Source of the DNA: Sulfolobales archaeon | GTDB lineage: Archaea > Thermoproteota > Thermoprotei_A > Sulfolobales > NBVN01 | Reading direction: 5' to 3' | Assembly: GCA_038841535.1 (NCBI GenBank) | Contig: JAWBTQ010000003.1 | Location: 91,174-155,173 of the forward strand | Length of the DNA: 64,000 nt | Part shown: piece after piece, positions 1 to 64,000 of the stretch | How positions within the stretch are numbered: the stretch's first letter is position 1 | How the letters are laid out: the number at the start of each line of letters is the position of its first letter | Notes under the pieces: model-generated | The model's database searches: none | Seen by the model: only the letters and a program-made list of their open reading frames with translations | Told to the model about the DNA's origin: nothing | Position numbers and translations under genes: made by a program

Positions 1-326
1 GGACCCGTGCCAACGATCGATACGTCCTCTACGTAGGGGTCGTCTAAGAGCACCTGAAGCTTCTTATACTTGAGCTCCCGACTTACTACGTATGTAACGA
101 GTTCTGGGTCGTAGTCCTTGAGGTATGTGAGTACTGCTTTAGCGACATCATAAATACTTACACTTTTCTGAGGGCCTACGAACTCTAGAGCTTTACCTAC
201 TAGTCTGGCTATAGTTTCATATTTTTCTGGGTCGATATCGTTAACTAGGTAGTAGTAGTTTCCGGAAAGGTCTTTGACTATACTAATAGAAGAAAGTCCT
301 ACGTTATAGCTAAGTAAAACCTCCAA
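1..326 (-). CDS. Type II/IV secretion (type IV pilus assembly) ATPase, N-terminal part, truncated by window edge
   Basis: Manual translation from TTG at 326: MEVLLSYNVG...KLQVLLDDPYVEDVSIVGTG. LLDDPxVEDxS is typical of TadA/FlaI/VirB11 ATPases; gene lies directly downstream of a pilin. Not in the ORF track. Confidence 0.75.
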   Translation of the reverse strand, partial: MEVLLSYNVGLSSISIVKDLSGNYYYLVNDIDPEKYETIARLVGKALEFVGPQKSVSIYDVAKAVLTYLKDYDPELVTYVVSRELKYKKLQVLLDDPYVEDVSIVGTG

Positions 327-364
327 TGAAAAACACCTTGAGTATTTCGAGTTAGAGAACTTGT

Positions 365-826
365 TTACCCTAAGTTTATCGGTATTTCTATCTGTTTATT
401 AGTGGCTACCTCACTCGCTACTACTATAAGACCCCTGACTCTAGTAGTCCCACTAGAAACAGCTATAACGAAGATCTTTTCACTACCTGGCTCTAGGGTC
501 ACCTGCTCATTACTTAACGCATTGCGTGCCTCGACTACGGTTCCATTTGTTAATATAGCCTTAAACTCAGTCACTTTGTATGATGTCTGACCTTGGTTTC
601 GTAGACCGACCGTGATAACTTCTTCACCGTTAGTGTAGGTTCTGCTGACTAGATACCCACTAAGAGGCTGAACTATGTTCATGTTTTCAAGACTTCCCGC
701 TCTACTGGACAACCAGCCTTGGACCACCATTACTATAGGGATCACTATAGCAACCAAGGCTAGTATAATCACCAACTCACTTATTCCCCTCCTCAACTTT
801 TTACGTACCAACATGTCGGCTCCCAA
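365..826 (-). CDS. Archaeal type IV pilin-like protein (class III signal peptide)
   Basis: RKKLRRG|ISELVIILALVAIVIPIV: basic leader, RG cleavage site, hydrophobic helix; GGAGG SD upstream of TTG. Confidence 0.8.
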   Translation of the reverse strand: MGADMLVRKKLRRGISELVIILALVAIVIPIVMVVQGWLSSRAGSLENMNIVQPLSGYLVSRTYTNGEEVITVGLRNQGQTSYKVTEFKAILTNGTVVEARNALSNEQVTLEPGSEKIFVIAVSSGTTRVRGLIVVASEVATNKQIEIPINLG

Positions 827-1086
827 TAGGAAACCTCCTTAAAAAGTGTCTCAGCACCGATCAGTATTAGCCTTCGTCTATAATATCCTAATAATAGGGC
901 GGTACTAACAGGGCCTGTAACCAGGTTGATTCACATAGACAATCAAGAGGTAGATATTGACATAAATACTGATTCCCCCTATTCTATTATTCTCCATAGA
1001 TTAGATTGTCTCGACGGTAGATGCGATACCTGATTGATCTTACTACTTAAAAGTATGCCGTATTTAAAGGTAACTAAGGGTCTGAC

Positions 1087-1395
1087 ATGAATAGGGTTAA
1101 AAAACTGTTAGATAGCATGTACGCAAAGCTTTTCACTCCTGGAGATATAGTGGCAGCTACAGGATTACCTAGGTACGAAGTTCTTGCTGCTTTACACGTC
1201 CTAGAAGAACTCGGAATTATAGAGCTCGTGATATCTAAAGGAAACTATAAGGTGTATCGGCTAACTAAACTCGGTGAGAAGCTGTATAAAGCTCTTGAGT
1301 TAAGCGAAAGCCCCCTACTGAGTGTAGAGCTTAGTGCAGGAGCTCCTCAAGGAGAAAACAGCTCCGCGAGCTTAGTAACAGAAAGTAGTAGCTGA
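1087..1395 (+). CDS. Winged helix-turn-helix transcriptional regulator
   Basis: FTPGDIVAATGLPRYEVLAALHVLEELGIIE...VYRLTKLG wHTH pattern. Confidence 0.7.
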   Translation: MNRVKKLLDSMYAKLFTPGDIVAATGLPRYEVLAALHVLEELGIIELVISKGNYKVYRLTKLGEKLYKALELSESPLLSVELSAGAPQGENSSASLVTESSS

Positions 1396-1538
1396 TTCCA
1401 CGCTTAACTAATTCACAATACAGGAGAGTTCACAAAGCAGCACATACTCATACACCACGTCTAAGACACACTTATATCGATTTCACGCACGCTGTGAAAT
1501 AAACCACGAGGTTCTAAATCCAGTGCTCCCCTATTTTA

Positions 1539-1600
1539 GTGACCTCCTCCCAGCCCTAAGAGACGAGGGCTTCCTTCAACCGGTTCACTGGTCTACGGCT
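1539..1600 (-). mobile_element. IS200/IS605-type right-end remnant (no ORF)
   Basis: Minus strand GTGAACCGGTTGAAGGAAGCCCTCGTCTCTTAGGGCTGGGAGGAGGTCAC resembles archaeal IS605/IS1341 right-end hairpins (recalled consensus); related copy at 47020-47049. Confidence 0.6.
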
Positions 1601-1963
1601 CACTGTCATTGTCCTCACTACTTCAGTGCTATTGAACGCAACATGAGCTTACTCCTCTATGTTAGCAGACACTGTCTATAGGACAAAGTGGATTGTTTTC
1701 TTCCCGACCTCTCTGTGGAATGTTCGTAGGCTTTCTACTCACTTGCTTGTGTTAGCGTACTCAGTTTGCTGCGTGATTCTGAGTGGTGATCTAAGCTACC
1801 CGGAGTATGAGTCGATCGACCTAGATGGGGCCTCGTTCCATCGGGCTCGAAAGCCACTCACGAACTCACGTGGATATAGAGGTCTGAGTGAGTAGTGTGG
1901 AAGTCTCTAAACACTAAAGAACACCAAAATAGCGAATACCCGAGGACAAACGGTTGCTCGCTA

Positions 1964-2182
1964 CTAGGACTTGACTAGAAGTTCTTGAAGTATTCTGATA
2001 TTCCACTCATGACAGGACCTCCTCCTCACATCTATCGGAATTCCCATAGACTTGGCTTTCTCGATATTGAGACCAGCTTTCTTAATCTCACTCACACTAA
2101 AACCACGACCGTAGCGGAGATTCTTGCTTATTCCTCTATTTTTTAGTAGGATAGGAGGTTTAACGTAGGGTTCTACCTTCAC
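1964..2182 (-). CDS. rpl13e: 50S ribosomal protein L13e
   Basis: RYGRGFSVSEIKKAGL...IPIDVRRRS signature. Confidence 0.93.
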   Translation of the reverse strand: MKVEPYVKPPILLKNRGISKNLRYGRGFSVSEIKKAGLNIEKAKSMGIPIDVRRRSCHEWNIRILQELLVKS

Positions 2183-2271
2183 GTTGCGTCCCTACATATG
2201 CCTTACAGTCTAGATAAAAGCTTTAGTTGACTGCTTAAATCATTCGAAAAAGGTATTTTGAGGGAACTTCG

Positions 2272-3234
2272 ATCAGGCAGTGCGATATATGTGGTGAGAC
2301 TGGAGCCAGAATTGTACAGAAACATACCAGAAGGGCTTTTTGCGACAAGTGCTTTAGAGAGGACTTACTCAAAAGACTCAAAGACGAGGTACTTAGGTAT
2401 AACATGTTTACTCCCGGCGAGAGTGTACTTCTAGCTCTCTCGGGGGGAAAGGATAGTTACGTACTCTTAGACCTCATCAGAGAAGTACATGACGTGAGTA
2501 AAATAGGTGTGGTAACGATAGTAGAGGGAGTAGAGGGGTATAATAGAGTAGATGACGTGGCTTGGATAGTGGACATCACCAGAAGCTACGGTATAGACCT
2601 ACATCTAACGTCTTTTAAAGAGTTCGTAGGGCTCAGTCTCGATGAGCTAGTCTCGCTAGATAGGTCTAGAGAAGTGAGGGCTAGTCCCTGCACTTACTGT
2701 GGTGTACTAAGAAGAAGGATAATCAATTATTACGCTAGAACCTTAGGCTACGATAAGGTGCTAACAGCACATAACCTAGATGACGAAGTTCAGACTTACA
2801 TAATGAATCTACTCAGAGGCGATAGAGGAAGACTGGTCCAGAACCATCCTATGAGTTCTACTCTAAGTAGATACTTCGTTAAAAGAGTTAAGCCCCTTAG
2901 AAAGATATATGAATGGGAGACAGCAACTTACGCCTTTATGAGAGGATACAAGTTTCAGGTAACGGAGTGTCCATATATAAGATTCAGACCGACCTTGAGA
3001 GCTATAATACGTGACTACCTTTACGAAGTCGAGCAACTGAAACCGGGTTCTCTCATTAAAATACTTGAGGCAGTAGATAGGTATATTGAGACGGAGCTAC
3101 TGAGGTGGGTATCGCAACTAAGTGAGTTGCCGCAATGCTCGATATGTGGATCTCCTACAGCTTATGGTAGAAGCATGTGTGTAATATGTGACTTACTAAG
3201 AAAGATCGGGGTCACCACTCGACTACCTTTTTAA
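2272..3234 (+). CDS. tRNA 2-thiolation protein (TtuA/NcsA/Ctu1 family)
   Basis: PP-loop SGGKDS, CxxC (PCTYC), HNLDD, C-terminal Zn finger. In-frame N-terminal Zn finger (CDIC...CDKC) lies upstream of the tracked ATG 2404; start inferred at ATC 2272. Confidence 0.85.
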   Translation: MRQCDICGETGARIVQKHTRRAFCDKCFREDLLKRLKDEVLRYNMFTPGESVLLALSGGKDSYVLLDLIREVHDVSKIGVVTIVEGVEGYNRVDDVAWIVDITRSYGIDLHLTSFKEFVGLSLDELVSLDRSREVRASPCTYCGVLRRRIINYYARTLGYDKVLTAHNLDDEVQTYIMNLLRGDRGRLVQNHPMSSTLSRYFVKRVKPLRKIYEWETATYAFMRGYKFQVTECPYIRFRPTLRAIIRDYLYEVEQLKPGSLIKILEAVDRYIETELLRWVSQLSELPQCSICGSPTAYGRSMCVICDLLRKIGVTTRLPF

Positions 3235-3293
3235 TGCGGGCATAGCTCGTACCGCACTACTTCACTAGTAATGAGCAGAAGCCACGACATTCC

Positions 3294-5117
3294 CTACGAC
3301 TCCCTCTCATCCTCAGCGGGCTTAGTGTAGTAGTACTCCCCAACGCTCTTGAGGTACCTGTCTAGGTAGGAATCAGGCTTGTTGACCCTTGGTCTCCCGG
3401 TTTTTACGTCTCGCCTAAAGGTTACTTCGAGCTCTTTAAGAAGCATATTCATTCCTTTTCTCACGTCTACAGGTCCGATGCTCTGCCCACTAATTCCCGG
3501 CTCGCCCGAGAAGACTATAAGTCTGTCGGATATGTAGTCTATTAACATGAGGTCGTGGTCTATGACTAAGCACGCAGTTTTCCTTCCCTCGATTATCTTC
3601 CTAATAGCTTTTGCTACAGCCAGCCTCTCATCTACATCAAGAAAGGCTGAAGGCTCGTCGAGAACGTAGAGCTCCGAGTCTCTAGCTAGAGCTATAGCTA
3701 TCGAGAACTTCTGTAACTCACCACCACTTAGCTCCTTTATCCTCTTTTCTTTAAGCTTATGTAGCTTGAACTTTCTAATCACCTCCTCCGTAAACCACTC
3801 GCTTGAAGCTATTCCGTCTTTTGCCACGCTCTCTAGAGCATCACCTACGTACTCCCATGGAAATGTCTCTCCCTTAATGTACTGAGGCTTATAGGATATT
3901 CTTAACCCTCTGAACGGGACGTAACCGTAGTCTGGCTCGATTTCACCGACTATTAGGCGGGCAAAGGTGGTTTTACCTATTCCGTTAGGACCTACGACTC
4001 CTACAACCTCTCCTACTCTCATCTCTCCCTGACCAGCGCGTAAAGTAAAGCTGTCTAGTACTTTAATCATATCTGACCACGTTAAGTATATCTGCTTGTA
4101 ACCTAACTCCACTACACGCTGTTCAGGTTTCGTATTGAAGACTACAGGCTCCGGACGTATCCTCATGTTCTCTGCAGGCAAATATCCATTAAGGAAGTGA
4201 TTAACTCCTGAACCTACGGAATATACTCTAGAGTATATTCCGTAAACTCCGGGCTCACCGTATACGACAGAGACGAGGTCTGCGATGTAGTCTACCATGG
4301 CCAGGTCGTGCTCGACAACAATAGTGTATGCCTTACTCGGTACGTACCTTCTTATAGCTCTACTTACCCTTAGCCTCTCTCTAACATCTAGGTAACTAGC
4401 GGGCTCGTCGAATACATAGACATCAGCATCCCGAAGAAGTGCAGCTATTACTGCTACTTTCTGCAGCTCTCCACCACTTAGTGTGGATATCTTCTTTTCC
4501 ATCAGGGGCTCGGCATCAAGAACCTTCATAAGCTCCCCCAAAATACCTCTCTCATCTATTCTCTCAAGCACCTCTTTAGCGTACCCTTTGATGTAAGCTC
4601 TTATCATATCGACATGCTGTATCTTGTGTACAACCCTAATTCTCCTATTTACTAGTTTTGAAAGGTAATTATGGAGTTCTGAACCCCTAAAAAACCTGAG
4701 AGCCTCTTCCCAGCTAGGCTTGGAGTCGACCATGCCTAAGTTCGGAACGAGTTCACCAGCGAGTATCCTAAGTGCCGTCGTCTTGCCTATGCCGTTTCTG
4801 CCAATAACTCCGACTACTTTACCCTCGTGTGGTATTGGTAGCCCGTATAGCTTGAAAGCGTTTAGTCCATACCTGTGAACAACGTGTTTTTCTAGCTCGT
4901 CCGGTAGGTTTACTACAGTAATAGCCTGAAATGGGCACTTCTTAACGCAGATCCCGCACCCTACGCACGCGTCTTCGTATATTACCGCTTTACCCGGGTC
5001 CTGCGGAACCTCTATAGCTTTTTTTCCGATCCTGTTGATTGGACAGAACCTGACGCACTCCAGCTGGCATTTTCTTGGGTTACACAAGTCTCTCTCAATA
5101 GACGCTACTCGAACCAA
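3294..5117 (-). CDS. rli1: Ribosome recycling ATPase ABCE1/Rli1
   Basis: N-terminal FeS cysteines, two ABC domains (LSGGELQ twice), C-terminal TFRRD...GRPRVNK. Confidence 0.96.
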   Translation of the reverse strand: MVRVASIERDLCNPRKCQLECVRFCPINRIGKKAIEVPQDPGKAVIYEDACVGCGICVKKCPFQAITVVNLPDELEKHVVHRYGLNAFKLYGLPIPHEGKVVGVIGRNGIGKTTALRILAGELVPNLGMVDSKPSWEEALRFFRGSELHNYLSKLVNRRIRVVHKIQHVDMIRAYIKGYAKEVLERIDERGILGELMKVLDAEPLMEKKISTLSGGELQKVAVIAALLRDADVYVFDEPASYLDVRERLRVSRAIRRYVPSKAYTIVVEHDLAMVDYIADLVSVVYGEPGVYGIYSRVYSVGSGVNHFLNGYLPAENMRIRPEPVVFNTKPEQRVVELGYKQIYLTWSDMIKVLDSFTLRAGQGEMRVGEVVGVVGPNGIGKTTFARLIVGEIEPDYGYVPFRGLRISYKPQYIKGETFPWEYVGDALESVAKDGIASSEWFTEEVIRKFKLHKLKEKRIKELSGGELQKFSIAIALARDSELYVLDEPSAFLDVDERLAVAKAIRKIIEGRKTACLVIDHDLMLIDYISDRLIVFSGEPGISGQSIGPVDVRKGMNMLLKELEVTFRRDVKTGRPRVNKPDSYLDRYLKSVGEYYYTKPAEDERES

Positions 5118-5211
5118 TAAACCACCCCGCAGTAGCTAGAAAAACCGATACAGCCTGTGTAGTAGAGGTAGAGATCTAAACTTAAAAACAGCTTACATAG
5201 GGAGAACGGAG

Positions 5212-5298
5212 TTACTCTTCCTCTTCTTCCCACTCTTCCTCTTCTTCCTCCTCCCACCACTCTTCCTCTTCTTCCCACCACTCTTCTTCCTCGAACAT
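5212..5298 (-). CDS. 28-aa Glu/Trp-rich acidic micropeptide
   Basis: ATG...TAA frame MFEEEEWWEEEEEWWEEEEEEEWEEEEE; GAGTGA SD 6 nt upstream; BRE/TATA-like element at 5332-5344. Confidence 0.7.
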   Translation of the reverse strand: MFEEEEWWEEEEEWWEEEEEEEWEEEEE

Positions 5299-5331
5299 AG
5301 GTGGTCACTCAACTAACCCCTCTAGTTAAAT

Positions 5332-5344
5332 CTTATAAGTTTTT
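5332..5344 (-). promoter_or_regulatory. Putative BRE/TATA promoter for the acidic micropeptide (possibly also rli1)
   Basis: Minus strand AAAAACTTATAAG about 35 nt upstream of ATG 5298. Confidence 0.55.
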
Positions 5345-5356
5345 AGGGTGAAGCAG

Positions 5357-6109
5357 CTATGAGAGGATCCTGAGAATTCCGGAAGCGAGTCTGCTTATCG
5401 CTTCATCAGGCGCTTTCTCGGGTTCAGCTGGGGAGTTACAGCAACTAGCGATAGCGCGTAAAAAGATGTCTTCAGTTTCGGTAGCTCCCGGTAAACAGGC
5501 GTGTATAGCAACGTATTCTTCTGTCCGCCCACTCTTGATAAGATTGAGCACACTGCCTATCTGCCTGTCCCCAAAGTAGTAAAGCAGAAACTCCAAGGAC
5601 TTCTTCTTACTCACGTTAAGTCCGAGCTCCATAGAGCGCAGTGCTAAGTAAGCTACTAAAGCTGAATAGCTAGCTCCGTAATAATACCTCCTTGGTACTA
5701 CTTGAGCTACACACTCAGAGTTAACCATGTCCACATAACCAAGCAACTTCTCTGCAAGGTTTTCATCAACTAGGCACGCAATAACCTTTATCGAGCTTAT
5801 TTGGCTCAGATACTCCTCTAAAGGCTTAGCCGACCCGCCATGACTTATGGGAAGCAGCTGTATCAAGTCTCCGTCTCTCATTATGTAATCGTATCCGCCA
5901 AGAAGCTCGTAGTCCACCTCGTTAATAAACAGCATAAAGTAGGGCTTGAGTTGTCCGTCGAGGTTTATGGCTTCTCGAAGCCCTGGGACCTTCGAGGAGG
6001 TTATGGAGAGCACTTCCCTTAAGGTAGAACCTTCAGGAACTTCCATAATCACGTCTTTTGATCCGACTAGGTTCCTCAAAAACCCGTAGAGCTCTATTCT
6101 AACTTTCAT
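5357..6109 (-). CDS. Ubiquitin-like MoaD/Urm1/SAMP domain fused to a KEOPS Cgi121-like domain
   Basis: Beta-grasp N-terminus ending LLPISHGG; C-terminal SLEFLLYYFGDRQI resembles the Cgi121 motif. Confidence 0.75.
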   Translation of the reverse strand: MKVRIELYGFLRNLVGSKDVIMEVPEGSTLREVLSITSSKVPGLREAINLDGQLKPYFMLFINEVDYELLGGYDYIMRDGDLIQLLPISHGGSAKPLEEYLSQISSIKVIACLVDENLAEKLLGYVDMVNSECVAQVVPRRYYYGASYSALVAYLALRSMELGLNVSKKKSLEFLLYYFGDRQIGSVLNLIKSGRTEEYVAIHACLPGATETEDIFLRAIASCCNSPAEPEKAPDEAISRLASGILRILS

Positions 6110-6332
6110 CCGAAACCTCCGCTTCTTGAGGAAGAACCTCTACTTTCTTAGATAACTTAACAAGACGCGTTAAGTAGCCAGCTATCTGATTCCTAAGCTT
6201 CTTAGATTTAACGTCTAGATACCTAGATACTACCTCCTTGTTTTTCTCGAAGTCTTCTGAGACCTCACCTGGATATAGCTCCACTAGCTTCCTCGCAGTC
6301 CTCTTGATCAGCGATGTGTACACCTTACCCAT
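6099..6332 (-). CDS. rps17e: 30S ribosomal protein S17e
   Basis: MGKVYTSLIKRTA...DFEKNK...SKKLRNQIAGYLTR. Confidence 0.96.
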   Translation of the reverse strand: MGKVYTSLIKRTARKLVELYPGEVSEDFEKNKEVVSRYLDVKSKKLRNQIAGYLTRLVKLSKKVEVLPQEAEVSDES

Positions 6333-6596
6333 ACTTCCGACTACCCAAATAGCTTATAGCAACAAGTTTTTAAGCTAAACCCGTTAGTGGGGTAGGAAGA
6401 ACCATAAACGTTGGCTAAGTAGTACGCGAACACTTTTCTTCATATACTTTGATTGTCTAAGAGTGTGTGGAGGCGGTATTCGCTGGTGATGCTCTGTAAA
6501 ACCGTGGAGTAGATGAGTCGACTAGCGTGTGAGCTGTTTTGCACCTATTTCGCGGTTAATAGTTCTTGCTTCCCCTATTCAGCGGTGTAGTGTGTA

Positions 6597-7919
6597 GTGG
6601 TTAACATAAAACCTGGAGATTTGATCAGAGTAATCACTAGCGGGGGGTTAGTAGTAGAGGGGGTAGTACTGCCGTCAACGGAGTTTACATCTGAGAGACA
6701 CGTAGTGCTGAAGCTTTTAAATGGCTATAATATCGGTGTATCTTTAGAGAACGCCGTTGTCGAAGTTATAGCAGAAGATTACTTAAAGCCAGGATCTCTC
6801 GAGGGACCGCAGGGAGTCACCGTGATCAAGGGTGGGGGACGGCTTAGAATAGCCTTCGTTAGCACTGGTGGAACTATTGTGAGTAAGGTTGAGTATGAAA
6901 CAGGTGCGGTTAAGCCCGCACTAAACGCTGGTGACTTAGTGGAGTTTGTGCCAGAGTTGCGAGAGCTAGCTGAAGAGATAGTAGTCTCAGACTTTATGAG
7001 AAAACTAAGTGAAAACATGACACCTGAGGACTGGTCTCGCATATCAGAAGAGGTTAGTAAGTATCTGAGGTCTGGGGCAGATGGAGTAATTGTTGCTCAC
7101 GGAACTGATACCATGGCGTACACAGCTGCGGCACTAGCTTTTTCCCTCAGAAACCTTGGGAACCCTGTGGTTTTAGTTGGTGCCCAACGGAGTAGTGATA
7201 GACCAAGTACTGATGCTTCTTACAATCTCAAGGCGTGCCCAGTAATCGTTAAAGAAGCCCCGTTTGCTGAAGTAGTTGTAGCTATGCATGGAAGTAGCGA
7301 CGATGTCTATGTACTTGCCCACAGAGGTGTTCGAGTTAGGAAGATGCACTCGAGTAGAAGAGACGCTTTTCAGTCAATAAACGACCTGCCTCTTGCTAAA
7401 GTTTACGTTAGAGAGAAAAGGCTTGAAGTAATAAATAAAAGCTATTTACCTAGGACTAGGAGTTCCGAAGTACTCTTAATGAACAAGTTCAGTAGTAAAG
7501 TAGCCCTTCTTAAGCATTATCCAGGGATAAACTGCGAGATCATAGACTACTTCGTAGACAAGGGTTACAGAGGGATAGTAATCGAAGGCACAGGATTGGG
7601 TCACATTAGGGAAGAATGTGTAGATAGAATTAAGAGAGCTACAGAGGAAGGCGTTATCGTAGCTATGTCTACTCAAACAATATTTGGACGCGTAGACCTC
7701 GATGTCTATACGACTGGTAGAAAGCTCCTTAAGGCCGGGGTGGTGCCTACTAACGATATGCTACCTGAAGTAGCTTTCGTGAAGCTCTCATGGCTTTTAG
7801 GAAACTACCCCGGGGAAGATCCTGCTGAAATAGGCTCTAGACTCATCACGAACTTTGTTAACGAAATAGGTGGGGTTCAAAGTCTATCAGTTTTTCCGAG
7901 GTGGCACCATGGAAATTGA
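6597..7919 (+). CDS. gatD: Glu-tRNA(Gln) amidotransferase subunit D
   Basis: Asparaginase motifs STGGTI, HGTDT, GAQRSSDRPS, RKMHSSRRDAF. Confidence 0.95.
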   Translation: MVNIKPGDLIRVITSGGLVVEGVVLPSTEFTSERHVVLKLLNGYNIGVSLENAVVEVIAEDYLKPGSLEGPQGVTVIKGGGRLRIAFVSTGGTIVSKVEYETGAVKPALNAGDLVEFVPELRELAEEIVVSDFMRKLSENMTPEDWSRISEEVSKYLRSGADGVIVAHGTDTMAYTAAALAFSLRNLGNPVVLVGAQRSSDRPSTDASYNLKACPVIVKEAPFAEVVVAMHGSSDDVYVLAHRGVRVRKMHSSRRDAFQSINDLPLAKVYVREKRLEVINKSYLPRTRSSEVLLMNKFSSKVALLKHYPGINCEIIDYFVDKGYRGIVIEGTGLGHIREECVDRIKRATEEGVIVAMSTQTIFGRVDLDVYTTGRKLLKAGVVPTNDMLPEVAFVKLSWLLGNYPGEDPAEIGSRLITNFVNEIGGVQSLSVFPRWHHGN

Positions 7920-9813
7920 TTACAGGAGCCTAGGGCTTAAAGTAGGTCTGGAGATACATCAGCAGCTGGATAGCAAGTTCAAGCTGTTCTGCGCTTGTCC
8001 GGCGAAATTAGCACCCGAAGAATCTAAGCACCACGAAGTAGTCCGCAGTTTATGGTTAAGTAAGTCTGAGTTGGGAGAACTTGATCCTGCCGCAGTCTAC
8101 GAGATCGCTAAAGGTAGAAAAATAATCTACAGAGTTCCGGAAGGGTATGCGTGTTTAGTCGAACTCGATGAAGAGCCGCCGCACGACATAAATAGGGAAG
8201 CTTTACTTATATCTCTATCTATAGCTAAAGCCTTAAACGCTAAACCTGTTGACGAGATCTATGTTATGAGGAAGATCGTTGTAGATGGGTCAAACACAGC
8301 AGGATTTCAGAGAACAGCAATAATAGCTCTTGGAGGTTATGTCGAGGATGAGGAGGGAGTAGTTGGAATCCAAACGATAGCTCTAGAAGAAGATGCTGCT
8401 AGAAAAGTAGGTGAAGGACCCGATTACGTCGTCTACAACCTCGATAGGCTCGGGATACCCCTCGTCGAGATAAGTACGGCACCCGACATTAGGACTCCAG
8501 AACAAGCTCTTAGAGTGGCATACAAGATAGGGCTTATAATGAGGTTGAGTGGCAGAGTTAAAAGAGGTATAGGTACGATAAGGCAAGACCTAAATATATC
8601 TATAGAGAAAGGAGAGAGGATAGAGGTAAAAGGAGTTGAAAAGCTAGAGCTGATCCCCAAAGTAGTAACCTATGAAGTAGTTAGACAGCTTTCTTTACTG
8701 AATATAAGAGACGAGCTTTTCAAGAGGGGCTTAAAACCTGGCGACATACCTGAGTCTTTCATCGATGTAACTGAGTCTATGAAGAGTTGTGGGAGCAAGA
8801 TGGTAAGAACTAGCATAGAGAAAGGCTTGAGGGTCTACGCCTTACCGCTACCAGGCTTTAAAGGGATTTTAGGTACGGAGGTCTGTCCAGGTAGAAGATT
8901 CGGTACGGAGCTATCCGATTACGCAAAAGCTTGGGGGGGTGTTGGTGGGATAATTCACAGCGATGAACTCCCGGCTTACGGAATCTCTGAACGGGATCTA
9001 GATGCTGTATACAGATACCTAAGTTTAAGTCGAGATAGAGACGCGTTCATCTTGGTAATAAGCGACTGCGAGAAAGCGGAGAGGGCCTTTAGAGCCATCG
9101 TGGAGAGACTTAGGTACGCATTCGTAGGTGTTCCTAAGGAGACTCGCGGAGCGAATCCAGACGGCACTACTAGGTACTTGCGCCCACAACCAGGTGCGGC
9201 TAGGATGTATCCAGAAACAGACATACTCCCGATTAGAGTAAGTCGTAAGCTGTTAAAGGAAGTAGAGAGACTGGTCATACCTAAACCTGAAGACGTATTT
9301 AAGACTCTAGTTGAGGAACACGGGCTATCTCGGGATCTAGCGTCTCAGCTTATCAGAGATCCTGTTCTACACCTCTATTTAGACCTAGTCGAGGAGTTAA
9401 GAGGAGTAACCAGTCCGCAGATAATTGCTACAACTATAGTCGTTCACATGAAGTCCCTGAAAAGAGAGGGTATTGAAGTAGATAAAGTAGGTTACCCAGA
9501 ATTAGCTAGAATCCTGAGTGCGGTAGGTAGAGGAGAGCTAGCTAAAGAAGCTATTCCTGAGGCCATCAAAGCGGTCGCTTCAGGAACCAGTCTTGAAGAC
9601 TTGTTGAAGTCATTTAAGATGATGAGTGCTGAAGAAATAGAGAAAATCGTCGAAGACGTAATAACGTCTAACATCGAGCACATAAGAGCTAGAGGTCTCG
9701 ACAAATCCGTCAGCTTAGTTATGGGTAAGGTTATGTCTATAATTAGAGGTAGAGCTGATGGTGCTCTAGTCAGCGCCATAGTAAAGAAGAAGCTTCGGAG
9801 TTTCTTCGCATAG
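7909..9813 (+). CDS. gatE: Glu-tRNA(Gln) amidotransferase subunit E
   Basis: LKVGLEIHQQL, DGSNTAGFQRT, GAARMYPETD; likely start ATG 7909 overlapping the gatD end. Confidence 0.95.
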   Translation: MEIDYRSLGLKVGLEIHQQLDSKFKLFCACPAKLAPEESKHHEVVRSLWLSKSELGELDPAAVYEIAKGRKIIYRVPEGYACLVELDEEPPHDINREALLISLSIAKALNAKPVDEIYVMRKIVVDGSNTAGFQRTAIIALGGYVEDEEGVVGIQTIALEEDAARKVGEGPDYVVYNLDRLGIPLVEISTAPDIRTPEQALRVAYKIGLIMRLSGRVKRGIGTIRQDLNISIEKGERIEVKGVEKLELIPKVVTYEVVRQLSLLNIRDELFKRGLKPGDIPESFIDVTESMKSCGSKMVRTSIEKGLRVYALPLPGFKGILGTEVCPGRRFGTELSDYAKAWGGVGGIIHSDELPAYGISERDLDAVYRYLSLSRDRDAFILVISDCEKAERAFRAIVERLRYAFVGVPKETRGANPDGTTRYLRPQPGAARMYPETDILPIRVSRKLLKEVERLVIPKPEDVFKTLVEEHGLSRDLASQLIRDPVLHLYLDLVEELRGVTSPQIIATTIVVHMKSLKREGIEVDKVGYPELARILSAVGRGELAKEAIPEAIKAVASGTSLEDLLKSFKMMSAEEIEKIVEDVITSNIEHIRARGLDKSVSLVMGKVMSIIRGRADGALVSAIVKKKLRSFFA

Positions 9814-9954
9814 CGAGAGTAAGTGCTTAACTCTTCAAGACAAACTTGTTTGCCGAATTAGCGGTACTCGAGTGGAGTCAGCAGCTATTTTGGATAATGC
9901 TTATCGAGGTTTCTGCTCTGTTTTGTTAGTGTGGGTGTGAGCTCTGCTTCGTTA

Positions 9955-10109
9955 GGGGTTCAGCTCTCGTGTTTTATATGGGTTGACTTCATCGCCTCGT
10001 CTTTCCCCCACACCCTGCTCGGGGTTCTCATCGAGCTTTGGGGCGTTCAAGGCGGCCCCGGGCACTCCACATCTTGGTGGTTGCCCTCGGGGAGAGTCCG
10101 CACCTCATC
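9955..10109 (-). repeat. Dispersed non-coding repeat copy A (tnpB 3'-end/omega-RNA-like remnant)
   Basis: Minus strand aligns by eye with 31961-32154 (GATGAGGTGCGGA...CAAGATGTGG...GGGGGAAAGACGAGGCGATGA...GAGCTGAACCC). Confidence 0.65.
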
Positions 10110-10395
10110 TACGGGACTCTTACCCCCTCATCGTGCAGCCTCTATACATCAATCAAACAGAGACACTCGTAAGCGTTTCCGCAGCGTCTATAGAGCAGCA
10201 CAAACCATTACGAACCCAAAACAGTTGCTTAAAGCTCAAACGGCACTCGCGACATCAAAGGAATTAGTAGCTATGGTGGGTACAGCGAGCTGTGGAGTCT
10301 GGGTGCAACCCACCCTAGGAAAACACGAAACAACTTTAGGGTAGAAAAAGTCTTCGAGGCTCTAGAGGGAAAATTGAGTCTTTAACTTACCTCTC

Positions 10396-10986
10396 TTAGG
10401 GGGATACTGTAGTGAGAGTTACTTGTGTTATCTTTCTTACTTCACCTAGAAACCTTTGCGAGTTACGGACTACTCTCAATAATCTCCTGATGTGGGTTTT
10501 ACTTAGGCCCAGCTGCTTGGAGAGTTTTGAGGGATCTACGCTTCCTTCTGTAACAAGAGCATACGCTATAGCGGCTAAAGCGTATTTTGCCCGATCTGTT
10601 CTAGAGCACAACCTAGGGTACTTAGCCATAATAGTGACTATCTTTTCTATAGTTTCATTCTTGGGTATGCTAGCTCTCCTCTTTATGACTTTAACTCTCT
10701 TTCCTAAAACTAGGTATTTACTAAAGGAATCGGAATCGACATAGAGCTGCGGTCTATACTTAATTTCCTTAAGTATCGTCAAATACTTTATTGAAGCATC
10801 ACTGAGTTTTCCGAATTTCCTCACAGTAGCTGAAACTCTATCACCTAGGGGCTCTAATTCGTTTTCAAAGCTTCCTCCACTAACGTATATGAGGTCCACG
10901 ACGATGCCGCACTCAGAGCACACTACCATACCCCGAATCTCATCCCAAACTAGGGAGTTTACAGCTCTGCAGTACGGACACTCCAA
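10396..10986 (-). CDS. TFIIB-type zinc-ribbon protein (short TFB-like, C-terminal HTH)
   Basis: CPYC...VWDEIRGMVVCSECGIVV TFIIB ribbon; KLSKQLGLSKTHIRR HTH. Confidence 0.7.
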   Translation of the reverse strand: MECPYCRAVNSLVWDEIRGMVVCSECGIVVDLIYVSGGSFENELEPLGDRVSATVRKFGKLSDASIKYLTILKEIKYRPQLYVDSDSFSKYLVLGKRVKVIKRRASIPKNETIEKIVTIMAKYPRLCSRTDRAKYALAAIAYALVTEGSVDPSKLSKQLGLSKTHIRRLLRVVRNSQRFLGEVRKITQVTLTTVSP

Positions 10987-11201
10987 GACCTATCTCCACG
11001 AGTGGTTTGAGTGTAATACCTACTGTGTCTTCAGGTAAAAGTAGTACTATCTCTGGGAGAGGTGGTTGAAAGTAAGGTAAACGAAGACCGTAGGTTGCGA
11101 CCAAGTTCGATAGGGAGTGCGGCAACATGTAGCAGTAACGCATTGCATCTGCCACGGCTTACTTATATACTTTTAGACTATATTACTCGGGCACGCTCCT
11201 G

Positions 11202-12098
11202 ATGCTTAAGGATAGATTCGGTAGACCTGCGACGCACATCCGTCTCTCCGTAACTAATCGCTGTAACTACTCCTGCGTTTACTGCCACGGAGAGGGTTTT
11301 ACTTACTCGAACGAAGAACTTTCTCCAGAAGACTGGGATTTCTTCATAAGAGTGGCTACAGGGCTTGGGCTAAAACACTATAAGGTAACTGGTGGTGAGC
11401 CACTACTTTACAGTGGAATCGTAGATGTTATATCGTCAGTAAGAAAATATGGTGGTACTCCATCTATAACTACGAATGGATACTTACTGAAGGAGTTCGC
11501 AGAACCCTTATCAAGAGCGGGTATAGATCACATTAATGTCTCACTTCATTCTTTAAAAAGAGACGTGTTTGCAGCTCTAACCGGTTACGATGCCTTAGAT
11601 AAAGTGCTATCCGGAATACAGGAGGCTTTAAACTACGGAATTAAGCTCAAGATAAACTACTTAGTTCTAAAACCTAACTTAAATGAGATATGGAGCTTAC
11701 TAGATTTTGCTTCAAGTAATGGTTTAGATGTTAACGTAATTGAGTTGATTCCTCTTGGAGTGAGTAAGGAGCTATACAAATTACTTCACGTAGATCTTGA
11801 TGGTATAGTAAGCTATCTCGAAACTGCAAGCATTAAGAAACACACGGAGCAGTTTCAAAACAGGACTGTCTACACTCTTCCATCAGGAATCAAAGTATAC
11901 GTCATAAAAGGCTATGGAAACCCTTTGATGTGCGCAGGTTGTTCGAGAATACGCGTTGGACCAGATGGAAAACTAAAGTTATGTATCTATAGAGAAGTGT
12001 ATCTAGACCTAAAGCAATCGATTAAGGCAAGAAAAGAGTTTGAGGTTATGAATTCCTTGGCTAGAGCCATAGAAGCTAGAGAGCCATACTTTAGATAA
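11202..12098 (+). CDS. moaA: GTP 3',8-cyclase (radical SAM)
   Basis: LKDRFGR, CNYSCVYC, TGGEP, CAGCSRIR...C. Confidence 0.93.
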   Translation: MLKDRFGRPATHIRLSVTNRCNYSCVYCHGEGFTYSNEELSPEDWDFFIRVATGLGLKHYKVTGGEPLLYSGIVDVISSVRKYGGTPSITTNGYLLKEFAEPLSRAGIDHINVSLHSLKRDVFAALTGYDALDKVLSGIQEALNYGIKLKINYLVLKPNLNEIWSLLDFASSNGLDVNVIELIPLGVSKELYKLLHVDLDGIVSYLETASIKKHTEQFQNRTVYTLPSGIKVYVIKGYGNPLMCAGCSRIRVGPDGKLKLCIYREVYLDLKQSIKARKEFEVMNSLARAIEAREPYFR

Positions 12099-12512
12099 GC
12101 CAAAGTATTTGCGTGCTGTTTGCCTTGCGTTGGCCTACGTGGGTTGACGATCGTTACTATGAGCTCGCAAGGTGTTTTGTTGAAGTGGGCTTGTGGGGGT
12201 ATCCTATGCTCGATGAATACCTTAGAGTCAGCAAAACCCGTGTTCCTAAGCGCCCAGAGACTCCCTGAACATCACAAAGCTCTATGTAGGACGGGGCTAG
12301 GTATTGGAAGCGAAGACTGATGATAACAGATACGGAAGCCAAGCTCTGGTTCCAGACTTAGCTACACTCCCTATTTACTTGCTGAACTACTAATGCAATT
12401 GTCTTGCTGATAACGCATATGTTCCCATATATGCTTTCGTTCGAACTCTACAGATATTCTGAGTGTTGCTTCTCAAGTTACTACTAGTCTATTTTAAGTA
12501 TTATGAGAGCTA

Positions 12513-13319
12513 TTGGTGGGTAACTTAGGAGTGAATACGGTGTTCATAGCTGGACCTGCGGGTTCAGGAAAGTCTATGCTTACTTCGTCATTAGCATTGT
12601 GGTTTGAGAGGTTTGAGTATAGCGTGTGTAAAGTAAACCTAGATCCTGCGGCTGAGCTTCTACCCTATGTTCCAGACGTTGATGTTAGAAGATATGTAAA
12701 CGCTAGGGAGTTAATGCTCAAGCGAGGATTAGGGCCTAATGGTGCTTTACTAGCCAGCATGGATGAGTTACTTAACTACGTTGTAGACGTTAAGACCGAG
12801 ATAGAGGACTGTCGAGCAGACTACGTGTTAGTCGACCTGCCTGGGCAACTTGAAGTAATAGCGTTTAGATTGCTCGGCCCGAGATTACTACATGAGCTAT
12901 CTGAGGGAAGTAAGGCGGTAGTGGTGTTCTTAGTGGACGCAAGACTCGTGTCAAGAATGTACTCTGCTTACTCTCTTTTACTACTCGCTCTATCTACTAT
13001 GTATCGACTTAACCTGCCTATGGTTTTAGCTATAAATAAGGTAGACCTTGTAGTAGATCTCACTGCTCATAGTGGCTCAAAGCTGTATGAAAAACTTTAC
13101 GAAGCTATACCCATATACAGGCTCTTATCGGAGTATAGCGAGTGCCCATATTTAATCACCAGCGAGAGTTTTCTTGACACATCGATTTCACTACAACTCT
13201 GTGAGGTGTTTAGACAGTTTATTAAACCACCCATACCAATTTCAGCACGAGAAGCTGTAGGTCTCGATAGTCTCATAGCTGAGATAGAAAATGCCATATC
13301 TACTTATAAAGAGGGGTGA
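12513..13319 (+). CDS. GPN-loop GTPase
   Basis: GPAGSGKS, NLDPA, GLGPNG, DLPGQLE, NKVD. Confidence 0.9.
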   Translation: MVGNLGVNTVFIAGPAGSGKSMLTSSLALWFERFEYSVCKVNLDPAAELLPYVPDVDVRRYVNARELMLKRGLGPNGALLASMDELLNYVVDVKTEIEDCRADYVLVDLPGQLEVIAFRLLGPRLLHELSEGSKAVVVFLVDARLVSRMYSAYSLLLLALSTMYRLNLPMVLAINKVDLVVDLTAHSGSKLYEKLYEAIPIYRLLSEYSECPYLITSESFLDTSISLQLCEVFRQFIKPPIPISAREAVGLDSLIAEIENAISTYKEG

Positions 13320-13514
13320 GGCATTTATTAAGTTGAGAGATACTACAAAGTACGTGTTTCCGAACAGTTCTTCACGCTTCGTAGAGGTTTAAACAAGCTG
13401 CCCTCTTTAGTGGGAGAGTTAGCAGAGGGAAAGCTGACACGCTAGAGACTCTATTTAAAGTAACTACACAAGGTATAGAACGAATATAAAAGAAGTAAGA
13501 TAGCTAATCACGGT

Positions 13515-14312
13515 GTGAATTTGAGTACTCGAGTGACAATTGGAATAGAACCTCTCGACGTAGGTGCGCCCGAGGGAATCTTGCGTACATCAACAGTGCT
13601 AATAGCTGGTGAATCCGGTACGGGCAAGTCTGCACTTATCGCTCACATAGCAGCGAACTTCATGTTTAAAGGTGAGAAGTGCGTGTATGTAGCTCTAGAT
13701 GATTCTCCTGACTCCTTCGTCGAGCAGTTAGAGAGCTTTAAGTGGCCGGGCCGGGATTTTTACGCTAGAGAGTTGTTGTACATAATTGATGGTTATACGT
13801 ATACTACAGGTAGGTACTTAGCTTCAGCTTATTCTAAGAGAAGTGTTAATGTACAGAAGATAGATGAACTAGCCTACTCCATACTTAACTCAGTGGAGGA
13901 GCTTAAGCTAGATGGTTCTGGCGTTCTCATAGTGGACTCACTAAACGACTTACTATATTTCCATGACATGTCTAAGATAGTGATGCTAATAAAGTCCATT
14001 AGAGCTCATGTATCTAAGTCGAGAAAGGTGCTTGGCTTCTTAGTTCTTCATACGGACACTGAGGAGATGATGGAGCTTGAAAAGAACATAGAGCACCTGT
14101 TTGATGGAGTCATATATACTAGAATAAACGAAGACCTGAGAAAGATAGGGATACCGCTTAAGGAGTTATTGGTGAAAAAACTGAGGGGAGTCCCAACAAA
14201 TCCCTTCTGGATACCATATGCTGTAACTAGTTCAGGTGTTCACCCGGTAGATCTCGAGAAGCTCATGAGTCTGATTAAATCTAAGCTTGAGGAGTACGAG
14301 AGGCTTAAGTAG
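13515..14312 (+). CDS. RAD55/KaiC-family RecA-superfamily ATPase
   Basis: GESGTGKS Walker A, LIVDS Walker B, EHLFDGVI, KKLRG. Confidence 0.85.
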   Translation: MNLSTRVTIGIEPLDVGAPEGILRTSTVLIAGESGTGKSALIAHIAANFMFKGEKCVYVALDDSPDSFVEQLESFKWPGRDFYARELLYIIDGYTYTTGRYLASAYSKRSVNVQKIDELAYSILNSVEELKLDGSGVLIVDSLNDLLYFHDMSKIVMLIKSIRAHVSKSRKVLGFLVLHTDTEEMMELEKNIEHLFDGVIYTRINEDLRKIGIPLKELLVKKLRGVPTNPFWIPYAVTSSGVHPVDLEKLMSLIKSKLEEYERLK

Positions 14313-14313
14313 T

Positions 14314-14544
14314 TTGAAGGTCTTAATCGAGGTCTCTAATTCCTGCAACGTGTGCGGTCTTTGCGCGGAGTATTGTCCAACAGGTGTTTTTCGGGTCGTC
14401 GGCACTCACCTAAGTGTAAACCAAGGTGAGTGTATTTACTGTAAGGGTTGTGAAGTCGTATGTCCAGTTAAGGCTATAAGTGTTCGTGCTCTAAACGATG
14501 ACTTCCTTATTCTAAAGAGAAAAACGCTTATTTCAGTAAAGTAG
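14314..14544 (+). CDS. 2x[4Fe-4S] ferredoxin
   Basis: Two CxxCxxCxxxCP motifs; start probably TTG 14314. Confidence 0.85.
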   Translation: MKVLIEVSNSCNVCGLCAEYCPTGVFRVVGTHLSVNQGECIYCKGCEVVCPVKAISVRALNDDFLILKRKTLISVK

Positions 14545-14636
14545 TTTAACATAAATACGTAAAAAAGAGAAAAACGCATGTCAAGAACGCTACCGGACCT
14601 TAAGAAATTTTTATAAGCTCTGTATAAAACTTTACC

Positions 14637-16085
14637 TTGGTGTACCCTGTGGTAGAACCCAGGACTATGTACGTCTTAGTGATCATAGCGGTACTAATAG
14701 CTGGGTTAGTAGGATATTTTGCGGGTTCCGCAACAGCTCCACAAGCAGTCACGGGTCCCGTGACGGTCACAGCGTTTACTACCATAACGTACACTCCCGC
14801 GATGGCTGTCTCTCCAGAAAAGATTCGAGCAGCGTGGATATACGTTGGACCTATCGGTGACTTAGGTTGGTCGTATATGCATGATCTTGGTAGGAGAGTC
14901 GTCGAGGGCCTCTTTAGGCAATGGCTAGATACTACTTACTATGAAGCCGTATCTGAAGCTGAGTTACTATCGCGGGTAGACGAGCTCGTTCGAGCTGGGT
15001 ATACAGTTATCTTTACAACATCCTTTGACTTCATGGAGAAAACCTATGAGGCGGCTAAGAAGTATCCTAACGTAATGTTCTTCCACTGTAGCGGCTATAT
15101 GAGGTGGGACAATATGGGAACATACTTTGCTGACCTCTACCAGGTTTACTACTTAAACGGACTAATGGCGGGGGCTTTAACTAAGACTGGTAAGATAGGT
15201 TACGTAGCAGCGTTCACCATACCTGAAGTGATAAGACACATTAACGCTTTCGCTATAGGTGCTAAAGAAGTAGGGGAGCAGTTAGGTAAAAACATTGAGG
15301 TATACGTAGTCGAGATAGGAGCATGGTTCGCTCCAGATAAAGCTGTTGACGCAGCTAGGTACTTAGTTGATGTTGTGGGCGTGGATGTAATTGCGTTTAC
15401 TGAGGATAGCTCAGCTATAGTTGAATATGCGCAGGAGCAGTATAAGAGAGGAAAAGAGGTCTACGTCTTTAGCCACTACGGACCTATGTACGAGTTTGGT
15501 CCCGACGTCGTAGTCTCAGGTCAGCTCGTTAGGTGGGAGGTAATATACGCTGATATACTAACTAAGATAAAGAGTGGAGTACTTAATCCAGTAAACTTGA
15601 GAAATGTAGACTACTGGTACCTCCTTAATACAGGGGCTGTAGAGCTGGGAGCTCACGTATTCGACAACGGGACCGTTATGATGGTAAACCCAAAGTTTAT
15701 ACCTAAGCTGAGAGAAGTAGTAGTCAAAGACAGACTAACAGGTGATAGGATATCTGCTTTTGACCTCGTAATGAGAAGGTATGAACAGATGAGGAGAGCA
15801 CCCATTCTTCAAGCACTCCAGTTCTCAGCTCTAACTCATGAGTTAGAGAACTTAACCTACGTAAATATAGGAGGTAAAGAGAAGCTGTACCTAGTTTCTA
15901 CAGAGTTTGATCCCTTCATAGGTCCTCTAGACGGTTGGTGTAAGTACACGGGAACTTACGCTTTTACTGAATACTGTAAGAAGTCAGATAAGGTATCAAT
16001 ACCTGCTGGTGTAAGACTAGGACACGCAGATCTTTGGAACATGGACTGGTTTGTGAGCTGGGTAAAGTTCCTGGGGGGAAGGTAA
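14637..16085 (+). CDS. BMP-family ABC transporter substrate-binding protein (purine/nucleoside)
   Basis: N-terminal membrane anchor, YVGPIGDLGWSYMH, IPEVIRHINAF. Confidence 0.88.
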   Translation: MVYPVVEPRTMYVLVIIAVLIAGLVGYFAGSATAPQAVTGPVTVTAFTTITYTPAMAVSPEKIRAAWIYVGPIGDLGWSYMHDLGRRVVEGLFRQWLDTTYYEAVSEAELLSRVDELVRAGYTVIFTTSFDFMEKTYEAAKKYPNVMFFHCSGYMRWDNMGTYFADLYQVYYLNGLMAGALTKTGKIGYVAAFTIPEVIRHINAFAIGAKEVGEQLGKNIEVYVVEIGAWFAPDKAVDAARYLVDVVGVDVIAFTEDSSAIVEYAQEQYKRGKEVYVFSHYGPMYEFGPDVVVSGQLVRWEVIYADILTKIKSGVLNPVNLRNVDYWYLLNTGAVELGAHVFDNGTVMMVNPKFIPKLREVVVKDRLTGDRISAFDLVMRRYEQMRRAPILQALQFSALTHELENLTYVNIGGKEKLYLVSTEFDPFIGPLDGWCKYTGTYAFTEYCKKSDKVSIPAGVRLGHADLWNMDWFVSWVKFLGGR

Positions 16086-16096
16086 GGAGAATAGAG

Positions 16097-17614
16097 ATGG
16101 TTTTTTCATCTACGCAACCCGCTCTTCGCGTTGCGGGTGTGACTAAGAGGTTCCCCGGAGTTCTGGCTCTGGATGACGTATCCCTAGACCTTTATTCTGG
16201 CGAAATACACTCACTTCTTGGAGAAAACGGTTCAGGTAAATCAACTCTAGCTAAGGTTATCGCAGGCATATATGTGCCAGACGAAGGCAGCATCGAGATT
16301 CTAGGGAAACGCCTCCGTCCGGTAAGCCCAGCAGACACAATTAGTCACGGCATTTTTTACGTGCCCCAGAGCCCTAACTTAATAGATAAGCTTACTGTAA
16401 CTGAGAACGTGCTCTTAACGTTGAGGTCATACGGTATTATGTCGAAAGTTAAAGAAGTCGAAGAGCTAGTAGTCAAGGAGGCCCGAAATATAGGCTCAAC
16501 TATAGACCCAGAAGCCGAAGTAGGTAAGTTAAGCTACACCCAGAAACAGGTAGTAGAGCTAGTGAAGGCGTCCCTACTGGGTGCTAGGATACTACTCGTT
16601 GATGAAGTAACAACATACCTACCGAGATCTGTTAGAGAAAAGTTCTATGACTACTTGAAAAGACTGAAGAGCGAGGGTAAAGCAGTTCTTCTCATAACGC
16701 ACAAGATCCCCGAAGCAATCGAGGTAGCAGATAGAATCACGGTCATGCGGTCTGGTAGGGTGGTTAAAACGTTAGAGAAGAGAGAATTTGATATAGACCT
16801 AATCAGGAAACTGATGTTTGAAAACAACGGTCTAAGTACCTATATGGCCGAAGGACTTTCGGGAGAGCTTATCGCAAGAGATGAGAAAGCAGTAATTCAG
16901 TTAGATGACGTGTGGGCTGTCGACGAAAGCGGTAACTACGCTCTTAGGGGTGTACGGTTCGGTGTTAGACCTAGGGAGGTTCTAGGAATAGTTGGGATTT
17001 CGGGTAGTGGTCAAAAGGAGTTGTCTGAAGTTTTAATAGGTCTCAGGCCTGTTGAGAGAGGTCGGTACTACCTAGGTGGAGTTGATGTTACCAATAGAGG
17101 CTCCAAAGTAGTAAGAGCTGCTGGAGTCGGGTTTATCTCGGAGGTTCCTCTTTACTACAACCTATCTGGAGATCTTAGCTTAACTGAAAACATGGCACTA
17201 GGTGCCCGCAATAGAGGCTTGCTTCTTTCACTGAAGTCTCTTTCAGCAAAAACCAGAGAGATCATAGAAAAATACGGAATCGTTGCAGTATCACCTAAAA
17301 CTCAAGTAAAGGTTCTCTCCGGCGGTAACGTCATGAAGTTCGCAATAGCTAAAGAGCTTGAGTTCGCTAAGAAAGCGCTGATAGCATTGAATCCGACAAG
17401 GTCTTTAGACGAGAAGTCTGTACTAAGCTTTATTAGTACCTTAAAAAAGCATGTGCGAATAGGCGGGCTTTCCGTGATATACATTAGTGAGAGCTTAGAC
17501 GAGGTTCTTCAAGTAAGCGATACCGTAGCCGTTATAAACAGCGGCAGGATAGTGGGAGTTTTCGAGAGGAAAACTGTTGAGAGGGAAGTTCTAGAGAAGC
17601 TTATGGTGATGTAG
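16097..17614 (+). CDS. Sugar/nucleoside ABC transporter ATP-binding protein (two ABC domains)
   Basis: GENGSGKST, LSGGN; likely start ATG 16097. Confidence 0.9.
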   Translation: MVFSSTQPALRVAGVTKRFPGVLALDDVSLDLYSGEIHSLLGENGSGKSTLAKVIAGIYVPDEGSIEILGKRLRPVSPADTISHGIFYVPQSPNLIDKLTVTENVLLTLRSYGIMSKVKEVEELVVKEARNIGSTIDPEAEVGKLSYTQKQVVELVKASLLGARILLVDEVTTYLPRSVREKFYDYLKRLKSEGKAVLLITHKIPEAIEVADRITVMRSGRVVKTLEKREFDIDLIRKLMFENNGLSTYMAEGLSGELIARDEKAVIQLDDVWAVDESGNYALRGVRFGVRPREVLGIVGISGSGQKELSEVLIGLRPVERGRYYLGGVDVTNRGSKVVRAAGVGFISEVPLYYNLSGDLSLTENMALGARNRGLLLSLKSLSAKTREIIEKYGIVAVSPKTQVKVLSGGNVMKFAIAKELEFAKKALIALNPTRSLDEKSVLSFISTLKKHVRIGGLSVIYISESLDEVLQVSDTVAVINSGRIVGVFERKTVEREVLEKLMVM

Positions 17615-18745
17615 GTGGTAAGAGTATCGATAGTAATAACTAAGCGCTACAAGAGAACTGTAATTGCGTCAACACCTGTAATACTGTTAGGGTCTCTGCT
17701 GGTCGGTTTAGTAGTGTCCTACTTAATTATTTGGGCTACAGTAGGTCTCGATCCAGCCAGTTTCTTTGGTACGTTCTACCAGACTCTGGTGTCATATACT
17801 GGGCTACTAGAGTCACTGCTGTTTCTAACAATCCTAGGTACAGCGATCTCCATAGCCTTCTACGGGTCTTACTGGAACGTCGGTGCTGAGGGTCAGTATG
17901 TTCTGGGCATGCTTGGTGCTATGTACGTCGTGATGTTCTCTCCACTTAGTGGTCCTCTATTGAGTAATGGTCAGGTAGGTGCGGTAGGTCTTAAACTTGT
18001 TGCCATAGTCTTAGGTGGCGTACTCGGTGCCTTATGGTCGCTGGTGCCTGGTCTTATCAAAGTATTTGCTAAAATAAGTGAGATACCGGTAATGCTGTTG
18101 ATGAACTACATTGCTTACAGTCTCTCCGATTACCTAACGGCGGGACCGTGGAAGGGTAGGTACACGTATGGCTACATCAGGACTGACATGATATCTGAGT
18201 CGGTGAGGTTAACTGTTATTCCGGGACTAGAGATCTTAAGGTACGAGGTAGTGGTAGCAGCCATTGCAGTACTTGCTCTAATTTACTTAATCCTAGAGCA
18301 TACATTGCTGGGACTAAAGATCAAGATCTTGGGGACAAACCCCACCGCTCTAAAGTCTTCGGGATACGATGAGAGGAGAGTTATCGTGTTAGTAGCTACC
18401 ATTAGTGGCTTTATTGCCGGTCTAGCTGGCGCTATGAGGCTCCTGGGATACGACTACCGCTTACCTTATAACATAGGAGACGGTAAGACTGGTTTCTATG
18501 GATATACAGCTATTTTAGTAGCATGGCTTTCCTTTAGGGACATCAGGTTTATCGTACCTTCCGCGGTCATAGTTTCAGCTCTAAGCAGCTTCGGCTACAG
18601 AACCCAGATGAGTCTTAAAGGCTTGTTGCCGCCCGGTATTTCGGCTTACGCCTTTTCCCAGATATTCATCGGGACTACTCTTATAGTATATACCCTAACT
18701 AGGATAACGAAAGAGTTTTCAGTGAAGCTGGTGATTCGAAGGTGA
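17615..18745 (+). CDS. ABC transporter permease
   Basis: Multiple TM segments, WNVGAEGQ motif. Confidence 0.88.
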   Translation: MVRVSIVITKRYKRTVIASTPVILLGSLLVGLVVSYLIIWATVGLDPASFFGTFYQTLVSYTGLLESLLFLTILGTAISIAFYGSYWNVGAEGQYVLGMLGAMYVVMFSPLSGPLLSNGQVGAVGLKLVAIVLGGVLGALWSLVPGLIKVFAKISEIPVMLLMNYIAYSLSDYLTAGPWKGRYTYGYIRTDMISESVRLTVIPGLEILRYEVVVAAIAVLALIYLILEHTLLGLKIKILGTNPTALKSSGYDERRVIVLVATISGFIAGLAGAMRLLGYDYRLPYNIGDGKTGFYGYTAILVAWLSFRDIRFIVPSAVIVSALSSFGYRTQMSLKGLLPPGISAYAFSQIFIGTTLIVYTLTRITKEFSVKLVIRR

Positions 18746-19668
18746 GCGAGTTCCTAGATTGGTTTACCCGAACACTGGCATCGGCCTACGTAGTCTATAC
18801 TCTTGCCGGCATCGGGAATACTGTCATAGAAAGGTCTGGTGTTCTCAATCTAGCTATTGATGGACTCTTTGTGTTAAGTGCCTCACTAGCTTATACGTAC
18901 GCTATACAAATGTCATCACTGATTCAAATAGGCTCCCTGGCTACAAGTATTTCGTTACTGCTAGCAGCAGCAACTACAGCTCTTCTATATTCTCTATTTA
19001 TGGTGTTGAATACTGTTTTACCGATAAGTCAGGGTGCTATTGGTCTATCCTTTATGTTTGTAGGATACGGTCTAGCTGCTGTAGTAGGAAACATAGGGAG
19101 GCTCATATTCAGCTTGCGGAGAGTTAGAATAGAGTACATCGGTATGACACACGTTAGTGCGGTCCTCATATATCTTGCTACAATTCTAGCTGTTGTAGTA
19201 GCCTACCTGCTACTCTACAAGTACAAACTGGGAGTGCTGATAAGAGCTGTTGGAGAGGATCCTAGGTTGGTTAGTCAAATTGGTGTTAACGTTACTTACG
19301 TTAGGCTTCTATCAGGTTTACTGGGGGGAGTACTTGTAGGTCTGGGAGGCGCTCTATTTACTTTATGGAGAGTAGGTGGTTGGTCTCAAGGTCAGGGACT
19401 TAACCACGGCTGGCTCGCTTACGCTGTATCCATTGCCGGCTGGAGGTACCCGCCTCTAGTAGCTCTAGTCTCTATATTCTTTTCAGCAGCATATGTATTG
19501 CTCCCCCATTTACAAAGCTTAGGACTGCCCGTAGAGGTATCTACCGCAGCTCCCTATATCACGTCGATAGCTCTCATGGTAGTAGTGTCCACTATGCATA
19601 GAAAAAGTAGATTGCTAGCAGACCCTAAATCTCTGGGGCGATCATTCTTCAGAGAGGAACAAGTTTGA
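18742..19668 (+). CDS. ABC transporter permease
   Basis: ERSGVLNLAIDG, RAVGEDP motifs. Confidence 0.88.
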   Translation: MSEFLDWFTRTLASAYVVYTLAGIGNTVIERSGVLNLAIDGLFVLSASLAYTYAIQMSSLIQIGSLATSISLLLAAATTALLYSLFMVLNTVLPISQGAIGLSFMFVGYGLAAVVGNIGRLIFSLRRVRIEYIGMTHVSAVLIYLATILAVVVAYLLLYKYKLGVLIRAVGEDPRLVSQIGVNVTYVRLLSGLLGGVLVGLGGALFTLWRVGGWSQGQGLNHGWLAYAVSIAGWRYPPLVALVSIFFSAAYVLLPHLQSLGLPVEVSTAAPYITSIALMVVVSTMHRKSRLLADPKSLGRSFFREEQV

Positions 19669-20115
19669 TAGATGTCCGCAATCTATAGCCCAAACATTTA
19701 ACTGCTTTCAAGCGGTGTTTTTGTATGGAGTTAGCTTCTATGTTGATTTATAGCAACCTGCGTCATTACCTCGCGTATTCTTTTGTATTGGCCTCGACCG
19801 CCACCAACCATGAAATATTAGGCTATTTTTTCCATCTTAATGTTTTGTGCTTTGGAATAGATCCAAAACCTTGCTGTTTGTAGCTACCGGAGTTGACCGT
19901 GAAGGTAATGCTCCGAGCCTCCCGCAACTTTAAACTACGCAAGGACTCCATCGTCGGGCTTAACCGCAACTCAAGAATAGCGAGAACGCTAAGTTCGCGT
20001 GCGCAAGGTTAATTTCATTAGTTCATGCTAGATACTGCTAGAGCTGACCTCATATTATCGATTAGAGAAAAGGAAAGAGAAGGTTCAGCTTTCATTAGCT
20101 TGTTACTGCTTACAA

Positions 20116-20931
20116 TTACTTACATAGGGCTAAGCTATCTCTTCTATTTACTTTAAGGATTTTTTCTGCTGATCCTAGGTTTACAGCTAGTTCTGCTAAC
20201 TGTAAGCTGTTCTCGTAAAGCACTAGTGTCCCAGGCGGCACAGCTGAAAATACCTTCTCTACTAAAGCCAGGAATTCGTGGGCACCAACGATTACTCTTA
20301 CTCTATCTCCAACGCTTAATTCGAGGAGCTCTATGATTCTTTTGAACCTCTCGGACAGTACTACGTTTCCAAACCTATCTATGTGGATTACCCAGCTTTT
20401 TACACAATCACCCACTTTCTCCAGTCCAATACGGAGTTTAGGCCTAACTAAGTCACTAGGGCTCACAGGCTCACCTAGAGACCTGAAGTCAATACCGCAC
20501 GCCACTCTCGCGGCAACTGGTATAAATATGTCTCTTCCATGGAACGACCTTGATACTGGTTTCCAAAAGAGTTCCTCGCGAGTAAGAACTACAGCGCTCT
20601 CTAGTCCGTCTTCCTCGGCTGCTATTATCATGAGTCCGTTATCGGGTCCGACAAAGTAGTAGTTTTTACTAGCGATAGCTATGGGCTTTCTAGACGTGCC
20701 TACACCTGGGTCAACAACTGCTGCAAAGACTGTTCCAGGTGGGAAGTATTTATAAGTAGAAAATAGTATGTAAGAGCCGTAGTCGACGTCGAATGAGGGA
20801 ATTTCGTGTGTTATATCTACTAAAGTTATGTTTCGGCAAATCCTCAGAGCTATACCCTTCATTGATGGTACGTAGGGATCTGAAGTACCGAAGTCTGTGA
20901 GTAGAGCTAAGATCCCGCAAGCCTCTCTCAT
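20116..20931 (-). CDS. SAM hydrolase / SAM-dependent halogenase family protein (DUF62)
   Basis: LLTDFG, DITH, VVDPGVG, GPDNG, SFHGRDIF, IDRFGN. Confidence 0.92.
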   Translation of the reverse strand: MREACGILALLTDFGTSDPYVPSMKGIALRICRNITLVDITHEIPSFDVDYGSYILFSTYKYFPPGTVFAAVVDPGVGTSRKPIAIASKNYYFVGPDNGLMIIAAEEDGLESAVVLTREELFWKPVSRSFHGRDIFIPVAARVACGIDFRSLGEPVSPSDLVRPKLRIGLEKVGDCVKSWVIHIDRFGNVVLSERFKRIIELLELSVGDRVRVIVGAHEFLALVEKVFSAVPPGTLVLYENSLQLAELAVNLGSAEKILKVNRRDSLALCK

Positions 20932-21144
20932 AAAAGCTCACCACGGCCTGATCTCCGCTACCCACATATCATTACGCTATAGAAGTACTTATTCGCCTAG
21001 CGACGAAGACATATCGAAAAAGTAGTAAGTGTTACATATTTCGTAAGCCATCGTAGATAGCTTAGCGGAATCAGGACTGCTCACAGCTCTCTTCACGGCG
21101 CTATTTATGAGCTTTTCTCTAAGCTTGTTTAGTGGGTAGTCAAG

Positions 21145-21600
21145 ATGAAAAAGGTTATTGTGGGTTCCGATGACTTGTATTCATGTGCTAAATCAGCAGT
21201 CGAGTATCTCAAGGAAAGAGGTTACCAAGTCGAATTATCTGGCTCACTGAGAACTGGCAAGCCCGAGCCATGGCCAGACGTAGCCTATTCTGTAGCAACT
21301 GCTGTAGCTAAGGGTGAGGCTCACTGGGGGATTCTAGTCTGTTATACCGGCACGGGTGTTTCAATCGTCGCTAACAAGGTCTATGGTGTTAGAGCTGCAC
21401 TATGTAATGACCCGCAGACTGCTCGTGGCGCTAGGCTGTGGAATGACGCTAACGTACTAGCGATGAGTGGTAGACTTGTAACTGAAATTATGGCACGTGA
21501 GATATTAGAAGCCTGGATCTCTATTGAGAGCCCAGACATTTCTGAGTTACCCAACATCGAGAAGCTCAAGGAGATAGATAGAGCTCATAGAAAGCAGTAA
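21145..21600 (+). CDS. RpiB/LacA/LacB family sugar-phosphate isomerase
   Basis: CYTGTGVSIVANKVYGVRAAL, ARLWNDANVL. Confidence 0.88.
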   Translation: MKKVIVGSDDLYSCAKSAVEYLKERGYQVELSGSLRTGKPEPWPDVAYSVATAVAKGEAHWGILVCYTGTGVSIVANKVYGVRAALCNDPQTARGARLWNDANVLAMSGRLVTEIMAREILEAWISIESPDISELPNIEKLKEIDRAHRKQ

Positions 21601-21799
21601 TACTGAATAATTAACGTCTTAACTAATGGGAGAAAGCTCTACGGTCGAGGAGTCTCTCTTCGGGCGAGAGTGCTCTGTAATGGAGAGTCTGGAGCTCGTA
21701 GGTAGGAGGTTGTTATACAGCACAGACTTAGTTACAGTTTCTTAAAGGTAAAGTATTAAAGTATTTATAGCTATGGCATAAAGAGCAATTGGTGGTATT

Positions 21800-23650
21800 T
21801 TGAAGGGTTGGTCAGGAAGATATCTCTACGTAGACCTATCTAATAAAAAGTTTCATTATGTAAACTTTTCTGATGATGTACTGATAAGTTTTATCGGCGG
21901 TAGGGGTCTGGCTATTAAGCTACTATGGGACCTTAACCCAGCGGGTGTAGATCCTCTATCACCAGAGAATCACTTAATCCTTGCGGTAGGTCCCCTTACT
22001 GGTTACCCACTGCCATCTTCAGGTAAGATGGTGGTAGCGTCTAAGTCCCCTCTTACAGGCGGTTACGGTGATGGAAATATCGGGACTAGGGCAGCTGTCG
22101 AGCTCAGAAGGCTGGGGGTCGATGCCGTAGCTATTAAGGGGAGAGCAGAGAAGCCCACTATTCTATACTTGAGTTGCGACGGTGTTGAGTTTAAAGATGG
22201 GAGGGACTATTGGGGGCTCACGACCAAGGAAACTGAGGAGAAACTAGAGAAGGAATTAGGTAAAGAAGTATCGGTTTTAAGCATAGGTCCCGCTGGTGAG
22301 AGGTTAGTGAAGTATGCTACAGTAGTGAGCGAGTTCGGTAGGTCTGCTGGAAGACCTGGTATGGGTACTGTAATGGGGTCTAAGAATCTCAAGGCTGTGG
22401 TTGTAAGAGGCTGTTATCAACCTGAGCCTGCTAACCGAGACGAGCTCTTGAAGCTGGGAGCAGAAGCATATAGAAAGATCAAGGAGTCTCCATCTTACGA
22501 ATTTTGGGTAAGACAAGGTACTATGGCTACTATAGAGTGGTCTCAGAAGAACTCTGTTCTTCCTACGTACAATTTCAGTGAGGGTGTGTTTGATTACTGG
22601 GAGGGGATTGACGGCTTCATTATGGAGTCTATGAAGACTAGGGTCAAAGCATGCCCGAACTGCAATATGCCGTGTGGCAACGTAGTTAAGTATGTAACTT
22701 CAACTGAGTCTGGTGAAGCAGAACTCGATTATGAGAATGTCGCAATGTTGGGTTCTAACATAGGTCTATCACCACTGAATAAAGTTGCTCACATAAACCT
22801 ATTGGCGGATCTCTACGGTATAGACACGATAAGCTTGGGGAGCGTGATTGGCTACTCTATGGAGCTGAGCGAGAAAGGGCTACTAAGGGAGAGAATAGAG
22901 TGGGGTGACTACGCTAAGATCAAGGAGCTCACACGAAAGATAGCGTACCGAGAAGATTTGGGAGACCTTCTTGCGGAGGGTGTTGCTACTATGGCCAACA
23001 GGATAGGAGGTGATGCCTGGAAATATGCTGTGCACGTCAAGGGCCTGGAAGTATCGGCATATGACTGTCACGCCGCGCCCGGTATGGCTCTGGCTTATGC
23101 TACATCACCAATAGGTGCTCACCACAAGGATGCCTGGTTTATTGCTACCGAGATCAGGATAGGTAGGTTTGACTACACTACTGAGAAAGTTGAGAGACTG
23201 GTTTGGATGCAGAACGTAAGAGGCGGTATGTTCGAGTCTCTAGTAACGTGCAGACTTCCATGGGTTGAAGTAAGCTTAGACCTAGACTACTATCCCAAGC
23301 TTCTAACTGCTACTACTGGGTATGCCTATACTTGGGACAAAGTGTTTGAAATTGCGAACAGGATTTACACTCTAATAAGGTCGTTCTGGGTGAGGGAGTA
23401 CGTAGCATCAGGCCTAAAGTGGAGTTACGAGATGGACCTACCTCCGGCAAAATGGTTTACTCAGCCTCTCACTAAGGGCTTGCTAAAGGGCATGAAGCTG
23501 GATGCTGATGGCTACATGAAGATGCTTAAGCACTACTATAGTGTTAGAGGGTGGGACGAGAGAGGGATTCCGAGAAAGTCTACTCTAGAGAAGCTCGAAC
23601 TAGGTAGTGTAGCACCAGAACTTGAAAAACTGGGAGTAAGCTTAAGCTAA
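21800..23650 (+). CDS. Tungsten-dependent aldehyde:ferredoxin oxidoreductase family enzyme
   Basis: GGRGL, SKSPLTG, GSKNLKA, CPNCNMPC, DLYGIDTIS, RGWDERGIP. Confidence 0.93.
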   Translation: MKGWSGRYLYVDLSNKKFHYVNFSDDVLISFIGGRGLAIKLLWDLNPAGVDPLSPENHLILAVGPLTGYPLPSSGKMVVASKSPLTGGYGDGNIGTRAAVELRRLGVDAVAIKGRAEKPTILYLSCDGVEFKDGRDYWGLTTKETEEKLEKELGKEVSVLSIGPAGERLVKYATVVSEFGRSAGRPGMGTVMGSKNLKAVVVRGCYQPEPANRDELLKLGAEAYRKIKESPSYEFWVRQGTMATIEWSQKNSVLPTYNFSEGVFDYWEGIDGFIMESMKTRVKACPNCNMPCGNVVKYVTSTESGEAELDYENVAMLGSNIGLSPLNKVAHINLLADLYGIDTISLGSVIGYSMELSEKGLLRERIEWGDYAKIKELTRKIAYREDLGDLLAEGVATMANRIGGDAWKYAVHVKGLEVSAYDCHAAPGMALAYATSPIGAHHKDAWFIATEIRIGRFDYTTEKVERLVWMQNVRGGMFESLVTCRLPWVEVSLDLDYYPKLLTATTGYAYTWDKVFEIANRIYTLIRSFWVREYVASGLKWSYEMDLPPAKWFTQPLTKGLLKGMKLDADGYMKMLKHYYSVRGWDERGIPRKSTLEKLELGSVAPELEKLGVSLS

Positions 23651-23706
23651 AGCACACTAAAGCTTTATAAGCACAACCACCATTTTTACGTGAAGTAGGG
23701 TGCGGA

Positions 23707-24039
23707 ATGGAGGGTAAGGGAAAGTTAAGCTTAGAGTCAATATGTGGTGGATTACCTGAAGAACTATGCGTACAGATAAGTTCTGAACAACAGATCGTTA
23801 AGATAAGAGTAGAGAAAAGGAAGTTCGGTAAGGAGGTTACTGTAATAGAGGGATTAGACGGTAACGTGTACAATTTAAAGGAGGTTGCTTCAAGATTGAA
23901 GTCGAAGCTAGCAGTAGGAGGGACAGTAAAAGACAACCACATAGAGTTGCAGGGAAATCAGAAAACTAGGGTTAAGCAGCTTCTGATTGAGGAACTAGGT
24001 ATACCTCCAGAAAACATAATAACTATAGAATCTGAGTAG
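23707..24039 (+). CDS. Translation initiation factor aIF1 (SUI1/YciH)
   Basis: ICGGLPEELC, KFGKEVTVIEG, GGTVKDNHIELQG. Confidence 0.92.
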   Translation: MEGKGKLSLESICGGLPEELCVQISSEQQIVKIRVEKRKFGKEVTVIEGLDGNVYNLKEVASRLKSKLAVGGTVKDNHIELQGNQKTRVKQLLIEELGIPPENIITIESE

Positions 24040-24080
24040 CTAAATAACTAAAGTTAAATAATACTATTTTAACAACTTTC

Positions 24081-25019
24081 TTACTCTTCTGGTAGCTGTA
24101 GCTTCAGGCTTTTAACAAGCTCTCTATATCTATTTCTAACTGTTACTTCTGTCACTCCCACAACAGCTGCTATATCTTTCTGAGTCCTCTTTATTCCTAA
24201 CATCTGGGCCGCAGCGTAGACGGCGGCAGCAGCTACTCCGGTTGGGTCTTTGCCTGCTGTAATACCCAGCTTCCTTGCTTCTTCTAGAAGTTCTACGGCT
24301 TTCTTAGCGACTCTGCCACTTAGTCCGAGAGCTGAAACTATTCTCGGCACATAATCCGCCGAGTCTGTTGGTGGGACCCTTATCTCTAGTTCCTTAACTA
24401 GCATTCTGTAACACCTAGAGATCTCGCGTTTATCAGCCTTAGTTACGCCCGAGATCTCGTCGAGTAGCCTGGGTATCTTATGGATTCTGCAGGCTATGTA
24501 AAGAGATGCTGCTGCCACGGCTTCTACAGACCTACCCCTGATAATGCCTCTCTCGATGGCTTTTCTATATATCGATACCGCCTCTTCTTTAATAGACTTT
24601 GGTAGTCCCAGCTGATCAGCTATTCTCTCGAGTTCTACAGCAGCTTGCGTGATATTTCTGTCTATAGAGCTCTGTATTCTTGTCCTCAGCTGCCACTTCC
24701 TCCACCTCATTGCCTCAAGCCTCTTCTTCATCTCAAGCTTCTTTCCTGTAGCATCCTTATCCCTCCAGTCAATTACAGATGTCAGACCTCCATCGTGTAT
24801 CATAGGCGACAAAGGAGACCCAGCTCTAGACCTCTTACTCTCCTCGTCAGAAGTAAAGGCTCTCCACTCCGGTCCTTGGTCGACAACTCTCTCCTCTATT
24901 ACCTCGCCAGTTTCAGAACACACATACTGCCCACGAGACTCATCAAACACTATCTTATCTGGTGGACACTTCTCTTCAATTACCTCTTGCTCTGGATTCT
25001 CAGAAACCATGAAACCCAC
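24081..25019 (-). CDS. tfb: Transcription initiation factor IIB
   Basis: Zn ribbon, DQGPEWRAF, two cyclin repeats, [11 protein letters not shown]. Confidence 0.96.
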
Positions 25020-25108
25020 CGAAAAGTTTATTTTTGCCCACCTTAAACCGCTATCGTAACATTCGAATCGTAGCTTATAAGCTTTTTGCCTAATTTAAAA
25101 TACTTGGA

Positions 25109-25182
25109 GCCGCCGTAGCTCAGCCCGGTGGAGCGCCGGCCTTGTAAGCCGGTGGTCGCGGGTTCAAATCCCGCCGGCGGCT
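25109..25182 (+). tRNA. tRNA-Thr(TGT)
   Basis: Cloverleaf: GCCGCCG acceptor, CCGGC-CTTGTAA-GCCGG anticodon arm, GGTTCAAATCC T-loop, U73; TTATAA upstream. Confidence 0.96.
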
Positions 25183-25367
25183 TCAGCTCCCGTGGGAGCT
25201 GATTGCTTATAAACTCATCGTTTCATGGTCCTCCCTCGCATCCATGAAACCTATAGGTACAAAGGAGGTTCCACATTTAGGCCCAGAGATGAGCAAGCCT
25301 TGATAGTCTTGATAAAGGCTATCCGCGGTTGAGGGCGTATCTAATTAAGACACTAACTAGAGAGTAG

Positions 25368-27443
25368 TTAGTTCTCCGCTAGTACTTGGGGTTGAGTTTG
25401 CTCGCCAGCTTTCTCCTCGGGTTTCTTCCTCAGCTCTCTGTATTCCCTGATTATTTCCTCGAGGTCACGCAGGGACAGCCCTCTCCTGTTCAATTCTCTA
25501 GTCCTCTTAATCTCGTTGATTTTCTTTCTCACCTCAGCCATTCTGCTAGTGACTTCGGAGCCTACTATGGCTACTTTATCTAGAGTACTGTAGTCTACCT
25601 CCTTAGTGACTGGTATAGTCATCTCGTTAACTAATCTAGACAGAGCATCGTCTGGGAAGCTACTAGGCAGTATCAACCCGATCTCCAACTTCTCTACTAA
25701 CGGAGCAACCTTCTCTAGACTACTTAAGGTAGGTCTTTCAATAAACACCATCTCACCCTGCTTCAAATTCTCTAAGCTCTCTAACTGCTCTGCTGTTGAT
25801 ACCTTCCTCACTACGATCAACCTGCCTTCGGCAACTCCTGGTAGAACTCTCGCCAGCTTGAGGTAATGTTCCTTCACGCCCTCGTACTCGGCTCTCAGAT
25901 TATCTAAGTCTCTTACTACGTTGACTAACCTCTGAGTCAGCTCGTAGACTTTGCGGTCCTTCATAATGCTTCTAGATATGCTACCTAACTCAGATTCTAT
26001 TATCGTTTTTAGTTTAGAGAGCTCTACCTCGAGGTTCTTCAATTTGTTTAAAAGTTGCTGCTTCTCTGTTTCGAGAGATTCGATCGTCCTCTCTAGCTCT
26101 CTAATCTTCTTTTTCATGAACTCGTTTGACTCGGCTAGAGCTCTAGCTTCGTGGATCACTTCTAGAACTCTATCAGTAGGTTCCTCACTGCTTAGAGCCT
26201 CTGCTATTATCTCCTCTATTATAGCCGCTATAGGAACTCCCTCAACGATTCTCACTAGGTACTTATCTAAGTTAATTGATGCTTTATCTAGTCCCATCTC
26301 CACTAGCTTACCTTCGAGCTCTCTCATCTTTCCCTCAATAGACCTGTAAGCCTCCACGGCAGCAGCAAGGGAGTCCCTCATATGGGTATCTTTAACCTCG
26401 ATATCATAGAGCTCTGCGTATTCTCTAGAGATAGACTCTTTTTCATAAGCAGCTAGACTGCGTTCGGGACTATACACTCTAGCCCCTAGAGATGCTGCTA
26501 CTCGCCTCACGAACTCTGGCGGTGGCTGCTTATCTGTAGCAACCATCACAACTTTCCCAAGGTTCCGCAGCACTGAGATTACGTCTTCTCTATCTAACCC
26601 CCGGGCCGAGCTTAATGCTACCACACGCCCGTTGAGGTCGAGCACTGCGAGACCTACCTCAATGCCCGGGTCTAGACCAACTATTAGGTGTTTCTGCTCT
26701 TGCTCTTGAGACAGGACTAGATGCTTTATAGACGTAATGTTGATTACCGGTTTTACTCGTACTACTACATCTCGTCCCACGGTGTTTCTAACAAGCCCGT
26801 AAAGCCTTTCCCTATCGCAGTATGCCGTTATTACAGCTGACTCTATCCCACCCTGGCTTCTCCTCAAAGTAATGTCGTATTCTATAGAATTAGACTTAAG
26901 TATTTCTTCTATTTTCTTAACTGCCTGCGCTACTGATGCCCTCAGGTTGCGCTTAAACCTGTTCGCACTAGAGCCACCGGCTCTACCCGACCTTCCCCTG
27001 TAGACATGTATTTTAACTTTCTTACTGAAGACCTTGACCTCCTTGCCGAACCCTCTACTAGCTAGGAAAGCTATGACTACGGCTGAGAGCTTTGAATCTA
27101 GCTTCCCGTAAGGTAACTCGAGACCGGCCTCTCTAGCTAACATGCGTAACTCCTTAAAGCTTTTTTCATCTACATTGACCTGTACTAGCTTGACTCCAGG
27201 AGGCAGTAGCTTCACGAAGTTAGAGACGTTTCTAACAGAACCACCGAGTTCTAAGACGTTGTCTACAGCGAGAACCTCGGGTTTGAGATCCCAGAGCATT
27301 CTTAGTAATCTGCTTACCGTAACCTCATCTACTTTCACTAGAGTTCCGTTACGCAGTACTGCTATCGAATAGACAAACTCGCCTAGCTTACTCCCGGATT
27401 TAGCTACGTCTACACCAAGGTATGTGGGTGCGTTATATTCCAT
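25368..27443 (-). CDS. DUF460 domain protein (RNase H-like folds plus coiled coil)
   Basis: YLGVDV, LAVDNVLEL, IVGLDPG, HMRDSLAAA, long coiled coil. Confidence 0.8.
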   Translation of the reverse strand: MEYNAPTYLGVDVAKSGSKLGEFVYSIAVLRNGTLVKVDEVTVSRLLRMLWDLKPEVLAVDNVLELGGSVRNVSNFVKLLPPGVKLVQVNVDEKSFKELRMLAREAGLELPYGKLDSKLSAVVIAFLASRGFGKEVKVFSKKVKIHVYRGRSGRAGGSSANRFKRNLRASVAQAVKKIEEILKSNSIEYDITLRRSQGGIESAVITAYCDRERLYGLVRNTVGRDVVVRVKPVINITSIKHLVLSQEQEQKHLIVGLDPGIEVGLAVLDLNGRVVALSSARGLDREDVISVLRNLGKVVMVATDKQPPPEFVRRVAASLGARVYSPERSLAAYEKESISREYAELYDIEVKDTHMRDSLAAAVEAYRSIEGKMRELEGKLVEMGLDKASINLDKYLVRIVEGVPIAAIIEEIIAEALSSEEPTDRVLEVIHEARALAESNEFMKKKIRELERTIESLETEKQQLLNKLKNLEVELSKLKTIIESELGSISRSIMKDRKVYELTQRLVNVVRDLDNLRAEYEGVKEHYLKLARVLPGVAEGRLIVVRKVSTAEQLESLENLKQGEMVFIERPTLSSLEKVAPLVEKLEIGLILPSSFPDDALSRLVNEMTIPVTKEVDYSTLDKVAIVGSEVTSRMAEVRKKINEIKRTRELNRRGLSLRDLEEIIREYRELRKKPEEKAGEQTQPQVLAEN

Positions 27444-28326
27444 TAACTAGCCCCTTAACATATCTGATCGCTTTCTCTAGATCCAAGGAAACTCCATATC
27501 TGCGCTTAAAAAATTTAAGTAGATTACCTATGTCTTTCCTCAAGTACTCCTCGGCCAGAGGGTCTTCCCTATTAACGTATTGTGGCCAGTCTATTATGTA
27601 GGGTATTTCATTAGAGTCTCTTACTGATACTACAATATTGTATTCACTTAGGTCTGCGTGAACTATGCCGGTGTTCAAGTAGGCAGTTCTCATAGTTGTG
27701 AGTATAAGGTCTAGCATGTTCTCAGGGTCTTTAGCATTTCTATACCTATAGAGGTCTTCCCCGTCAACGAACTCCATTACTACAGCGTGCTTACTCCATC
27801 CCCACACTCTCGGAGTTAAACTAGTGTGTTTTGATAAGAGCGAAAGGGCTCTGTACTCTCTTTCAGCAGCTAGCTTGGAGGCCTTTAACCAAGAAGGCTG
27901 GTCTGTGAGATATCCCCTATACCTCACTACCTTCTTAAAGCTTACTCTACCTATCTTGTAGAACTTTACGACAGCTATCTCACTAGTGGGGGTTTTAGCT
28001 AGGTATAGTACGCTCTCCTTACCTGTACCTATCGAAGGACCTACGTGAGTTACTACACCTTTTTCAACCAGTTCTAGCAGAGCGAGACAGTCTAGACCGA
28101 GAAACATCAGGCGGTAAGCTGCTCTCGTTAAATGACCCTCTACCAGCTTTTTCATTCTTAAGGCAGAGATTTCTCTAGCAAAGTTCTTCTCAGGTATTCG
28201 AGTCTTTCTGAACAGTAGTTCTTCAGGTACGTACTCGAAGACTCCCAGATTCTCGTCTAAGACGGATAGTATGGATAAGCCTGTCTTACTAATATCCTTG
28301 CATACTCCCGCAAGCTTTAAATGCAT
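27433..28326 (-). CDS. rio2: RIO2-family serine/threonine kinase
   Basis: N-terminal wHTH, GTGKES, HADLSEYNI, IIDWPQ. Confidence 0.88.
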   Translation of the reverse strand: MHLKLAGVCKDISKTGLSILSVLDENLGVFEYVPEELLFRKTRIPEKNFAREISALRMKKLVEGHLTRAAYRLMFLGLDCLALLELVEKGVVTHVGPSIGTGKESVLYLAKTPTSEIAVVKFYKIGRVSFKKVVRYRGYLTDQPSWLKASKLAAEREYRALSLLSKHTSLTPRVWGWSKHAVVMEFVDGEDLYRYRNAKDPENMLDLILTTMRTAYLNTGIVHADLSEYNIVVSVRDSNEIPYIIDWPQYVNREDPLAEEYLRKDIGNLLKFFKRRYGVSLDLEKAIRYVKGLVNGI

Positions 28327-28511
28327 TTCGGTGCTTCCACTCGCATTTAGGGTGTGGATAGTTTTTATGCTTACCTAGGGGTATTACACTTACCGCAATC
28401 TAAGAGCAACGTCCATTAAAGCACTGCCTTACTCAATCCATGAGGTTAAGAATAGGGGTAGATTAAACTACGATTAAAAGACTATATAGCAGAAATCCCC
28501 ATATCGCTCTG

Positions 28512-28703
28512 GTGAACTGTCTGAGCAACAAGAAAACTGTTGAACTAGACTTGATTGAAGAGTATGTCTACTGGGGCGAAAAAAGATATAGATTTAAAGT
28601 AAAAGGCACTAACATAATAGTGAATGTTAGAGCTGATAGCGTTGATGAAGGCGTCGAGAAGGCCATAGAGGTACTCAAAAAAATCGGTTACATTAGTAAC
28701 TAG
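28512..28703 (+). CDS. Small hypothetical protein
   Basis: 63-aa ORF with protein-like composition and an upstream TATA-like element. Confidence 0.55.
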   Translation: MNCLSNKKTVELDLIEEYVYWGEKRYRFKVKGTNIIVNVRADSVDEGVEKAIEVLKKIGYISN

Positions 28704-28863
28704 CACAATTTTGTTAGTCAGCAGTGATGTTTCAGTATACCCGTATTTTCACTCGCAGACGAGAGCCCTGCTCTTCAGGATAGGGGGTCACTCTATTGCT
28801 TTAGACCCTGAGTCTTCTGTTGCAATTTTTAGTCTTAAGTTTCTCTTAATGGTGGGTGCGGCT

Positions 28864-30240
28864 ATGCCCAACATGGCTCTATCTAAGTCTATATTGAACC
28901 GTGAGTCTCTAGCTAGAACAGAGCTCCACGCTGATGTTCTAAAGGTGCTGGAAGTAGGGCTCAGAGCAGCCGATCCGGAGTCTTCTGTTCGTAGTGCTCT
29001 CTCGAGAGGGGGAGATGTAGTGTGTGTTTTAGATGAATGCTTTAGTGCTACGGGCAGAATTCATGTAATCGGCTTCGGTAAGGCCGGTTTGGGTATGTCT
29101 CTGGGGTGCGAGAGTGTGTTAGGGGAGCTAGTAGCTGGTGGGGTAGTCATAGTTCCCTCTATAGGGGATTCTCCTAGGCTACCTAAGAAGATCGAAGTAG
29201 TCGAAGGAGAGCACCCAATACCAGGTGAGAAAACTCTGCGAGCAAGCCACAGATTGATTAAGTACGTTGAGGATAACTTGAGTACAGGAGACGTGGTGAT
29301 AGTCCTAATTTCTGGCGGTGGGTCGGCTTTGTTCGAAATTCCGTATCCACCACTAACTCTAGGTGATATAGCTATCACCACGAATACCCTAATGAGGGCT
29401 GGTGCTGATATAGTCGAGCTCAACACAGTCCGCAAACACTTGAGCATGGTTAAAGGTGGAAGGCTCTTGAACTTTACTAGGAGGGCAAGCCGGGTCTTCT
29501 CTCTCATAATCTCCGATGTGGTTGGAGACCCGATCGAGTTCATCGCTTCGGGTCCTACAGAAGCAGACACTACTACCTATCGAGATACCTACGAAGTTCT
29601 GCAGAGAAGAGGGGTGTGGGATGCTCTACCGAACAGCGTGAGAGAACTAGTGCTAAGTGGCTTATCTGGCAAGATCCCCGAAACGGTGAAACCTGGAGAT
29701 CCACTACTCGATAAGGTTAGAAACTTAGTAGTCGCCAGCAACATGATATCTCTTAAGGATATGGAAAAGAAAGCTAGAGAACTAGGCTATAAAGCAACAA
29801 TAGTGACTTCCATGATGGTTGGTGAAGCTAGAGAAGTCGGTAGATTCCTCGGAAGTATAGCACGCCATATCACCAAGTACAAACAACCCGGTGAAAAGCT
29901 TATGTTACTCCTAGGTGGTGAAACTACGGTAACGGTTAGAGGTCGCGGCCGTGGTGGTAGAAACCAAGAGCTTTGTGTGGGGTTCTCATTATCTGCTCGA
30001 GGATTAGAAAATGTCGTACTTGCGTCCATAGGTTCTGATGGAATAGATGGTAACAGTCCAGCTGCTGGAGGAATGTGTGACGGGCTGTTGGTAGATGAAG
30101 CACTAAACGCAGGTTTAGACCCTCACAAGTATTTAAACGATAACGACACGTACACATTACTGAGCAAGTTGGGAAGGGCCATAATCACTGGTCCCACCGG
30201 TACGAACGTGAATGACTTAGTAGTTCTAGCAGTTCGGTAG
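28864..30240 (+). CDS. Glycerate 2-kinase (MOFRL family)
   Basis: GFGKA, HPIP, LISGGGSAL, SDVVGD, GGETTV, GGRNQE, TGTNVND; start uncertain. Confidence 0.9.
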   Translation: MPNMALSKSILNRESLARTELHADVLKVLEVGLRAADPESSVRSALSRGGDVVCVLDECFSATGRIHVIGFGKAGLGMSLGCESVLGELVAGGVVIVPSIGDSPRLPKKIEVVEGEHPIPGEKTLRASHRLIKYVEDNLSTGDVVIVLISGGGSALFEIPYPPLTLGDIAITTNTLMRAGADIVELNTVRKHLSMVKGGRLLNFTRRASRVFSLIISDVVGDPIEFIASGPTEADTTTYRDTYEVLQRRGVWDALPNSVRELVLSGLSGKIPETVKPGDPLLDKVRNLVVASNMISLKDMEKKARELGYKATIVTSMMVGEAREVGRFLGSIARHITKYKQPGEKLMLLLGGETTVTVRGRGRGGRNQELCVGFSLSARGLENVVLASIGSDGIDGNSPAAGGMCDGLLVDEALNAGLDPHKYLNDNDTYTLLSKLGRAIITGPTGTNVNDLVVLAVR

Positions 30241-30250
30241 GGAATCCGTA

Positions 30251-31642
30251 TTGGTTGCTGTGGACATAGCGTTTTTAGTTGTTGTAACCCCTCTAGTGCT
30301 GATTCTATCGTTACATTCTATATACTTGCTATCGTCTAGTAGAATAGAGAGAAAAACGGCTCCCGGCCTTAGTGCGAGGGAAAGAGTCAGTGTTGTTATA
30401 CCTATAAAGAGCGAACCCATCGACCTAGTTTACGATAGTGTGAGTTACTTAATTAAGCTAATAGAAAAACTCGGTAACCGTATAGAGATATACATAGTGT
30501 CAGATGATGAAGAAGAGTACGTTAAAACCTTAAGGAATAAGCTAGACTCTTTAAGCTCGCCTATTTCGGTGAGAGTCGTAAGACGGGATGGTCGGGGAGG
30601 AAGAGTTGGCGCTCTGAACTTCGCCCTCAACGAAGTTGTGAAGAATGATAATCTCCTAGTCTTAGACATAGACGCTAAACCAAGTGAGGATTTTTTTGAA
30701 GAGCTACTAGACTGTGCTCAGGTATACGATGCGTGCGTAGGACGCTGGGTAGGGTACTGGGTAAGAGATACCAGAATAGCTAGGGCACTAGCTTTCATAA
30801 CAGAGCTTGTCGCTACAGCTCTCTACAGAGGTAGGCAAAAACTTGGGTTGCTTGTTTTTCCTCTGGGTTCCGGGACCCTTTTCAGAGTGAAGTCTCTTAA
30901 GGCTGTCGGAGGATGGGAAGATGGGACAGTTCAAGACGACGTGATTATAGGCATGAGACTCTATGGTTCCGGTTTCAGAGTCGGATACTCAGATAAAGCT
31001 ACTTTACGTGTTTTAGTTCCATCATCCTATAGAGCCTTTAGAATACAGCAACTTAAGTGGGCTTACGGCTCAGTGGAGAGCTTAAGGTATAGCTTTAAGT
31101 ACCTTAAGAGGAGCATAGGTGTCCTTAAGTCGATTGAAGCTAGACTATATACTCTCCAATACGTTCCTGGACTTTCAGTATTGGCAACCTCGATGGTAGT
31201 ACCCAGCGTAGCTATTGCATCGAACTCGGACTTAAGCTATCTCCCGTTGCTTGCCGTTAGTGCTATATCGTCCTTCTACGTTGGAGCCGTACTTAAGACT
31301 TTCAGTAAACCCGGAGCGAAAGTTACTAAAATACTCAGGCTACTGGGTACGGCGTCAGCAATCGGTGTAACTGTAGCACCGATCGTTATAAAAGGATTAA
31401 TTCTGGGTATTCTCGGCACACGACCGAGAGCTCCCGTAACTCCTAAGGGATCCGAAGACCGTGAAAGATATAGAGAATACTTAGAGGAGTACATAGCTAC
31501 CACAACTTCCCTCCTCCTCGGGATTGTGGCACTAATTAGAGGTCACTACCTTGCGTCCGGAATAGGCTTCCTCCCCACTATAGCATTAGTCTATACTCTA
31601 GCAAGAGCGACTAGACAACCCCACACTCCTACCTCAGTCTAG
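30251..31642 (+). CDS. GT2 family membrane glycosyltransferase (cellulose-synthase-like)
   Basis: DID, QDD, QQLKW (QxxRW-like), C-terminal TM helices. Confidence 0.82.
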   Translation: MVAVDIAFLVVVTPLVLILSLHSIYLLSSSRIERKTAPGLSARERVSVVIPIKSEPIDLVYDSVSYLIKLIEKLGNRIEIYIVSDDEEEYVKTLRNKLDSLSSPISVRVVRRDGRGGRVGALNFALNEVVKNDNLLVLDIDAKPSEDFFEELLDCAQVYDACVGRWVGYWVRDTRIARALAFITELVATALYRGRQKLGLLVFPLGSGTLFRVKSLKAVGGWEDGTVQDDVIIGMRLYGSGFRVGYSDKATLRVLVPSSYRAFRIQQLKWAYGSVESLRYSFKYLKRSIGVLKSIEARLYTLQYVPGLSVLATSMVVPSVAIASNSDLSYLPLLAVSAISSFYVGAVLKTFSKPGAKVTKILRLLGTASAIGVTVAPIVIKGLILGILGTRPRAPVTPKGSEDRERYREYLEEYIATTTSLLLGIVALIRGHYLASGIGFLPTIALVYTLARATRQPHTPTSV

Positions 31643-31960
31643 CTCAAACTATAGAGCCTCCATTTTAAAGAGGCTCTAAGTCACGAGCTCCTTCGATTTA
31701 CCAAGGTCGGTAAGTGCTTGGTACACGGCTTCTCTACTCAAGCTTGATCATTCTCGACTTCTATTGCCGTGCTTAAGTAACTAAGCTATCCAACATACCG
31801 TGACAGATGCTATGACCTACATAAACCATAAGCTAACTGTCACCTCCTTAAAGTCCCGCAGAACTCTTTCTGGTTTCGCATTAGTTTATAGTGATTGGTG
31901 CTACTCTCGGTAATGCGTTAGAGACACCTATAAACGTCTCACCAAAGAATAAAGCCTCTC

Positions 31961-32154
31961 GATGGGGTGCGGAAGCTCGTGGGAGAGCTGAAGGTAAGAC
32001 CTCTCAGAGGCAATCCAGACGTCAAACACGCAAGATGTTGAGAGCCCAGAGCCGCCCCGAGTGCCCCTAAGCCTAATGAAATCCCGGGCGAAATGCGGGG
32101 GAAGGCGCAGGGCGATGACATCACTCGGTATAAGCCAACATCAGAGCCGAACCC
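31961..32154 (+). repeat. Dispersed non-coding repeat copy B (tnpB 3'-end/omega-RNA-like remnant)
   Basis: Homologous by eye to the reverse complement of 9955-10109. Confidence 0.65.
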
Positions 32155-32173
32155 TGAGTAAAGGTTTAGAGCA

Positions 32174-33112
32174 TCATGTGTTGAGGGTTGCTCTCAGCTT
32201 CTCTATGGTGATCCTCAACCCTGCGTGTAAAGTTATTGAAGGTTTGAAGCCGAGCTTTCTTCTCGCCCTGGTTATGTCCGCTACTGAGTGCACTATATCT
32301 TCGGGACGAGCATCCTCGTGAACCAGCCCAACATTACCCAGTCCAAGGATCCTTAGTACTTCGTTAGCTAAGTCCAGTATTCTCGTAGCTTCACCACTAC
32401 CGATATTAAACACCCCTGAGGTCCTAGACTTTAAAGCACAAACAACAGCTTGTACGACATCTGAAACGTATATGAAATCCCTCGTTTGCTCACCGGTACC
32501 GTATACTACTAGCGGCTCACCCTTCAGTGCTCTCCTAATAAACTCTACTATCACTCCTGAATAACCCGTACTCTGTTTAGGACCGTAGACGTTGAAGATC
32601 CTCAAAATCACTGGTCTAAAGCCGTATACCTTGGAGTAGGACATTAAGTAGAGCTCTCCAGAAGCCTTAGAAGCTCCATAGGGGGACTTAGGGTGCAGGG
32701 GGTGGTCTTCAGGTATAGGGATCTTCACGGGATCACCGTAAACAGCAGAACTGGAAGCGTATATGAAGGAATCAACCCTCCTAGAGGCTCTAGCTAGGTT
32801 GAGAGTCCCAACTACGTTGACCTCAGTATAGAGGTTTGGTTCTCTAAGTGATTCCCCCACGTCAGTTAGGGCAGCTAAGTGGACAACGGCATCCACACCC
32901 CGAACAGCCTTTTCAACAGCCTCATAGTCTCTAACGTCTCGGACGATCAGCTCAACACTACTTAAGACACCATGGATATTTTGGAGACTACCTCGAGAAA
33001 GATTATCCAAAACCCTCACTTCATAACCTCTAAACACAAGCTCTCTCACGAGGTGACTCCCTATGAATCCAGCACCCCCCGTCACCAAGACTCTCAAACT
33101 ATCCATCCGCAT
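32174..33112 (-). CDS. NAD-dependent epimerase/dehydratase (GalE-like extended SDR)
   Basis: TGGAGFIG, YGASK, NVYGP, GEQTRDF; start uncertain (33106-33130). Confidence 0.9.
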   Translation of the reverse strand: MRMDSLRVLVTGGAGFIGSHLVRELVFRGYEVRVLDNLSRGSLQNIHGVLSSVELIVRDVRDYEAVEKAVRGVDAVVHLAALTDVGESLREPNLYTEVNVVGTLNLARASRRVDSFIYASSSAVYGDPVKIPIPEDHPLHPKSPYGASKASGELYLMSYSKVYGFRPVILRIFNVYGPKQSTGYSGVIVEFIRRALKGEPLVVYGTGEQTRDFIYVSDVVQAVVCALKSRTSGVFNIGSGEATRILDLANEVLRILGLGNVGLVHEDARPEDIVHSVADITRARRKLGFKPSITLHAGLRITIEKLRATLNT

Positions 33113-34216
33113 CAACCCATGCGTACACAAATTCCATGATAAAAAGCGTAGTGAAACTTTATACTGTATACTGTTAATATATAACGGAAACCATAACGAA
33201 GCTACCGTGCTCTGAGGCTTGCATCACTATAAAACTCTACTGGTGTTATTTGTATCTCGCTTCCGCGTACGTATCCGTTCATTTGCGTTTACTACTTGCG
33301 CACAGCAGTTCGCAACTCTTAAACTTACCGGACTGGTCGACATGTTGTATACATTTTAATGGTGTGATCATGGCCCTCCGGGCGGAAGGAGAGAGTGGAA
33401 AGATTGTGCGATTAAAGAGGGTCTGGAGGTAGCTGGCTGAGGTCAGGACGAACTCGGTATCGGTCTAGCTGATGTTGCTGATCATCATACCACTCACTGT
33501 GTTCTCAGTAACCGAAATGGTTTACACGGGCCGTAGGCGATAGCCCGAGGCCCGCACTCCATCTAATCTTCAGTATTTACTACTTACCCACGGCTTACCT
33601 CTGGGGCCAGTACCTTGCGGCCGCAGTCAAGCGGAGGGGGTGGAGAGTGATGGAGCCTTTTGAAGTAGTATTGTACGGTGCTGCGGGCCCGGTGGCTCTA
33701 GCCCTCTTAATATGTCGTACCCAACTTAACACCTCGGTCTTTAGTCCCTCTTTTTATGGATAGTTTGCCTTAACAGAGTTCTCCCGCTTTAGCGGCTAGT
33801 AGACTACGGTAGTACTAGAGTACTTTAGTTAGACTGCCGCTCACGTTTCCAGAATCTGTCTCGAGCCAGCTCTCATGGATTACCGTCGCCCTGGGTTGAC
33901 TAGGGCTGCGCTGGACGCTGCGCGATCCAGAGTCTTAACAGACTCAAGTAATTTACCTCCTGGAGACTGCGTAGCGTGAGGTCGAACCTGCCAAGGCTGG
34001 GAATAGAGCTACTAGTGCGGACCTTACGGTTGGGTTTTCCATGCTGTCTCCAGTATCCTGCTGATGTCCCTGCTTAAAACTTTCTCGGGCCTAGGCTACT
34101 TAAACACACTAGCTATCACCAGACCCGCGGAAAGCTACTGCTTTAAATAGAGCATTTCGCGGATATGGAGTGAGCCGTGGGTCTATTGGTTTATAAGTCA
34201 ATAGCTCCCATGGGTG

Positions 34217-34293
34217 TGGAGCCGCCGGCGGGATTTGAACCCGCGACCACCGGCTTACGAGGCCGGCGCTCTACCACGCTGAGCTACGGCGGC
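34217..34293 (-). tRNA. tRNA-Thr(CGT), CCA encoded
   Basis: Minus strand cloverleaf with CCGGC-CTCGTAA-GCCGG anticodon arm. Confidence 0.96.
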
Positions 34294-34410
34294 TCCACAA
34301 GTGTTGTAGTGGGTATTTTTATAAATTACTTTCTAGGTAGGCAATCGCCACAGTCTCTAGCACGAAGAACATATTAGCTTGTAGGGTTGGTTAGTTACTG
34401 GTGAGGGGGT

Positions 34411-35013
34411 ATGGAGCGAGGCAGTATAGTGAGCGTGATCGAGAGACTGTGGGGTCTCCGAGAGAGCTTAGCTGAGTTTAAAGAGGTTGGGCCGGGGTCT
34501 CCTCACGGTCTTTACATATACGATAAGGATAGTGACGTGTGGGTTCTATTTTCGTCTAAGGATAGTGACGTGTTTTTACCCAAGGTGGACGGTTACTACG
34601 TCATGTACTTCGACAACTCGCGCTGTTCAGCCTGCAGGAAGTACGACCTCCACTGGTTTCCGTACATTAGGCAGAACTCTCAGAGGCTCCTAGACCACTA
34701 CTTTATTATAGTATTGTGCGACTGGTTTGCTAGAGAGTGCAAGTCTCCAGTTGCTAGTAATACCTTTACCTACTACGCTGTTCACGCATCACCTACTACA
34801 GTCCTTCTATATATTAAGAACGGTAAGGAGGTATATAGAGAAGCATATGATGGCTACCTCAAAATAGACGAGCTTGAGAAAGTAATCGGTGGCTTTAAGT
34901 CCCGAGTTGAGGCGTACGAGAAGGGATTGAAAGTCAGCAAACCTATAGAAGAGGGGCAGGACATTATTAAGTTACTTAAGCAACTTCTCTCTGGTGCTCG
35001 AGAAGATGTTTAA
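34411..35013 (+). CDS. Thioredoxin-fold protein
   Basis: YFDNSRCSACRKY CxxC motif; cis-Pro-like ASPT. Confidence 0.72.
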   Translation: MERGSIVSVIERLWGLRESLAEFKEVGPGSPHGLYIYDKDSDVWVLFSSKDSDVFLPKVDGYYVMYFDNSRCSACRKYDLHWFPYIRQNSQRLLDHYFIIVLCDWFARECKSPVASNTFTYYAVHASPTTVLLYIKNGKEVYREAYDGYLKIDELEKVIGGFKSRVEAYEKGLKVSKPIEEGQDIIKLLKQLLSGAREDV

Positions 35014-36286
35014 TCCATACGAAATTAGAAAAGATTTTCCCATACTCAATAGAATGATTAGAGGCAGGAGACTAATCTACTTAGACAACGCAGCAACGTC
35101 TCAGAAGCCTAAGCAGGTAGTGGCAGCCATAGCTAAATATTACCTCTGGCATAACGCAAATGTACATAGAGGTCTACACACCCTCTCTCAAGAGGCAAGC
35201 CAGATGTATGAAGAGGCCCACGAGTACGTAGCTAAGTTCATTAATGCTAGAAGCTGGGAAGAGGTGGTGTTTACGTACAACGTAACAGAAGCCATTAACC
35301 TAGTCGCTTTTACTTGGGGTTTAGCTAACGTCAACCCTGGAGACGAGATTGTCGTTACAGTCATGGAGCACCACTCGAACATGCTTCCCTGGAGGAAGTT
35401 AGCTAAAATTAGGGGTGCTAAGGTGGTGTACGTCGACATAACTAATGGTGGTGAGCTCACATACGAGGAGTTTGAGAGAGTAATGAACAAGAGGACCAAA
35501 ATTGTAGCAGCAACACTAATGAGCAACGTTCTTGGAACAATTACCGCAGATGTGGTGAAGAATGTGGTTAAGCTGGCTCACGAACATGGTGCTGTTGTTG
35601 TAGCAGATGGAGCACAGTACGTACCACACGCACCAACAGACGTTCGCGACCTAGAAATAGACTTCCTGGGCTTCAGCAGTCACAAGATGCTGGGTCCTAT
35701 GGGCATAGGAGTTTTGTGGGGTAGGAGGGAAATACTTGAGGAGCTAGAGCCGTTTAAATCAGGAGGAGACACTATTAAGGATGTAACACTTGATGAAGTA
35801 GTCTGGCACGACCTTCCTTGGAGATTTGAGGCTGGAACTCCAAACGTCGGTGGTGCTGTTGGACTGAAAGCAGCCGTCGAATATCTAGCGAGGCTTGGAA
35901 TGGATTCGGTCAGGCAGCATGAGAAAGAGTTAGTGGGATACACTTTTAAGAGGTTTAATGAAGAACTTGGAGATGCCGTCGAAGTATACGGTCCTAAGGA
36001 CCCTGAGGTCAGGGGTGGTGTTATATCTTTTAACGTAAGAGGGCTGAATCATCACTCGGTTGGCATGGCCTTAGATATGTTCGGAATAGCTGTTAGGTCA
36101 GGCAGGCACTGTGCTCACCCATTGCATTACAGACTCGGTCTCACGGGGACTGTTAGAGCGAGTTATTATGTTTACAATGTAAAGGAGGAAGTAGACGAGC
36201 TTGTAGAGAGCCTCAAGACTATAATTACCTTGAAGGATAAGCTTAAGTCAGGAGAAGTAGATGAAAGAGTGTGTACAGGAACTTAA
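34994..36286 (+). CDS. sufS: Cysteine desulfurase, SufS (group II)
   Basis: YLDNAATSQKP, SSHKMLGP (PLP Lys), RSGRHCAHP. Confidence 0.92.
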   Translation: MLEKMFNPYEIRKDFPILNRMIRGRRLIYLDNAATSQKPKQVVAAIAKYYLWHNANVHRGLHTLSQEASQMYEEAHEYVAKFINARSWEEVVFTYNVTEAINLVAFTWGLANVNPGDEIVVTVMEHHSNMLPWRKLAKIRGAKVVYVDITNGGELTYEEFERVMNKRTKIVAATLMSNVLGTITADVVKNVVKLAHEHGAVVVADGAQYVPHAPTDVRDLEIDFLGFSSHKMLGPMGIGVLWGRREILEELEPFKSGGDTIKDVTLDEVVWHDLPWRFEAGTPNVGGAVGLKAAVEYLARLGMDSVRQHEKELVGYTFKRFNEELGDAVEVYGPKDPEVRGGVISFNVRGLNHHSVGMALDMFGIAVRSGRHCAHPLHYRLGLTGTVRASYYVYNVKEEVDELVESLKTIITLKDKLKSGEVDERVCTGT

Positions 36287-36902
36287 CATCCACCCGGATC
36301 TCCATTCGAGAGAAGAGATAATCAAGAAGATAGTGAAGGAGTTACTGGAGGTTTTAGGAGAAGACCCCAGCCGTGAAGGACTTAGAGAAACACCTAGTAG
36401 AGTTTCACGCATGTGGGTTGAAGAGCTAGCGATGGGTTACTTTGTGGATCCACTAGCATACGTTAAAACCTTTGAGGTAGAGGAGTATGAAGGGCATGAA
36501 GGCTTTGTTGCTGTAACGAACATACCAACTAGGTCTATATGCGAGCACCACCTCCTCCCCTTCTTCGGGTATACTCACGTAGTCTACATACCTTCGGGTA
36601 AAGTTCTTGGATTTAGTAAGTTTGCTAGAGTGATTAAGGTCCTCTCTAGCAAGCTCCAGATACAGGAAAGACTGACAGAGCAAATAGCAGACTTCCTTAA
36701 CGAGGTTTTGAATCCAAAGGGCCTAATAGTGCTTCAAGAAGCCCTCCACACATGCGCTCTAATTAGAGGTGTTGAGGAGTCTATGACTATGAGTACGATG
36801 GCTCTGAGAGGGATATTTAGAGAACAGAGAGAGCTAACTAACCTAGCTCTTCAAGTAATAAACATGAGTAAGCTACAACTTCCCAAGTTTGAAGGGTTCT
36901 AG
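36261..36902 (+). CDS. folE: GTP cyclohydrolase I (FolE type)
   Basis: GEDPSREGLRETPSRV, SICEHHLLPFFG, LQIQERLT, HTC..RG. Confidence 0.9.
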   Translation: MKECVQELNIHPDLHSREEIIKKIVKELLEVLGEDPSREGLRETPSRVSRMWVEELAMGYFVDPLAYVKTFEVEEYEGHEGFVAVTNIPTRSICEHHLLPFFGYTHVVYIPSGKVLGFSKFARVIKVLSSKLQIQERLTEQIADFLNEVLNPKGLIVLQEALHTCALIRGVEESMTMSTMALRGIFREQRELTNLALQVINMSKLQLPKFEGF

Positions 36903-37298
36903 GAAATGTTTTCTGCTCTAGGTCTCCCTGGGGTAGGTTACTCCTCGGCCCAGCGGTTCATAGCAGCAATCAGCCGCTCCGCGTGGGGGTCTAGATCCTC
37001 TTAGAGCCCAACGACCTTAGGCCCGCATCTAATGGGTAATCACCCTCCTGGGTGGCTCCGGGCGGCCCCGCATCACTATCTGGAGTCGGAGAGGCAGCAA
37101 GACTCATTACCGACTCGAAGATATCGCGGGAACTTCAGTAAACCTTGCGCAGCGAAAACAGCAACAAAACTATGGTAAGCCCTATTGACAGTTTACATAA
37201 CAGCTTCGTACTCTTCTGTGTATGAGGTAGTCTCTTAAGTATGGTTAGGTAGAGCGAAAACTTTTTAGACGGAGGTCTCCCACGTATTAGGGGTAGTA

Positions 37299-38750
37299 AT
37301 GAGGGGTCAGATAGAGTTCTTCTTCTCTCCCAGAACGGTGGTAGTAGTCGGGGCCTCGCGAAAGCCGGGTAAGGTAGGGTACGAGTTACTTAGGAACCTG
37401 CGAGAGATGTTCCGTGGAGATCTCTACGCCGTGAATCCTGAGGCTAAAGAGATTCTAGGAGTGCCGTGCTATCCTAGTCTAGCCAGTATTCCAGAAGATA
37501 TAGACGTAGTTGTAGTAGCAGTACCAGCTGAAAAGGTCTTAGAGGTAGCTGAGGAGGCAGGTGAGAAGGGTGCTAAAGGTCTAATAGTAATATCTGGAGG
37601 GTTCAAGGAAGCGGGTACCGAGGGTTTTGAAAGGGAGAAGAAGCTTATTGAGATAGTTAAAAAGTATGGAACGCGGCTCATTGGTCCCAACTGTGTTGGT
37701 GTTTACGTTCCCAAGACAGGCATGAACACCCTGTTCCTCTCCAAAGAGAGACAGGGATACCCTACACATGGGTTTATAGCTTTCGCTTCACAGTCCGGTG
37801 CTTTCGGTTCTGCTGTACTAGACTGGGCAGCAATGAGGGGGATAGGAATAAGCAAGTTCGTAAGCTACGGTAATAAGGCCGACGTGGATGAAGTCGACGT
37901 CCTCCTCTACTTCAAGAACGACGAGGATACACGTGTAATTACACTCTATATTGAGGGTATAGAAGACGGGGCTGAATTCTTTAAGGTTCTCAGAGAGGTT
38001 GCTAAGTATAAGCCTGTTGTTGTACTTAAATCCGGAAGGACAGAGGCAGGAGCGAGAGCGGCTTCGTCTCATACGGGGTCTTTAGCAGGCTCGGACTCTA
38101 TATATGACGCTGTCTTCAAGCAGTCTGGAGCAATTAGAGCTTACAGTATGGAGGAACTCTTTGATCTAGCAATGGGATTAGCTATGCAGCCACCAGCACC
38201 AGGTGATAGAGTTGTTGTTCTAACCGTCGGTGGAGGGTCTGGTGTTATGGCAACAGATGCCCTATCAGAGCTAGGTCTAAGAGTTCCCAAGCTCTCTGAT
38301 AGCACTGTCAGTAAGCTAAGAAGAGTTCTACTTCCGTTCGCATCACCGTATAACCCAGTCGATGTAACAGGGTCCGCTGTAGACGAGCACTTAGTTGAAG
38401 CAATAGACATACTGCTGACTTCTGAAGACCAGGTTGACGCAGTAATGTGGCTTCCGTACTACATGGTCCCAGGTATAACCCCAGAGCTCAACAAAAAGTT
38501 CCTGGGGAGAGTCAAGAAGGTGTTTAGAGAAACTAACCGCGTAGTCCCCATAGTTGGAGTAGCTACTGGGGGGTCTTATACAGCGATTTACGCGAAGGAG
38601 GCGGAGTCTATGGGCATACCTATGTACGTGTCTCCAGAAAGAGCTGCTAGAGTAATTAAGGCGCTAGTAGACTACGGTAGGTGGCTGAAGAGGGCTGGAT
38701 ACTTCGACTACCATATCGAGAAGTTCCGCCGAATGTTCTTAGCACAATAG
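37299..38750 (+). CDS. ADP-forming acyl-CoA synthetase alpha subunit
   Basis: VGAS, GPNCVG, SQSG, AASSHTGSLAG (phospho-His), NPVD. Confidence 0.9.
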   Translation: MRGQIEFFFSPRTVVVVGASRKPGKVGYELLRNLREMFRGDLYAVNPEAKEILGVPCYPSLASIPEDIDVVVVAVPAEKVLEVAEEAGEKGAKGLIVISGGFKEAGTEGFEREKKLIEIVKKYGTRLIGPNCVGVYVPKTGMNTLFLSKERQGYPTHGFIAFASQSGAFGSAVLDWAAMRGIGISKFVSYGNKADVDEVDVLLYFKNDEDTRVITLYIEGIEDGAEFFKVLREVAKYKPVVVLKSGRTEAGARAASSHTGSLAGSDSIYDAVFKQSGAIRAYSMEELFDLAMGLAMQPPAPGDRVVVLTVGGGSGVMATDALSELGLRVPKLSDSTVSKLRRVLLPFASPYNPVDVTGSAVDEHLVEAIDILLTSEDQVDAVMWLPYYMVPGITPELNKKFLGRVKKVFRETNRVVPIVGVATGGSYTAIYAKEAESMGIPMYVSPERAARVIKALVDYGRWLKRAGYFDYHIEKFRRMFLAQ

Positions 38751-38802
38751 TTTCAGCTCAGTAGTAGTGAAGTTAGAGTAAAGTAACACTGATCATTTCT
38801 AC

Positions 38803-41223
38803 CTATTTGAAGTCGAACAAGGTTTTTCCAGCTTTAGATATGGCCTCCAACTGCTTCTCGCTAACGCCGAAGTACTCTAGAATCCGCATGGCGGCAGGTA
38901 CTATCTGGTGTTTCACATAATAATCGACGTCTATATCACTAAGCTTAGCCATGAAGTACGGTGCAGCTCTCGAAGATATCGGTGTCTGACCTCTCGTTAT
39001 TACGTAACCTATCTTATCTCCTTTCTCCACCTTAAAACCGAGGCCTATCATTTTCTTAGCCGCAGTTACGTGTGGGGCGTTGACCTCGTATTCGTCTAGG
39101 GATTTAGTCAGTGTTTTCCAAATCACTAGCTTTTCAAGGGGTATTTTCTGCTGCTTTAGCTCTAGTACCACGCTTCTCACGTAGTCGGTAGCTTTTTTAG
39201 TATCACCGGTTTCTAGGACGATCTTAGCTACGTTCTCCTGGACTTCCTTCGCTATTTCTGACCAATCACCTCTCACTGCCTCAAATCCGACTATATCGAT
39301 TCTTCCGTCATCTAGTATTCCAACATATCTCTTCTTGGCCTCAGTGAAGAAGACTCTTTTGTATACTTTATCTACCTTTATCTCTAGCTCTAGTACCTTC
39401 ATGACTTCTTCTATAAACTTGCTAACCTCTGGTCTATTTGAGATGAACAAGGAATCTGTATCTCCGTATATAACCTCAAGGCCTAAGTTCTCCGCTAGGC
39501 TTATCGCTTTTTTTATCGTATCCCGACCGATTGCTGTTACGGCTTCGGCGCCTGGCTTAAAATACCATCGAGCACCTACCCACCCCATGTAACCGTATGA
39601 TGCGTTAGCCAGTATCTTTAAAGCTCTTTGTCTCTCATCCAAGATCAGGTGCTCCGGAGAACCAAGAGGATACTTTTTCATCTCCTCTCTGACTACTCTC
39701 CTTAACCTGAGGAGGGTTTCGAGAACGCTCTTGTAGAAGCCCGGAGGGTCCTTTCTAAAGCAGTAGTTCGTGCCCGGAATCTTGTAGTGATTTTCGCATT
39801 CCCCCTCGACATATGTGTCTGGTCCTATATTGTATTTGACCATTATGTTCGGATACATTGAAGTAAAGTCTAGAACTGCTACGTTACTGTGAACTCCCTT
39901 CTTGGGCTCTAAAACAACAGCTCCCTTGTAGGGTTCATACTCTCTCTCTAACCTATTAGGTATTAGTTCACCCATCTTTACTGCTGACCTCATTAAGTAC
40001 CACTCAAGTCTGTAACCTACAGATGCGGCACCAACCTGGTCGAGAGGTAAACCTGTCAGTGAGGATAGCTGCATCGCGAATGGGATAAACTTCTCAGAAA
40101 GCCTCAACGTCGATACGACGTCGTCTTTAGCGTAGTTGAGTAGTAGGCCTCTCTTGCTTCTATCGTCCCAATAGGCATGTATCTCGTGTCCAGGAATAAG
40201 AGTTCTCTCACTCTTTTTCATAACCCCTAGGTAATCAGCTACAGTATCTAGAGACTTTATTTTGATTTCAGGAATCTCTTCTGCGAAGTTGTATATATCG
40301 ACATGAAGCCTCCCGGGAATCGAGTAATGTCCGTGAACTGAAGGCCTTGGAATACCACCGCGGACTCTCCCTATATCTAGGCTTAGACCCAGCTTGCTGG
40401 CTCTTTCAACAAGATACGGTAGGTCGAACTTGTTAGAGTTATATCCGACGACAATGTCTGGGTCGTAAGCAAGAACATAGTTAATGAACTCCTTGACTAA
40501 GTCCCTATCTTGAGGTGGTGACCCCTCGGAAGCCGTGAGTAACTTGAGATCTCCATCGGAAGTAGCCAGCGAAATCACGATCACTGGATCGCGCGATGGG
40601 TCTACAGCACCACGAGGATTATAGACTTCTATATCTAGTGCTAAGATCCTGAGCCTCGGGGGAACAGTCCTATCTAGAGGTCTTAGCCTACCCGCAAGTC
40701 CGTACATAGAGTTGACCCTGTATCCACTAACTCCCTCTAAAGGTTCGACCTCAGCTTCATACCACTGACATGGTGGTACGTCACTGTCTAGTACGTACCT
40801 CATGCTGAACCTTATGTCGGCCTCAACTACGTCGACTACATCTTTTAGCTTCTTAACTAGCTCTCTATAGTCCCTAACCGCTTCGGGCTTAACTGTAGTT
40901 ATCTTAACTACCTTAACAGGCTTTCCATAGTACTTCTTATAACCCACTTCTGTGGAAGTAATGGGTGAATCTCCTCTAGACAAGATCTTGATCTTGCTCA
41001 AGACTCCATACTCATCGACTTCCTCTCTAAGGATTACATAGAAGTACGGTCTGAAGCTCTTGTCTACAATAAGAATTCTCCTACCATCATCAGATACTCC
41101 CCACAAAAGAATAGTGGGGACACCACCGTGGATCTCGTAACTCACATCGAGTAGGTAAAATCTTAACTTCACTTCTAGCTCCAAGAAGCTCTGGACTAGA
41201 TAATTAATAAACATACAAAACAC
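38803..41223 (-). CDS. polB3: Family B DNA polymerase (PolB3)
   Basis: Exo DIE, YNSNKFD; pol DFTSMYP, KILANASYG, YGDTDS; no intein; true start probably near 41172. Confidence 0.92.
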   Translation of the reverse strand: MFCMFINYLVQSFLELEVKLRFYLLDVSYEIHGGVPTILLWGVSDDGRRILIVDKSFRPYFYVILREEVDEYGVLSKIKILSRGDSPITSTEVGYKKYYGKPVKVVKITTVKPEAVRDYRELVKKLKDVVDVVEADIRFSMRYVLDSDVPPCQWYEAEVEPLEGVSGYRVNSMYGLAGRLRPLDRTVPPRLRILALDIEVYNPRGAVDPSRDPVIVISLATSDGDLKLLTASEGSPPQDRDLVKEFINYVLAYDPDIVVGYNSNKFDLPYLVERASKLGLSLDIGRVRGGIPRPSVHGHYSIPGRLHVDIYNFAEEIPEIKIKSLDTVADYLGVMKKSERTLIPGHEIHAYWDDRSKRGLLLNYAKDDVVSTLRLSEKFIPFAMQLSSLTGLPLDQVGAASVGYRLEWYLMRSAVKMGELIPNRLEREYEPYKGAVVLEPKKGVHSNVAVLDFTSMYPNIMVKYNIGPDTYVEGECENHYKIPGTNYCFRKDPPGFYKSVLETLLRLRRVVREEMKKYPLGSPEHLILDERQRALKILANASYGYMGWVGARWYFKPGAEAVTAIGRDTIKKAISLAENLGLEVIYGDTDSLFISNRPEVSKFIEEVMKVLELEIKVDKVYKRVFFTEAKKRYVGILDDGRIDIVGFEAVRGDWSEIAKEVQENVAKIVLETGDTKKATDYVRSVVLELKQQKIPLEKLVIWKTLTKSLDEYEVNAPHVTAAKKMIGLGFKVEKGDKIGYVITRGQTPISSRAAPYFMAKLSDIDVDYYVKHQIVPAAMRILEYFGVSEKQLEAISKAGKTLFDFK

Positions 41224-41621
41224 ACAGAGCTGGAGATCTGGAAAGAGTTTTCACAACTTTTTCTATATAACTGAAACAACGTCGACTAACATCTAGCAGG
41301 GGAATAAGTTTAGTTAGGAGGCCTGCGAGTCTGTGAACTTGCTCGTAGTGAGCAAACTAATTTTCAATTTAAAGTGAGTTATGAAGCGAGCTACTTTATA
41401 CAGAGATTTAAGGCTTTGAGCTACCTAGTTGTCTCTAGAGCAACGGGCTTAAGCATTGCGGTGACTTTAAGCGATAATGAGAGTAATGGTCAGGGCTACT
41501 CTGATTACGAGCCCCCAATCCTACATGAGCTCTTCATCAACTAGGTTGGCCGTCACTAACGAACTCGGGGGACACGAAGTCTACGTGAGTAGAGCGGGAG
41601 AATAATGAACAAGCGGTAGAC

Positions 41622-42860
41622 CTATCCGCGAGCTGTGGCTGATACTATCTTGATTACGTCTCCGTCAGATACTTTATACTCCGCACCAGTTCTCTTGTTT
41701 TTGTTTACTATGTGGGCAGCTATGAATCCCTTAGCTAGCTCCGTATGTACTATCTCAGCTAATTCTAGTGCTGTTGTTCCTTGCCTAACGAGATAAGCGT
41801 CTGGGAGAACGTTTCCGTCTTTATCACTTAGCTTGGAGACGTTTTCGACGGGATACACTATGATCATCTTGAGCACGTCGAAAACTGCTGTATCTATAGC
41901 CCTTTGGACGCCGGTTCCTCCGTATTTCTTCATGAATTCCCTTATTTTATCTAGTGCTACCCTCTGTTTTGCGGTCAACTTTGATTCATCTAATACCTCA
42001 AAGCTCGGGTCGCCAGGTAAGTATCTTACTAACCCAGACCTAGCAGCTTTTCTTAGAGCTAGTTCAAATAGTGAGCTTACTGGTATAATCACTTTTCTAT
42101 CCTTTAAGCTATTGATGGCCCTTCTATAGTTATCTTCAGCTTCCAGAATGTCCATTTTATTTGCCACTACTATAATAGGCTTGGCCAGCTCCCTCAGCTT
42201 CCGGGAGAATAATCTCAGCTCCCCCTCTCTCCATGACCCAGGCTTAGTGTTTTCGAGCTTAGCTTCGCGCAATGCATCAACTACATGCTCCCTTCTTATG
42301 GATAGACCTGAAACTCTCTTCGCTATTCTGGAAACAGCTTCATCCCAAGGTAATGTGTCTAACCCTCTTGAGAACCTATCCCAATCACGAGCTATTACTC
42401 CATAAAACCACTCATTTATCTCGTATTCTATGGACTCTATCTCGTCGAGGGGATCATAGTAGCCCGGTCTCACGGGGTTACCCTCTTCATCCGTCTCACC
42501 AGCCATGTCTACTATGTGGAGAAGAACGTCTGCCTGTCTTAGATCATCCATGAACTTATTCCCTAATCCCCTCCCTTTATGCGCACCTTTTATGAGACCC
42601 GCAACATCGTAGACCTTTACGGGCACGAACCTATAGCCCCCTAGGCAGATGGAATTCTTAGGATTGCAGTACCGGAGTCCTAATTCTACATGAGCACATT
42701 TTTTCCTGACGTACGCTATACCTATGTTCGGGTCTATAGTAACGAAAGGTCTGTTCTCGATTTTTGCGTCGAGTAGTGTAGCAGCTGAGAAGAAAGTTGT
42801 TTTACCTACATTAGTTTTACCGACAATTCCCACAATCACAGTCTGCGGTGGCATCTCCAC
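41622..42860 (-). CDS. ychF: YchF/Ola1-family OBG-like ATPase with TGS domain
   Basis: GKTNVGKT, PFVTIDPN, DVAGL, GLGNKF, TGS domain. Confidence 0.88.
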   Translation of the reverse strand: MEMPPQTVIVGIVGKTNVGKTTFFSAATLLDAKIENRPFVTIDPNIGIAYVRKKCAHVELGLRYCNPKNSICLGGYRFVPVKVYDVAGLIKGAHKGRGLGNKFMDDLRQADVLLHIVDMAGETDEEGNPVRPGYYDPLDEIESIEYEINEWFYGVIARDWDRFSRGLDTLPWDEAVSRIAKRVSGLSIRREHVVDALREAKLENTKPGSWREGELRLFSRKLRELAKPIIVVANKMDILEAEDNYRRAINSLKDRKVIIPVSSLFELALRKAARSGLVRYLPGDPSFEVLDESKLTAKQRVALDKIREFMKKYGGTGVQRAIDTAVFDVLKMIIVYPVENVSKLSDKDGNVLPDAYLVRQGTTALELAEIVHTELAKGFIAAHIVNKNKRTGAEYKVSDGDVIKIVSATARG

Positions 42861-42950
42861 TCATCCAAGTTAATAGAGCTTAATTAGAACTTAAGTTGTT
42901 ACTATATCACACATATTTTTTTTGTGCTCAAGTGTGATCCGGTTCCTGAA

Positions 42951-44765
42951 GTGGGTGGATTAGTCTTCATTAGGTCTCTGCGAGGCCTCAACGTAATTCC
43001 CCTAGCTAGGCTTGCTCTAACGAGAATGGAGTTTCGAGGTAGAGACTGTAGTGGACTGGCATGGCTTGAGGGAGGTGAGGTGAGAGTAGTCAAGGACTCG
43101 TGCCCAATTGGTGAGCTCTATAGTAAGTACTCTATTGAAGACAGGTCGGCGATTAGCGTACTTGGACACACGAGGTACTCAACGCACGGAAAAGCTGACG
43201 CAAGGAACGCTCACCCACATACAGACTGCGAAAAGATTGTTGCTGTCGTAGGTGATGGAGCTATAAGAAACTACGAGGAGCTTTCTACGGAATTAGTGGA
43301 GAAAGGACACAAGCTTAGCTCGAAATCCGACTTCGAGCTCTTACCGCACCTCATAGAGGACTTCGTGAGAAAAGGGTTAAGTCATACGAGGGCGTTTACA
43401 GAAGCTGTAGCTAAGCTTCAGGGTTTTGTGACTGCTATTGCCCTCTTTAAAGATGGTTCAGCTATTGCTTACACGTCCCACCAACCGATCTATGTGGGGA
43501 TCGGCAGAGACCTCTTGGCAATAGCTTCCACTCTCTCCAGTCTTCACAACATAGTAGTAAAGTATTCTGAAGTTAGTGGAGGTGAGATGGTTGTCATAAC
43601 GAGTGAAGGTAGTGTAGTTTTTGCTGACTTGAACGGGAGAACTCTCTCGCGGCAATTCCTAGAATACGACCTCGACGAATCTCTAGTAGAAACAAGCGGG
43701 TTCCCCCACCACATGCTTCGTGAAATATACGAGATACCCTACAGTGTTTTAAGAACAGCTTCAGCACTCCAAGCCAAGTACTTAGAGCTGGCCTCTAAGA
43801 TGATACATAGGAGTAACAGAGTTTTCGTAATAGCTAACGGAACGAGTTTTCATGCTGGCATGGTGTTCTCTTACTACCTCTCAGAGCTAGCTGGTATAGT
43901 ACCAGCTGTAGTCAGCGCATCCGAGTTCTTGCTATACTACCTCGACGGCGTAAGTGTAGGTGACTCAGTAATAGCTATAAGTCAGTCTGGTGAGACCTCG
44001 GAAGTTGTTAGGTCTGCTTATGAGGCTAGACTCAGAGGTGCCACTGTAATAGGGGTCACTAACAACATAAACTCGAGGCTAACAAGGTTTTCAAACATAT
44101 ATCTACCCATAGCTGCCGGTCCAGAACTAGCTGTTCCAGCAACTAAAACCTTTACGTCAACACTAGCGTTGCTGTATACTTTAGCTAGATCTATCGCAAC
44201 TATAGCTAGTAAGCCTACCTCTAGTACCTTAGCCGAGACTTGGAGTGAATTCGAAAACATACACAGCATTCTGCTTGAAAACCTAAACAAGGTATCGTTA
44301 GAAGCTGAAGAAGCCTCAAAACACCTCATAAAGTGCTCCAGTGGGTACGTCGTATCAAGAGGTATAGCTTACCCACTAGCTCTAGAGGGAGCTCTAAAGA
44401 TCAAAGAAGCTGCGTACATACACGCGGAAGGCATTGAAGGAGGTGAGTTAAGGCACGGACCTATAGCAATCCTAGGCGAAAACATGTTCGTTGTGTTCAT
44501 AGAACCTCTGGAACCAGTAGCTGCTGAAGACATGCTAAAGGTAGTTGAAGAAGTACTAGAGTATGGAAGTCCGATAGTACTCATATCTCACACCACTAAG
44601 AGTGAGAGATTTATGCGTACCGGGATAAGAGTGCCCAGCATGAAAAGACACTTCATGCCGATAGCTATAGCGGTAGCTCTACAACTCTTAGCCTATTACC
44701 TAGCTAGGTGGAGGGGGATAAACGTAGATAAACCCAGAAGGCTAACTAAAGTCGTAAAGATGTAG
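42951..44765 (+). CDS. GlmS-like protein (GATase II plus two SIS domains) with degenerate glutaminase site
   Basis: GHTRYSTHG, NAHPH, SQSGET, ATKTF, EGALKIKE, PRRLTKVV; starts MGG rather than MCG, and HNG is replaced by GDG. Confidence 0.85.
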   Translation: MGGLVFIRSLRGLNVIPLARLALTRMEFRGRDCSGLAWLEGGEVRVVKDSCPIGELYSKYSIEDRSAISVLGHTRYSTHGKADARNAHPHTDCEKIVAVVGDGAIRNYEELSTELVEKGHKLSSKSDFELLPHLIEDFVRKGLSHTRAFTEAVAKLQGFVTAIALFKDGSAIAYTSHQPIYVGIGRDLLAIASTLSSLHNIVVKYSEVSGGEMVVITSEGSVVFADLNGRTLSRQFLEYDLDESLVETSGFPHHMLREIYEIPYSVLRTASALQAKYLELASKMIHRSNRVFVIANGTSFHAGMVFSYYLSELAGIVPAVVSASEFLLYYLDGVSVGDSVIAISQSGETSEVVRSAYEARLRGATVIGVTNNINSRLTRFSNIYLPIAAGPELAVPATKTFTSTLALLYTLARSIATIASKPTSSTLAETWSEFENIHSILLENLNKVSLEAEEASKHLIKCSSGYVVSRGIAYPLALEGALKIKEAAYIHAEGIEGGELRHGPIAILGENMFVVFIEPLEPVAAEDMLKVVEEVLEYGSPIVLISHTTKSERFMRTGIRVPSMKRHFMPIAIAVALQLLAYYLARWRGINVDKPRRLTKVVKM

Positions 44766-44891
44766 GAGCCGGCTATGATCGGTAAGCAGCAGCCTGCGGA
44801 ACCAGGAGTGATGCTAGAACTAAACCAGCACTACAGGATAGGTGAGAGACGAAGTCAACCAACATATAAGATGCGGGGAACATCTCTAATC

Positions 44892-44905
44892 AAAACCTTA
44901 TAAGT
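44892..44905 (+). promoter_or_regulatory. Putative BRE/TATA promoter of the tRNA-Gln 3' half
   Basis: AAAACCTTATAAGT about 25 nt upstream of the G-run at 44924. Confidence 0.65.
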
Positions 44906-44923
44906 AAGTTAACACGGTCTATT

Positions 44924-44987
44924 GGGGGGTAGGCGGCCGAGCGGGAGATCCCCCGTGACCGGGGTTCGAATCCCCGCCCGGCTACCA
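44924..44987 (+). tRNA. 3' half of tRNA-Gln with GC-rich leader (candidate split/trans-spliced tRNA)
   Basis: 44950-44987 = C38, CCCCG, TGAC, CGGGG-TTCGAAT-CCCCG, CCCGGCT, A73, CCA. U72 implies A1-U72 as in archaeal tRNA-Gln. Leader GGGGGGTAGGCGGCCGAGCG-GGAG-AT; no D arm or 5' acceptor strand adjacent. Confidence 0.8.
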
Positions 44988-44991
44988 TAGC

Positions 44992-45282
44992 TTACTGTGT
45001 GTAGGTATGTTTTTCAACATATATCGCCTTAACTACTAAGGAGTTACTGTCTTTTGGACACGTACCAACCACCTTACCTACGTAGTCCCCTTTCTCATAC
45101 TTTCTTGAAGATTCGTAACCGCACTTAGGACAGCCTACGAGCTCAACTAGTTCTTCTTTAACTACTTTAGACTTGGAAGTTGTTGCCGAGATCAGCCAGG
45201 GAAGCAGAGTCGTTAGTAAAAGCAGGAACAGAGCTATCAGTAGTGCTGTCATTAATGCGTCGAACTGCTGTAATAGCATCAC
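44992..45282 (-). CDS. Small membrane-anchored zinc-ribbon protein
   Basis: TM helix followed by CPKC...GDYVGK...CPKD; overlaps the DUF1512 gene stop. Confidence 0.7.
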   Translation of the reverse strand: MMLLQQFDALMTALLIALFLLLLTTLLPWLISATTSKSKVVKEELVELVGCPKCGYESSRKYEKGDYVGKVVGTCPKDSNSLVVKAIYVEKHTYTQ

Positions 45283-46376
45283 TTAACACCCACAGTGTTT
45301 CCTACCCCCACAACGACAGCTATTCCTCCGTCTCTAACTTTCTCGGTGATGAGTTTCCGAACTACTTCGTAAGACTTAACAACACCCTCGTGTATTTTCT
45401 TAGAGAGAGGGCTTAGTGCCTCGACTTCACTCATTTTAACTACTACAGCGTCTAGGGGTATAGAGTACTTGCTGGCTACCCTCTCCATGGCTATCTTCTC
45501 TGGTCCTATGTCGCCAATAGCAGCACCGGTACCAAAAGCTACCTCACCTGACTCTTCGCTCTCCAGCTTTAGGGCAGCATCTACAGTGATTATTCTATCG
45601 ATAGTGCCCCCCAACTCTTCAATAAGTTTTTCTAGGGCTTCACCTGGCCAACCGACATTAGAGCCCGGTCCCGACGCCTTAATGACGTACACCTTCCTAC
45701 CTTCAACTTCAGTTTCATATAGGTCTGTTCCCTCCGATATCTCGCGAACCGGTTCTTTCCAGTTCACTAGCATCTTAGCAACTAGAGGACCTACACTATC
45801 ACCTATTGGTATGCCGGAAGTAAAGGCGTCTAAGGAGTTTCTATAGGCCTTAGCTATCTCTACAAGCTCTGGCATTTGAATAGCTAGCTGCATCACTAAG
45901 ATCCAGTTGTTATACTTAAGTCCTAGCTCTAGATAGTGCCTAATTAGTTTGTTTAGTAGTCTCAACACGCTCACTATCTCTAAGACCGTCTCAACAGAGT
46001 ACTGAACGCTCCTCTCCGCACTATTTAAAACCCTTCTCACGTAGTCTCTAACGGAACTTTCTCGAACTCTAATGAGATGCTTAAACCTTCTTATTATGTC
46101 TGTGGGCTCCATGTCTACAGGTCTTATAAGGAAGAAGTTATCCATAAACCCCTCGAGAACCTTTGAAGGTTCTTTAATTCCAGTACTACTCATATACGCT
46201 ACTGCCTTTCTTCTAGCATCAACCTCCATTTCCTCGAGAGTATATAGTTTCCTTCTCACAAACGAGGAGAACCTATGCAGTTGGATCCTCTGCGGTATAT
46301 CAGTAAAGTTCATTAGTAATGACACTAAAAAGAGTAGCACTATTAGGTACGACGCTATCTCACTACCTCCGTTCAC
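45279..46376 (-). CDS. DUF1512 family protein
   Basis: N-terminal TM, PVDMEPTDII, PIGDSVGP, IITVDAALKLE, GVGNTVGV. Confidence 0.78.
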   Translation of the reverse strand: MNGGSEIASYLIVLLFLVSLLMNFTDIPQRIQLHRFSSFVRRKLYTLEEMEVDARRKAVAYMSSTGIKEPSKVLEGFMDNFFLIRPVDMEPTDIIRRFKHLIRVRESSVRDYVRRVLNSAERSVQYSVETVLEIVSVLRLLNKLIRHYLELGLKYNNWILVMQLAIQMPELVEIAKAYRNSLDAFTSGIPIGDSVGPLVAKMLVNWKEPVREISEGTDLYETEVEGRKVYVIKASGPGSNVGWPGEALEKLIEELGGTIDRIITVDAALKLESEESGEVAFGTGAAIGDIGPEKIAMERVASKYSIPLDAVVVKMSEVEALSPLSKKIHEGVVKSYEVVRKLITEKVRDGGIAVVVGVGNTVGVK

Positions 46377-46486
46377 AGCCTACACCACATAGGTAGAAGT
46401 AGCTACATTTTTAACCTATTTAAAGCGGTCATCCAGGGATGGAGTTACATCATCTAGTCATTATTGGAGTCACTAATCATCCCGAG

Positions 46487-46576
<90 letters not shown>

Positions 46577-46783
46577 CTCCATAAGTGTGGTTCAGAGAAA
46601 ACTTAAATAGTTTCATGGTTGAGTACAAAGTTCCAAGTCTAAGTCACTGTAGGTTGGCTTAGGTAGGAGGCGCCTCAAATTCCTAGCTCACGGTAGATGC
46701 TGTCTGCTGTGCGTTGTGATTCGAACTCATAAGCTCAACGACTCATGGCTTGCGGGCAATACGCATTAAGGGTTTTGGTCATT

Positions 46784-47049
46784 GAAGAACCGCCGCCCGT
46801 AAGGAAGGGAGTATTAAGAAAATAGCAATATGTAGGCAACGATTGAGAAGAGAACCAGGTGCTCATTGCAGACAGCAAGAGAAATGAGGAACTCTCTAGA
46901 CAAGCGTTAGCAGGCTCTCCCCTCTAAGGGGCGGGTAACAGTAGGATATGTTGTGCGTCTACTAGCAATAAAGCAATGAAGATAAGGGATAGTAAATAGC
47001 AAATAAGTCGGTCTCTAACGGGAACCCCTCAGGGCTGGAAGGAAGTCAG
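46784..47049 (+). mobile_element. Cluster of degenerate IS200/IS605-type end remnants
   Basis: Hairpin-like motifs at 46784-46817, 46911-46941 and 47020-47049; the last aligns with the reverse complement of 1539-1575. Confidence 0.45.
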
Positions 47050-48321
47050 AACATCTAACATCACTACTTTAATGCGTTTTCCAGTAACTTCAGAAAAACT
47101 GGGAGTAGTCCTTCCGTTATCGCCGTCCACAAACTCCTTGACGTAGAGACCTCCATCTACTCTTATTAATGTTTCTAGAAGGTATTTAGATATTAGGTTA
47201 ACACTTACTTCATACACTCTCTTACGGCGGACCACGTCTTTCCTTCTATCGAGTACTCTAGTAGGAGTCCTCTGGTATATCACTTTATTGCTTAAGCTAA
47301 GAACTTTTAAAACGTCTTCTTCACGGAGTCCTTCTGGAGCGATCGCCACTATTCTATACGTTTTCTTAGTAGGTCTAGTCTTTATCGCTCTAACGTACTC
47401 TCTTGTCGTTTTACCGTATATGATCACCTGAGTCCAAGGTGTCGATCTCAGGTTTATTTCCTGAGTGTAAGTATTGGGGAGAGAGCGCCGGACTGGGTCT
47501 TTAATCTCTATAACCACAGGTCTACCATCTCCTAGCACTCTGGCATCCGCGTCTTCGCGGCCTGCCGCATGTAGTACAAGCTTCTTACCTCCAAAGATTT
47601 CTAAAACGCTTTGGCAGGTTTCATATATAGAAAGCTTGTACTTTCTTGTTCCATTTCTTCTAACCCAAGGCATCTGAGATATGTATCTACCTGTTTTTAC
47701 GTACTTACCTCTAAGTAGGAGTGGAAAGACCTTAACATCGACTTTCCTATTCTCCAGGTCCAATACTACAAGAACATCTGGATTGCTGAAGCTTGGCGTA
47801 ATTGATAGCTCCCTAGATACGTACTTACCGACTAGCCGCTTAACCTCTCTGCGCACGCTTTCCCAAGTATCGAGACCTAGCACTCCAATTACCTCCAGCT
47901 CCCGCTTTTCGTACTTTGAGCCAGCTTCAACACCGACAAGAAAGCTAGATAACTCACCCTGCTTATCCTTAAGCAGCTTAAGAGCTCCTTCTCCTAGTTC
48001 CAAGATGATTCTATCTAGCTCTGAACCGCATATATAGCAAGTCCCCACATGACCTAACTGGGGCTTTGGTTCTACAGGTAACGGTAGCCCGATGTTCACC
48101 TTCAAATTCTCTAACTCATCTTCTCTGAGTCTAATCTCGGCAAGAAACATTGCGAGGAAAGTCTTAATAGCTCTTCCGCGATCAGCATTATCTATTCCTC
48201 TACCGAGCCTAGCGAATAGTCTCCCTAAGCAACGGTCACATAAAGGGTATTTTAAAAGAACTCTTAACGCTGCTTCCATAACCCTACTTATGTTCTCCCA
48301 TCTATCAGTCAGATCCTCCAC
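47029..48321 (-). CDS. pus10: tRNA pseudouridine(54/55) synthase Pus10
   Basis: LCDRCLGRLF, CYIC, HAAGREDADAR, QRTPTRV, GGLYVKE. Confidence 0.93.
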   Translation of the reverse strand: MEDLTDRWENISRVMEAALRVLLKYPLCDRCLGRLFARLGRGIDNADRGRAIKTFLAMFLAEIRLREDELENLKVNIGLPLPVEPKPQLGHVGTCYICGSELDRIILELGEGALKLLKDKQGELSSFLVGVEAGSKYEKRELEVIGVLGLDTWESVRREVKRLVGKYVSRELSITPSFSNPDVLVVLDLENRKVDVKVFPLLLRGKYVKTGRYISQMPWVRRNGTRKYKLSIYETCQSVLEIFGGKKLVLHAAGREDADARVLGDGRPVVIEIKDPVRRSLPNTYTQEINLRSTPWTQVIIYGKTTREYVRAIKTRPTKKTYRIVAIAPEGLREEDVLKVLSLSNKVIYQRTPTRVLDRRKDVVRRKRVYEVSVNLISKYLLETLIRVDGGLYVKEFVDGDNGRTTPSFSEVTGKRIKVVMLDVLTSFQP

Positions 48322-49660
48322 CTATGCGGCCCAGGTCAAGTCCCTTGACCCGAAGCTTACCTCTCTTAAGGTCCTTTAGCATCTTGTTCACTAACTCATA
48401 GTAATCGAGAAGCTCCTTTACCTCATTGACTGTTCTACCGGACCCCATCGCTATCCTCTTCACTCTACTCCTGTCTATTATACTTGGATTATCGAGCTCT
48501 CTATACGTCATAGACTCTATTATACTGACCCACACATCTATCTTTTTCTCGCTTCCTTTAAGCATCTCATCACCTATTTTCAACATAGATAGTCCGGGTA
48601 CCAGCTCGAGAACCTTTCTTAAGGGACCTAGCTTTTTAACGGACTTTAGCTGGTAGTATATGTCCCTCATGGTCATTCTACCTAGCGTCACAGCTTTTTC
48701 AAGGCGCTTCTTGATTTCATCACTCTCTTCGATAGCTTTAAACTTTTCTAGAAGACTTTCTATATCTCCTAGTCCCAGTATCCTCGCAACGAACCTCTTA
48801 GGATTGAAGAGTTCGAAGTCCTCAAGCTTCTCCCCATCCCCTATAAACTTGATTCTAGCACCAGTAGCTACTACTGCTGAAAGAGCTCCTCCTCCACGCG
48901 CAGTACCGTCTAGTTTTGTGACTATTATGGAGCCGATGGGAGTCCTCTCGTGAAACTTTTTCGCCAAATCAAGCGCTTTTTGCCCCATTGACGCATCAAT
49001 TATGAGTACGACTTCTGAAGGCTTTATCGCATCAGCTATTTCCTTCATTTCTACGAGTAAGTCTTCTTCCTTACCGTAACCATGTCTGCCGGCAGTATCA
49101 ACTATGACTATGTCGCATAGGTAGTCATGTAGTAGCTTTTTAATGGCTTTTTTCGCTATTTCTACCGGGTCTCCCTGCCTCTCGCCGTAGAAAGGAACAC
49201 CTATGTAATCTGCTAATTGCTTAAGCTGGTCGTAAGCTGCCGGTCTGTACGTATCTGTTGTTGCTAGTCCAACTCTATATCCACGCTTCTTATAGTGAAG
49301 AGCTAGCTTGCCAGCCGTAGTTGTCTTACCACTACCTTGAACTCCCACTAGCAACACTACCCACGGAAAGCTTCTGGGAAAAGGTTCTGGTACCGTATCA
49401 CCACCTAAAAGTTTTACGAGCTCGTCGTAGACTATCTTGATAAACCACTCCTTTCTTAAAATACCTGGTGGAGGTTCTTCCTTAAGTGCTCTTTCTCTAA
49501 TCCTAGAGCTGAACTCTGAGACTACTCTAATGTTAACGTCTGCTTTAATCATTTCCTTCTGTAACTCTTTGATGAACGCTGCGACGGCCTCTTCATAGCT
49601 TTCAGAGGATCTCAGAAAAGATGATACAAGGTCTCTGACTTTACCGAAGATGCTAGACAT
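48305..49660 (-). CDS. srp54: Signal recognition particle protein SRP54
   Basis: GVQGSGKTT, DTAGRH, TKLDG, M domain RIAMGSG. Confidence 0.96.
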   Translation of the reverse strand: MSSIFGKVRDLVSSFLRSSESYEEAVAAFIKELQKEMIKADVNIRVVSEFSSRIRERALKEEPPPGILRKEWFIKIVYDELVKLLGGDTVPEPFPRSFPWVVLLVGVQGSGKTTTAGKLALHYKKRGYRVGLATTDTYRPAAYDQLKQLADYIGVPFYGERQGDPVEIAKKAIKKLLHDYLCDIVIVDTAGRHGYGKEEDLLVEMKEIADAIKPSEVVLIIDASMGQKALDLAKKFHERTPIGSIIVTKLDGTARGGGALSAVVATGARIKFIGDGEKLEDFELFNPKRFVARILGLGDIESLLEKFKAIEESDEIKKRLEKAVTLGRMTMRDIYYQLKSVKKLGPLRKVLELVPGLSMLKIGDEMLKGSEKKIDVWVSIIESMTYRELDNPSIIDRSRVKRIAMGSGRTVNEVKELLDYYELVNKMLKDLKRGKLRVKGLDLGRIGGGSD

Positions 49661-49680
49661 GCCTCCTTTCCTGAATTTCC

Positions 49681-50082
49681 TCAGGCTTTAAGTAAGCGCA
49701 TTATTTTCCTGATCCCCATGACCTCCCAGTACTCAACCTCACTACCACTTCGAATCCTACTCGCAACGTCTCCTTCTCTTGGAAGCTCTACCTCGAAAGT
49801 CTCGTAGGTTTCTAAGTCCATTAGTTGGACTCTATCTCCTAGAATAGCTATAACCTGAGCGGTTTTCTTAGCAACTATGGGAACCTCCACTCTCTGATCG
49901 ACGGGAGCAACTAAAGTTTTTCTAGTACCGCTAAATATGCCTATAGCAACTACGTGAGCTTTAGCACTACCATGCTTGCCTGTCTTCGCTCTTGTCATCT
50001 CGACTATTCTACAAGGCTCTCCGTCTATGACTATGTAGCTACCCTCCTTAAGGTCGCCGAGCTCAGCATACTCGACACTCAA
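49681..50082 (-). CDS. eif5a: Translation factor aIF5A
   Basis: KTGKHGSAK hypusine motif. Confidence 0.96.
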
Positions 50083-50148
50083 CTAAATCACCTCAACTAT
50101 GTACCTTTACAAAGCTTTAAAAGCCTCACTAGTTTTATAGTAGACGGT

Positions 50149-50223
50149 GCCGCGGTAGTATAGCCCGGCCTAGTATGCGGGCCTGTCGAGCCCGTGACCC
50201 GGGTTCAAATCCCGGCCGCGGCG
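50149..50223 (+). tRNA. tRNA-Asp(GTC)
   Basis: GCCGCGG acceptor, CGGGC-CTGTCGA-GCCCG anticodon arm, G73; intact, no intron. Confidence 0.96.
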
Positions 50224-50589
50224 CTCGAGTTCTTCTAGGTATTCATAGCCACTTCAAGTTGCTAATCGCTAGTTCTATCCTTGAGACTCTATTCCCGGAT
50301 TTAGATACATACTTTAGAGAAGCTTGAGCTAGTGACTCAATCTATAGCCGCAGCGTACTACTAAAGCCAGCGTGGTCTTGTGCGAGGCTGAAATAAGCTA
50401 GAGTAAAGATGAGAGTTAAGGTAATGGCATGAGCTACTGCAACCTTATTTTGAAATAAAATATAATCATTTCATTAAATTATTTTACATAAAAAACATAT
50501 TTCTATTGAAATAAAGTAAATGAGTTATAAGGGGTGTGGGTATGGGGGGATATGCTTATATTTACTGTCAGGAGAACCAGATTTGGGAG

Positions 50590-50952
50590 ATGCAGGAAGT
50601 CAGGTACATAGTCTATGGGAAGCACGTCTATGGCAGCTTGTACGAGTGTAGATACGAGCTACTGGCTGATCCAGAGTTTCTTAAGAACATAGTTATTGAG
50701 GCAGCTAAAATAGGTAATATGACGTTGCTTGACATTAAGGTTTGGCACATAAGTCCAGGAGTTAGCGTAGTAGCTGTAATTCTGGAGTCGCACATAGCTG
50801 TACACACATGGCCCGAATACGGTTTTGCCACTGTAGATGTCTATTCCTGCGGGAAGCATTCGAAGCCTGAAGAGGCCTTTAAGCACATAGTCCGGGCTCT
50901 CAACCCAAAGCGGTTTGAGTATACTGTAGCAGATAGGTCCTACCTAGAGTAG
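50590..50952 (+). CDS. speH: Pyruvoyl-dependent S-adenosylmethionine decarboxylase proenzyme
   Basis: ILE|[11 protein letters not shown] self-cleavage site, DVYSCG; looks closer to crenarchaeal AdoMetDC than to the ArgDC paralog (from memory); likely start ATG 50590. Confidence 0.8.
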
Positions 50953-50985
50953 ACTAGAATAGCAGCAGACGTGAGAGCTCTATAT

Positions 50986-51936
50986 TCATAAGAGTAGAGA
51001 TAATAGCAATGCGAGTATTCCAGTTATTATTGCGATCTTCAGAGCAGACCTCACTTTAATTGCTGTTGAAATAATGTTGGTGCTCCTGATCATCTTTAAG
51101 GCCGACGTCACCACTATTACTACCGTAAATGTAGCTAGGGGGATGTATACTGAGGCGTTGTAATGCTCCGAGAAAAGAGGGAGTACGGAGAGCATGGGGA
51201 CTGTAAGCAGGATTGCCGAGGCTACTAGAGCAGACCTCTTTAAACCGATTGTTCGAGGGAGAGACCTTACTTTACGTACAGAGTCCGCGTAGTAGTCCTC
51301 GACGGTCTTGACTATTTCTCTTCCTAAGAGTAAGGTGAAAGCTATCGCCATAGGGGCTATAGCAGAAGTCAGGGCCCCGTACTCTCTCACCCGGGCGCAC
51401 ACCACTAGGGATCCGTAAAAAATAGATGCACTGCCCTCGAAACTAACAACAATATTTCCCACGATCCCCCACTCTTTTATTTTTGCTGAGTAGCCGTACA
51501 CTAAGAGAGAGTTCAGCAACACGAAAACAAACGACACGATGCCGAACTCTATTGAGAGAGCGATACCTATGAAGCCTAGAACTAAAGAGAAGTAGAAAAC
51601 CTCTCTAAGACTAACTCTCCCGGAGGGTATAGGTCTGTAGGGTTTGTTAACTAGGTCTACCCTATAGTCAAAGTAGTCATTAATAACATACCCTCCTGCT
51701 GAGACAAACGCTACAACAGCGCTAGCTACCACTACCTCAAAAGCGTACAAAGGTCTCCCTAAAGCTCTTGAGGTAGTGAGCATGCCTAAGACAACGCATA
51801 GAACTGCTGCTACTACGTTATGAAGGCGGACCAGTTCTAGGTACGCCAAAAGCTTGTTCCTAAAGCTACTAGTAGACTTACGGTAGGTCGCTACTCCCGG
51901 CTCGCTCTTCTTAAGCAAAGTTATCAACACGAACAC
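50986..51936 (-). CDS. UbiA-family prenyltransferase (probable DGGGP synthase)
   Basis: INDYFDYRVDLVNKPYRPIPSG, REIVKTVED; start uncertain. Confidence 0.85.
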   Translation of the reverse strand: MFVLITLLKKSEPGVATYRKSTSSFRNKLLAYLELVRLHNVVAAVLCVVLGMLTTSRALGRPLYAFEVVVASAVVAFVSAGGYVINDYFDYRVDLVNKPYRPIPSGRVSLREVFYFSLVLGFIGIALSIEFGIVSFVFVLLNSLLVYGYSAKIKEWGIVGNIVVSFEGSASIFYGSLVVCARVREYGALTSAIAPMAIAFTLLLGREIVKTVEDYYADSVRKVRSLPRTIGLKRSALVASAILLTVPMLSVLPLFSEHYNASVYIPLATFTVVIVVTSALKMIRSTNIISTAIKVRSALKIAIITGILALLLSLLL

Positions 51937-52135
51937 CTCGAAACCATTTCCGCCAACTCACTCACGGTTTTCGTATTATTCAAGCGTGGCGGCACACTAT
52001 ATTCTGCAGACCTCAGCTTATTAACCACCTCTGACTACCCCGACTTATTAACGTCCTCGTACCCATCTACATTCGTAGTTAAAACGTTTATCAACTTCTC
52101 TCTTTCTGCGCCTTTTTATGTTCAGGTACAGAAGC

Positions 52136-54130
52136 TTATTTGAGGAAGACCAGTTCCCCAGTGCTATTAAGTACTTTATAGCCTGGGTACTTCGCTGTTA
52201 GTTGCCTAAATTCACTAGACCTCAAGTAGTTAATTAAGTACTTCACTCCCGGCATCTCGAGGGAGTTTACACTTACCGCAACATCGAATCTTTCATACGC
52301 TATAGGCATGAAGTCCAAGCCGTATCTCTGAGCAACATATCTTAGTGTCAAGCCTACATCCGCTCTACCAGTTAGTATGCTTATTGCTACACCACTATGT
52401 GTTTTAGCCTCTGAGTGGTACCCCTTTATTTTATTTACTAGCTCATCAAACGATATCCCCAGCTCTACAGCTAGATCCTGCAGGACCGCATCAATCAGTA
52501 CTCTAGTACCGCTGTACCTGCTTCTATTTATAAAGATAACGTCATCTCGAAGTAAATCTCGAAGACTTTTAACGTTCTTCGGATTGCCCTTAAGTGTTAC
52601 AAGACCTACTTCTCTCGCATATCCTAAGACAAGAGCGACTCTACCTCCATAGCCGAGTCTCCTAATAGCTTCTTCATTATATGTCCCCGTATCGCGGTCA
52701 AGAATGTGCACGCCAGCTACATCAGCCACTCCTTTAGCCACTGCGTCAAGACCTACGAGAGAACCTGTTGCCACGTATTTGACTGTGAACTCGCGGCTTA
52801 ATGCCTTAAGTACATCAGCAAAGAGGTAATCGTGACTACCTATCGCTAGTACGTCCACTATCTTGCGGTTATTTAACCTATAAACCACGACACTAGCTCC
52901 ACTTTCGATGTAGGGTATTCCTGCCTGAACTCTTATAAAACCATCTGCTAACTGTAGAGTGTTTATCGAACCCGAGCGGTAGCTTACCGGAAAGGCTAGC
53001 ATTCCTTTAGGTCCTCGTCTAAGTATTACCGGGACTAACCTATCGACACCTAAATAACCAATCACTCTCTCTGCTAACATAGCTTCTTCGGTGTACGTGA
53101 TGTAGCTTCCGCGAAGTCCTAAAATCCTCGCTATCGCGGGTTTCACGAGGATATTAAATATCATCATCATAGATAGAGGAAAGCCGGGGAGTCCGAACAA
53201 GAGCTTATCTCCAATTAAGGCAATAAAGGTGGGTTTACCCGGTCTAATCTTTAAACCATGGGCGATTATACCCGGCTTACCAAGCTCATCTACCACTCTG
53301 TACGTAACATCGCTTATACCTGCCGAAGTACCTCCACTAGTAATTACCACATCGCACTCACTAATAGCCTTACGTAAGACATCTCTCAACCGATCTTCGC
53401 TATCCTCTACAACACCATAAAAAACTACTTCAGTACCTAATTCTCTGAGAGCTGCTTCCAGATAGTACGAATTAACGTCATAAACCTCTCCAGGCTTCAA
53501 GTACTTACCGGGCTCTACAAGCTCGCTACCTATAGACACTAAACCGATCCTAGTCCTTTTGTAGACCTTTACCTTTGATACCCCGACTCCAGCGAGAGTT
53601 GCTATCTCAGCCGAACCTAGTAAAGTACCTTCAAGAGCTGCTATATCACCGGAGAGCACGTCGCTTCCACCATAAGCTAAGTTTTCTCCGGGAGCGACGC
53701 TACGGTATACATAGATATATTCCCCAACTTTTTTCGTATATTCGACTGGAACTACGGCATCGGCTCCCCGGGGTACCATAGCTCCAGTAGAGACTTCAAC
53801 GCATGTGCTCGGTTCTACAGAGTACCTAGGTTGTTCACCTACACCTACCGAACCCAAGACCTTTAATCTCACTGGGTTATCTTCGTCTACTCCCTCGAGG
53901 TCCGACGAGCGTACAGCAAATCCATCTACTTCAGATCTGTCGAAGGGTGGGTAATCAGTGACGGCGAGGATGTCTTCAGCTAGCACGCGGGCCAAGGCAT
54001 GGCGTAAGTCTACTTCTTCGATAATTAGTTGCCTCGACTTTAGGTAGCCGTCTAACTCCCTCAAAGCTTCATCTACGGTAATCAGTTTACGGAACACCTT
54101 AGCCGCCGAGGTAGCATCCCTAGAAGACAT
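52136..54130 (-). CDS. moeA: Molybdopterin biosynthesis MoeA fused to a periplasmic-binding-like domain
   Basis: PPFDRSEVDG, TSGGTSAG, PGKP, GLPGFP; C-terminal GSHD, INR..SGTR. Confidence 0.9.
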   Translation of the reverse strand: MSSRDATSAAKVFRKLITVDEALRELDGYLKSRQLIIEEVDLRHALARVLAEDILAVTDYPPFDRSEVDGFAVRSSDLEGVDEDNPVRLKVLGSVGVGEQPRYSVEPSTCVEVSTGAMVPRGADAVVPVEYTKKVGEYIYVYRSVAPGENLAYGGSDVLSGDIAALEGTLLGSAEIATLAGVGVSKVKVYKRTRIGLVSIGSELVEPGKYLKPGEVYDVNSYYLEAALRELGTEVVFYGVVEDSEDRLRDVLRKAISECDVVITSGGTSAGISDVTYRVVDELGKPGIIAHGLKIRPGKPTFIALIGDKLLFGLPGFPLSMMMIFNILVKPAIARILGLRGSYITYTEEAMLAERVIGYLGVDRLVPVILRRGPKGMLAFPVSYRSGSINTLQLADGFIRVQAGIPYIESGASVVVYRLNNRKIVDVLAIGSHDYLFADVLKALSREFTVKYVATGSLVGLDAVAKGVADVAGVHILDRDTGTYNEEAIRRLGYGGRVALVLGYAREVGLVTLKGNPKNVKSLRDLLRDDVIFINRSRYSGTRVLIDAVLQDLAVELGISFDELVNKIKGYHSEAKTHSGVAISILTGRADVGLTLRYVAQRYGLDFMPIAYERFDVAVSVNSLEMPGVKYLINYLRSSEFRQLTAKYPGYKVLNSTGELVFLK

Positions 54131-54309
54131 ACACTGCTATCAAAAAAGTTGGCTCACGTTCTACGGTTTCTCTAGAACTCTTAAACTCAGCAGATAGCCA
54201 GTGGTATTGTGTGGGAGTTAACTCTCTTGAGGTTATTGAGTGCTCGCAGGTATATAAGCACACCATAGGTAAGGAAACTCTTTTATATGGCATACTGGAT
54301 GTAGTTTAG

Positions 54310-55386
54310 GTGAGCTATGTGAGAGTAGCGGACAATGTGTACGTGAAATCGGTCTTCGCTGTCCTACTCTTTGCGATGATGTTGCTTAGTATATGCGATT
54401 GTTTCAAGTTAGCTTTTGCTGTTTCCGGATCTTCAGAAGTAAGTTACGAGGATCCAGATAACGACTCTTATGGTCCAGGTGACTATGTCTACAGCTCAGC
54501 TTTCTACGATGCTTATAGAGCTGAGTACTTCGACTTAAGGAGGTTCTCAGCTAAACTTGATGGTGGCATAATTAAGCTGACCTTGAGCTTTACTAACTTG
54601 AGTAACCCACTTCGGTCACCTCTGGGGTTTTCACCTCAGATAGTACACGTTTATATTGTGGGGGCATGTGATAACGGTCGAACCGATACGCTAGGTCTCA
54701 ACGTCAGGCTTAGGGCTATTGATGCGTGGTGTGCTTGTGTAGTTGTTGCCCCGAATCTCGGTGACTATGTATCTAGTGTTGTGTACGTTGACGGGAGAAC
54801 TCAAGCAGTGGACAGGGTTTACGTCTTGAACAACTCCATTGTCGTCGAGATTCCTACTACTATAATAGCTGAAGCAGTTGATAACATAAACGTAACGGCC
54901 TGGAGGTACTTCATAGCTGTGTCAGCGTACGATCCTTCCTCGAGGGATAAGCTCGTAAGAATTGGGGCCATCGGATCGGATGCTCCAGTAATATATAATA
55001 AAACGGTTGATGAGCTAAACCTGAGGTATATACCGAGGGTCTTAGATATCCTAGCTGAATCCATCGAAGACCAGCTACTCACACTAAACACGTATTCTAC
55101 TACACACGGTGATATAGCTACCGTCGCTGCCTATCCTTATGTTAAAGGCACTGTTTTACCCTCTAAGCCCGTAATTGAGGTTGTAACTATTACTACTACT
55201 AGAGCTATAACGGAGACCTACGTCAAAGCCTACTACTTACCTGGGGTAACAACTACAGTGACGGAGTACGTTCAAGTACCTAAATACGGAGTGGAGCTAT
55301 ACTCTCTAGCACTAATATCTGTCGCACTCGTAGTAATTCTAGCAGCAACCTTAAGTAAGAGGAAGTTTCTCAGCAAGCTAAGTTAG
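54310..55386 (+). CDS. Surface-anchored glucodextranase DOMON-like domain protein
   Basis: Signal peptide, DPDNDSYGPGDYVY, NPLRSPLGFSPQIVHVYI, Thr-rich linker, C-terminal TM plus KRK. Confidence 0.72.
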   Translation: MSYVRVADNVYVKSVFAVLLFAMMLLSICDCFKLAFAVSGSSEVSYEDPDNDSYGPGDYVYSSAFYDAYRAEYFDLRRFSAKLDGGIIKLTLSFTNLSNPLRSPLGFSPQIVHVYIVGACDNGRTDTLGLNVRLRAIDAWCACVVVAPNLGDYVSSVVYVDGRTQAVDRVYVLNNSIVVEIPTTIIAEAVDNINVTAWRYFIAVSAYDPSSRDKLVRIGAIGSDAPVIYNKTVDELNLRYIPRVLDILAESIEDQLLTLNTYSTTHGDIATVAAYPYVKGTVLPSKPVIEVVTITTTRAITETYVKAYYLPGVTTTVTEYVQVPKYGVELYSLALISVALVVILAATLSKRKFLSKLS

Positions 55387-55668
55387 TATAGGAGACCTGT
55401 CCCCGAACGAGCTCGTGAATGTCTACCTTACACCCATCTTCTAACACCTAACTAAATTCCCACTCGGTTTGAGGTATCTAGGTAAATTCGTATAGTGGTC
55501 GCTAGTGTCCACTAGTCCACTAATGCCGTAAGCATTTATTGGAGCTATGAAGAACCTAAATACTACCTAAGGTCGCTGAACACGCTTTTCATAGCTAATA
55601 AAAAGTGACTCTAGAGGGATAATGAGTTGCTTATATATCTTAGTGGGCTCGTTTACTGTTGAGGAGAT

Positions 55669-56115
55669 ATGAGCGCTTCAGATCAAAATGTGGGGGATCC
55701 GGTAGGTAGTGAGGAGACCCGCTATTCTCAGGCTTCAGGGTATCTAGAAGTTAAAGGTAGAGTAACCGAGGTTACTAAATCTCACATACCTAACGTAACT
55801 GTGTACTCTATTGACTGCGGTGACATAAAAGTAAGGTTTGACGTACAGAGCAAGCTCGTGAGGCTTAAGTCCGGCGATGAAGTAGTAGTAACTATCAGTA
55901 AGCACACGCCTAATTACGAAAGAGGCGTCGATTTCGTAGCGTGGGGGTACGTTATAAGTTTAAAACAAGGTGAAACTCTCTTCAAGATGATCATATCTCT
56001 TTGGGGCTATATAGCTATTGTAGAAGCCAATAAGCAAGAGTTTCTCTCAGGGTTTAGCTTTATGGATAAGGTCTATTTCAAGATATCTAAACTAGGTACT
56101 TCAGTAAGTACCTAG
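55669..56115 (+). CDS. rpoG: DNA-directed RNA polymerase subunit Rpo8 (RpoG)
   Basis: OB-fold pattern GDEVVVTISK, DFVAWGYV, IISLWGY; next to the TFE cluster. Confidence 0.72.
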   Translation: MSASDQNVGDPVGSEETRYSQASGYLEVKGRVTEVTKSHIPNVTVYSIDCGDIKVRFDVQSKLVRLKSGDEVVVTISKHTPNYERGVDFVAWGYVISLKQGETLFKMIISLWGYIAIVEANKQEFLSGFSFMDKVYFKISKLGTSVST

Positions 56116-57055
56116 CCATAACACCCGATAGAACTGGAGGAACGGACTCACCAACTTGATTGTACTGTTCTTCTTTACCTCCCACGAAGACGTGGTCATC
56201 GGGGTAGCTCATAAGCCTGGCCTGCTCCCTTACGGTAAGTAGCCGCGGTTCGTATGGATGTATAAACCTGGAGGAACCCATAACTGTTGGAGCTATTCTG
56301 TGTGGGTCTAGTTTTACTAGGTTCGGAAAAAGACGCCCACCACAACCTCGGTACTTCACTAATGCCGCCCCAGACCTGAGCTTCACAGCTCTCTTAAGCT
56401 TTCTAGCACTCAATGAGGGAGGTGGTTCGTGATTCGGTATGTCGGGATCTTGGGATGGGCTAGGCAGGTCTCCTATGGCGTCCCACACGGTCATCCTCTT
56501 ACTAACTCTTGGTGGGTCTATTCTGATATTAGATATGAAAACACGAGTTCTCCTTGACGGTACCCCGAAGTCTTCTGCTCTTAGAATATTATAGAATACT
56601 GTCCCATACCCAGCTTTAGCGAACTCTGTTTTTATGGCCTGCTTAAGCTCTCCTTCAATGATACCAGGCACGTTCTCCATAATGAAAATCCTCGGCTTAA
56701 CGCACTCAACTACCCTGACGTACTCTAGGACAAGAGAGCCTGTGGGATCTGAGTACAGTCTATCTATAGGACTACGTGATCGCCGTGGATTGGCTGCTGT
56801 AAACGGTTCGCACGGTGGGGAACCTATTACGACATCGACACGAGCCCTATTGATGATGTACATGATGTCATCGCAAGATACTTCTCTAATATCTTCGCTA
56901 AGAACTATCGTTCTAGGGAAGTTAGCACTATAAGTTCTAGAGACAGTTTTATCGTTATCTACTGCTAGAAGTACCCTATAACCTTCATCTTTGAAGCCTC
57001 GTGAGAACCCGCCAGCTCCTGAGAATAGATCAAGCAGAAACAGACCTGCGCTCAT
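56087..57055 (-). CDS. C5-cytosine methyltransferase (orphan)
   Basis: DLFSGAGG, GSPPCEPF, ENV, RTRVF, REQARLMSYPD, QVGESVPP. Confidence 0.9.
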   Translation of the reverse strand: MSAGLFLLDLFSGAGGFSRGFKDEGYRVLLAVDNDKTVSRTYSANFPRTIVLSEDIREVSCDDIMYIINRARVDVVIGSPPCEPFTAANPRRSRSPIDRLYSDPTGSLVLEYVRVVECVKPRIFIMENVPGIIEGELKQAIKTEFAKAGYGTVFYNILRAEDFGVPSRRTRVFISNIRIDPPRVSKRMTVWDAIGDLPSPSQDPDIPNHEPPPSLSARKLKRAVKLRSGAALVKYRGCGGRLFPNLVKLDPHRIAPTVMGSSRFIHPYEPRLLTVREQARLMSYPDDHVFVGGKEEQYNQVGESVPPVLSGVMARYLLKYLV

Positions 57056-57557
57056 CCTCTATCTCTCTGCTCAGCTTTTCAACTAGTCGCTTGAGAGAGT
57101 CTACGTAAGGGTTCTTATCTTCTTGAACAAGCAGCGAAGAACATTTGGGGCACCTGAAGTCCGACTCCATAGCCTCATCGAAGGACACCCTAATACCGTC
57201 GTTTAGGCAGAGAAAGAATATGGTCCTCATCTCGTGGTCCAGTCTCGCTTTCAGCTTCTCTAAAGTCATTCTCTTCCGGTTTAAAAGCACTTGGTTAAGC
57301 CCATAAGAGTTCACAAACCAGTAGTAGATGAACCTACCGTCTTCAGGTGATTGAACTCTCCTATATACCACTAAGCCCAAGTCATTAAGCTCGTAAAGTA
57401 CTCTCCTCACTGTTTGCTCATCTAGATCTGTCTTAGCTATAATGTCGCTGTAACTCAGTTCTTTATCACTATCAAGCAGAACCTGAAATACCTTCATGCC
57501 CTCACTACCTAGGTAGCTCTCGATGAACTTCAACAAACCCTCAACGTAGTTAGTCAC
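57030..57557 (-). CDS. tfe: Transcription factor E alpha
   Basis: wHTH VRRVLYEL...YYW; Zn ribbon FDEAMESDFRCPKC. Confidence 0.92.
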   Translation of the reverse strand: MTNYVEGLLKFIESYLGSEGMKVFQVLLDSDKELSYSDIIAKTDLDEQTVRRVLYELNDLGLVVYRRVQSPEDGRFIYYWFVNSYGLNQVLLNRKRMTLEKLKARLDHEMRTIFFLCLNDGIRVSFDEAMESDFRCPKCSSLLVQEDKNPYVDSLKRLVEKLSREIEDERRSVSA

Positions 57558-58086
57558 GAACTATCACCTTCTTCTCTCGTGGACTTGGCTCTATGTATAA
57601 TTTAGCATCAGAGTAGATAAGTTTTAGCTCTTTCCCGGAATAGAGCCTGTCTAAAAATATCGCTAAAGCAGCTATCTCAGAGTGTGGCTGATGCCCTACA
57701 GCTACGTTATAGTCTGATAGCTCATAATACACTCGAGGAACTTTTGCGGCACCTACTATAACTAGGATGTCTTTATTCAGTGACTTAATAGTATCTATCA
57801 CATCATCAATGTGGAGACCGTACATAGTCAAGTGCACGACCAGCCCATTAGAATCCTTCCAGATCTTTATGTAGTCTAGCGGGTTAATACTATCCATAAC
57901 CATGAAATCCCTACGGCCCCAGACTTCACACACTCTCCTCAACCTTTTAATGATGTCTTCATCCTTGACGCCAGCTATAACCATCCCAGAGGCTCCAAAA
58001 GCTCTAGCTACAAGTCCCACATGAGTTGTAACTCTCTTATCTCTCCCGGGTCTGTGTCCTAGCCTGAGCACTACTACTCGGGGCAT
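57550..58086 (-). CDS. trm56: tRNA (cytidine56-2'-O)-methyltransferase aTrm56
   Basis: RLGHRPGRDKRVTTHV, HLTMYG, QPHSEIAALA. Confidence 0.94.
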   Translation of the reverse strand: MPRVVVLRLGHRPGRDKRVTTHVGLVARAFGASGMVIAGVKDEDIIKRLRRVCEVWGRRDFMVMDSINPLDYIKIWKDSNGLVVHLTMYGLHIDDVIDTIKSLNKDILVIVGAAKVPRVYYELSDYNVAVGHQPHSEIAALAIFLDRLYSGKELKLIYSDAKLYIEPSPREKKVIVRD

Positions 58087-58192
58087 CGAGTAAGATATAG
58101 ATTACATAACTTAATTCACTAATAAGTAGCTACCAAGGGCTGAGGCGCAACTAGCTCTAAGTCAACCTAGTAGCGATTTAGGGTAGAGACTA

Positions 58193-58780
58193 TTACGGCT
58201 TGAACCATCTTAGAACTACGTAGTTTATTTCCCCGTTCTTTTGGTTAGGCACTGCTAGCAACAGGGTCTTTCTGACGCTGTGCGATATTCTCCCCCAGCC
58301 AACTACGTCTCCAGGATCTAGTAGCTGATTCTCGGAAACTACCTTTACTAAGAATGGTGCGTGCTCTAGACCGGGTCTTGTTCTATAGACAGCAAAGTCC
58401 GCACCGTACTTAAGTGCGGATCGAACAGTAAACCCCTGAGACCTGATGTCTTCGTATACTGCATAAAGCTCTTCGAAGTTACTAAATGCTTGACTAACTA
58501 TTTTCTGGAGTTCTTCCTTATCGACCTCCGCATCTCCGGAATACACCTTTAAAATTCCCTCTCTTAACAAAAATATAGCTTCTAGTAGAGAAAGTTCTAG
58601 GGGTACCTCTATGTTCGTATCCTTAGGTTTTCTCACGCCTACAGGTTTGCCGTAGAACCCGTGCGTGAATAAACACCTAGCCTTCTCTACATCAAAAACA
58701 ACTATCTTTGAACCTATTAAGTATCCACTAACAGGTCCACACGACTTGAGCTCACTTAAACGATGAGAGGAACCAGATAT
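58193..58780 (-). CDS. endA: tRNA-splicing endonuclease catalytic (alpha) subunit
   Basis: Catalytic Tyr/His/Lys in KYGADF, EHAPF, SVRK. In-frame N-terminal GYLIGSKIVVFD...GFYGKPVG lies upstream of the tracked GTG 58636; start inferred at ATA 58780. Confidence 0.85.
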   Translation of the reverse strand: MSGSSHRLSELKSCGPVSGYLIGSKIVVFDVEKARCLFTHGFYGKPVGVRKPKDTNIEVPLELSLLEAIFLLREGILKVYSGDAEVDKEELQKIVSQAFSNFEELYAVYEDIRSQGFTVRSALKYGADFAVYRTRPGLEHAPFLVKVVSENQLLDPGDVVGWGRISHSVRKTLLLAVPNQKNGEINYVVLRWFKP

Positions 58781-59408
58781 AGGTAGCCACCCTCTTGGCT
58801 ATATCAGCTGAGTCCTCAAGCTTGTCTAAAGCTTCCTTAAGTATAGACGCCCCAACAAAGTCTCCCGATATTTTCAAGCACTCCAACCCCCCCTCCCTAT
58901 AGAGCTCGTCAATAGAGTCTTCAACCTTTACTGCTTCTGAGAACATCTCCTTAATGACCTTATTGTTGTCTACGTTCCTGATCATGTCACTCAACATGTC
59001 TATAAGCGACATTATCTTCTTAGATACTTCACTAATTATCACGTAGATCTTGTCCGGTATTTTACCTCCAAGCTTATTTACTAAGAATATCCTATAAGCA
59101 GCTGCTTCAAGATCCTCGGCTATTCTCATGGTCTCGTCGATAACCATTACGTATAGTTCACGTGAGGATATGTACTCAGATACCTTAATAAAGTACTCCA
59201 TTAAGCTCATAGACGCACTCTCGATATCGTTCTTTAGCTTTCTAACTTTATCGTATCTCTTTTCGATAAGCAGACTCTGAGTAAGGTCTGTTTCTCTAAT
59301 CATGGTGTTCAGTTCTCTTATCTCGTCAGACATCAGTCTGTAGATACCCATGAGTTGCTCAACAATATTAGACTCAGCTAAACTCACTTCAGCACCTGAG
59401 TAGCTCAT
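58752..59408 (-). CDS. DUF47/PhoU-like helical protein
   Basis: VEDSIDELYRE, LDKLEDSAD repeats. Confidence 0.7.
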   Translation of the reverse strand: MSYSGAEVSLAESNIVEQLMGIYRLMSDEIRELNTMIRETDLTQSLLIEKRYDKVRKLKNDIESASMSLMEYFIKVSEYISSRELYVMVIDETMRIAEDLEAAAYRIFLVNKLGGKIPDKIYVIISEVSKKIMSLIDMLSDMIRNVDNNKVIKEMFSEAVKVEDSIDELYREGGLECLKISGDFVGASILKEALDKLEDSADIAKRVATYIWFLSSFK

Positions 59409-59884
59409 CCTAATCTCCCAAGACTGTGTTTCAAGAGATATTTAAATATATCTTACTGCTGAACACCTCGAGAGCGTTAACCAAGCAGCACTTTCAATAC
59501 AGAGCGTTGCGTTATTTCGTCAATCACTAATAGTAAAGCCCGTTTAGTGTTTTTACGCTCTTCGCAAGTCTCTCTAGGTAACTATGAATCCGCCGTGTCT
59601 CTAGTGAATTAGTTCATAAGCCGCTCGTAGCATAGTACCTGCTGGAGTACTCCGTTCAATTACTCAAAAGTAAATACTAGTGTCGAAAAGACCCGAACCA
59701 TGTAGATCTCTCGACGTATAGCATAAAACGCCTGGGTCAAGCAACTACGTGTGAGCAAAACCCGTGGTATTTTTGCGTAGCAACAGTGTTTACGGCATAT
59801 GACGCTGTTAGTAGTTAGGTGATGCGTCATTCGTAGCATTATTGCTAAGCTAAATTTGTTGTGGTAGTATACCGTAGTTGAGGT

Positions 59885-60898
59885 GTGAGGTTGGAGCTCC
59901 CTGAGCGTCTCGTGAGCTTAGCGAGTACTGTTAGCTCCATGACGTACAGAAGGATAGAGGAGCTAGTGTCTGGTCAACCAAAGGAGCTTTATGATGCGTC
60001 TATGCACTTGATTAGAGCTGGTGGTAAGAGGCTTAGACCCCTACTTGTTGCTCTTACCTCTAAGATGTACGGGCTCTCACTAGAGATCTCGTCGTGGGCA
60101 GCAGCAGCTGTTGAGATATTTCATAATTTCACGCTGGTGCATGACGACATAATGGATAGAGACGAGTATAGAAGAGGGGTTCCGACAGTTCACAAAATCT
60201 GGGGTGAAGCTCTCGCTATAGTAGCCGGAGACCTCCTCTTTGCGAAGTCGTATGAAGCTCTCCATAGGTTGCTAGACTACGGCTTAAGCTACGAGAGAGT
60301 CGTTTCAGCGATTAGGGAGTTGACTTGGGCGGCTAGAACAGTTGCTGAAGGTCAGGCACTAGACTTACTCTTTACTTCTAGAGACAACGTTACAGTAAGT
60401 GAGTATATAGAGATGGTCGAAAAGAAAACAGCCGGGCTATTTAGGTCTTCTGTACTCATAGGTGCCATAATTGCCGGAGCTTCCGATGACGAGTTAGCTA
60501 ACCTAGCTGAGTTTGCCACAGATATCGGTATAGCGTTTCAGATAAGAGACGATGAACTAGGTTTAGTAGCCGACGAAAAGACGTTAGGTAAGCCTAAGTA
60601 TAGCGACCTCAGGGAGGGAAAGAAGACCATACTCGTTCTCTACGCCCTAGAGAGAGCAAACGAGGAACAAAGGAAGACCATACTCAACTCACTAGGGAGA
60701 AGTAACGTAAGGCGAGATGAGCTTGAGAAGGCAGCTAGAACAATAGTAGAAATTGGGGCACTGGAGTTCAGTAATAAGCTCGCAGAGGAGTTTATAAGAA
60801 AAGGTATAGAAGCCCTATATCTAACAAACCCCAGAGATAACGAAGCTAGAGAGATGCTTAGGGATCTTGCTTATTACGTAACTAGGCGATCCTACTAG
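59885..60898 (+). CDS. Geranylgeranyl diphosphate synthase
   Basis: GGKRLRP, LVHDDIMD, GQALD, FQIRDD, DLREGK. Confidence 0.93.
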   Translation: MRLELPERLVSLASTVSSMTYRRIEELVSGQPKELYDASMHLIRAGGKRLRPLLVALTSKMYGLSLEISSWAAAAVEIFHNFTLVHDDIMDRDEYRRGVPTVHKIWGEALAIVAGDLLFAKSYEALHRLLDYGLSYERVVSAIRELTWAARTVAEGQALDLLFTSRDNVTVSEYIEMVEKKTAGLFRSSVLIGAIIAGASDDELANLAEFATDIGIAFQIRDDELGLVADEKTLGKPKYSDLREGKKTILVLYALERANEEQRKTILNSLGRSNVRRDELEKAARTIVEIGALEFSNKLAEEFIRKGIEALYLTNPRDNEAREMLRDLAYYVTRRSY

Positions 60899-60908
60899 CG
60901 GTGGTTTT

Positions 60909-61364
60909 TTGTCTCTAAAGCCTGGTGAGGCTTCAGCTAAGGTTTTAAAGGACTTAGATGAAGTATTGAGGTACTATAGACCGGCAGAATGCTATATAGA
61001 GAACACCAAGATAGAGTGTCACGAACTAGCTCTCGAGTTGATTAGGAAAAGGAGTGTTGAAGCAGATCTTACGGTATGTAATAGAAGGAGAGACATATGC
61101 TTAAGTCTAGCTAGAGGCTCGAAGGTAGCTATAGTAGAGATATCTGGTTCGGAAGTTTACCCGCAGGTCGATATAGGTGATTATGTGAGAGTTAATGAAC
61201 TGCTAGCTTACATAATAACCGGCAAAGGTGAAGTCAGGAGTAAGAGGTCTGCTCTAGAGGGTTATGTTGCGTTGTTGTACGAGGATCCGGCGTCAAGACC
61301 GTTAAAGTGCTACATTATACTAACTACAGAAGGGGGTGTAGTAAGTGGAAGTCAAGAAAGTTAG
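60909..61364 (+). CDS. DUF2118-like protein
   Basis: GDYV...LAYIITGKGEVR...EGYV pattern. Confidence 0.6.
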   Translation: MSLKPGEASAKVLKDLDEVLRYYRPAECYIENTKIECHELALELIRKRSVEADLTVCNRRRDICLSLARGSKVAIVEISGSEVYPQVDIGDYVRVNELLAYIITGKGEVRSKRSALEGYVALLYEDPASRPLKCYIILTTEGGVVSGSQES

Positions 61365-63117
61365 AGAGATAGCACTAAAGCATGCTTTAAGGAACTCGAT
61401 CGACCATGGGGGTAAAGCTTTAGAAAGTGCTGTAGTTAGCAAAGTCCTTGGGGAGTTACCTGAATTAAGGAAGTATGCTAAGCAAATAGCAGAAGTAGTT
61501 AGGGAGGTAGTTAGCTTTGTGAACTCTCTCTCCATAGAGGAGCAAGTTAAACTTGTTAAAGAGAAATTTCCCGAGTTCTTTGAGGAAACTAAACAAGTCG
61601 AGCGCAGAGAAGAAAAAGTCCTTCCGCCGTTACCTGGGGTAGATAAACACAAAAGCGTTAAGACTCGATTCGCACCTAATCCAGATTTCTACATACACTT
61701 AGGGAACGCTAGACCTGCCTTACTCAGTTACGAATATGCTAAGGAATATAATGGAGTTTTCATTCTCAGATTTGAGGATACTGACCCTAGGATCAAGAAA
61801 CCTTTACCGGAGGCATATAAAGCTATCAGGGAAGACTTAAAATGGCTAGGAATTTCTTGGAACGAGGAGTACGTTCAGTCGTTGAGGATGGAGCTATACT
61901 ACAATGTTGCTAAAGAGCTTATTGCCCGAGGTGGAGCTTACGTAGATTTGTGCAGGCGTGAGGAGTTTAGAAAGCTTAAGCTCGAAAGGAGGCCGTGTCC
62001 CCACAGAGCCCAGAGTTCAGAGGAATCTTTGGAGCTCTTCGATAAGATGTTGTCCGGCTACTTTACCGAGGGAGAGGCTGTAATGAGAGTTAAAACGGAC
62101 CTAACCAGCCACGATCCATCGCTAATAGATTGGGTAGCATTTAGGGTAGTAGATACCTCAAGGTATCCACACCCACTAACCGGAGATAGATACGTTGTTT
62201 GGCCAACGTATAACTTTGCCGCAGGCGTTGACGACAGGCTTATGGGCGTTACCCACATACTTAGGGGTAAGGAACACGCTATAAACACTTTGAAGCAGCT
62301 TTATGTCTACAGAGCACTGGGATGGGAGTATCCAGAAGTAATAAACTTAGGAAGATTAAGACTTGAGGGAATGATCCTAAGTAAGAGTAAGATAAAGGAA
62401 TTTCTCAAGAAAAGTAGTAGAGTAGAAGTCGATGATCCGAGGTTTGGGACGCTGAGGTCGTTAAGGAGGCGAGGGATTCTCCCCGAGGTTGTTAGAGAGA
62501 TAATCATGGAAGTAGGAGTTAAGGGAACTGATGCAACTATTAGCTGGGAGAACATCGCATCACTGAATCGGAAAAAGATAGACCCGGTGTCCCCTAGAGT
62601 CATGGCTGTGCTTGATCCAGTAAGGGTTGTGATAAGAGGCGTACCTAAAGAACTCAATTTGAGGGTTCTAAAGCTAAGCTATCATCCATCTAATACGTCT
62701 CTTGGTTCTAGAACCATTGACCTTGGTTCGGATGATCAGGTCGAAGTTTTCATTAGCAGAGAGGACTACGGTACATTAAGTAGAGACGGTTCTCTGAGGT
62801 TACTCGAGTTCTGCAACATTGCGGTTGAGAGTGCATATAGAGAGCATGTAGAGGCGAGATTTGTGGGGTCAGGTGTAGAGCAGGCTAGGAAATCAGGCCT
62901 GAAGATAGTGCAGTGGGTTCCGGTAGCTAGCCACGCTAAGTTGGAGCTACTTAAGCCTGAGAAACTTAAGCTTAGAGTAGTTCGCGGTATAGCTGAGAAA
63001 GTCATCACGGAATTCCCACCTGGTAGGCTTCTTCAGCTAGTGCGCATAGGCTTCGTCAAGCTAGAGAAAGTCTCTGAAAAAAGGAGGCAAGTAAGAGCTA
63101 TCTACGTGCACGACTAG
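61345..63117 (+). CDS. gltX: Glutamate-tRNA ligase (likely non-discriminating, given gatDE)
   Basis: RFAPNP, HLGN, LRFEDTDP, VTHILRGKEH, LSKS. Confidence 0.95.
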   Translation: MEVKKVREIALKHALRNSIDHGGKALESAVVSKVLGELPELRKYAKQIAEVVREVVSFVNSLSIEEQVKLVKEKFPEFFEETKQVERREEKVLPPLPGVDKHKSVKTRFAPNPDFYIHLGNARPALLSYEYAKEYNGVFILRFEDTDPRIKKPLPEAYKAIREDLKWLGISWNEEYVQSLRMELYYNVAKELIARGGAYVDLCRREEFRKLKLERRPCPHRAQSSEESLELFDKMLSGYFTEGEAVMRVKTDLTSHDPSLIDWVAFRVVDTSRYPHPLTGDRYVVWPTYNFAAGVDDRLMGVTHILRGKEHAINTLKQLYVYRALGWEYPEVINLGRLRLEGMILSKSKIKEFLKKSSRVEVDDPRFGTLRSLRRRGILPEVVREIIMEVGVKGTDATISWENIASLNRKKIDPVSPRVMAVLDPVRVVIRGVPKELNLRVLKLSYHPSNTSLGSRTIDLGSDDQVEVFISREDYGTLSRDGSLRLLEFCNIAVESAYREHVEARFVGSGVEQARKSGLKIVQWVPVASHAKLELLKPEKLKLRVVRGIAEKVITEFPPGRLLQLVRIGFVKLEKVSEKRRQVRAIYVHD

Positions 63118-63200
63118 GAACTATGAACTGGTTGAGTAGGACGTTTATAGCCTGCTTCTTTTAAAGGTAAATGTTTCACATAAGGTAATTAGGGTTGCGT

Positions 63201-64000
63201 ATGGATTTAAAGTTCCTGGACTTACCTGAACTCAGGCTGAAGTACTATGTTTTCGGATCTGGAGGCTCTCCTCGAATTCTAATTACAGCAGCTATTCATG
63301 GTGATGAAGTCACTGGAGTGTTTGCTGCTTACAAGCTAGTTGAATACCTTAAGCAAAAGGGTAGTGTTAGTGGGACCGCGATCATTATGCCAGTAGTCAA
63401 CGTGCTGGGGTTCAATGCTAGGACGAGGTTTAATCCCGTAGATTACGTGGATATGAACAGAGTTTTTCCTGAAGGCACCGGTTCAGTGATCACGAAAAAG
63501 ATAGTTAAGTTCGTATGGGAGCTAGCATCTTCATCTGACTACGTACTCGACCTCCACTGCGCTGGTCTAAACTCTTACCAGTATATTCTCGCCCTGCACA
63601 AGGAGTTCCCAAAGGTGAGGGAGTTCGCTGATACCATCCCGTGGGATACAGCCGTAGAGTCTACGGGAACACGCGGGCAGCTGTTTGTTGAAGCAACACA
63701 CAAAGGAATACCGGCAGTGATTATTGAGACTGGAGGAGGTGACGGTTACTACGACAAGAAGTGGGGAGAAGAACTTTATAGAGTTACCCTAGGAATGCTA
63801 GTAAACCTTGGGATAGTTAGCGATAGTAACGTCTCTACTTACTCAAAGAGAGAAAAGACCTACTATGGTAAGCTAGTTCATGTGAAAACTCCTGTGGAGG
63901 GTTTCCCGGAGTTTACCGTAGAGCCGGGAGCGTTCGTAATGAAGGGCGATGTCCTAAGTCAGGTTAGTGGAGAGACTATTCGATCACCTGTCTCGGGTAA
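63201..64000 (+). CDS. Succinylglutamate desuccinylase/aspartoacylase (M14) family, truncated by window edge
   Basis: Manual translation MDLKFLD...AAIHGDEVTG...DMNRVFP...VLDLHC; not in the ORF track. Confidence 0.85.
   Translation, partial: MDLKFLDLPELRLKYYVFGSGGSPRILITAAIHGDEVTGVFAAYKLVEYLKQKGSVSGTAIIMPVVNVLGFNARTRFNPVDYVDMNRVFPEGTGSVITKKIVKFVWELASSSDYVLDLHCAGLNSYQYILALHKEFPKVREFADTIPWDTAVESTGTRGQLFVEATHKGIPAVIIETGGGDGYYDKKWGEELYRVTLGMLVNLGIVSDSNVSTYSKREKTYYGKLVHVKTPVEGFPEFTVEPGAFVMKGDVLSQVSGETIRSPVSG

Follow-up and report, generated by a model that had tools for sequence, protein, structure and literature searches.

The window analysed here, a stretch of 64,000 nt that corresponds to G000:C3:91174-155173 (G000 is the source genome, an 83.8% complete assembly of 40 contigs and 1.56 Mb), contains the 3' half of a tRNA-Gln gene whose 5' half is located on a different contig. 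Joined together, the halves from the two separate loci make one complete cloverleaf tRNA. We consider it very probable, at roughly 0.9, that the 3' half in the window is part of a functional split (trans-spliced) tRNA-Gln gene.

The first-pass annotation of this DNA had described a tRNA 3' half, a G+C-rich leader in front of it and a TTATAA element further upstream, and all three are present where it had placed them (Table 1). The 3' half comprises, in this order, C38, the 3' strand of the anticodon stem, a variable loop of 4 nt, the T arm, the acceptor strand CCCGGCT, A73 and the CCA end. Over its 38 nt it matches the 3' exon of intact tRNA-Gln genes of relatives without a difference. Neither ARAGORN nor Rfam, the latter used with gathering and with permissive thresholds, called a tRNA at this site, which is expected because the site holds only a half gene. 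With the permissive threshold Rfam reported only weak matches to unrelated families. A scan of the whole genome for T-arm-like sites revealed 42 positions; 39 of them were located within tRNAs called by ARAGORN and three were orphans, including the 3' half in the window. For a second orphan T arm (G000:C3:7997-8024) no partner was obtained in two regex scans.

Table 1. Features of the split tRNA-Gln gene and of the putative processing and charging enzymes. Coordinates refer to the window unless a contig of G000 is indicated.
Feature	Position	Strand	Basis
tRNA-Gln 3' half, positions 38-73 and encoded CCA	44950-44987	+	sequence; exon identity with relatives
Leader, 26 nt, G+C-rich, ending GGAG-AT	44924-44949	+	duplex energy; covariation over 10 genomes
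TATA-like box CTTATAAG, tRNA-type, of the 3'-half unit	44897-44904 (TTATAA 44898-44903)	+	motif match
T5 run, likely transcription stop of the 3' half	45010-45014	+	sequence only
tRNA-Gln(UUG) 5' half, A1 to G37, followed by trailer	G000:C5:43537-43500	-	structure-based regex
Putative splicing endonuclease EndA (tRNA_int_endo), 201-aa frame	58220-58477 (G000:C3:149393-149650)	-	PF01974, 100.2 bits
Second, weaker EndA paralogue	C14:30090-30323		PF01974, 42.5 bits
RtcB, one copy	C1:212415-213719		domain search
gatD-like match, 442-aa frame	6846-7430	+	PF00710, 196 bits
gatE-like match, 647-aa frame	7939-9255	+	PF02934, 199.8 bits
GluRS, class Ic Glu/Gln-type synthetase domain, 590-aa frame	61657-62583	+	PF00749, only match in the assembly

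A search with exact 12-mers of the reverse complement of the leader returned the leader itself as the sole match; the helix between leader and trailer contains a bulge. The 7-nt acceptor strand, scanned for as such, matched at far too many places to be of use. The partner was found with a regular expression that combined the complementary acceptor strand, a spacer, the complementary strand of the anticodon stem and a YTG anticodon, and that made no use of the trailer. This expression matched twice in G000, and only one of the two matches was tRNA-like. It is the 5' half that had been predicted from the window (AGCCGGG...CGGGG-CT-TTG-G), found on the minus strand of contig C5. The trailer behind it contains the core CTCGGCCGCC, which is the exact complement of GGCGGCCGAG in the leader. 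This core had been predicted as well, whereas the remaining letters of the trailer differ from those guessed, although they still pair with the leader. With the two halves joined by a script, ARAGORN called a tRNA-Gln(ttg) of 76 nt with an A1-U72 pair. In G000 there is one 5' half and one 3' half, and no further copy of either.

The complementary, G+C-rich trailer and leader are predicted to form an intermolecular helix. In G000 this helix would consist of 17 bp, namely 10 bp, one bulged A and 7 bp, with a calculated energy of -38.9 kcal/mol. Control duplexes with 19992 random genomic 30-mers had a mean of -15.0 (sd 4.8) and a best value of -37.3, and none of them reached -38.9. A cofold of the two halves retained the acceptor stem as well as the 17-bp helix. 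In the paired model the trailer of the 5' half is matched to leader positions -26 to -9, and trailer position +2 to leader position -7; this C(+2)-G(-7) pair is followed by a bulged C(-8) and then by the long helix. At the exon junction the modelled halves form a bulge-helix-bulge motif (BHB) with two 3-nt bulges and a 4-bp helix. Its central helix would be made up of C32-G(-3), U33-A(-4), U34.G(-5) and U35.G(-6), with the GGAG of the leader at -6 to -3; the 5' bulge would contain G36, G37 and A(+1) and the 3' bulge A(-2), U(-1) and C38. A hand-built structure with cloverleaf, BHB and helix uses standard pairs only and has an energy of -69.4 kcal/mol. The computed minimum-energy structure has -79.7 kcal/mol at 37 C, and the conformer with cloverleaf and BHB is not favoured by the model. 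The BHB geometry for splicing at 37/38 that had been proposed for this junction is present in the hand-built structure in a relaxed form: the outer helix at the 5' bulge is a single C-G pair in front of the bulged C, and the central helix includes one or two wobble pairs, two in the case of the UUG half.

At the level of sequence motifs, each half appears to have a promoter of its own, and this arrangement is conserved in the congeners. Between the box CTTATAAG of the 3' half and its leader lies an A+T-rich spacer of 20 nt. The distance from TTATAA to the leader had been given as about 25 nt, which is roughly right; the actual value is 20 nt from the end of TTATAA and 26 nt from its start. Motif matching placed the start of the box 27 nt before the leader's first G, so that the predicted transcript start falls inside the G run, and the start of the box of the 5' half on C5 at -32 from A1. 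For comparison, a YTTWWWW box was detected upstream of 32 of the 44 ARAGORN tRNA genes in G000, with its start mostly at -35 to -31, and in 213 of 5000 random 60-mers. Oligo-T serves as a transcription terminator in archaea, and T runs, again as a sequence motif, are located 3' of both half units. A scan for sigma-70 promoters and intrinsic terminators found nothing; a scan of this type is inapplicable to archaea.

An intact tRNA-Gln gene was neither expected by the first-pass annotation nor found in this assembly. Among the 45 tRNAs that ARAGORN called in the 83.8%-complete G000 there is no tRNA-Gln, and the Rfam tRNA model gave 44 matches at E values up to 1, none of them at the site of the 3' half. 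In G000 and the nine congeners, the 97%-complete G005 included, no 5' exon is accompanied by a 3' exon at a distance of up to 30 nt. In particular, the assembled part of G000 revealed no intact, intron-containing copy that could have been the source of the 3' half, although an intact gene might still lie in the part missing from this assembly. Standard tRNA finders report these genomes as being without tRNA-Gln, and this may mislead estimates of MAG completeness and inferences on the genetic code.

The CUG 5' half was not found in the G000 assembly, and the flanks of the CUG loci of the congeners (eight loci, seven with 501 nt and one with 1.6 kb) revealed no such half in G000. G002, the closest relative, has its CUG half at C13:1329-1386. 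The nearby region G002:C13:2234-6000 aligns to positions 8566 to 4788 of contig C30 of G000, 8566 being the final base of that contig, and the syntenic CUG site in G000 would thus be located about 0.85 kb past the end of C30. The CUG half of G000 probably sits in an assembly gap, and judging from the related genomes it is likely that one 3' half is shared by UUG and CUG in G000 too.

Each of the nine congeners contains a single 3' half of the architecture seen in G000; in each case the match extends into the leader and the box CTTATAAG is located 5' of it. Eight of the nine possess a UUG and a CUG 5' half. The two lie at different loci, and each is preceded by a box of its own and followed by a trailer complementary to the single leader. 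The remaining genome, G007 (80% complete), has the UUG 5' half only, as in G000. It had been suggested that the G facing position 34 could let CUG and UUG halves share the 3' half. This holds for the eight congeners with both halves, whereas in G000 only the UUG half is assembled. In the 18 half pairs available from the 10 genomes, position 34 always faces the same G, as U.G in 10 pairs and as C-G in 8. Neither the central helix of the BHB nor C(+2)-G(-7) has been lost in any of the 18, and the calculated energies of the trailer/leader duplexes (18 of 18 pairs) range from -29.8 to -44.7 kcal/mol.

The duplexes also show compensatory changes between leader and trailers. The helix pair k=10 is changed from G-C to A-U in G008 and G009, k=12 from C-G to U-A in G001 and G006, and k=13 from G-C to A-U in G002. 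In G003 and G004 an inserted G in the leader is matched by an inserted C in both trailers. The CUG trailer of G005 contains an indel and is outside the covariation register; its duplex still has -38.3 kcal/mol. The loci themselves are conserved too: in nine of nine congeners the 3' half has the DUF1512 gene and the 96-aa ORF as neighbours, and the UUG 5' half adjoins the same 352-aa ORF. To judge from these gene sequences, the split state of tRNA-Gln is fixed in the genus (10/10 genomes). A pattern scan for the junction of leader and exon, with one genome per species, yielded 10 records. All are hot-spring-type MAGs, designated Desulfurococcaceae, Desulfurococcales, Sulfolobales or Thermoproteota archaeon, which indicates that the genus is uncultured.

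We weighed this interpretation against other readings of the same locus. The halves could be transcribed and annealed and then remain unligated as a two-piece tRNA, or the 3' half with its leader could have a regulatory role. The 17-bp helix together with the acceptor and anticodon stems would indeed hold two pieces together. However, the conservation of the BHB geometry in all 18 half pairs, the intron of the sister genus at the same position and with the same ending (see below) and the presence of EndA and RtcB argue for splicing, and the split tRNAs treated in the relevant parts of PMC4390854 and PMC3491384 have spliced halves. We regard a two-piece or regulatory RNA as very unlikely.

Even less probable is a dead remnant, that is, an att-site duplicate or a pseudogene fragment of a tRNA gene preceded by an accidentally G+C-rich leader. 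Integrating elements commonly duplicate the 3' parts of tRNA genes in archaea. Such duplications are also discussed in a section of PMC3218864. However, the assembly contains no intact tRNA-Gln from which the fragment could have been copied, and the 3' half of the window is flanked by GlmS, the 96-aa ORF, DUF1512 and Pus10, with no integrase among these immediate neighbours. In addition, all 10 genomes of the genus have retained half, box and leader, and the leader shows covariation with trailers encoded at loci unlinked to it. This reading was rejected.

A single cis-spliced gene with a very long intron, or a circularly permuted gene, has hardly any probability left and was rejected: the contigs of G000 are unordered and in G015, G127, G038, G020 and G040 the parts are located on one strand, 97 to ~730 nt apart, but a cis gene in G000 would require an intron, and hence a transcript, no shorter than ~179 kb (136 kb upstream on C3 in addition to 43.5 kb downstream on C5), a tRNA-type box stands at promoter distance before each part, in the single-contig genome G034 the 3' half is located upstream of the UUG 5' half with the CUG half ~907 kb off, and two 5' halves on one shared 3' half can not both be in cis.

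For the trans-spliced tRNA-Gln gene the following pathway can be proposed. Transcription of the 3' half would start at about 44924-44929 in the G run, and the RNA would contain the leader and the positions 38-76 including the CCA and would end at the T5 stop. The 5' half (positions 1-37, UUG) would be transcribed as a second unit on C5, with its own box and with the trailer following G37. Once trailer and leader had annealed, an acceptor stem of 7 bp with A1-U72, an anticodon stem of 5 bp and the BHB would be able to form. An endonuclease of the two-subunit type would then cut after G37 and before C38, and RtcB would ligate the exons to a tRNA-Gln of 76 nt, which would be charged with Glu by GluRS and amidated by GatDE. 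As the G at leader position -5 could pair with U34 or with C34, one 3' half would serve both isoacceptors.

The first-pass annotation had named the enzymes GatDE, GluRS and EndA as encoded in the window, and gatD, gatE, a single GluRS and EndA were all recovered there by domain matches (Table 1). Two putative EndA paralogues, as in the two-subunit crenarchaeal enzyme, and the RNA ligase RtcB are present in the genome. According to the part of PMC5829648 that deals with it, the two-subunit splicing endonuclease has a broad specificity. The single synthetase of the Glu/Gln type implies an indirect pathway to Gln-tRNA-Gln. Transcription, cleavage sites, ligation and charging of the split tRNA-Gln are what we infer from these genes and motifs.

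One RNA run contains 27% of the sampled words from window positions 43000-47000. Four metatranscriptome runs, one consisting of contigs and three of raw reads from hot springs, were mapped on 44750-45150; the organism is nearly absent from them. Two of the runs had 0 reads and one had 2 reads on the neighbouring gene. The contig run covers only 44943-44987, with short contigs that continue into the sequence of other organisms and thus reflect the conserved exon. One of these contigs is an intron-containing pre-tRNA-Gln(CUG) of another organism.

The sister genus, which belongs to the same family, has contiguous tRNA-Gln genes of 93-119 nt (G022, locus L013; G011, loci L012 and L034). The introns at 37/38 in the intact genes of this genus measure 20-21 nt; in G022 and G011 the UUG gene carries one of 20 nt (TCCGTGGCCGACGGGAAGAT), and G011 has in addition a CUG gene with two introns. 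The exons are identical to those of the split gene. The start of the intron resembles the start of the trailer, the last 15 nt of the intron resemble the end of the leader except for one indel and one substitution, and the intron ends with a motif of the GGRAGAT type as in the central helix of the BHB. The base facing position 34 differs: the sister genus has A for U34 and G for C34, whereas the split genus has one G for both. These similarities are suggestive of an origin of the split gene by a break in the hairpin loop of such an intron, followed by extension of the helix. The pattern observed around the genus, with an intron-bearing sister genus, covariation and sharing, is the one to be expected if an intron was the site of a late split. 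G012 and G023, which belong to another genus, contain an intronless tRNA-Gln(CUG) near DUF1512 in the opposite orientation, and a rearrangement must therefore have been involved.

In the debate on an origin of tRNAs from halves as opposed to late splitting, split tRNAs hold a key place. In Nanoarchaeum equitans the halves of tRNA-Gln join at 37/38. The review of Kanai (2015; PMC4390854), in its part on split tRNAs, describes six of them for N. equitans, including tRNA-Gln(UUG), and a single 3' half that is shared by tRNA-Glu(UUC) and tRNA-Glu(CUC). The system described there resembles ours in the separate half genes, the G+C-rich trailer and leader, the BHB at the junction and the joining by endonuclease and ligase. 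In contrast to N. equitans, a reduced symbiont, the present genome is of a free-living type with ~1.6 Mb and belongs to the Desulfurococcaceae/Sulfolobales order, and the 3' half is shared by a Gln pair instead of a Glu pair. The trailer/leader helix described here has no sequence relationship to those split-tRNA helices with which it could be compared.

In Desulfurococcales, the corresponding part of Chan et al. (2011; PMC3218864) reports only tRNA-Asp and tRNA-Lys(CUU) as split tRNAs, and no further ones in the Crenarchaeota sequenced at that time. Like the gene described here, the split tRNA-Asp of that study is divided at 37/38, has a promoter for each half and forms a trans helix beside the BHB, and relatives with intact or intron-containing orthologues suggested recent splitting. 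As far as these cases are described there, each genome has one split tRNA with adjacent halves or halves a few kb apart, and the halves are unshared. The present case differs in the isotype Gln, in the location of the halves on different contigs, in the 3' half that is shared in the congeners and in its occurrence in 10 of 10 genomes of the genus. In G000, tRNA-Asp (window 50149-50224) and tRNA-Lys(CUU) are ordinary genes.

A further parallel is Caldivirga maquilingensis with split and tri-split tRNAs, where the tRNA-Ala species CGC and UGC share a 5' half according to the same part of PMC4390854. Here, too, one half with alternative partners gives rise to isoacceptors in a free-living crenarchaeon; in the description available, however, the shared piece is the 5' half, the isotypes are Ala, Gly and Glu, and the order is Thermoproteales. 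The passages on split tRNAs in papers of 2011-2015 (PMC3218864, PMC4390854) name few species, namely N. equitans, Caldivirga, Aeropyrum, Thermosphaera and Staphylothermus, and a split tRNA-Gln(UUG) is listed in Kanai (2015; PMC4390854) for N. equitans only. In the parts of the full-text literature that were covered, including PMC8450103, PMC7080975 and PMC3655853 (supplementary tables, GtRNAdb and most subscription journals lie outside this scope), there is no report of a split tRNA-Gln outside N. equitans. To these cases our analysis adds a predicted split tRNA-Gln in an uncultured hot-spring genus of the Desulfurococcaceae type, present in all 10 genomes, a 3' half shared by two isoacceptors in eight of nine congeners, and covariation of leader and trailers across unlinked loci. 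The shared 3' half and the recurrence in the order raise the case above a routine annotation.

With regard to the order as a whole, we tentatively propose, at somewhat less than even odds, that tRNA-Gln is a recurrent breaking point and that the design with one 3' half and two 5' halves has arisen in at least two lineages with unrelated helices, the genus studied here and the family f11. If this is true, splitting would be a repeated and recent outcome of intron evolution, in line with a late origin of split tRNAs, and possibly selected for; the order would then also offer a large set of independent cases in which the mode and the causes of tRNA gene breakage could be tested. The arrangements observed can be placed in a graded series. 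It leads from intronless genes to genes with an intron of 12-36 nt, further to genes with an intron of 97-166 nt, an extended helix and an internal promoter-like box, then to halves 0.2-0.7 kb apart on one strand, and finally to dispersed halves.

In a search of 31 other relatives, BLAST coordinates placed the 5' and 3' parts within ~70 nt in 24 genomes, and the sequence was inspected at 18 loci. The genome G034, a single contig, contains two 5' halves and one 3' half with complementary ends; the UUG 5' half follows the 3' half on the same strand at a distance of ~46 kb, and the CUG half is separated from it by ~907 kb. G032, likewise a single contig, combines one intact gene with a split CUG gene. 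An orphan 3' half with a leader is found in G029 and G039, and in G039 a CUG 5' half is located on another contig. In G020, G040 and G038 the parts are located on one strand at a distance of ~0.2-0.7 kb. Their ends are complementary, an A+T-rich box stands in front of the leader, and the whole genes measure 228 to ~830 nt.

In the order, the pattern of the 5' exon was found in 220 of 325 genomes, and in 154 of 325 it was accompanied by a 3' exon within 30 nt. The difference between these numbers overstates splitting. Sequence was retrieved for 20 loci of genomes in which contiguous matches were outnumbered by matches of the 5' exon. At 15 of these loci the gene proved to be in cis and had an intron of 31-36, 61 or 166 nt or a variant 3' exon. 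At the other five loci (G041 twice, G045, G047 and G091) there was no 3' exon in the next 206-219 nt. In family f11 the 5' exon matched in eight of eight genomes and a contiguous gene in none of the eight. Five more members of f11 were inspected and all five were split; in three of the five, one 3' half is shared by two 5' halves. Of the remaining two, G186 possesses a dedicated 3' half for each 5' half, and in G187 there are two 3' halves but only a single 5' half in the assembly. The leader/trailer helices differ among the lineages, which fits several origins of splitting.

The disruption of tRNA-Gln extends beyond the window's genus. Analysis of the separate family f11 of the order revealed tRNA-Gln 5' exons in all eight genomes (8/8) and a contiguous tRNA-Gln gene in none (0/8), and tRNA-Gln is split throughout this family. 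The UUG and CUG 5' halves use a common single 3' half in four f11 members; unlike these, in the f11 genome G186 each 5' half has a 3' half of its own. The helices that trailer and leader would form in f11 and in the window's genus are unrelated. More unlinked tRNA-Gln halves were identified in seven genomes of the families f9, f6 and f8. Among these, G032 has an intact UUG gene and only the CUG gene is split, with its 3' half located directly behind another tRNA. In both G029 and G039 the 3' half lacks an encoded CCA.

In five further genomes (G015, G127, G038, G020 and G040) the tRNA-Gln exons are separated by intervening sequences of 97 nt to about 0.7 kb. Both ends of these sequences pair as a long helix, and an A+T-rich promoter-like box is located inside them, just 5' of the 3' exon. 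Judged from their sequences, these genes look like intermediates on the way from an intron to adjacent split halves. Within the window's genus, about 35 nt upstream of the UUG and CUG 5' halves of the congener G005 are identical, including the box, which suggests that the two 5'-half loci recently underwent duplication or gene conversion.

tRNA-Gln loci and other tRNA-related features
Feature	Location	Strand	Remarks
G005 UUG 5' half (L019)	G005:C2:39680-39739
G005 CUG 5' half (L045)	G005:C2:15646-15706
Long intervening sequence	G015 L031; G127 L087; G038 L068; G020 L063; G040 L064
f11 halves of G034 (L058-L060)	G034:C1 about 963.1 kb, 102.1 kb, 1009.0 kb
Other f11 loci (L091-L106)	G181, G183, G184, G186, G187
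G032 loci (L061, L062)	G032:C1 about 932.8 kb and 665.7 kb
G039 loci (L066, L067)	G039:C44 and C1
G029 locus (L065)	G029:C2
G041, G045, G047, G091 loci	L071-L074, L079
Pus10	window 47029-48321	-
EndA	window 58220-58477	-
gatD/gatE	window 6846-9255	+
GluRS	window 61657-62583	+
Second orphan T arm	G000:C3:7997-8024	+	outside window; with acceptor 3' strand, G73, CCA
Intron-containing tRNA	window 46486-46575	-	ARAGORN, Rfam

A 79-nt contig from the metatranscriptome run X1 matched window 44943-44984. Upstream of the 3' exon match it carries a short intron and a tRNA-Gln(CUG) 5' exon; it is an unspliced pre-tRNA-Gln from another organism of the sample.

The 64-kb window with the half gene also holds the tRNA-related genes Pus10, EndA, gatD/gatE and GluRS, and nothing was seen that points beyond coincidence.

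ARAGORN found no Trp, Pro-GGG, Leu-CAG or Ser-GCT tRNA in the source assembly (G000). The second orphan T arm of this genome was not called by any tRNA finder, and two regex scans found no matching 5' part; it could be another disrupted tRNA. For the intron-containing tRNA of the window (Rfam score, 64 bits), ARAGORN gave odd readings: a four-letter anticodon, 'cata', when intron mode was off, and Thr(cgt) interrupted by a 14-nt intron when it was on. This gene probably encodes a tRNA that has a CAU anticodon and a canonical intron.
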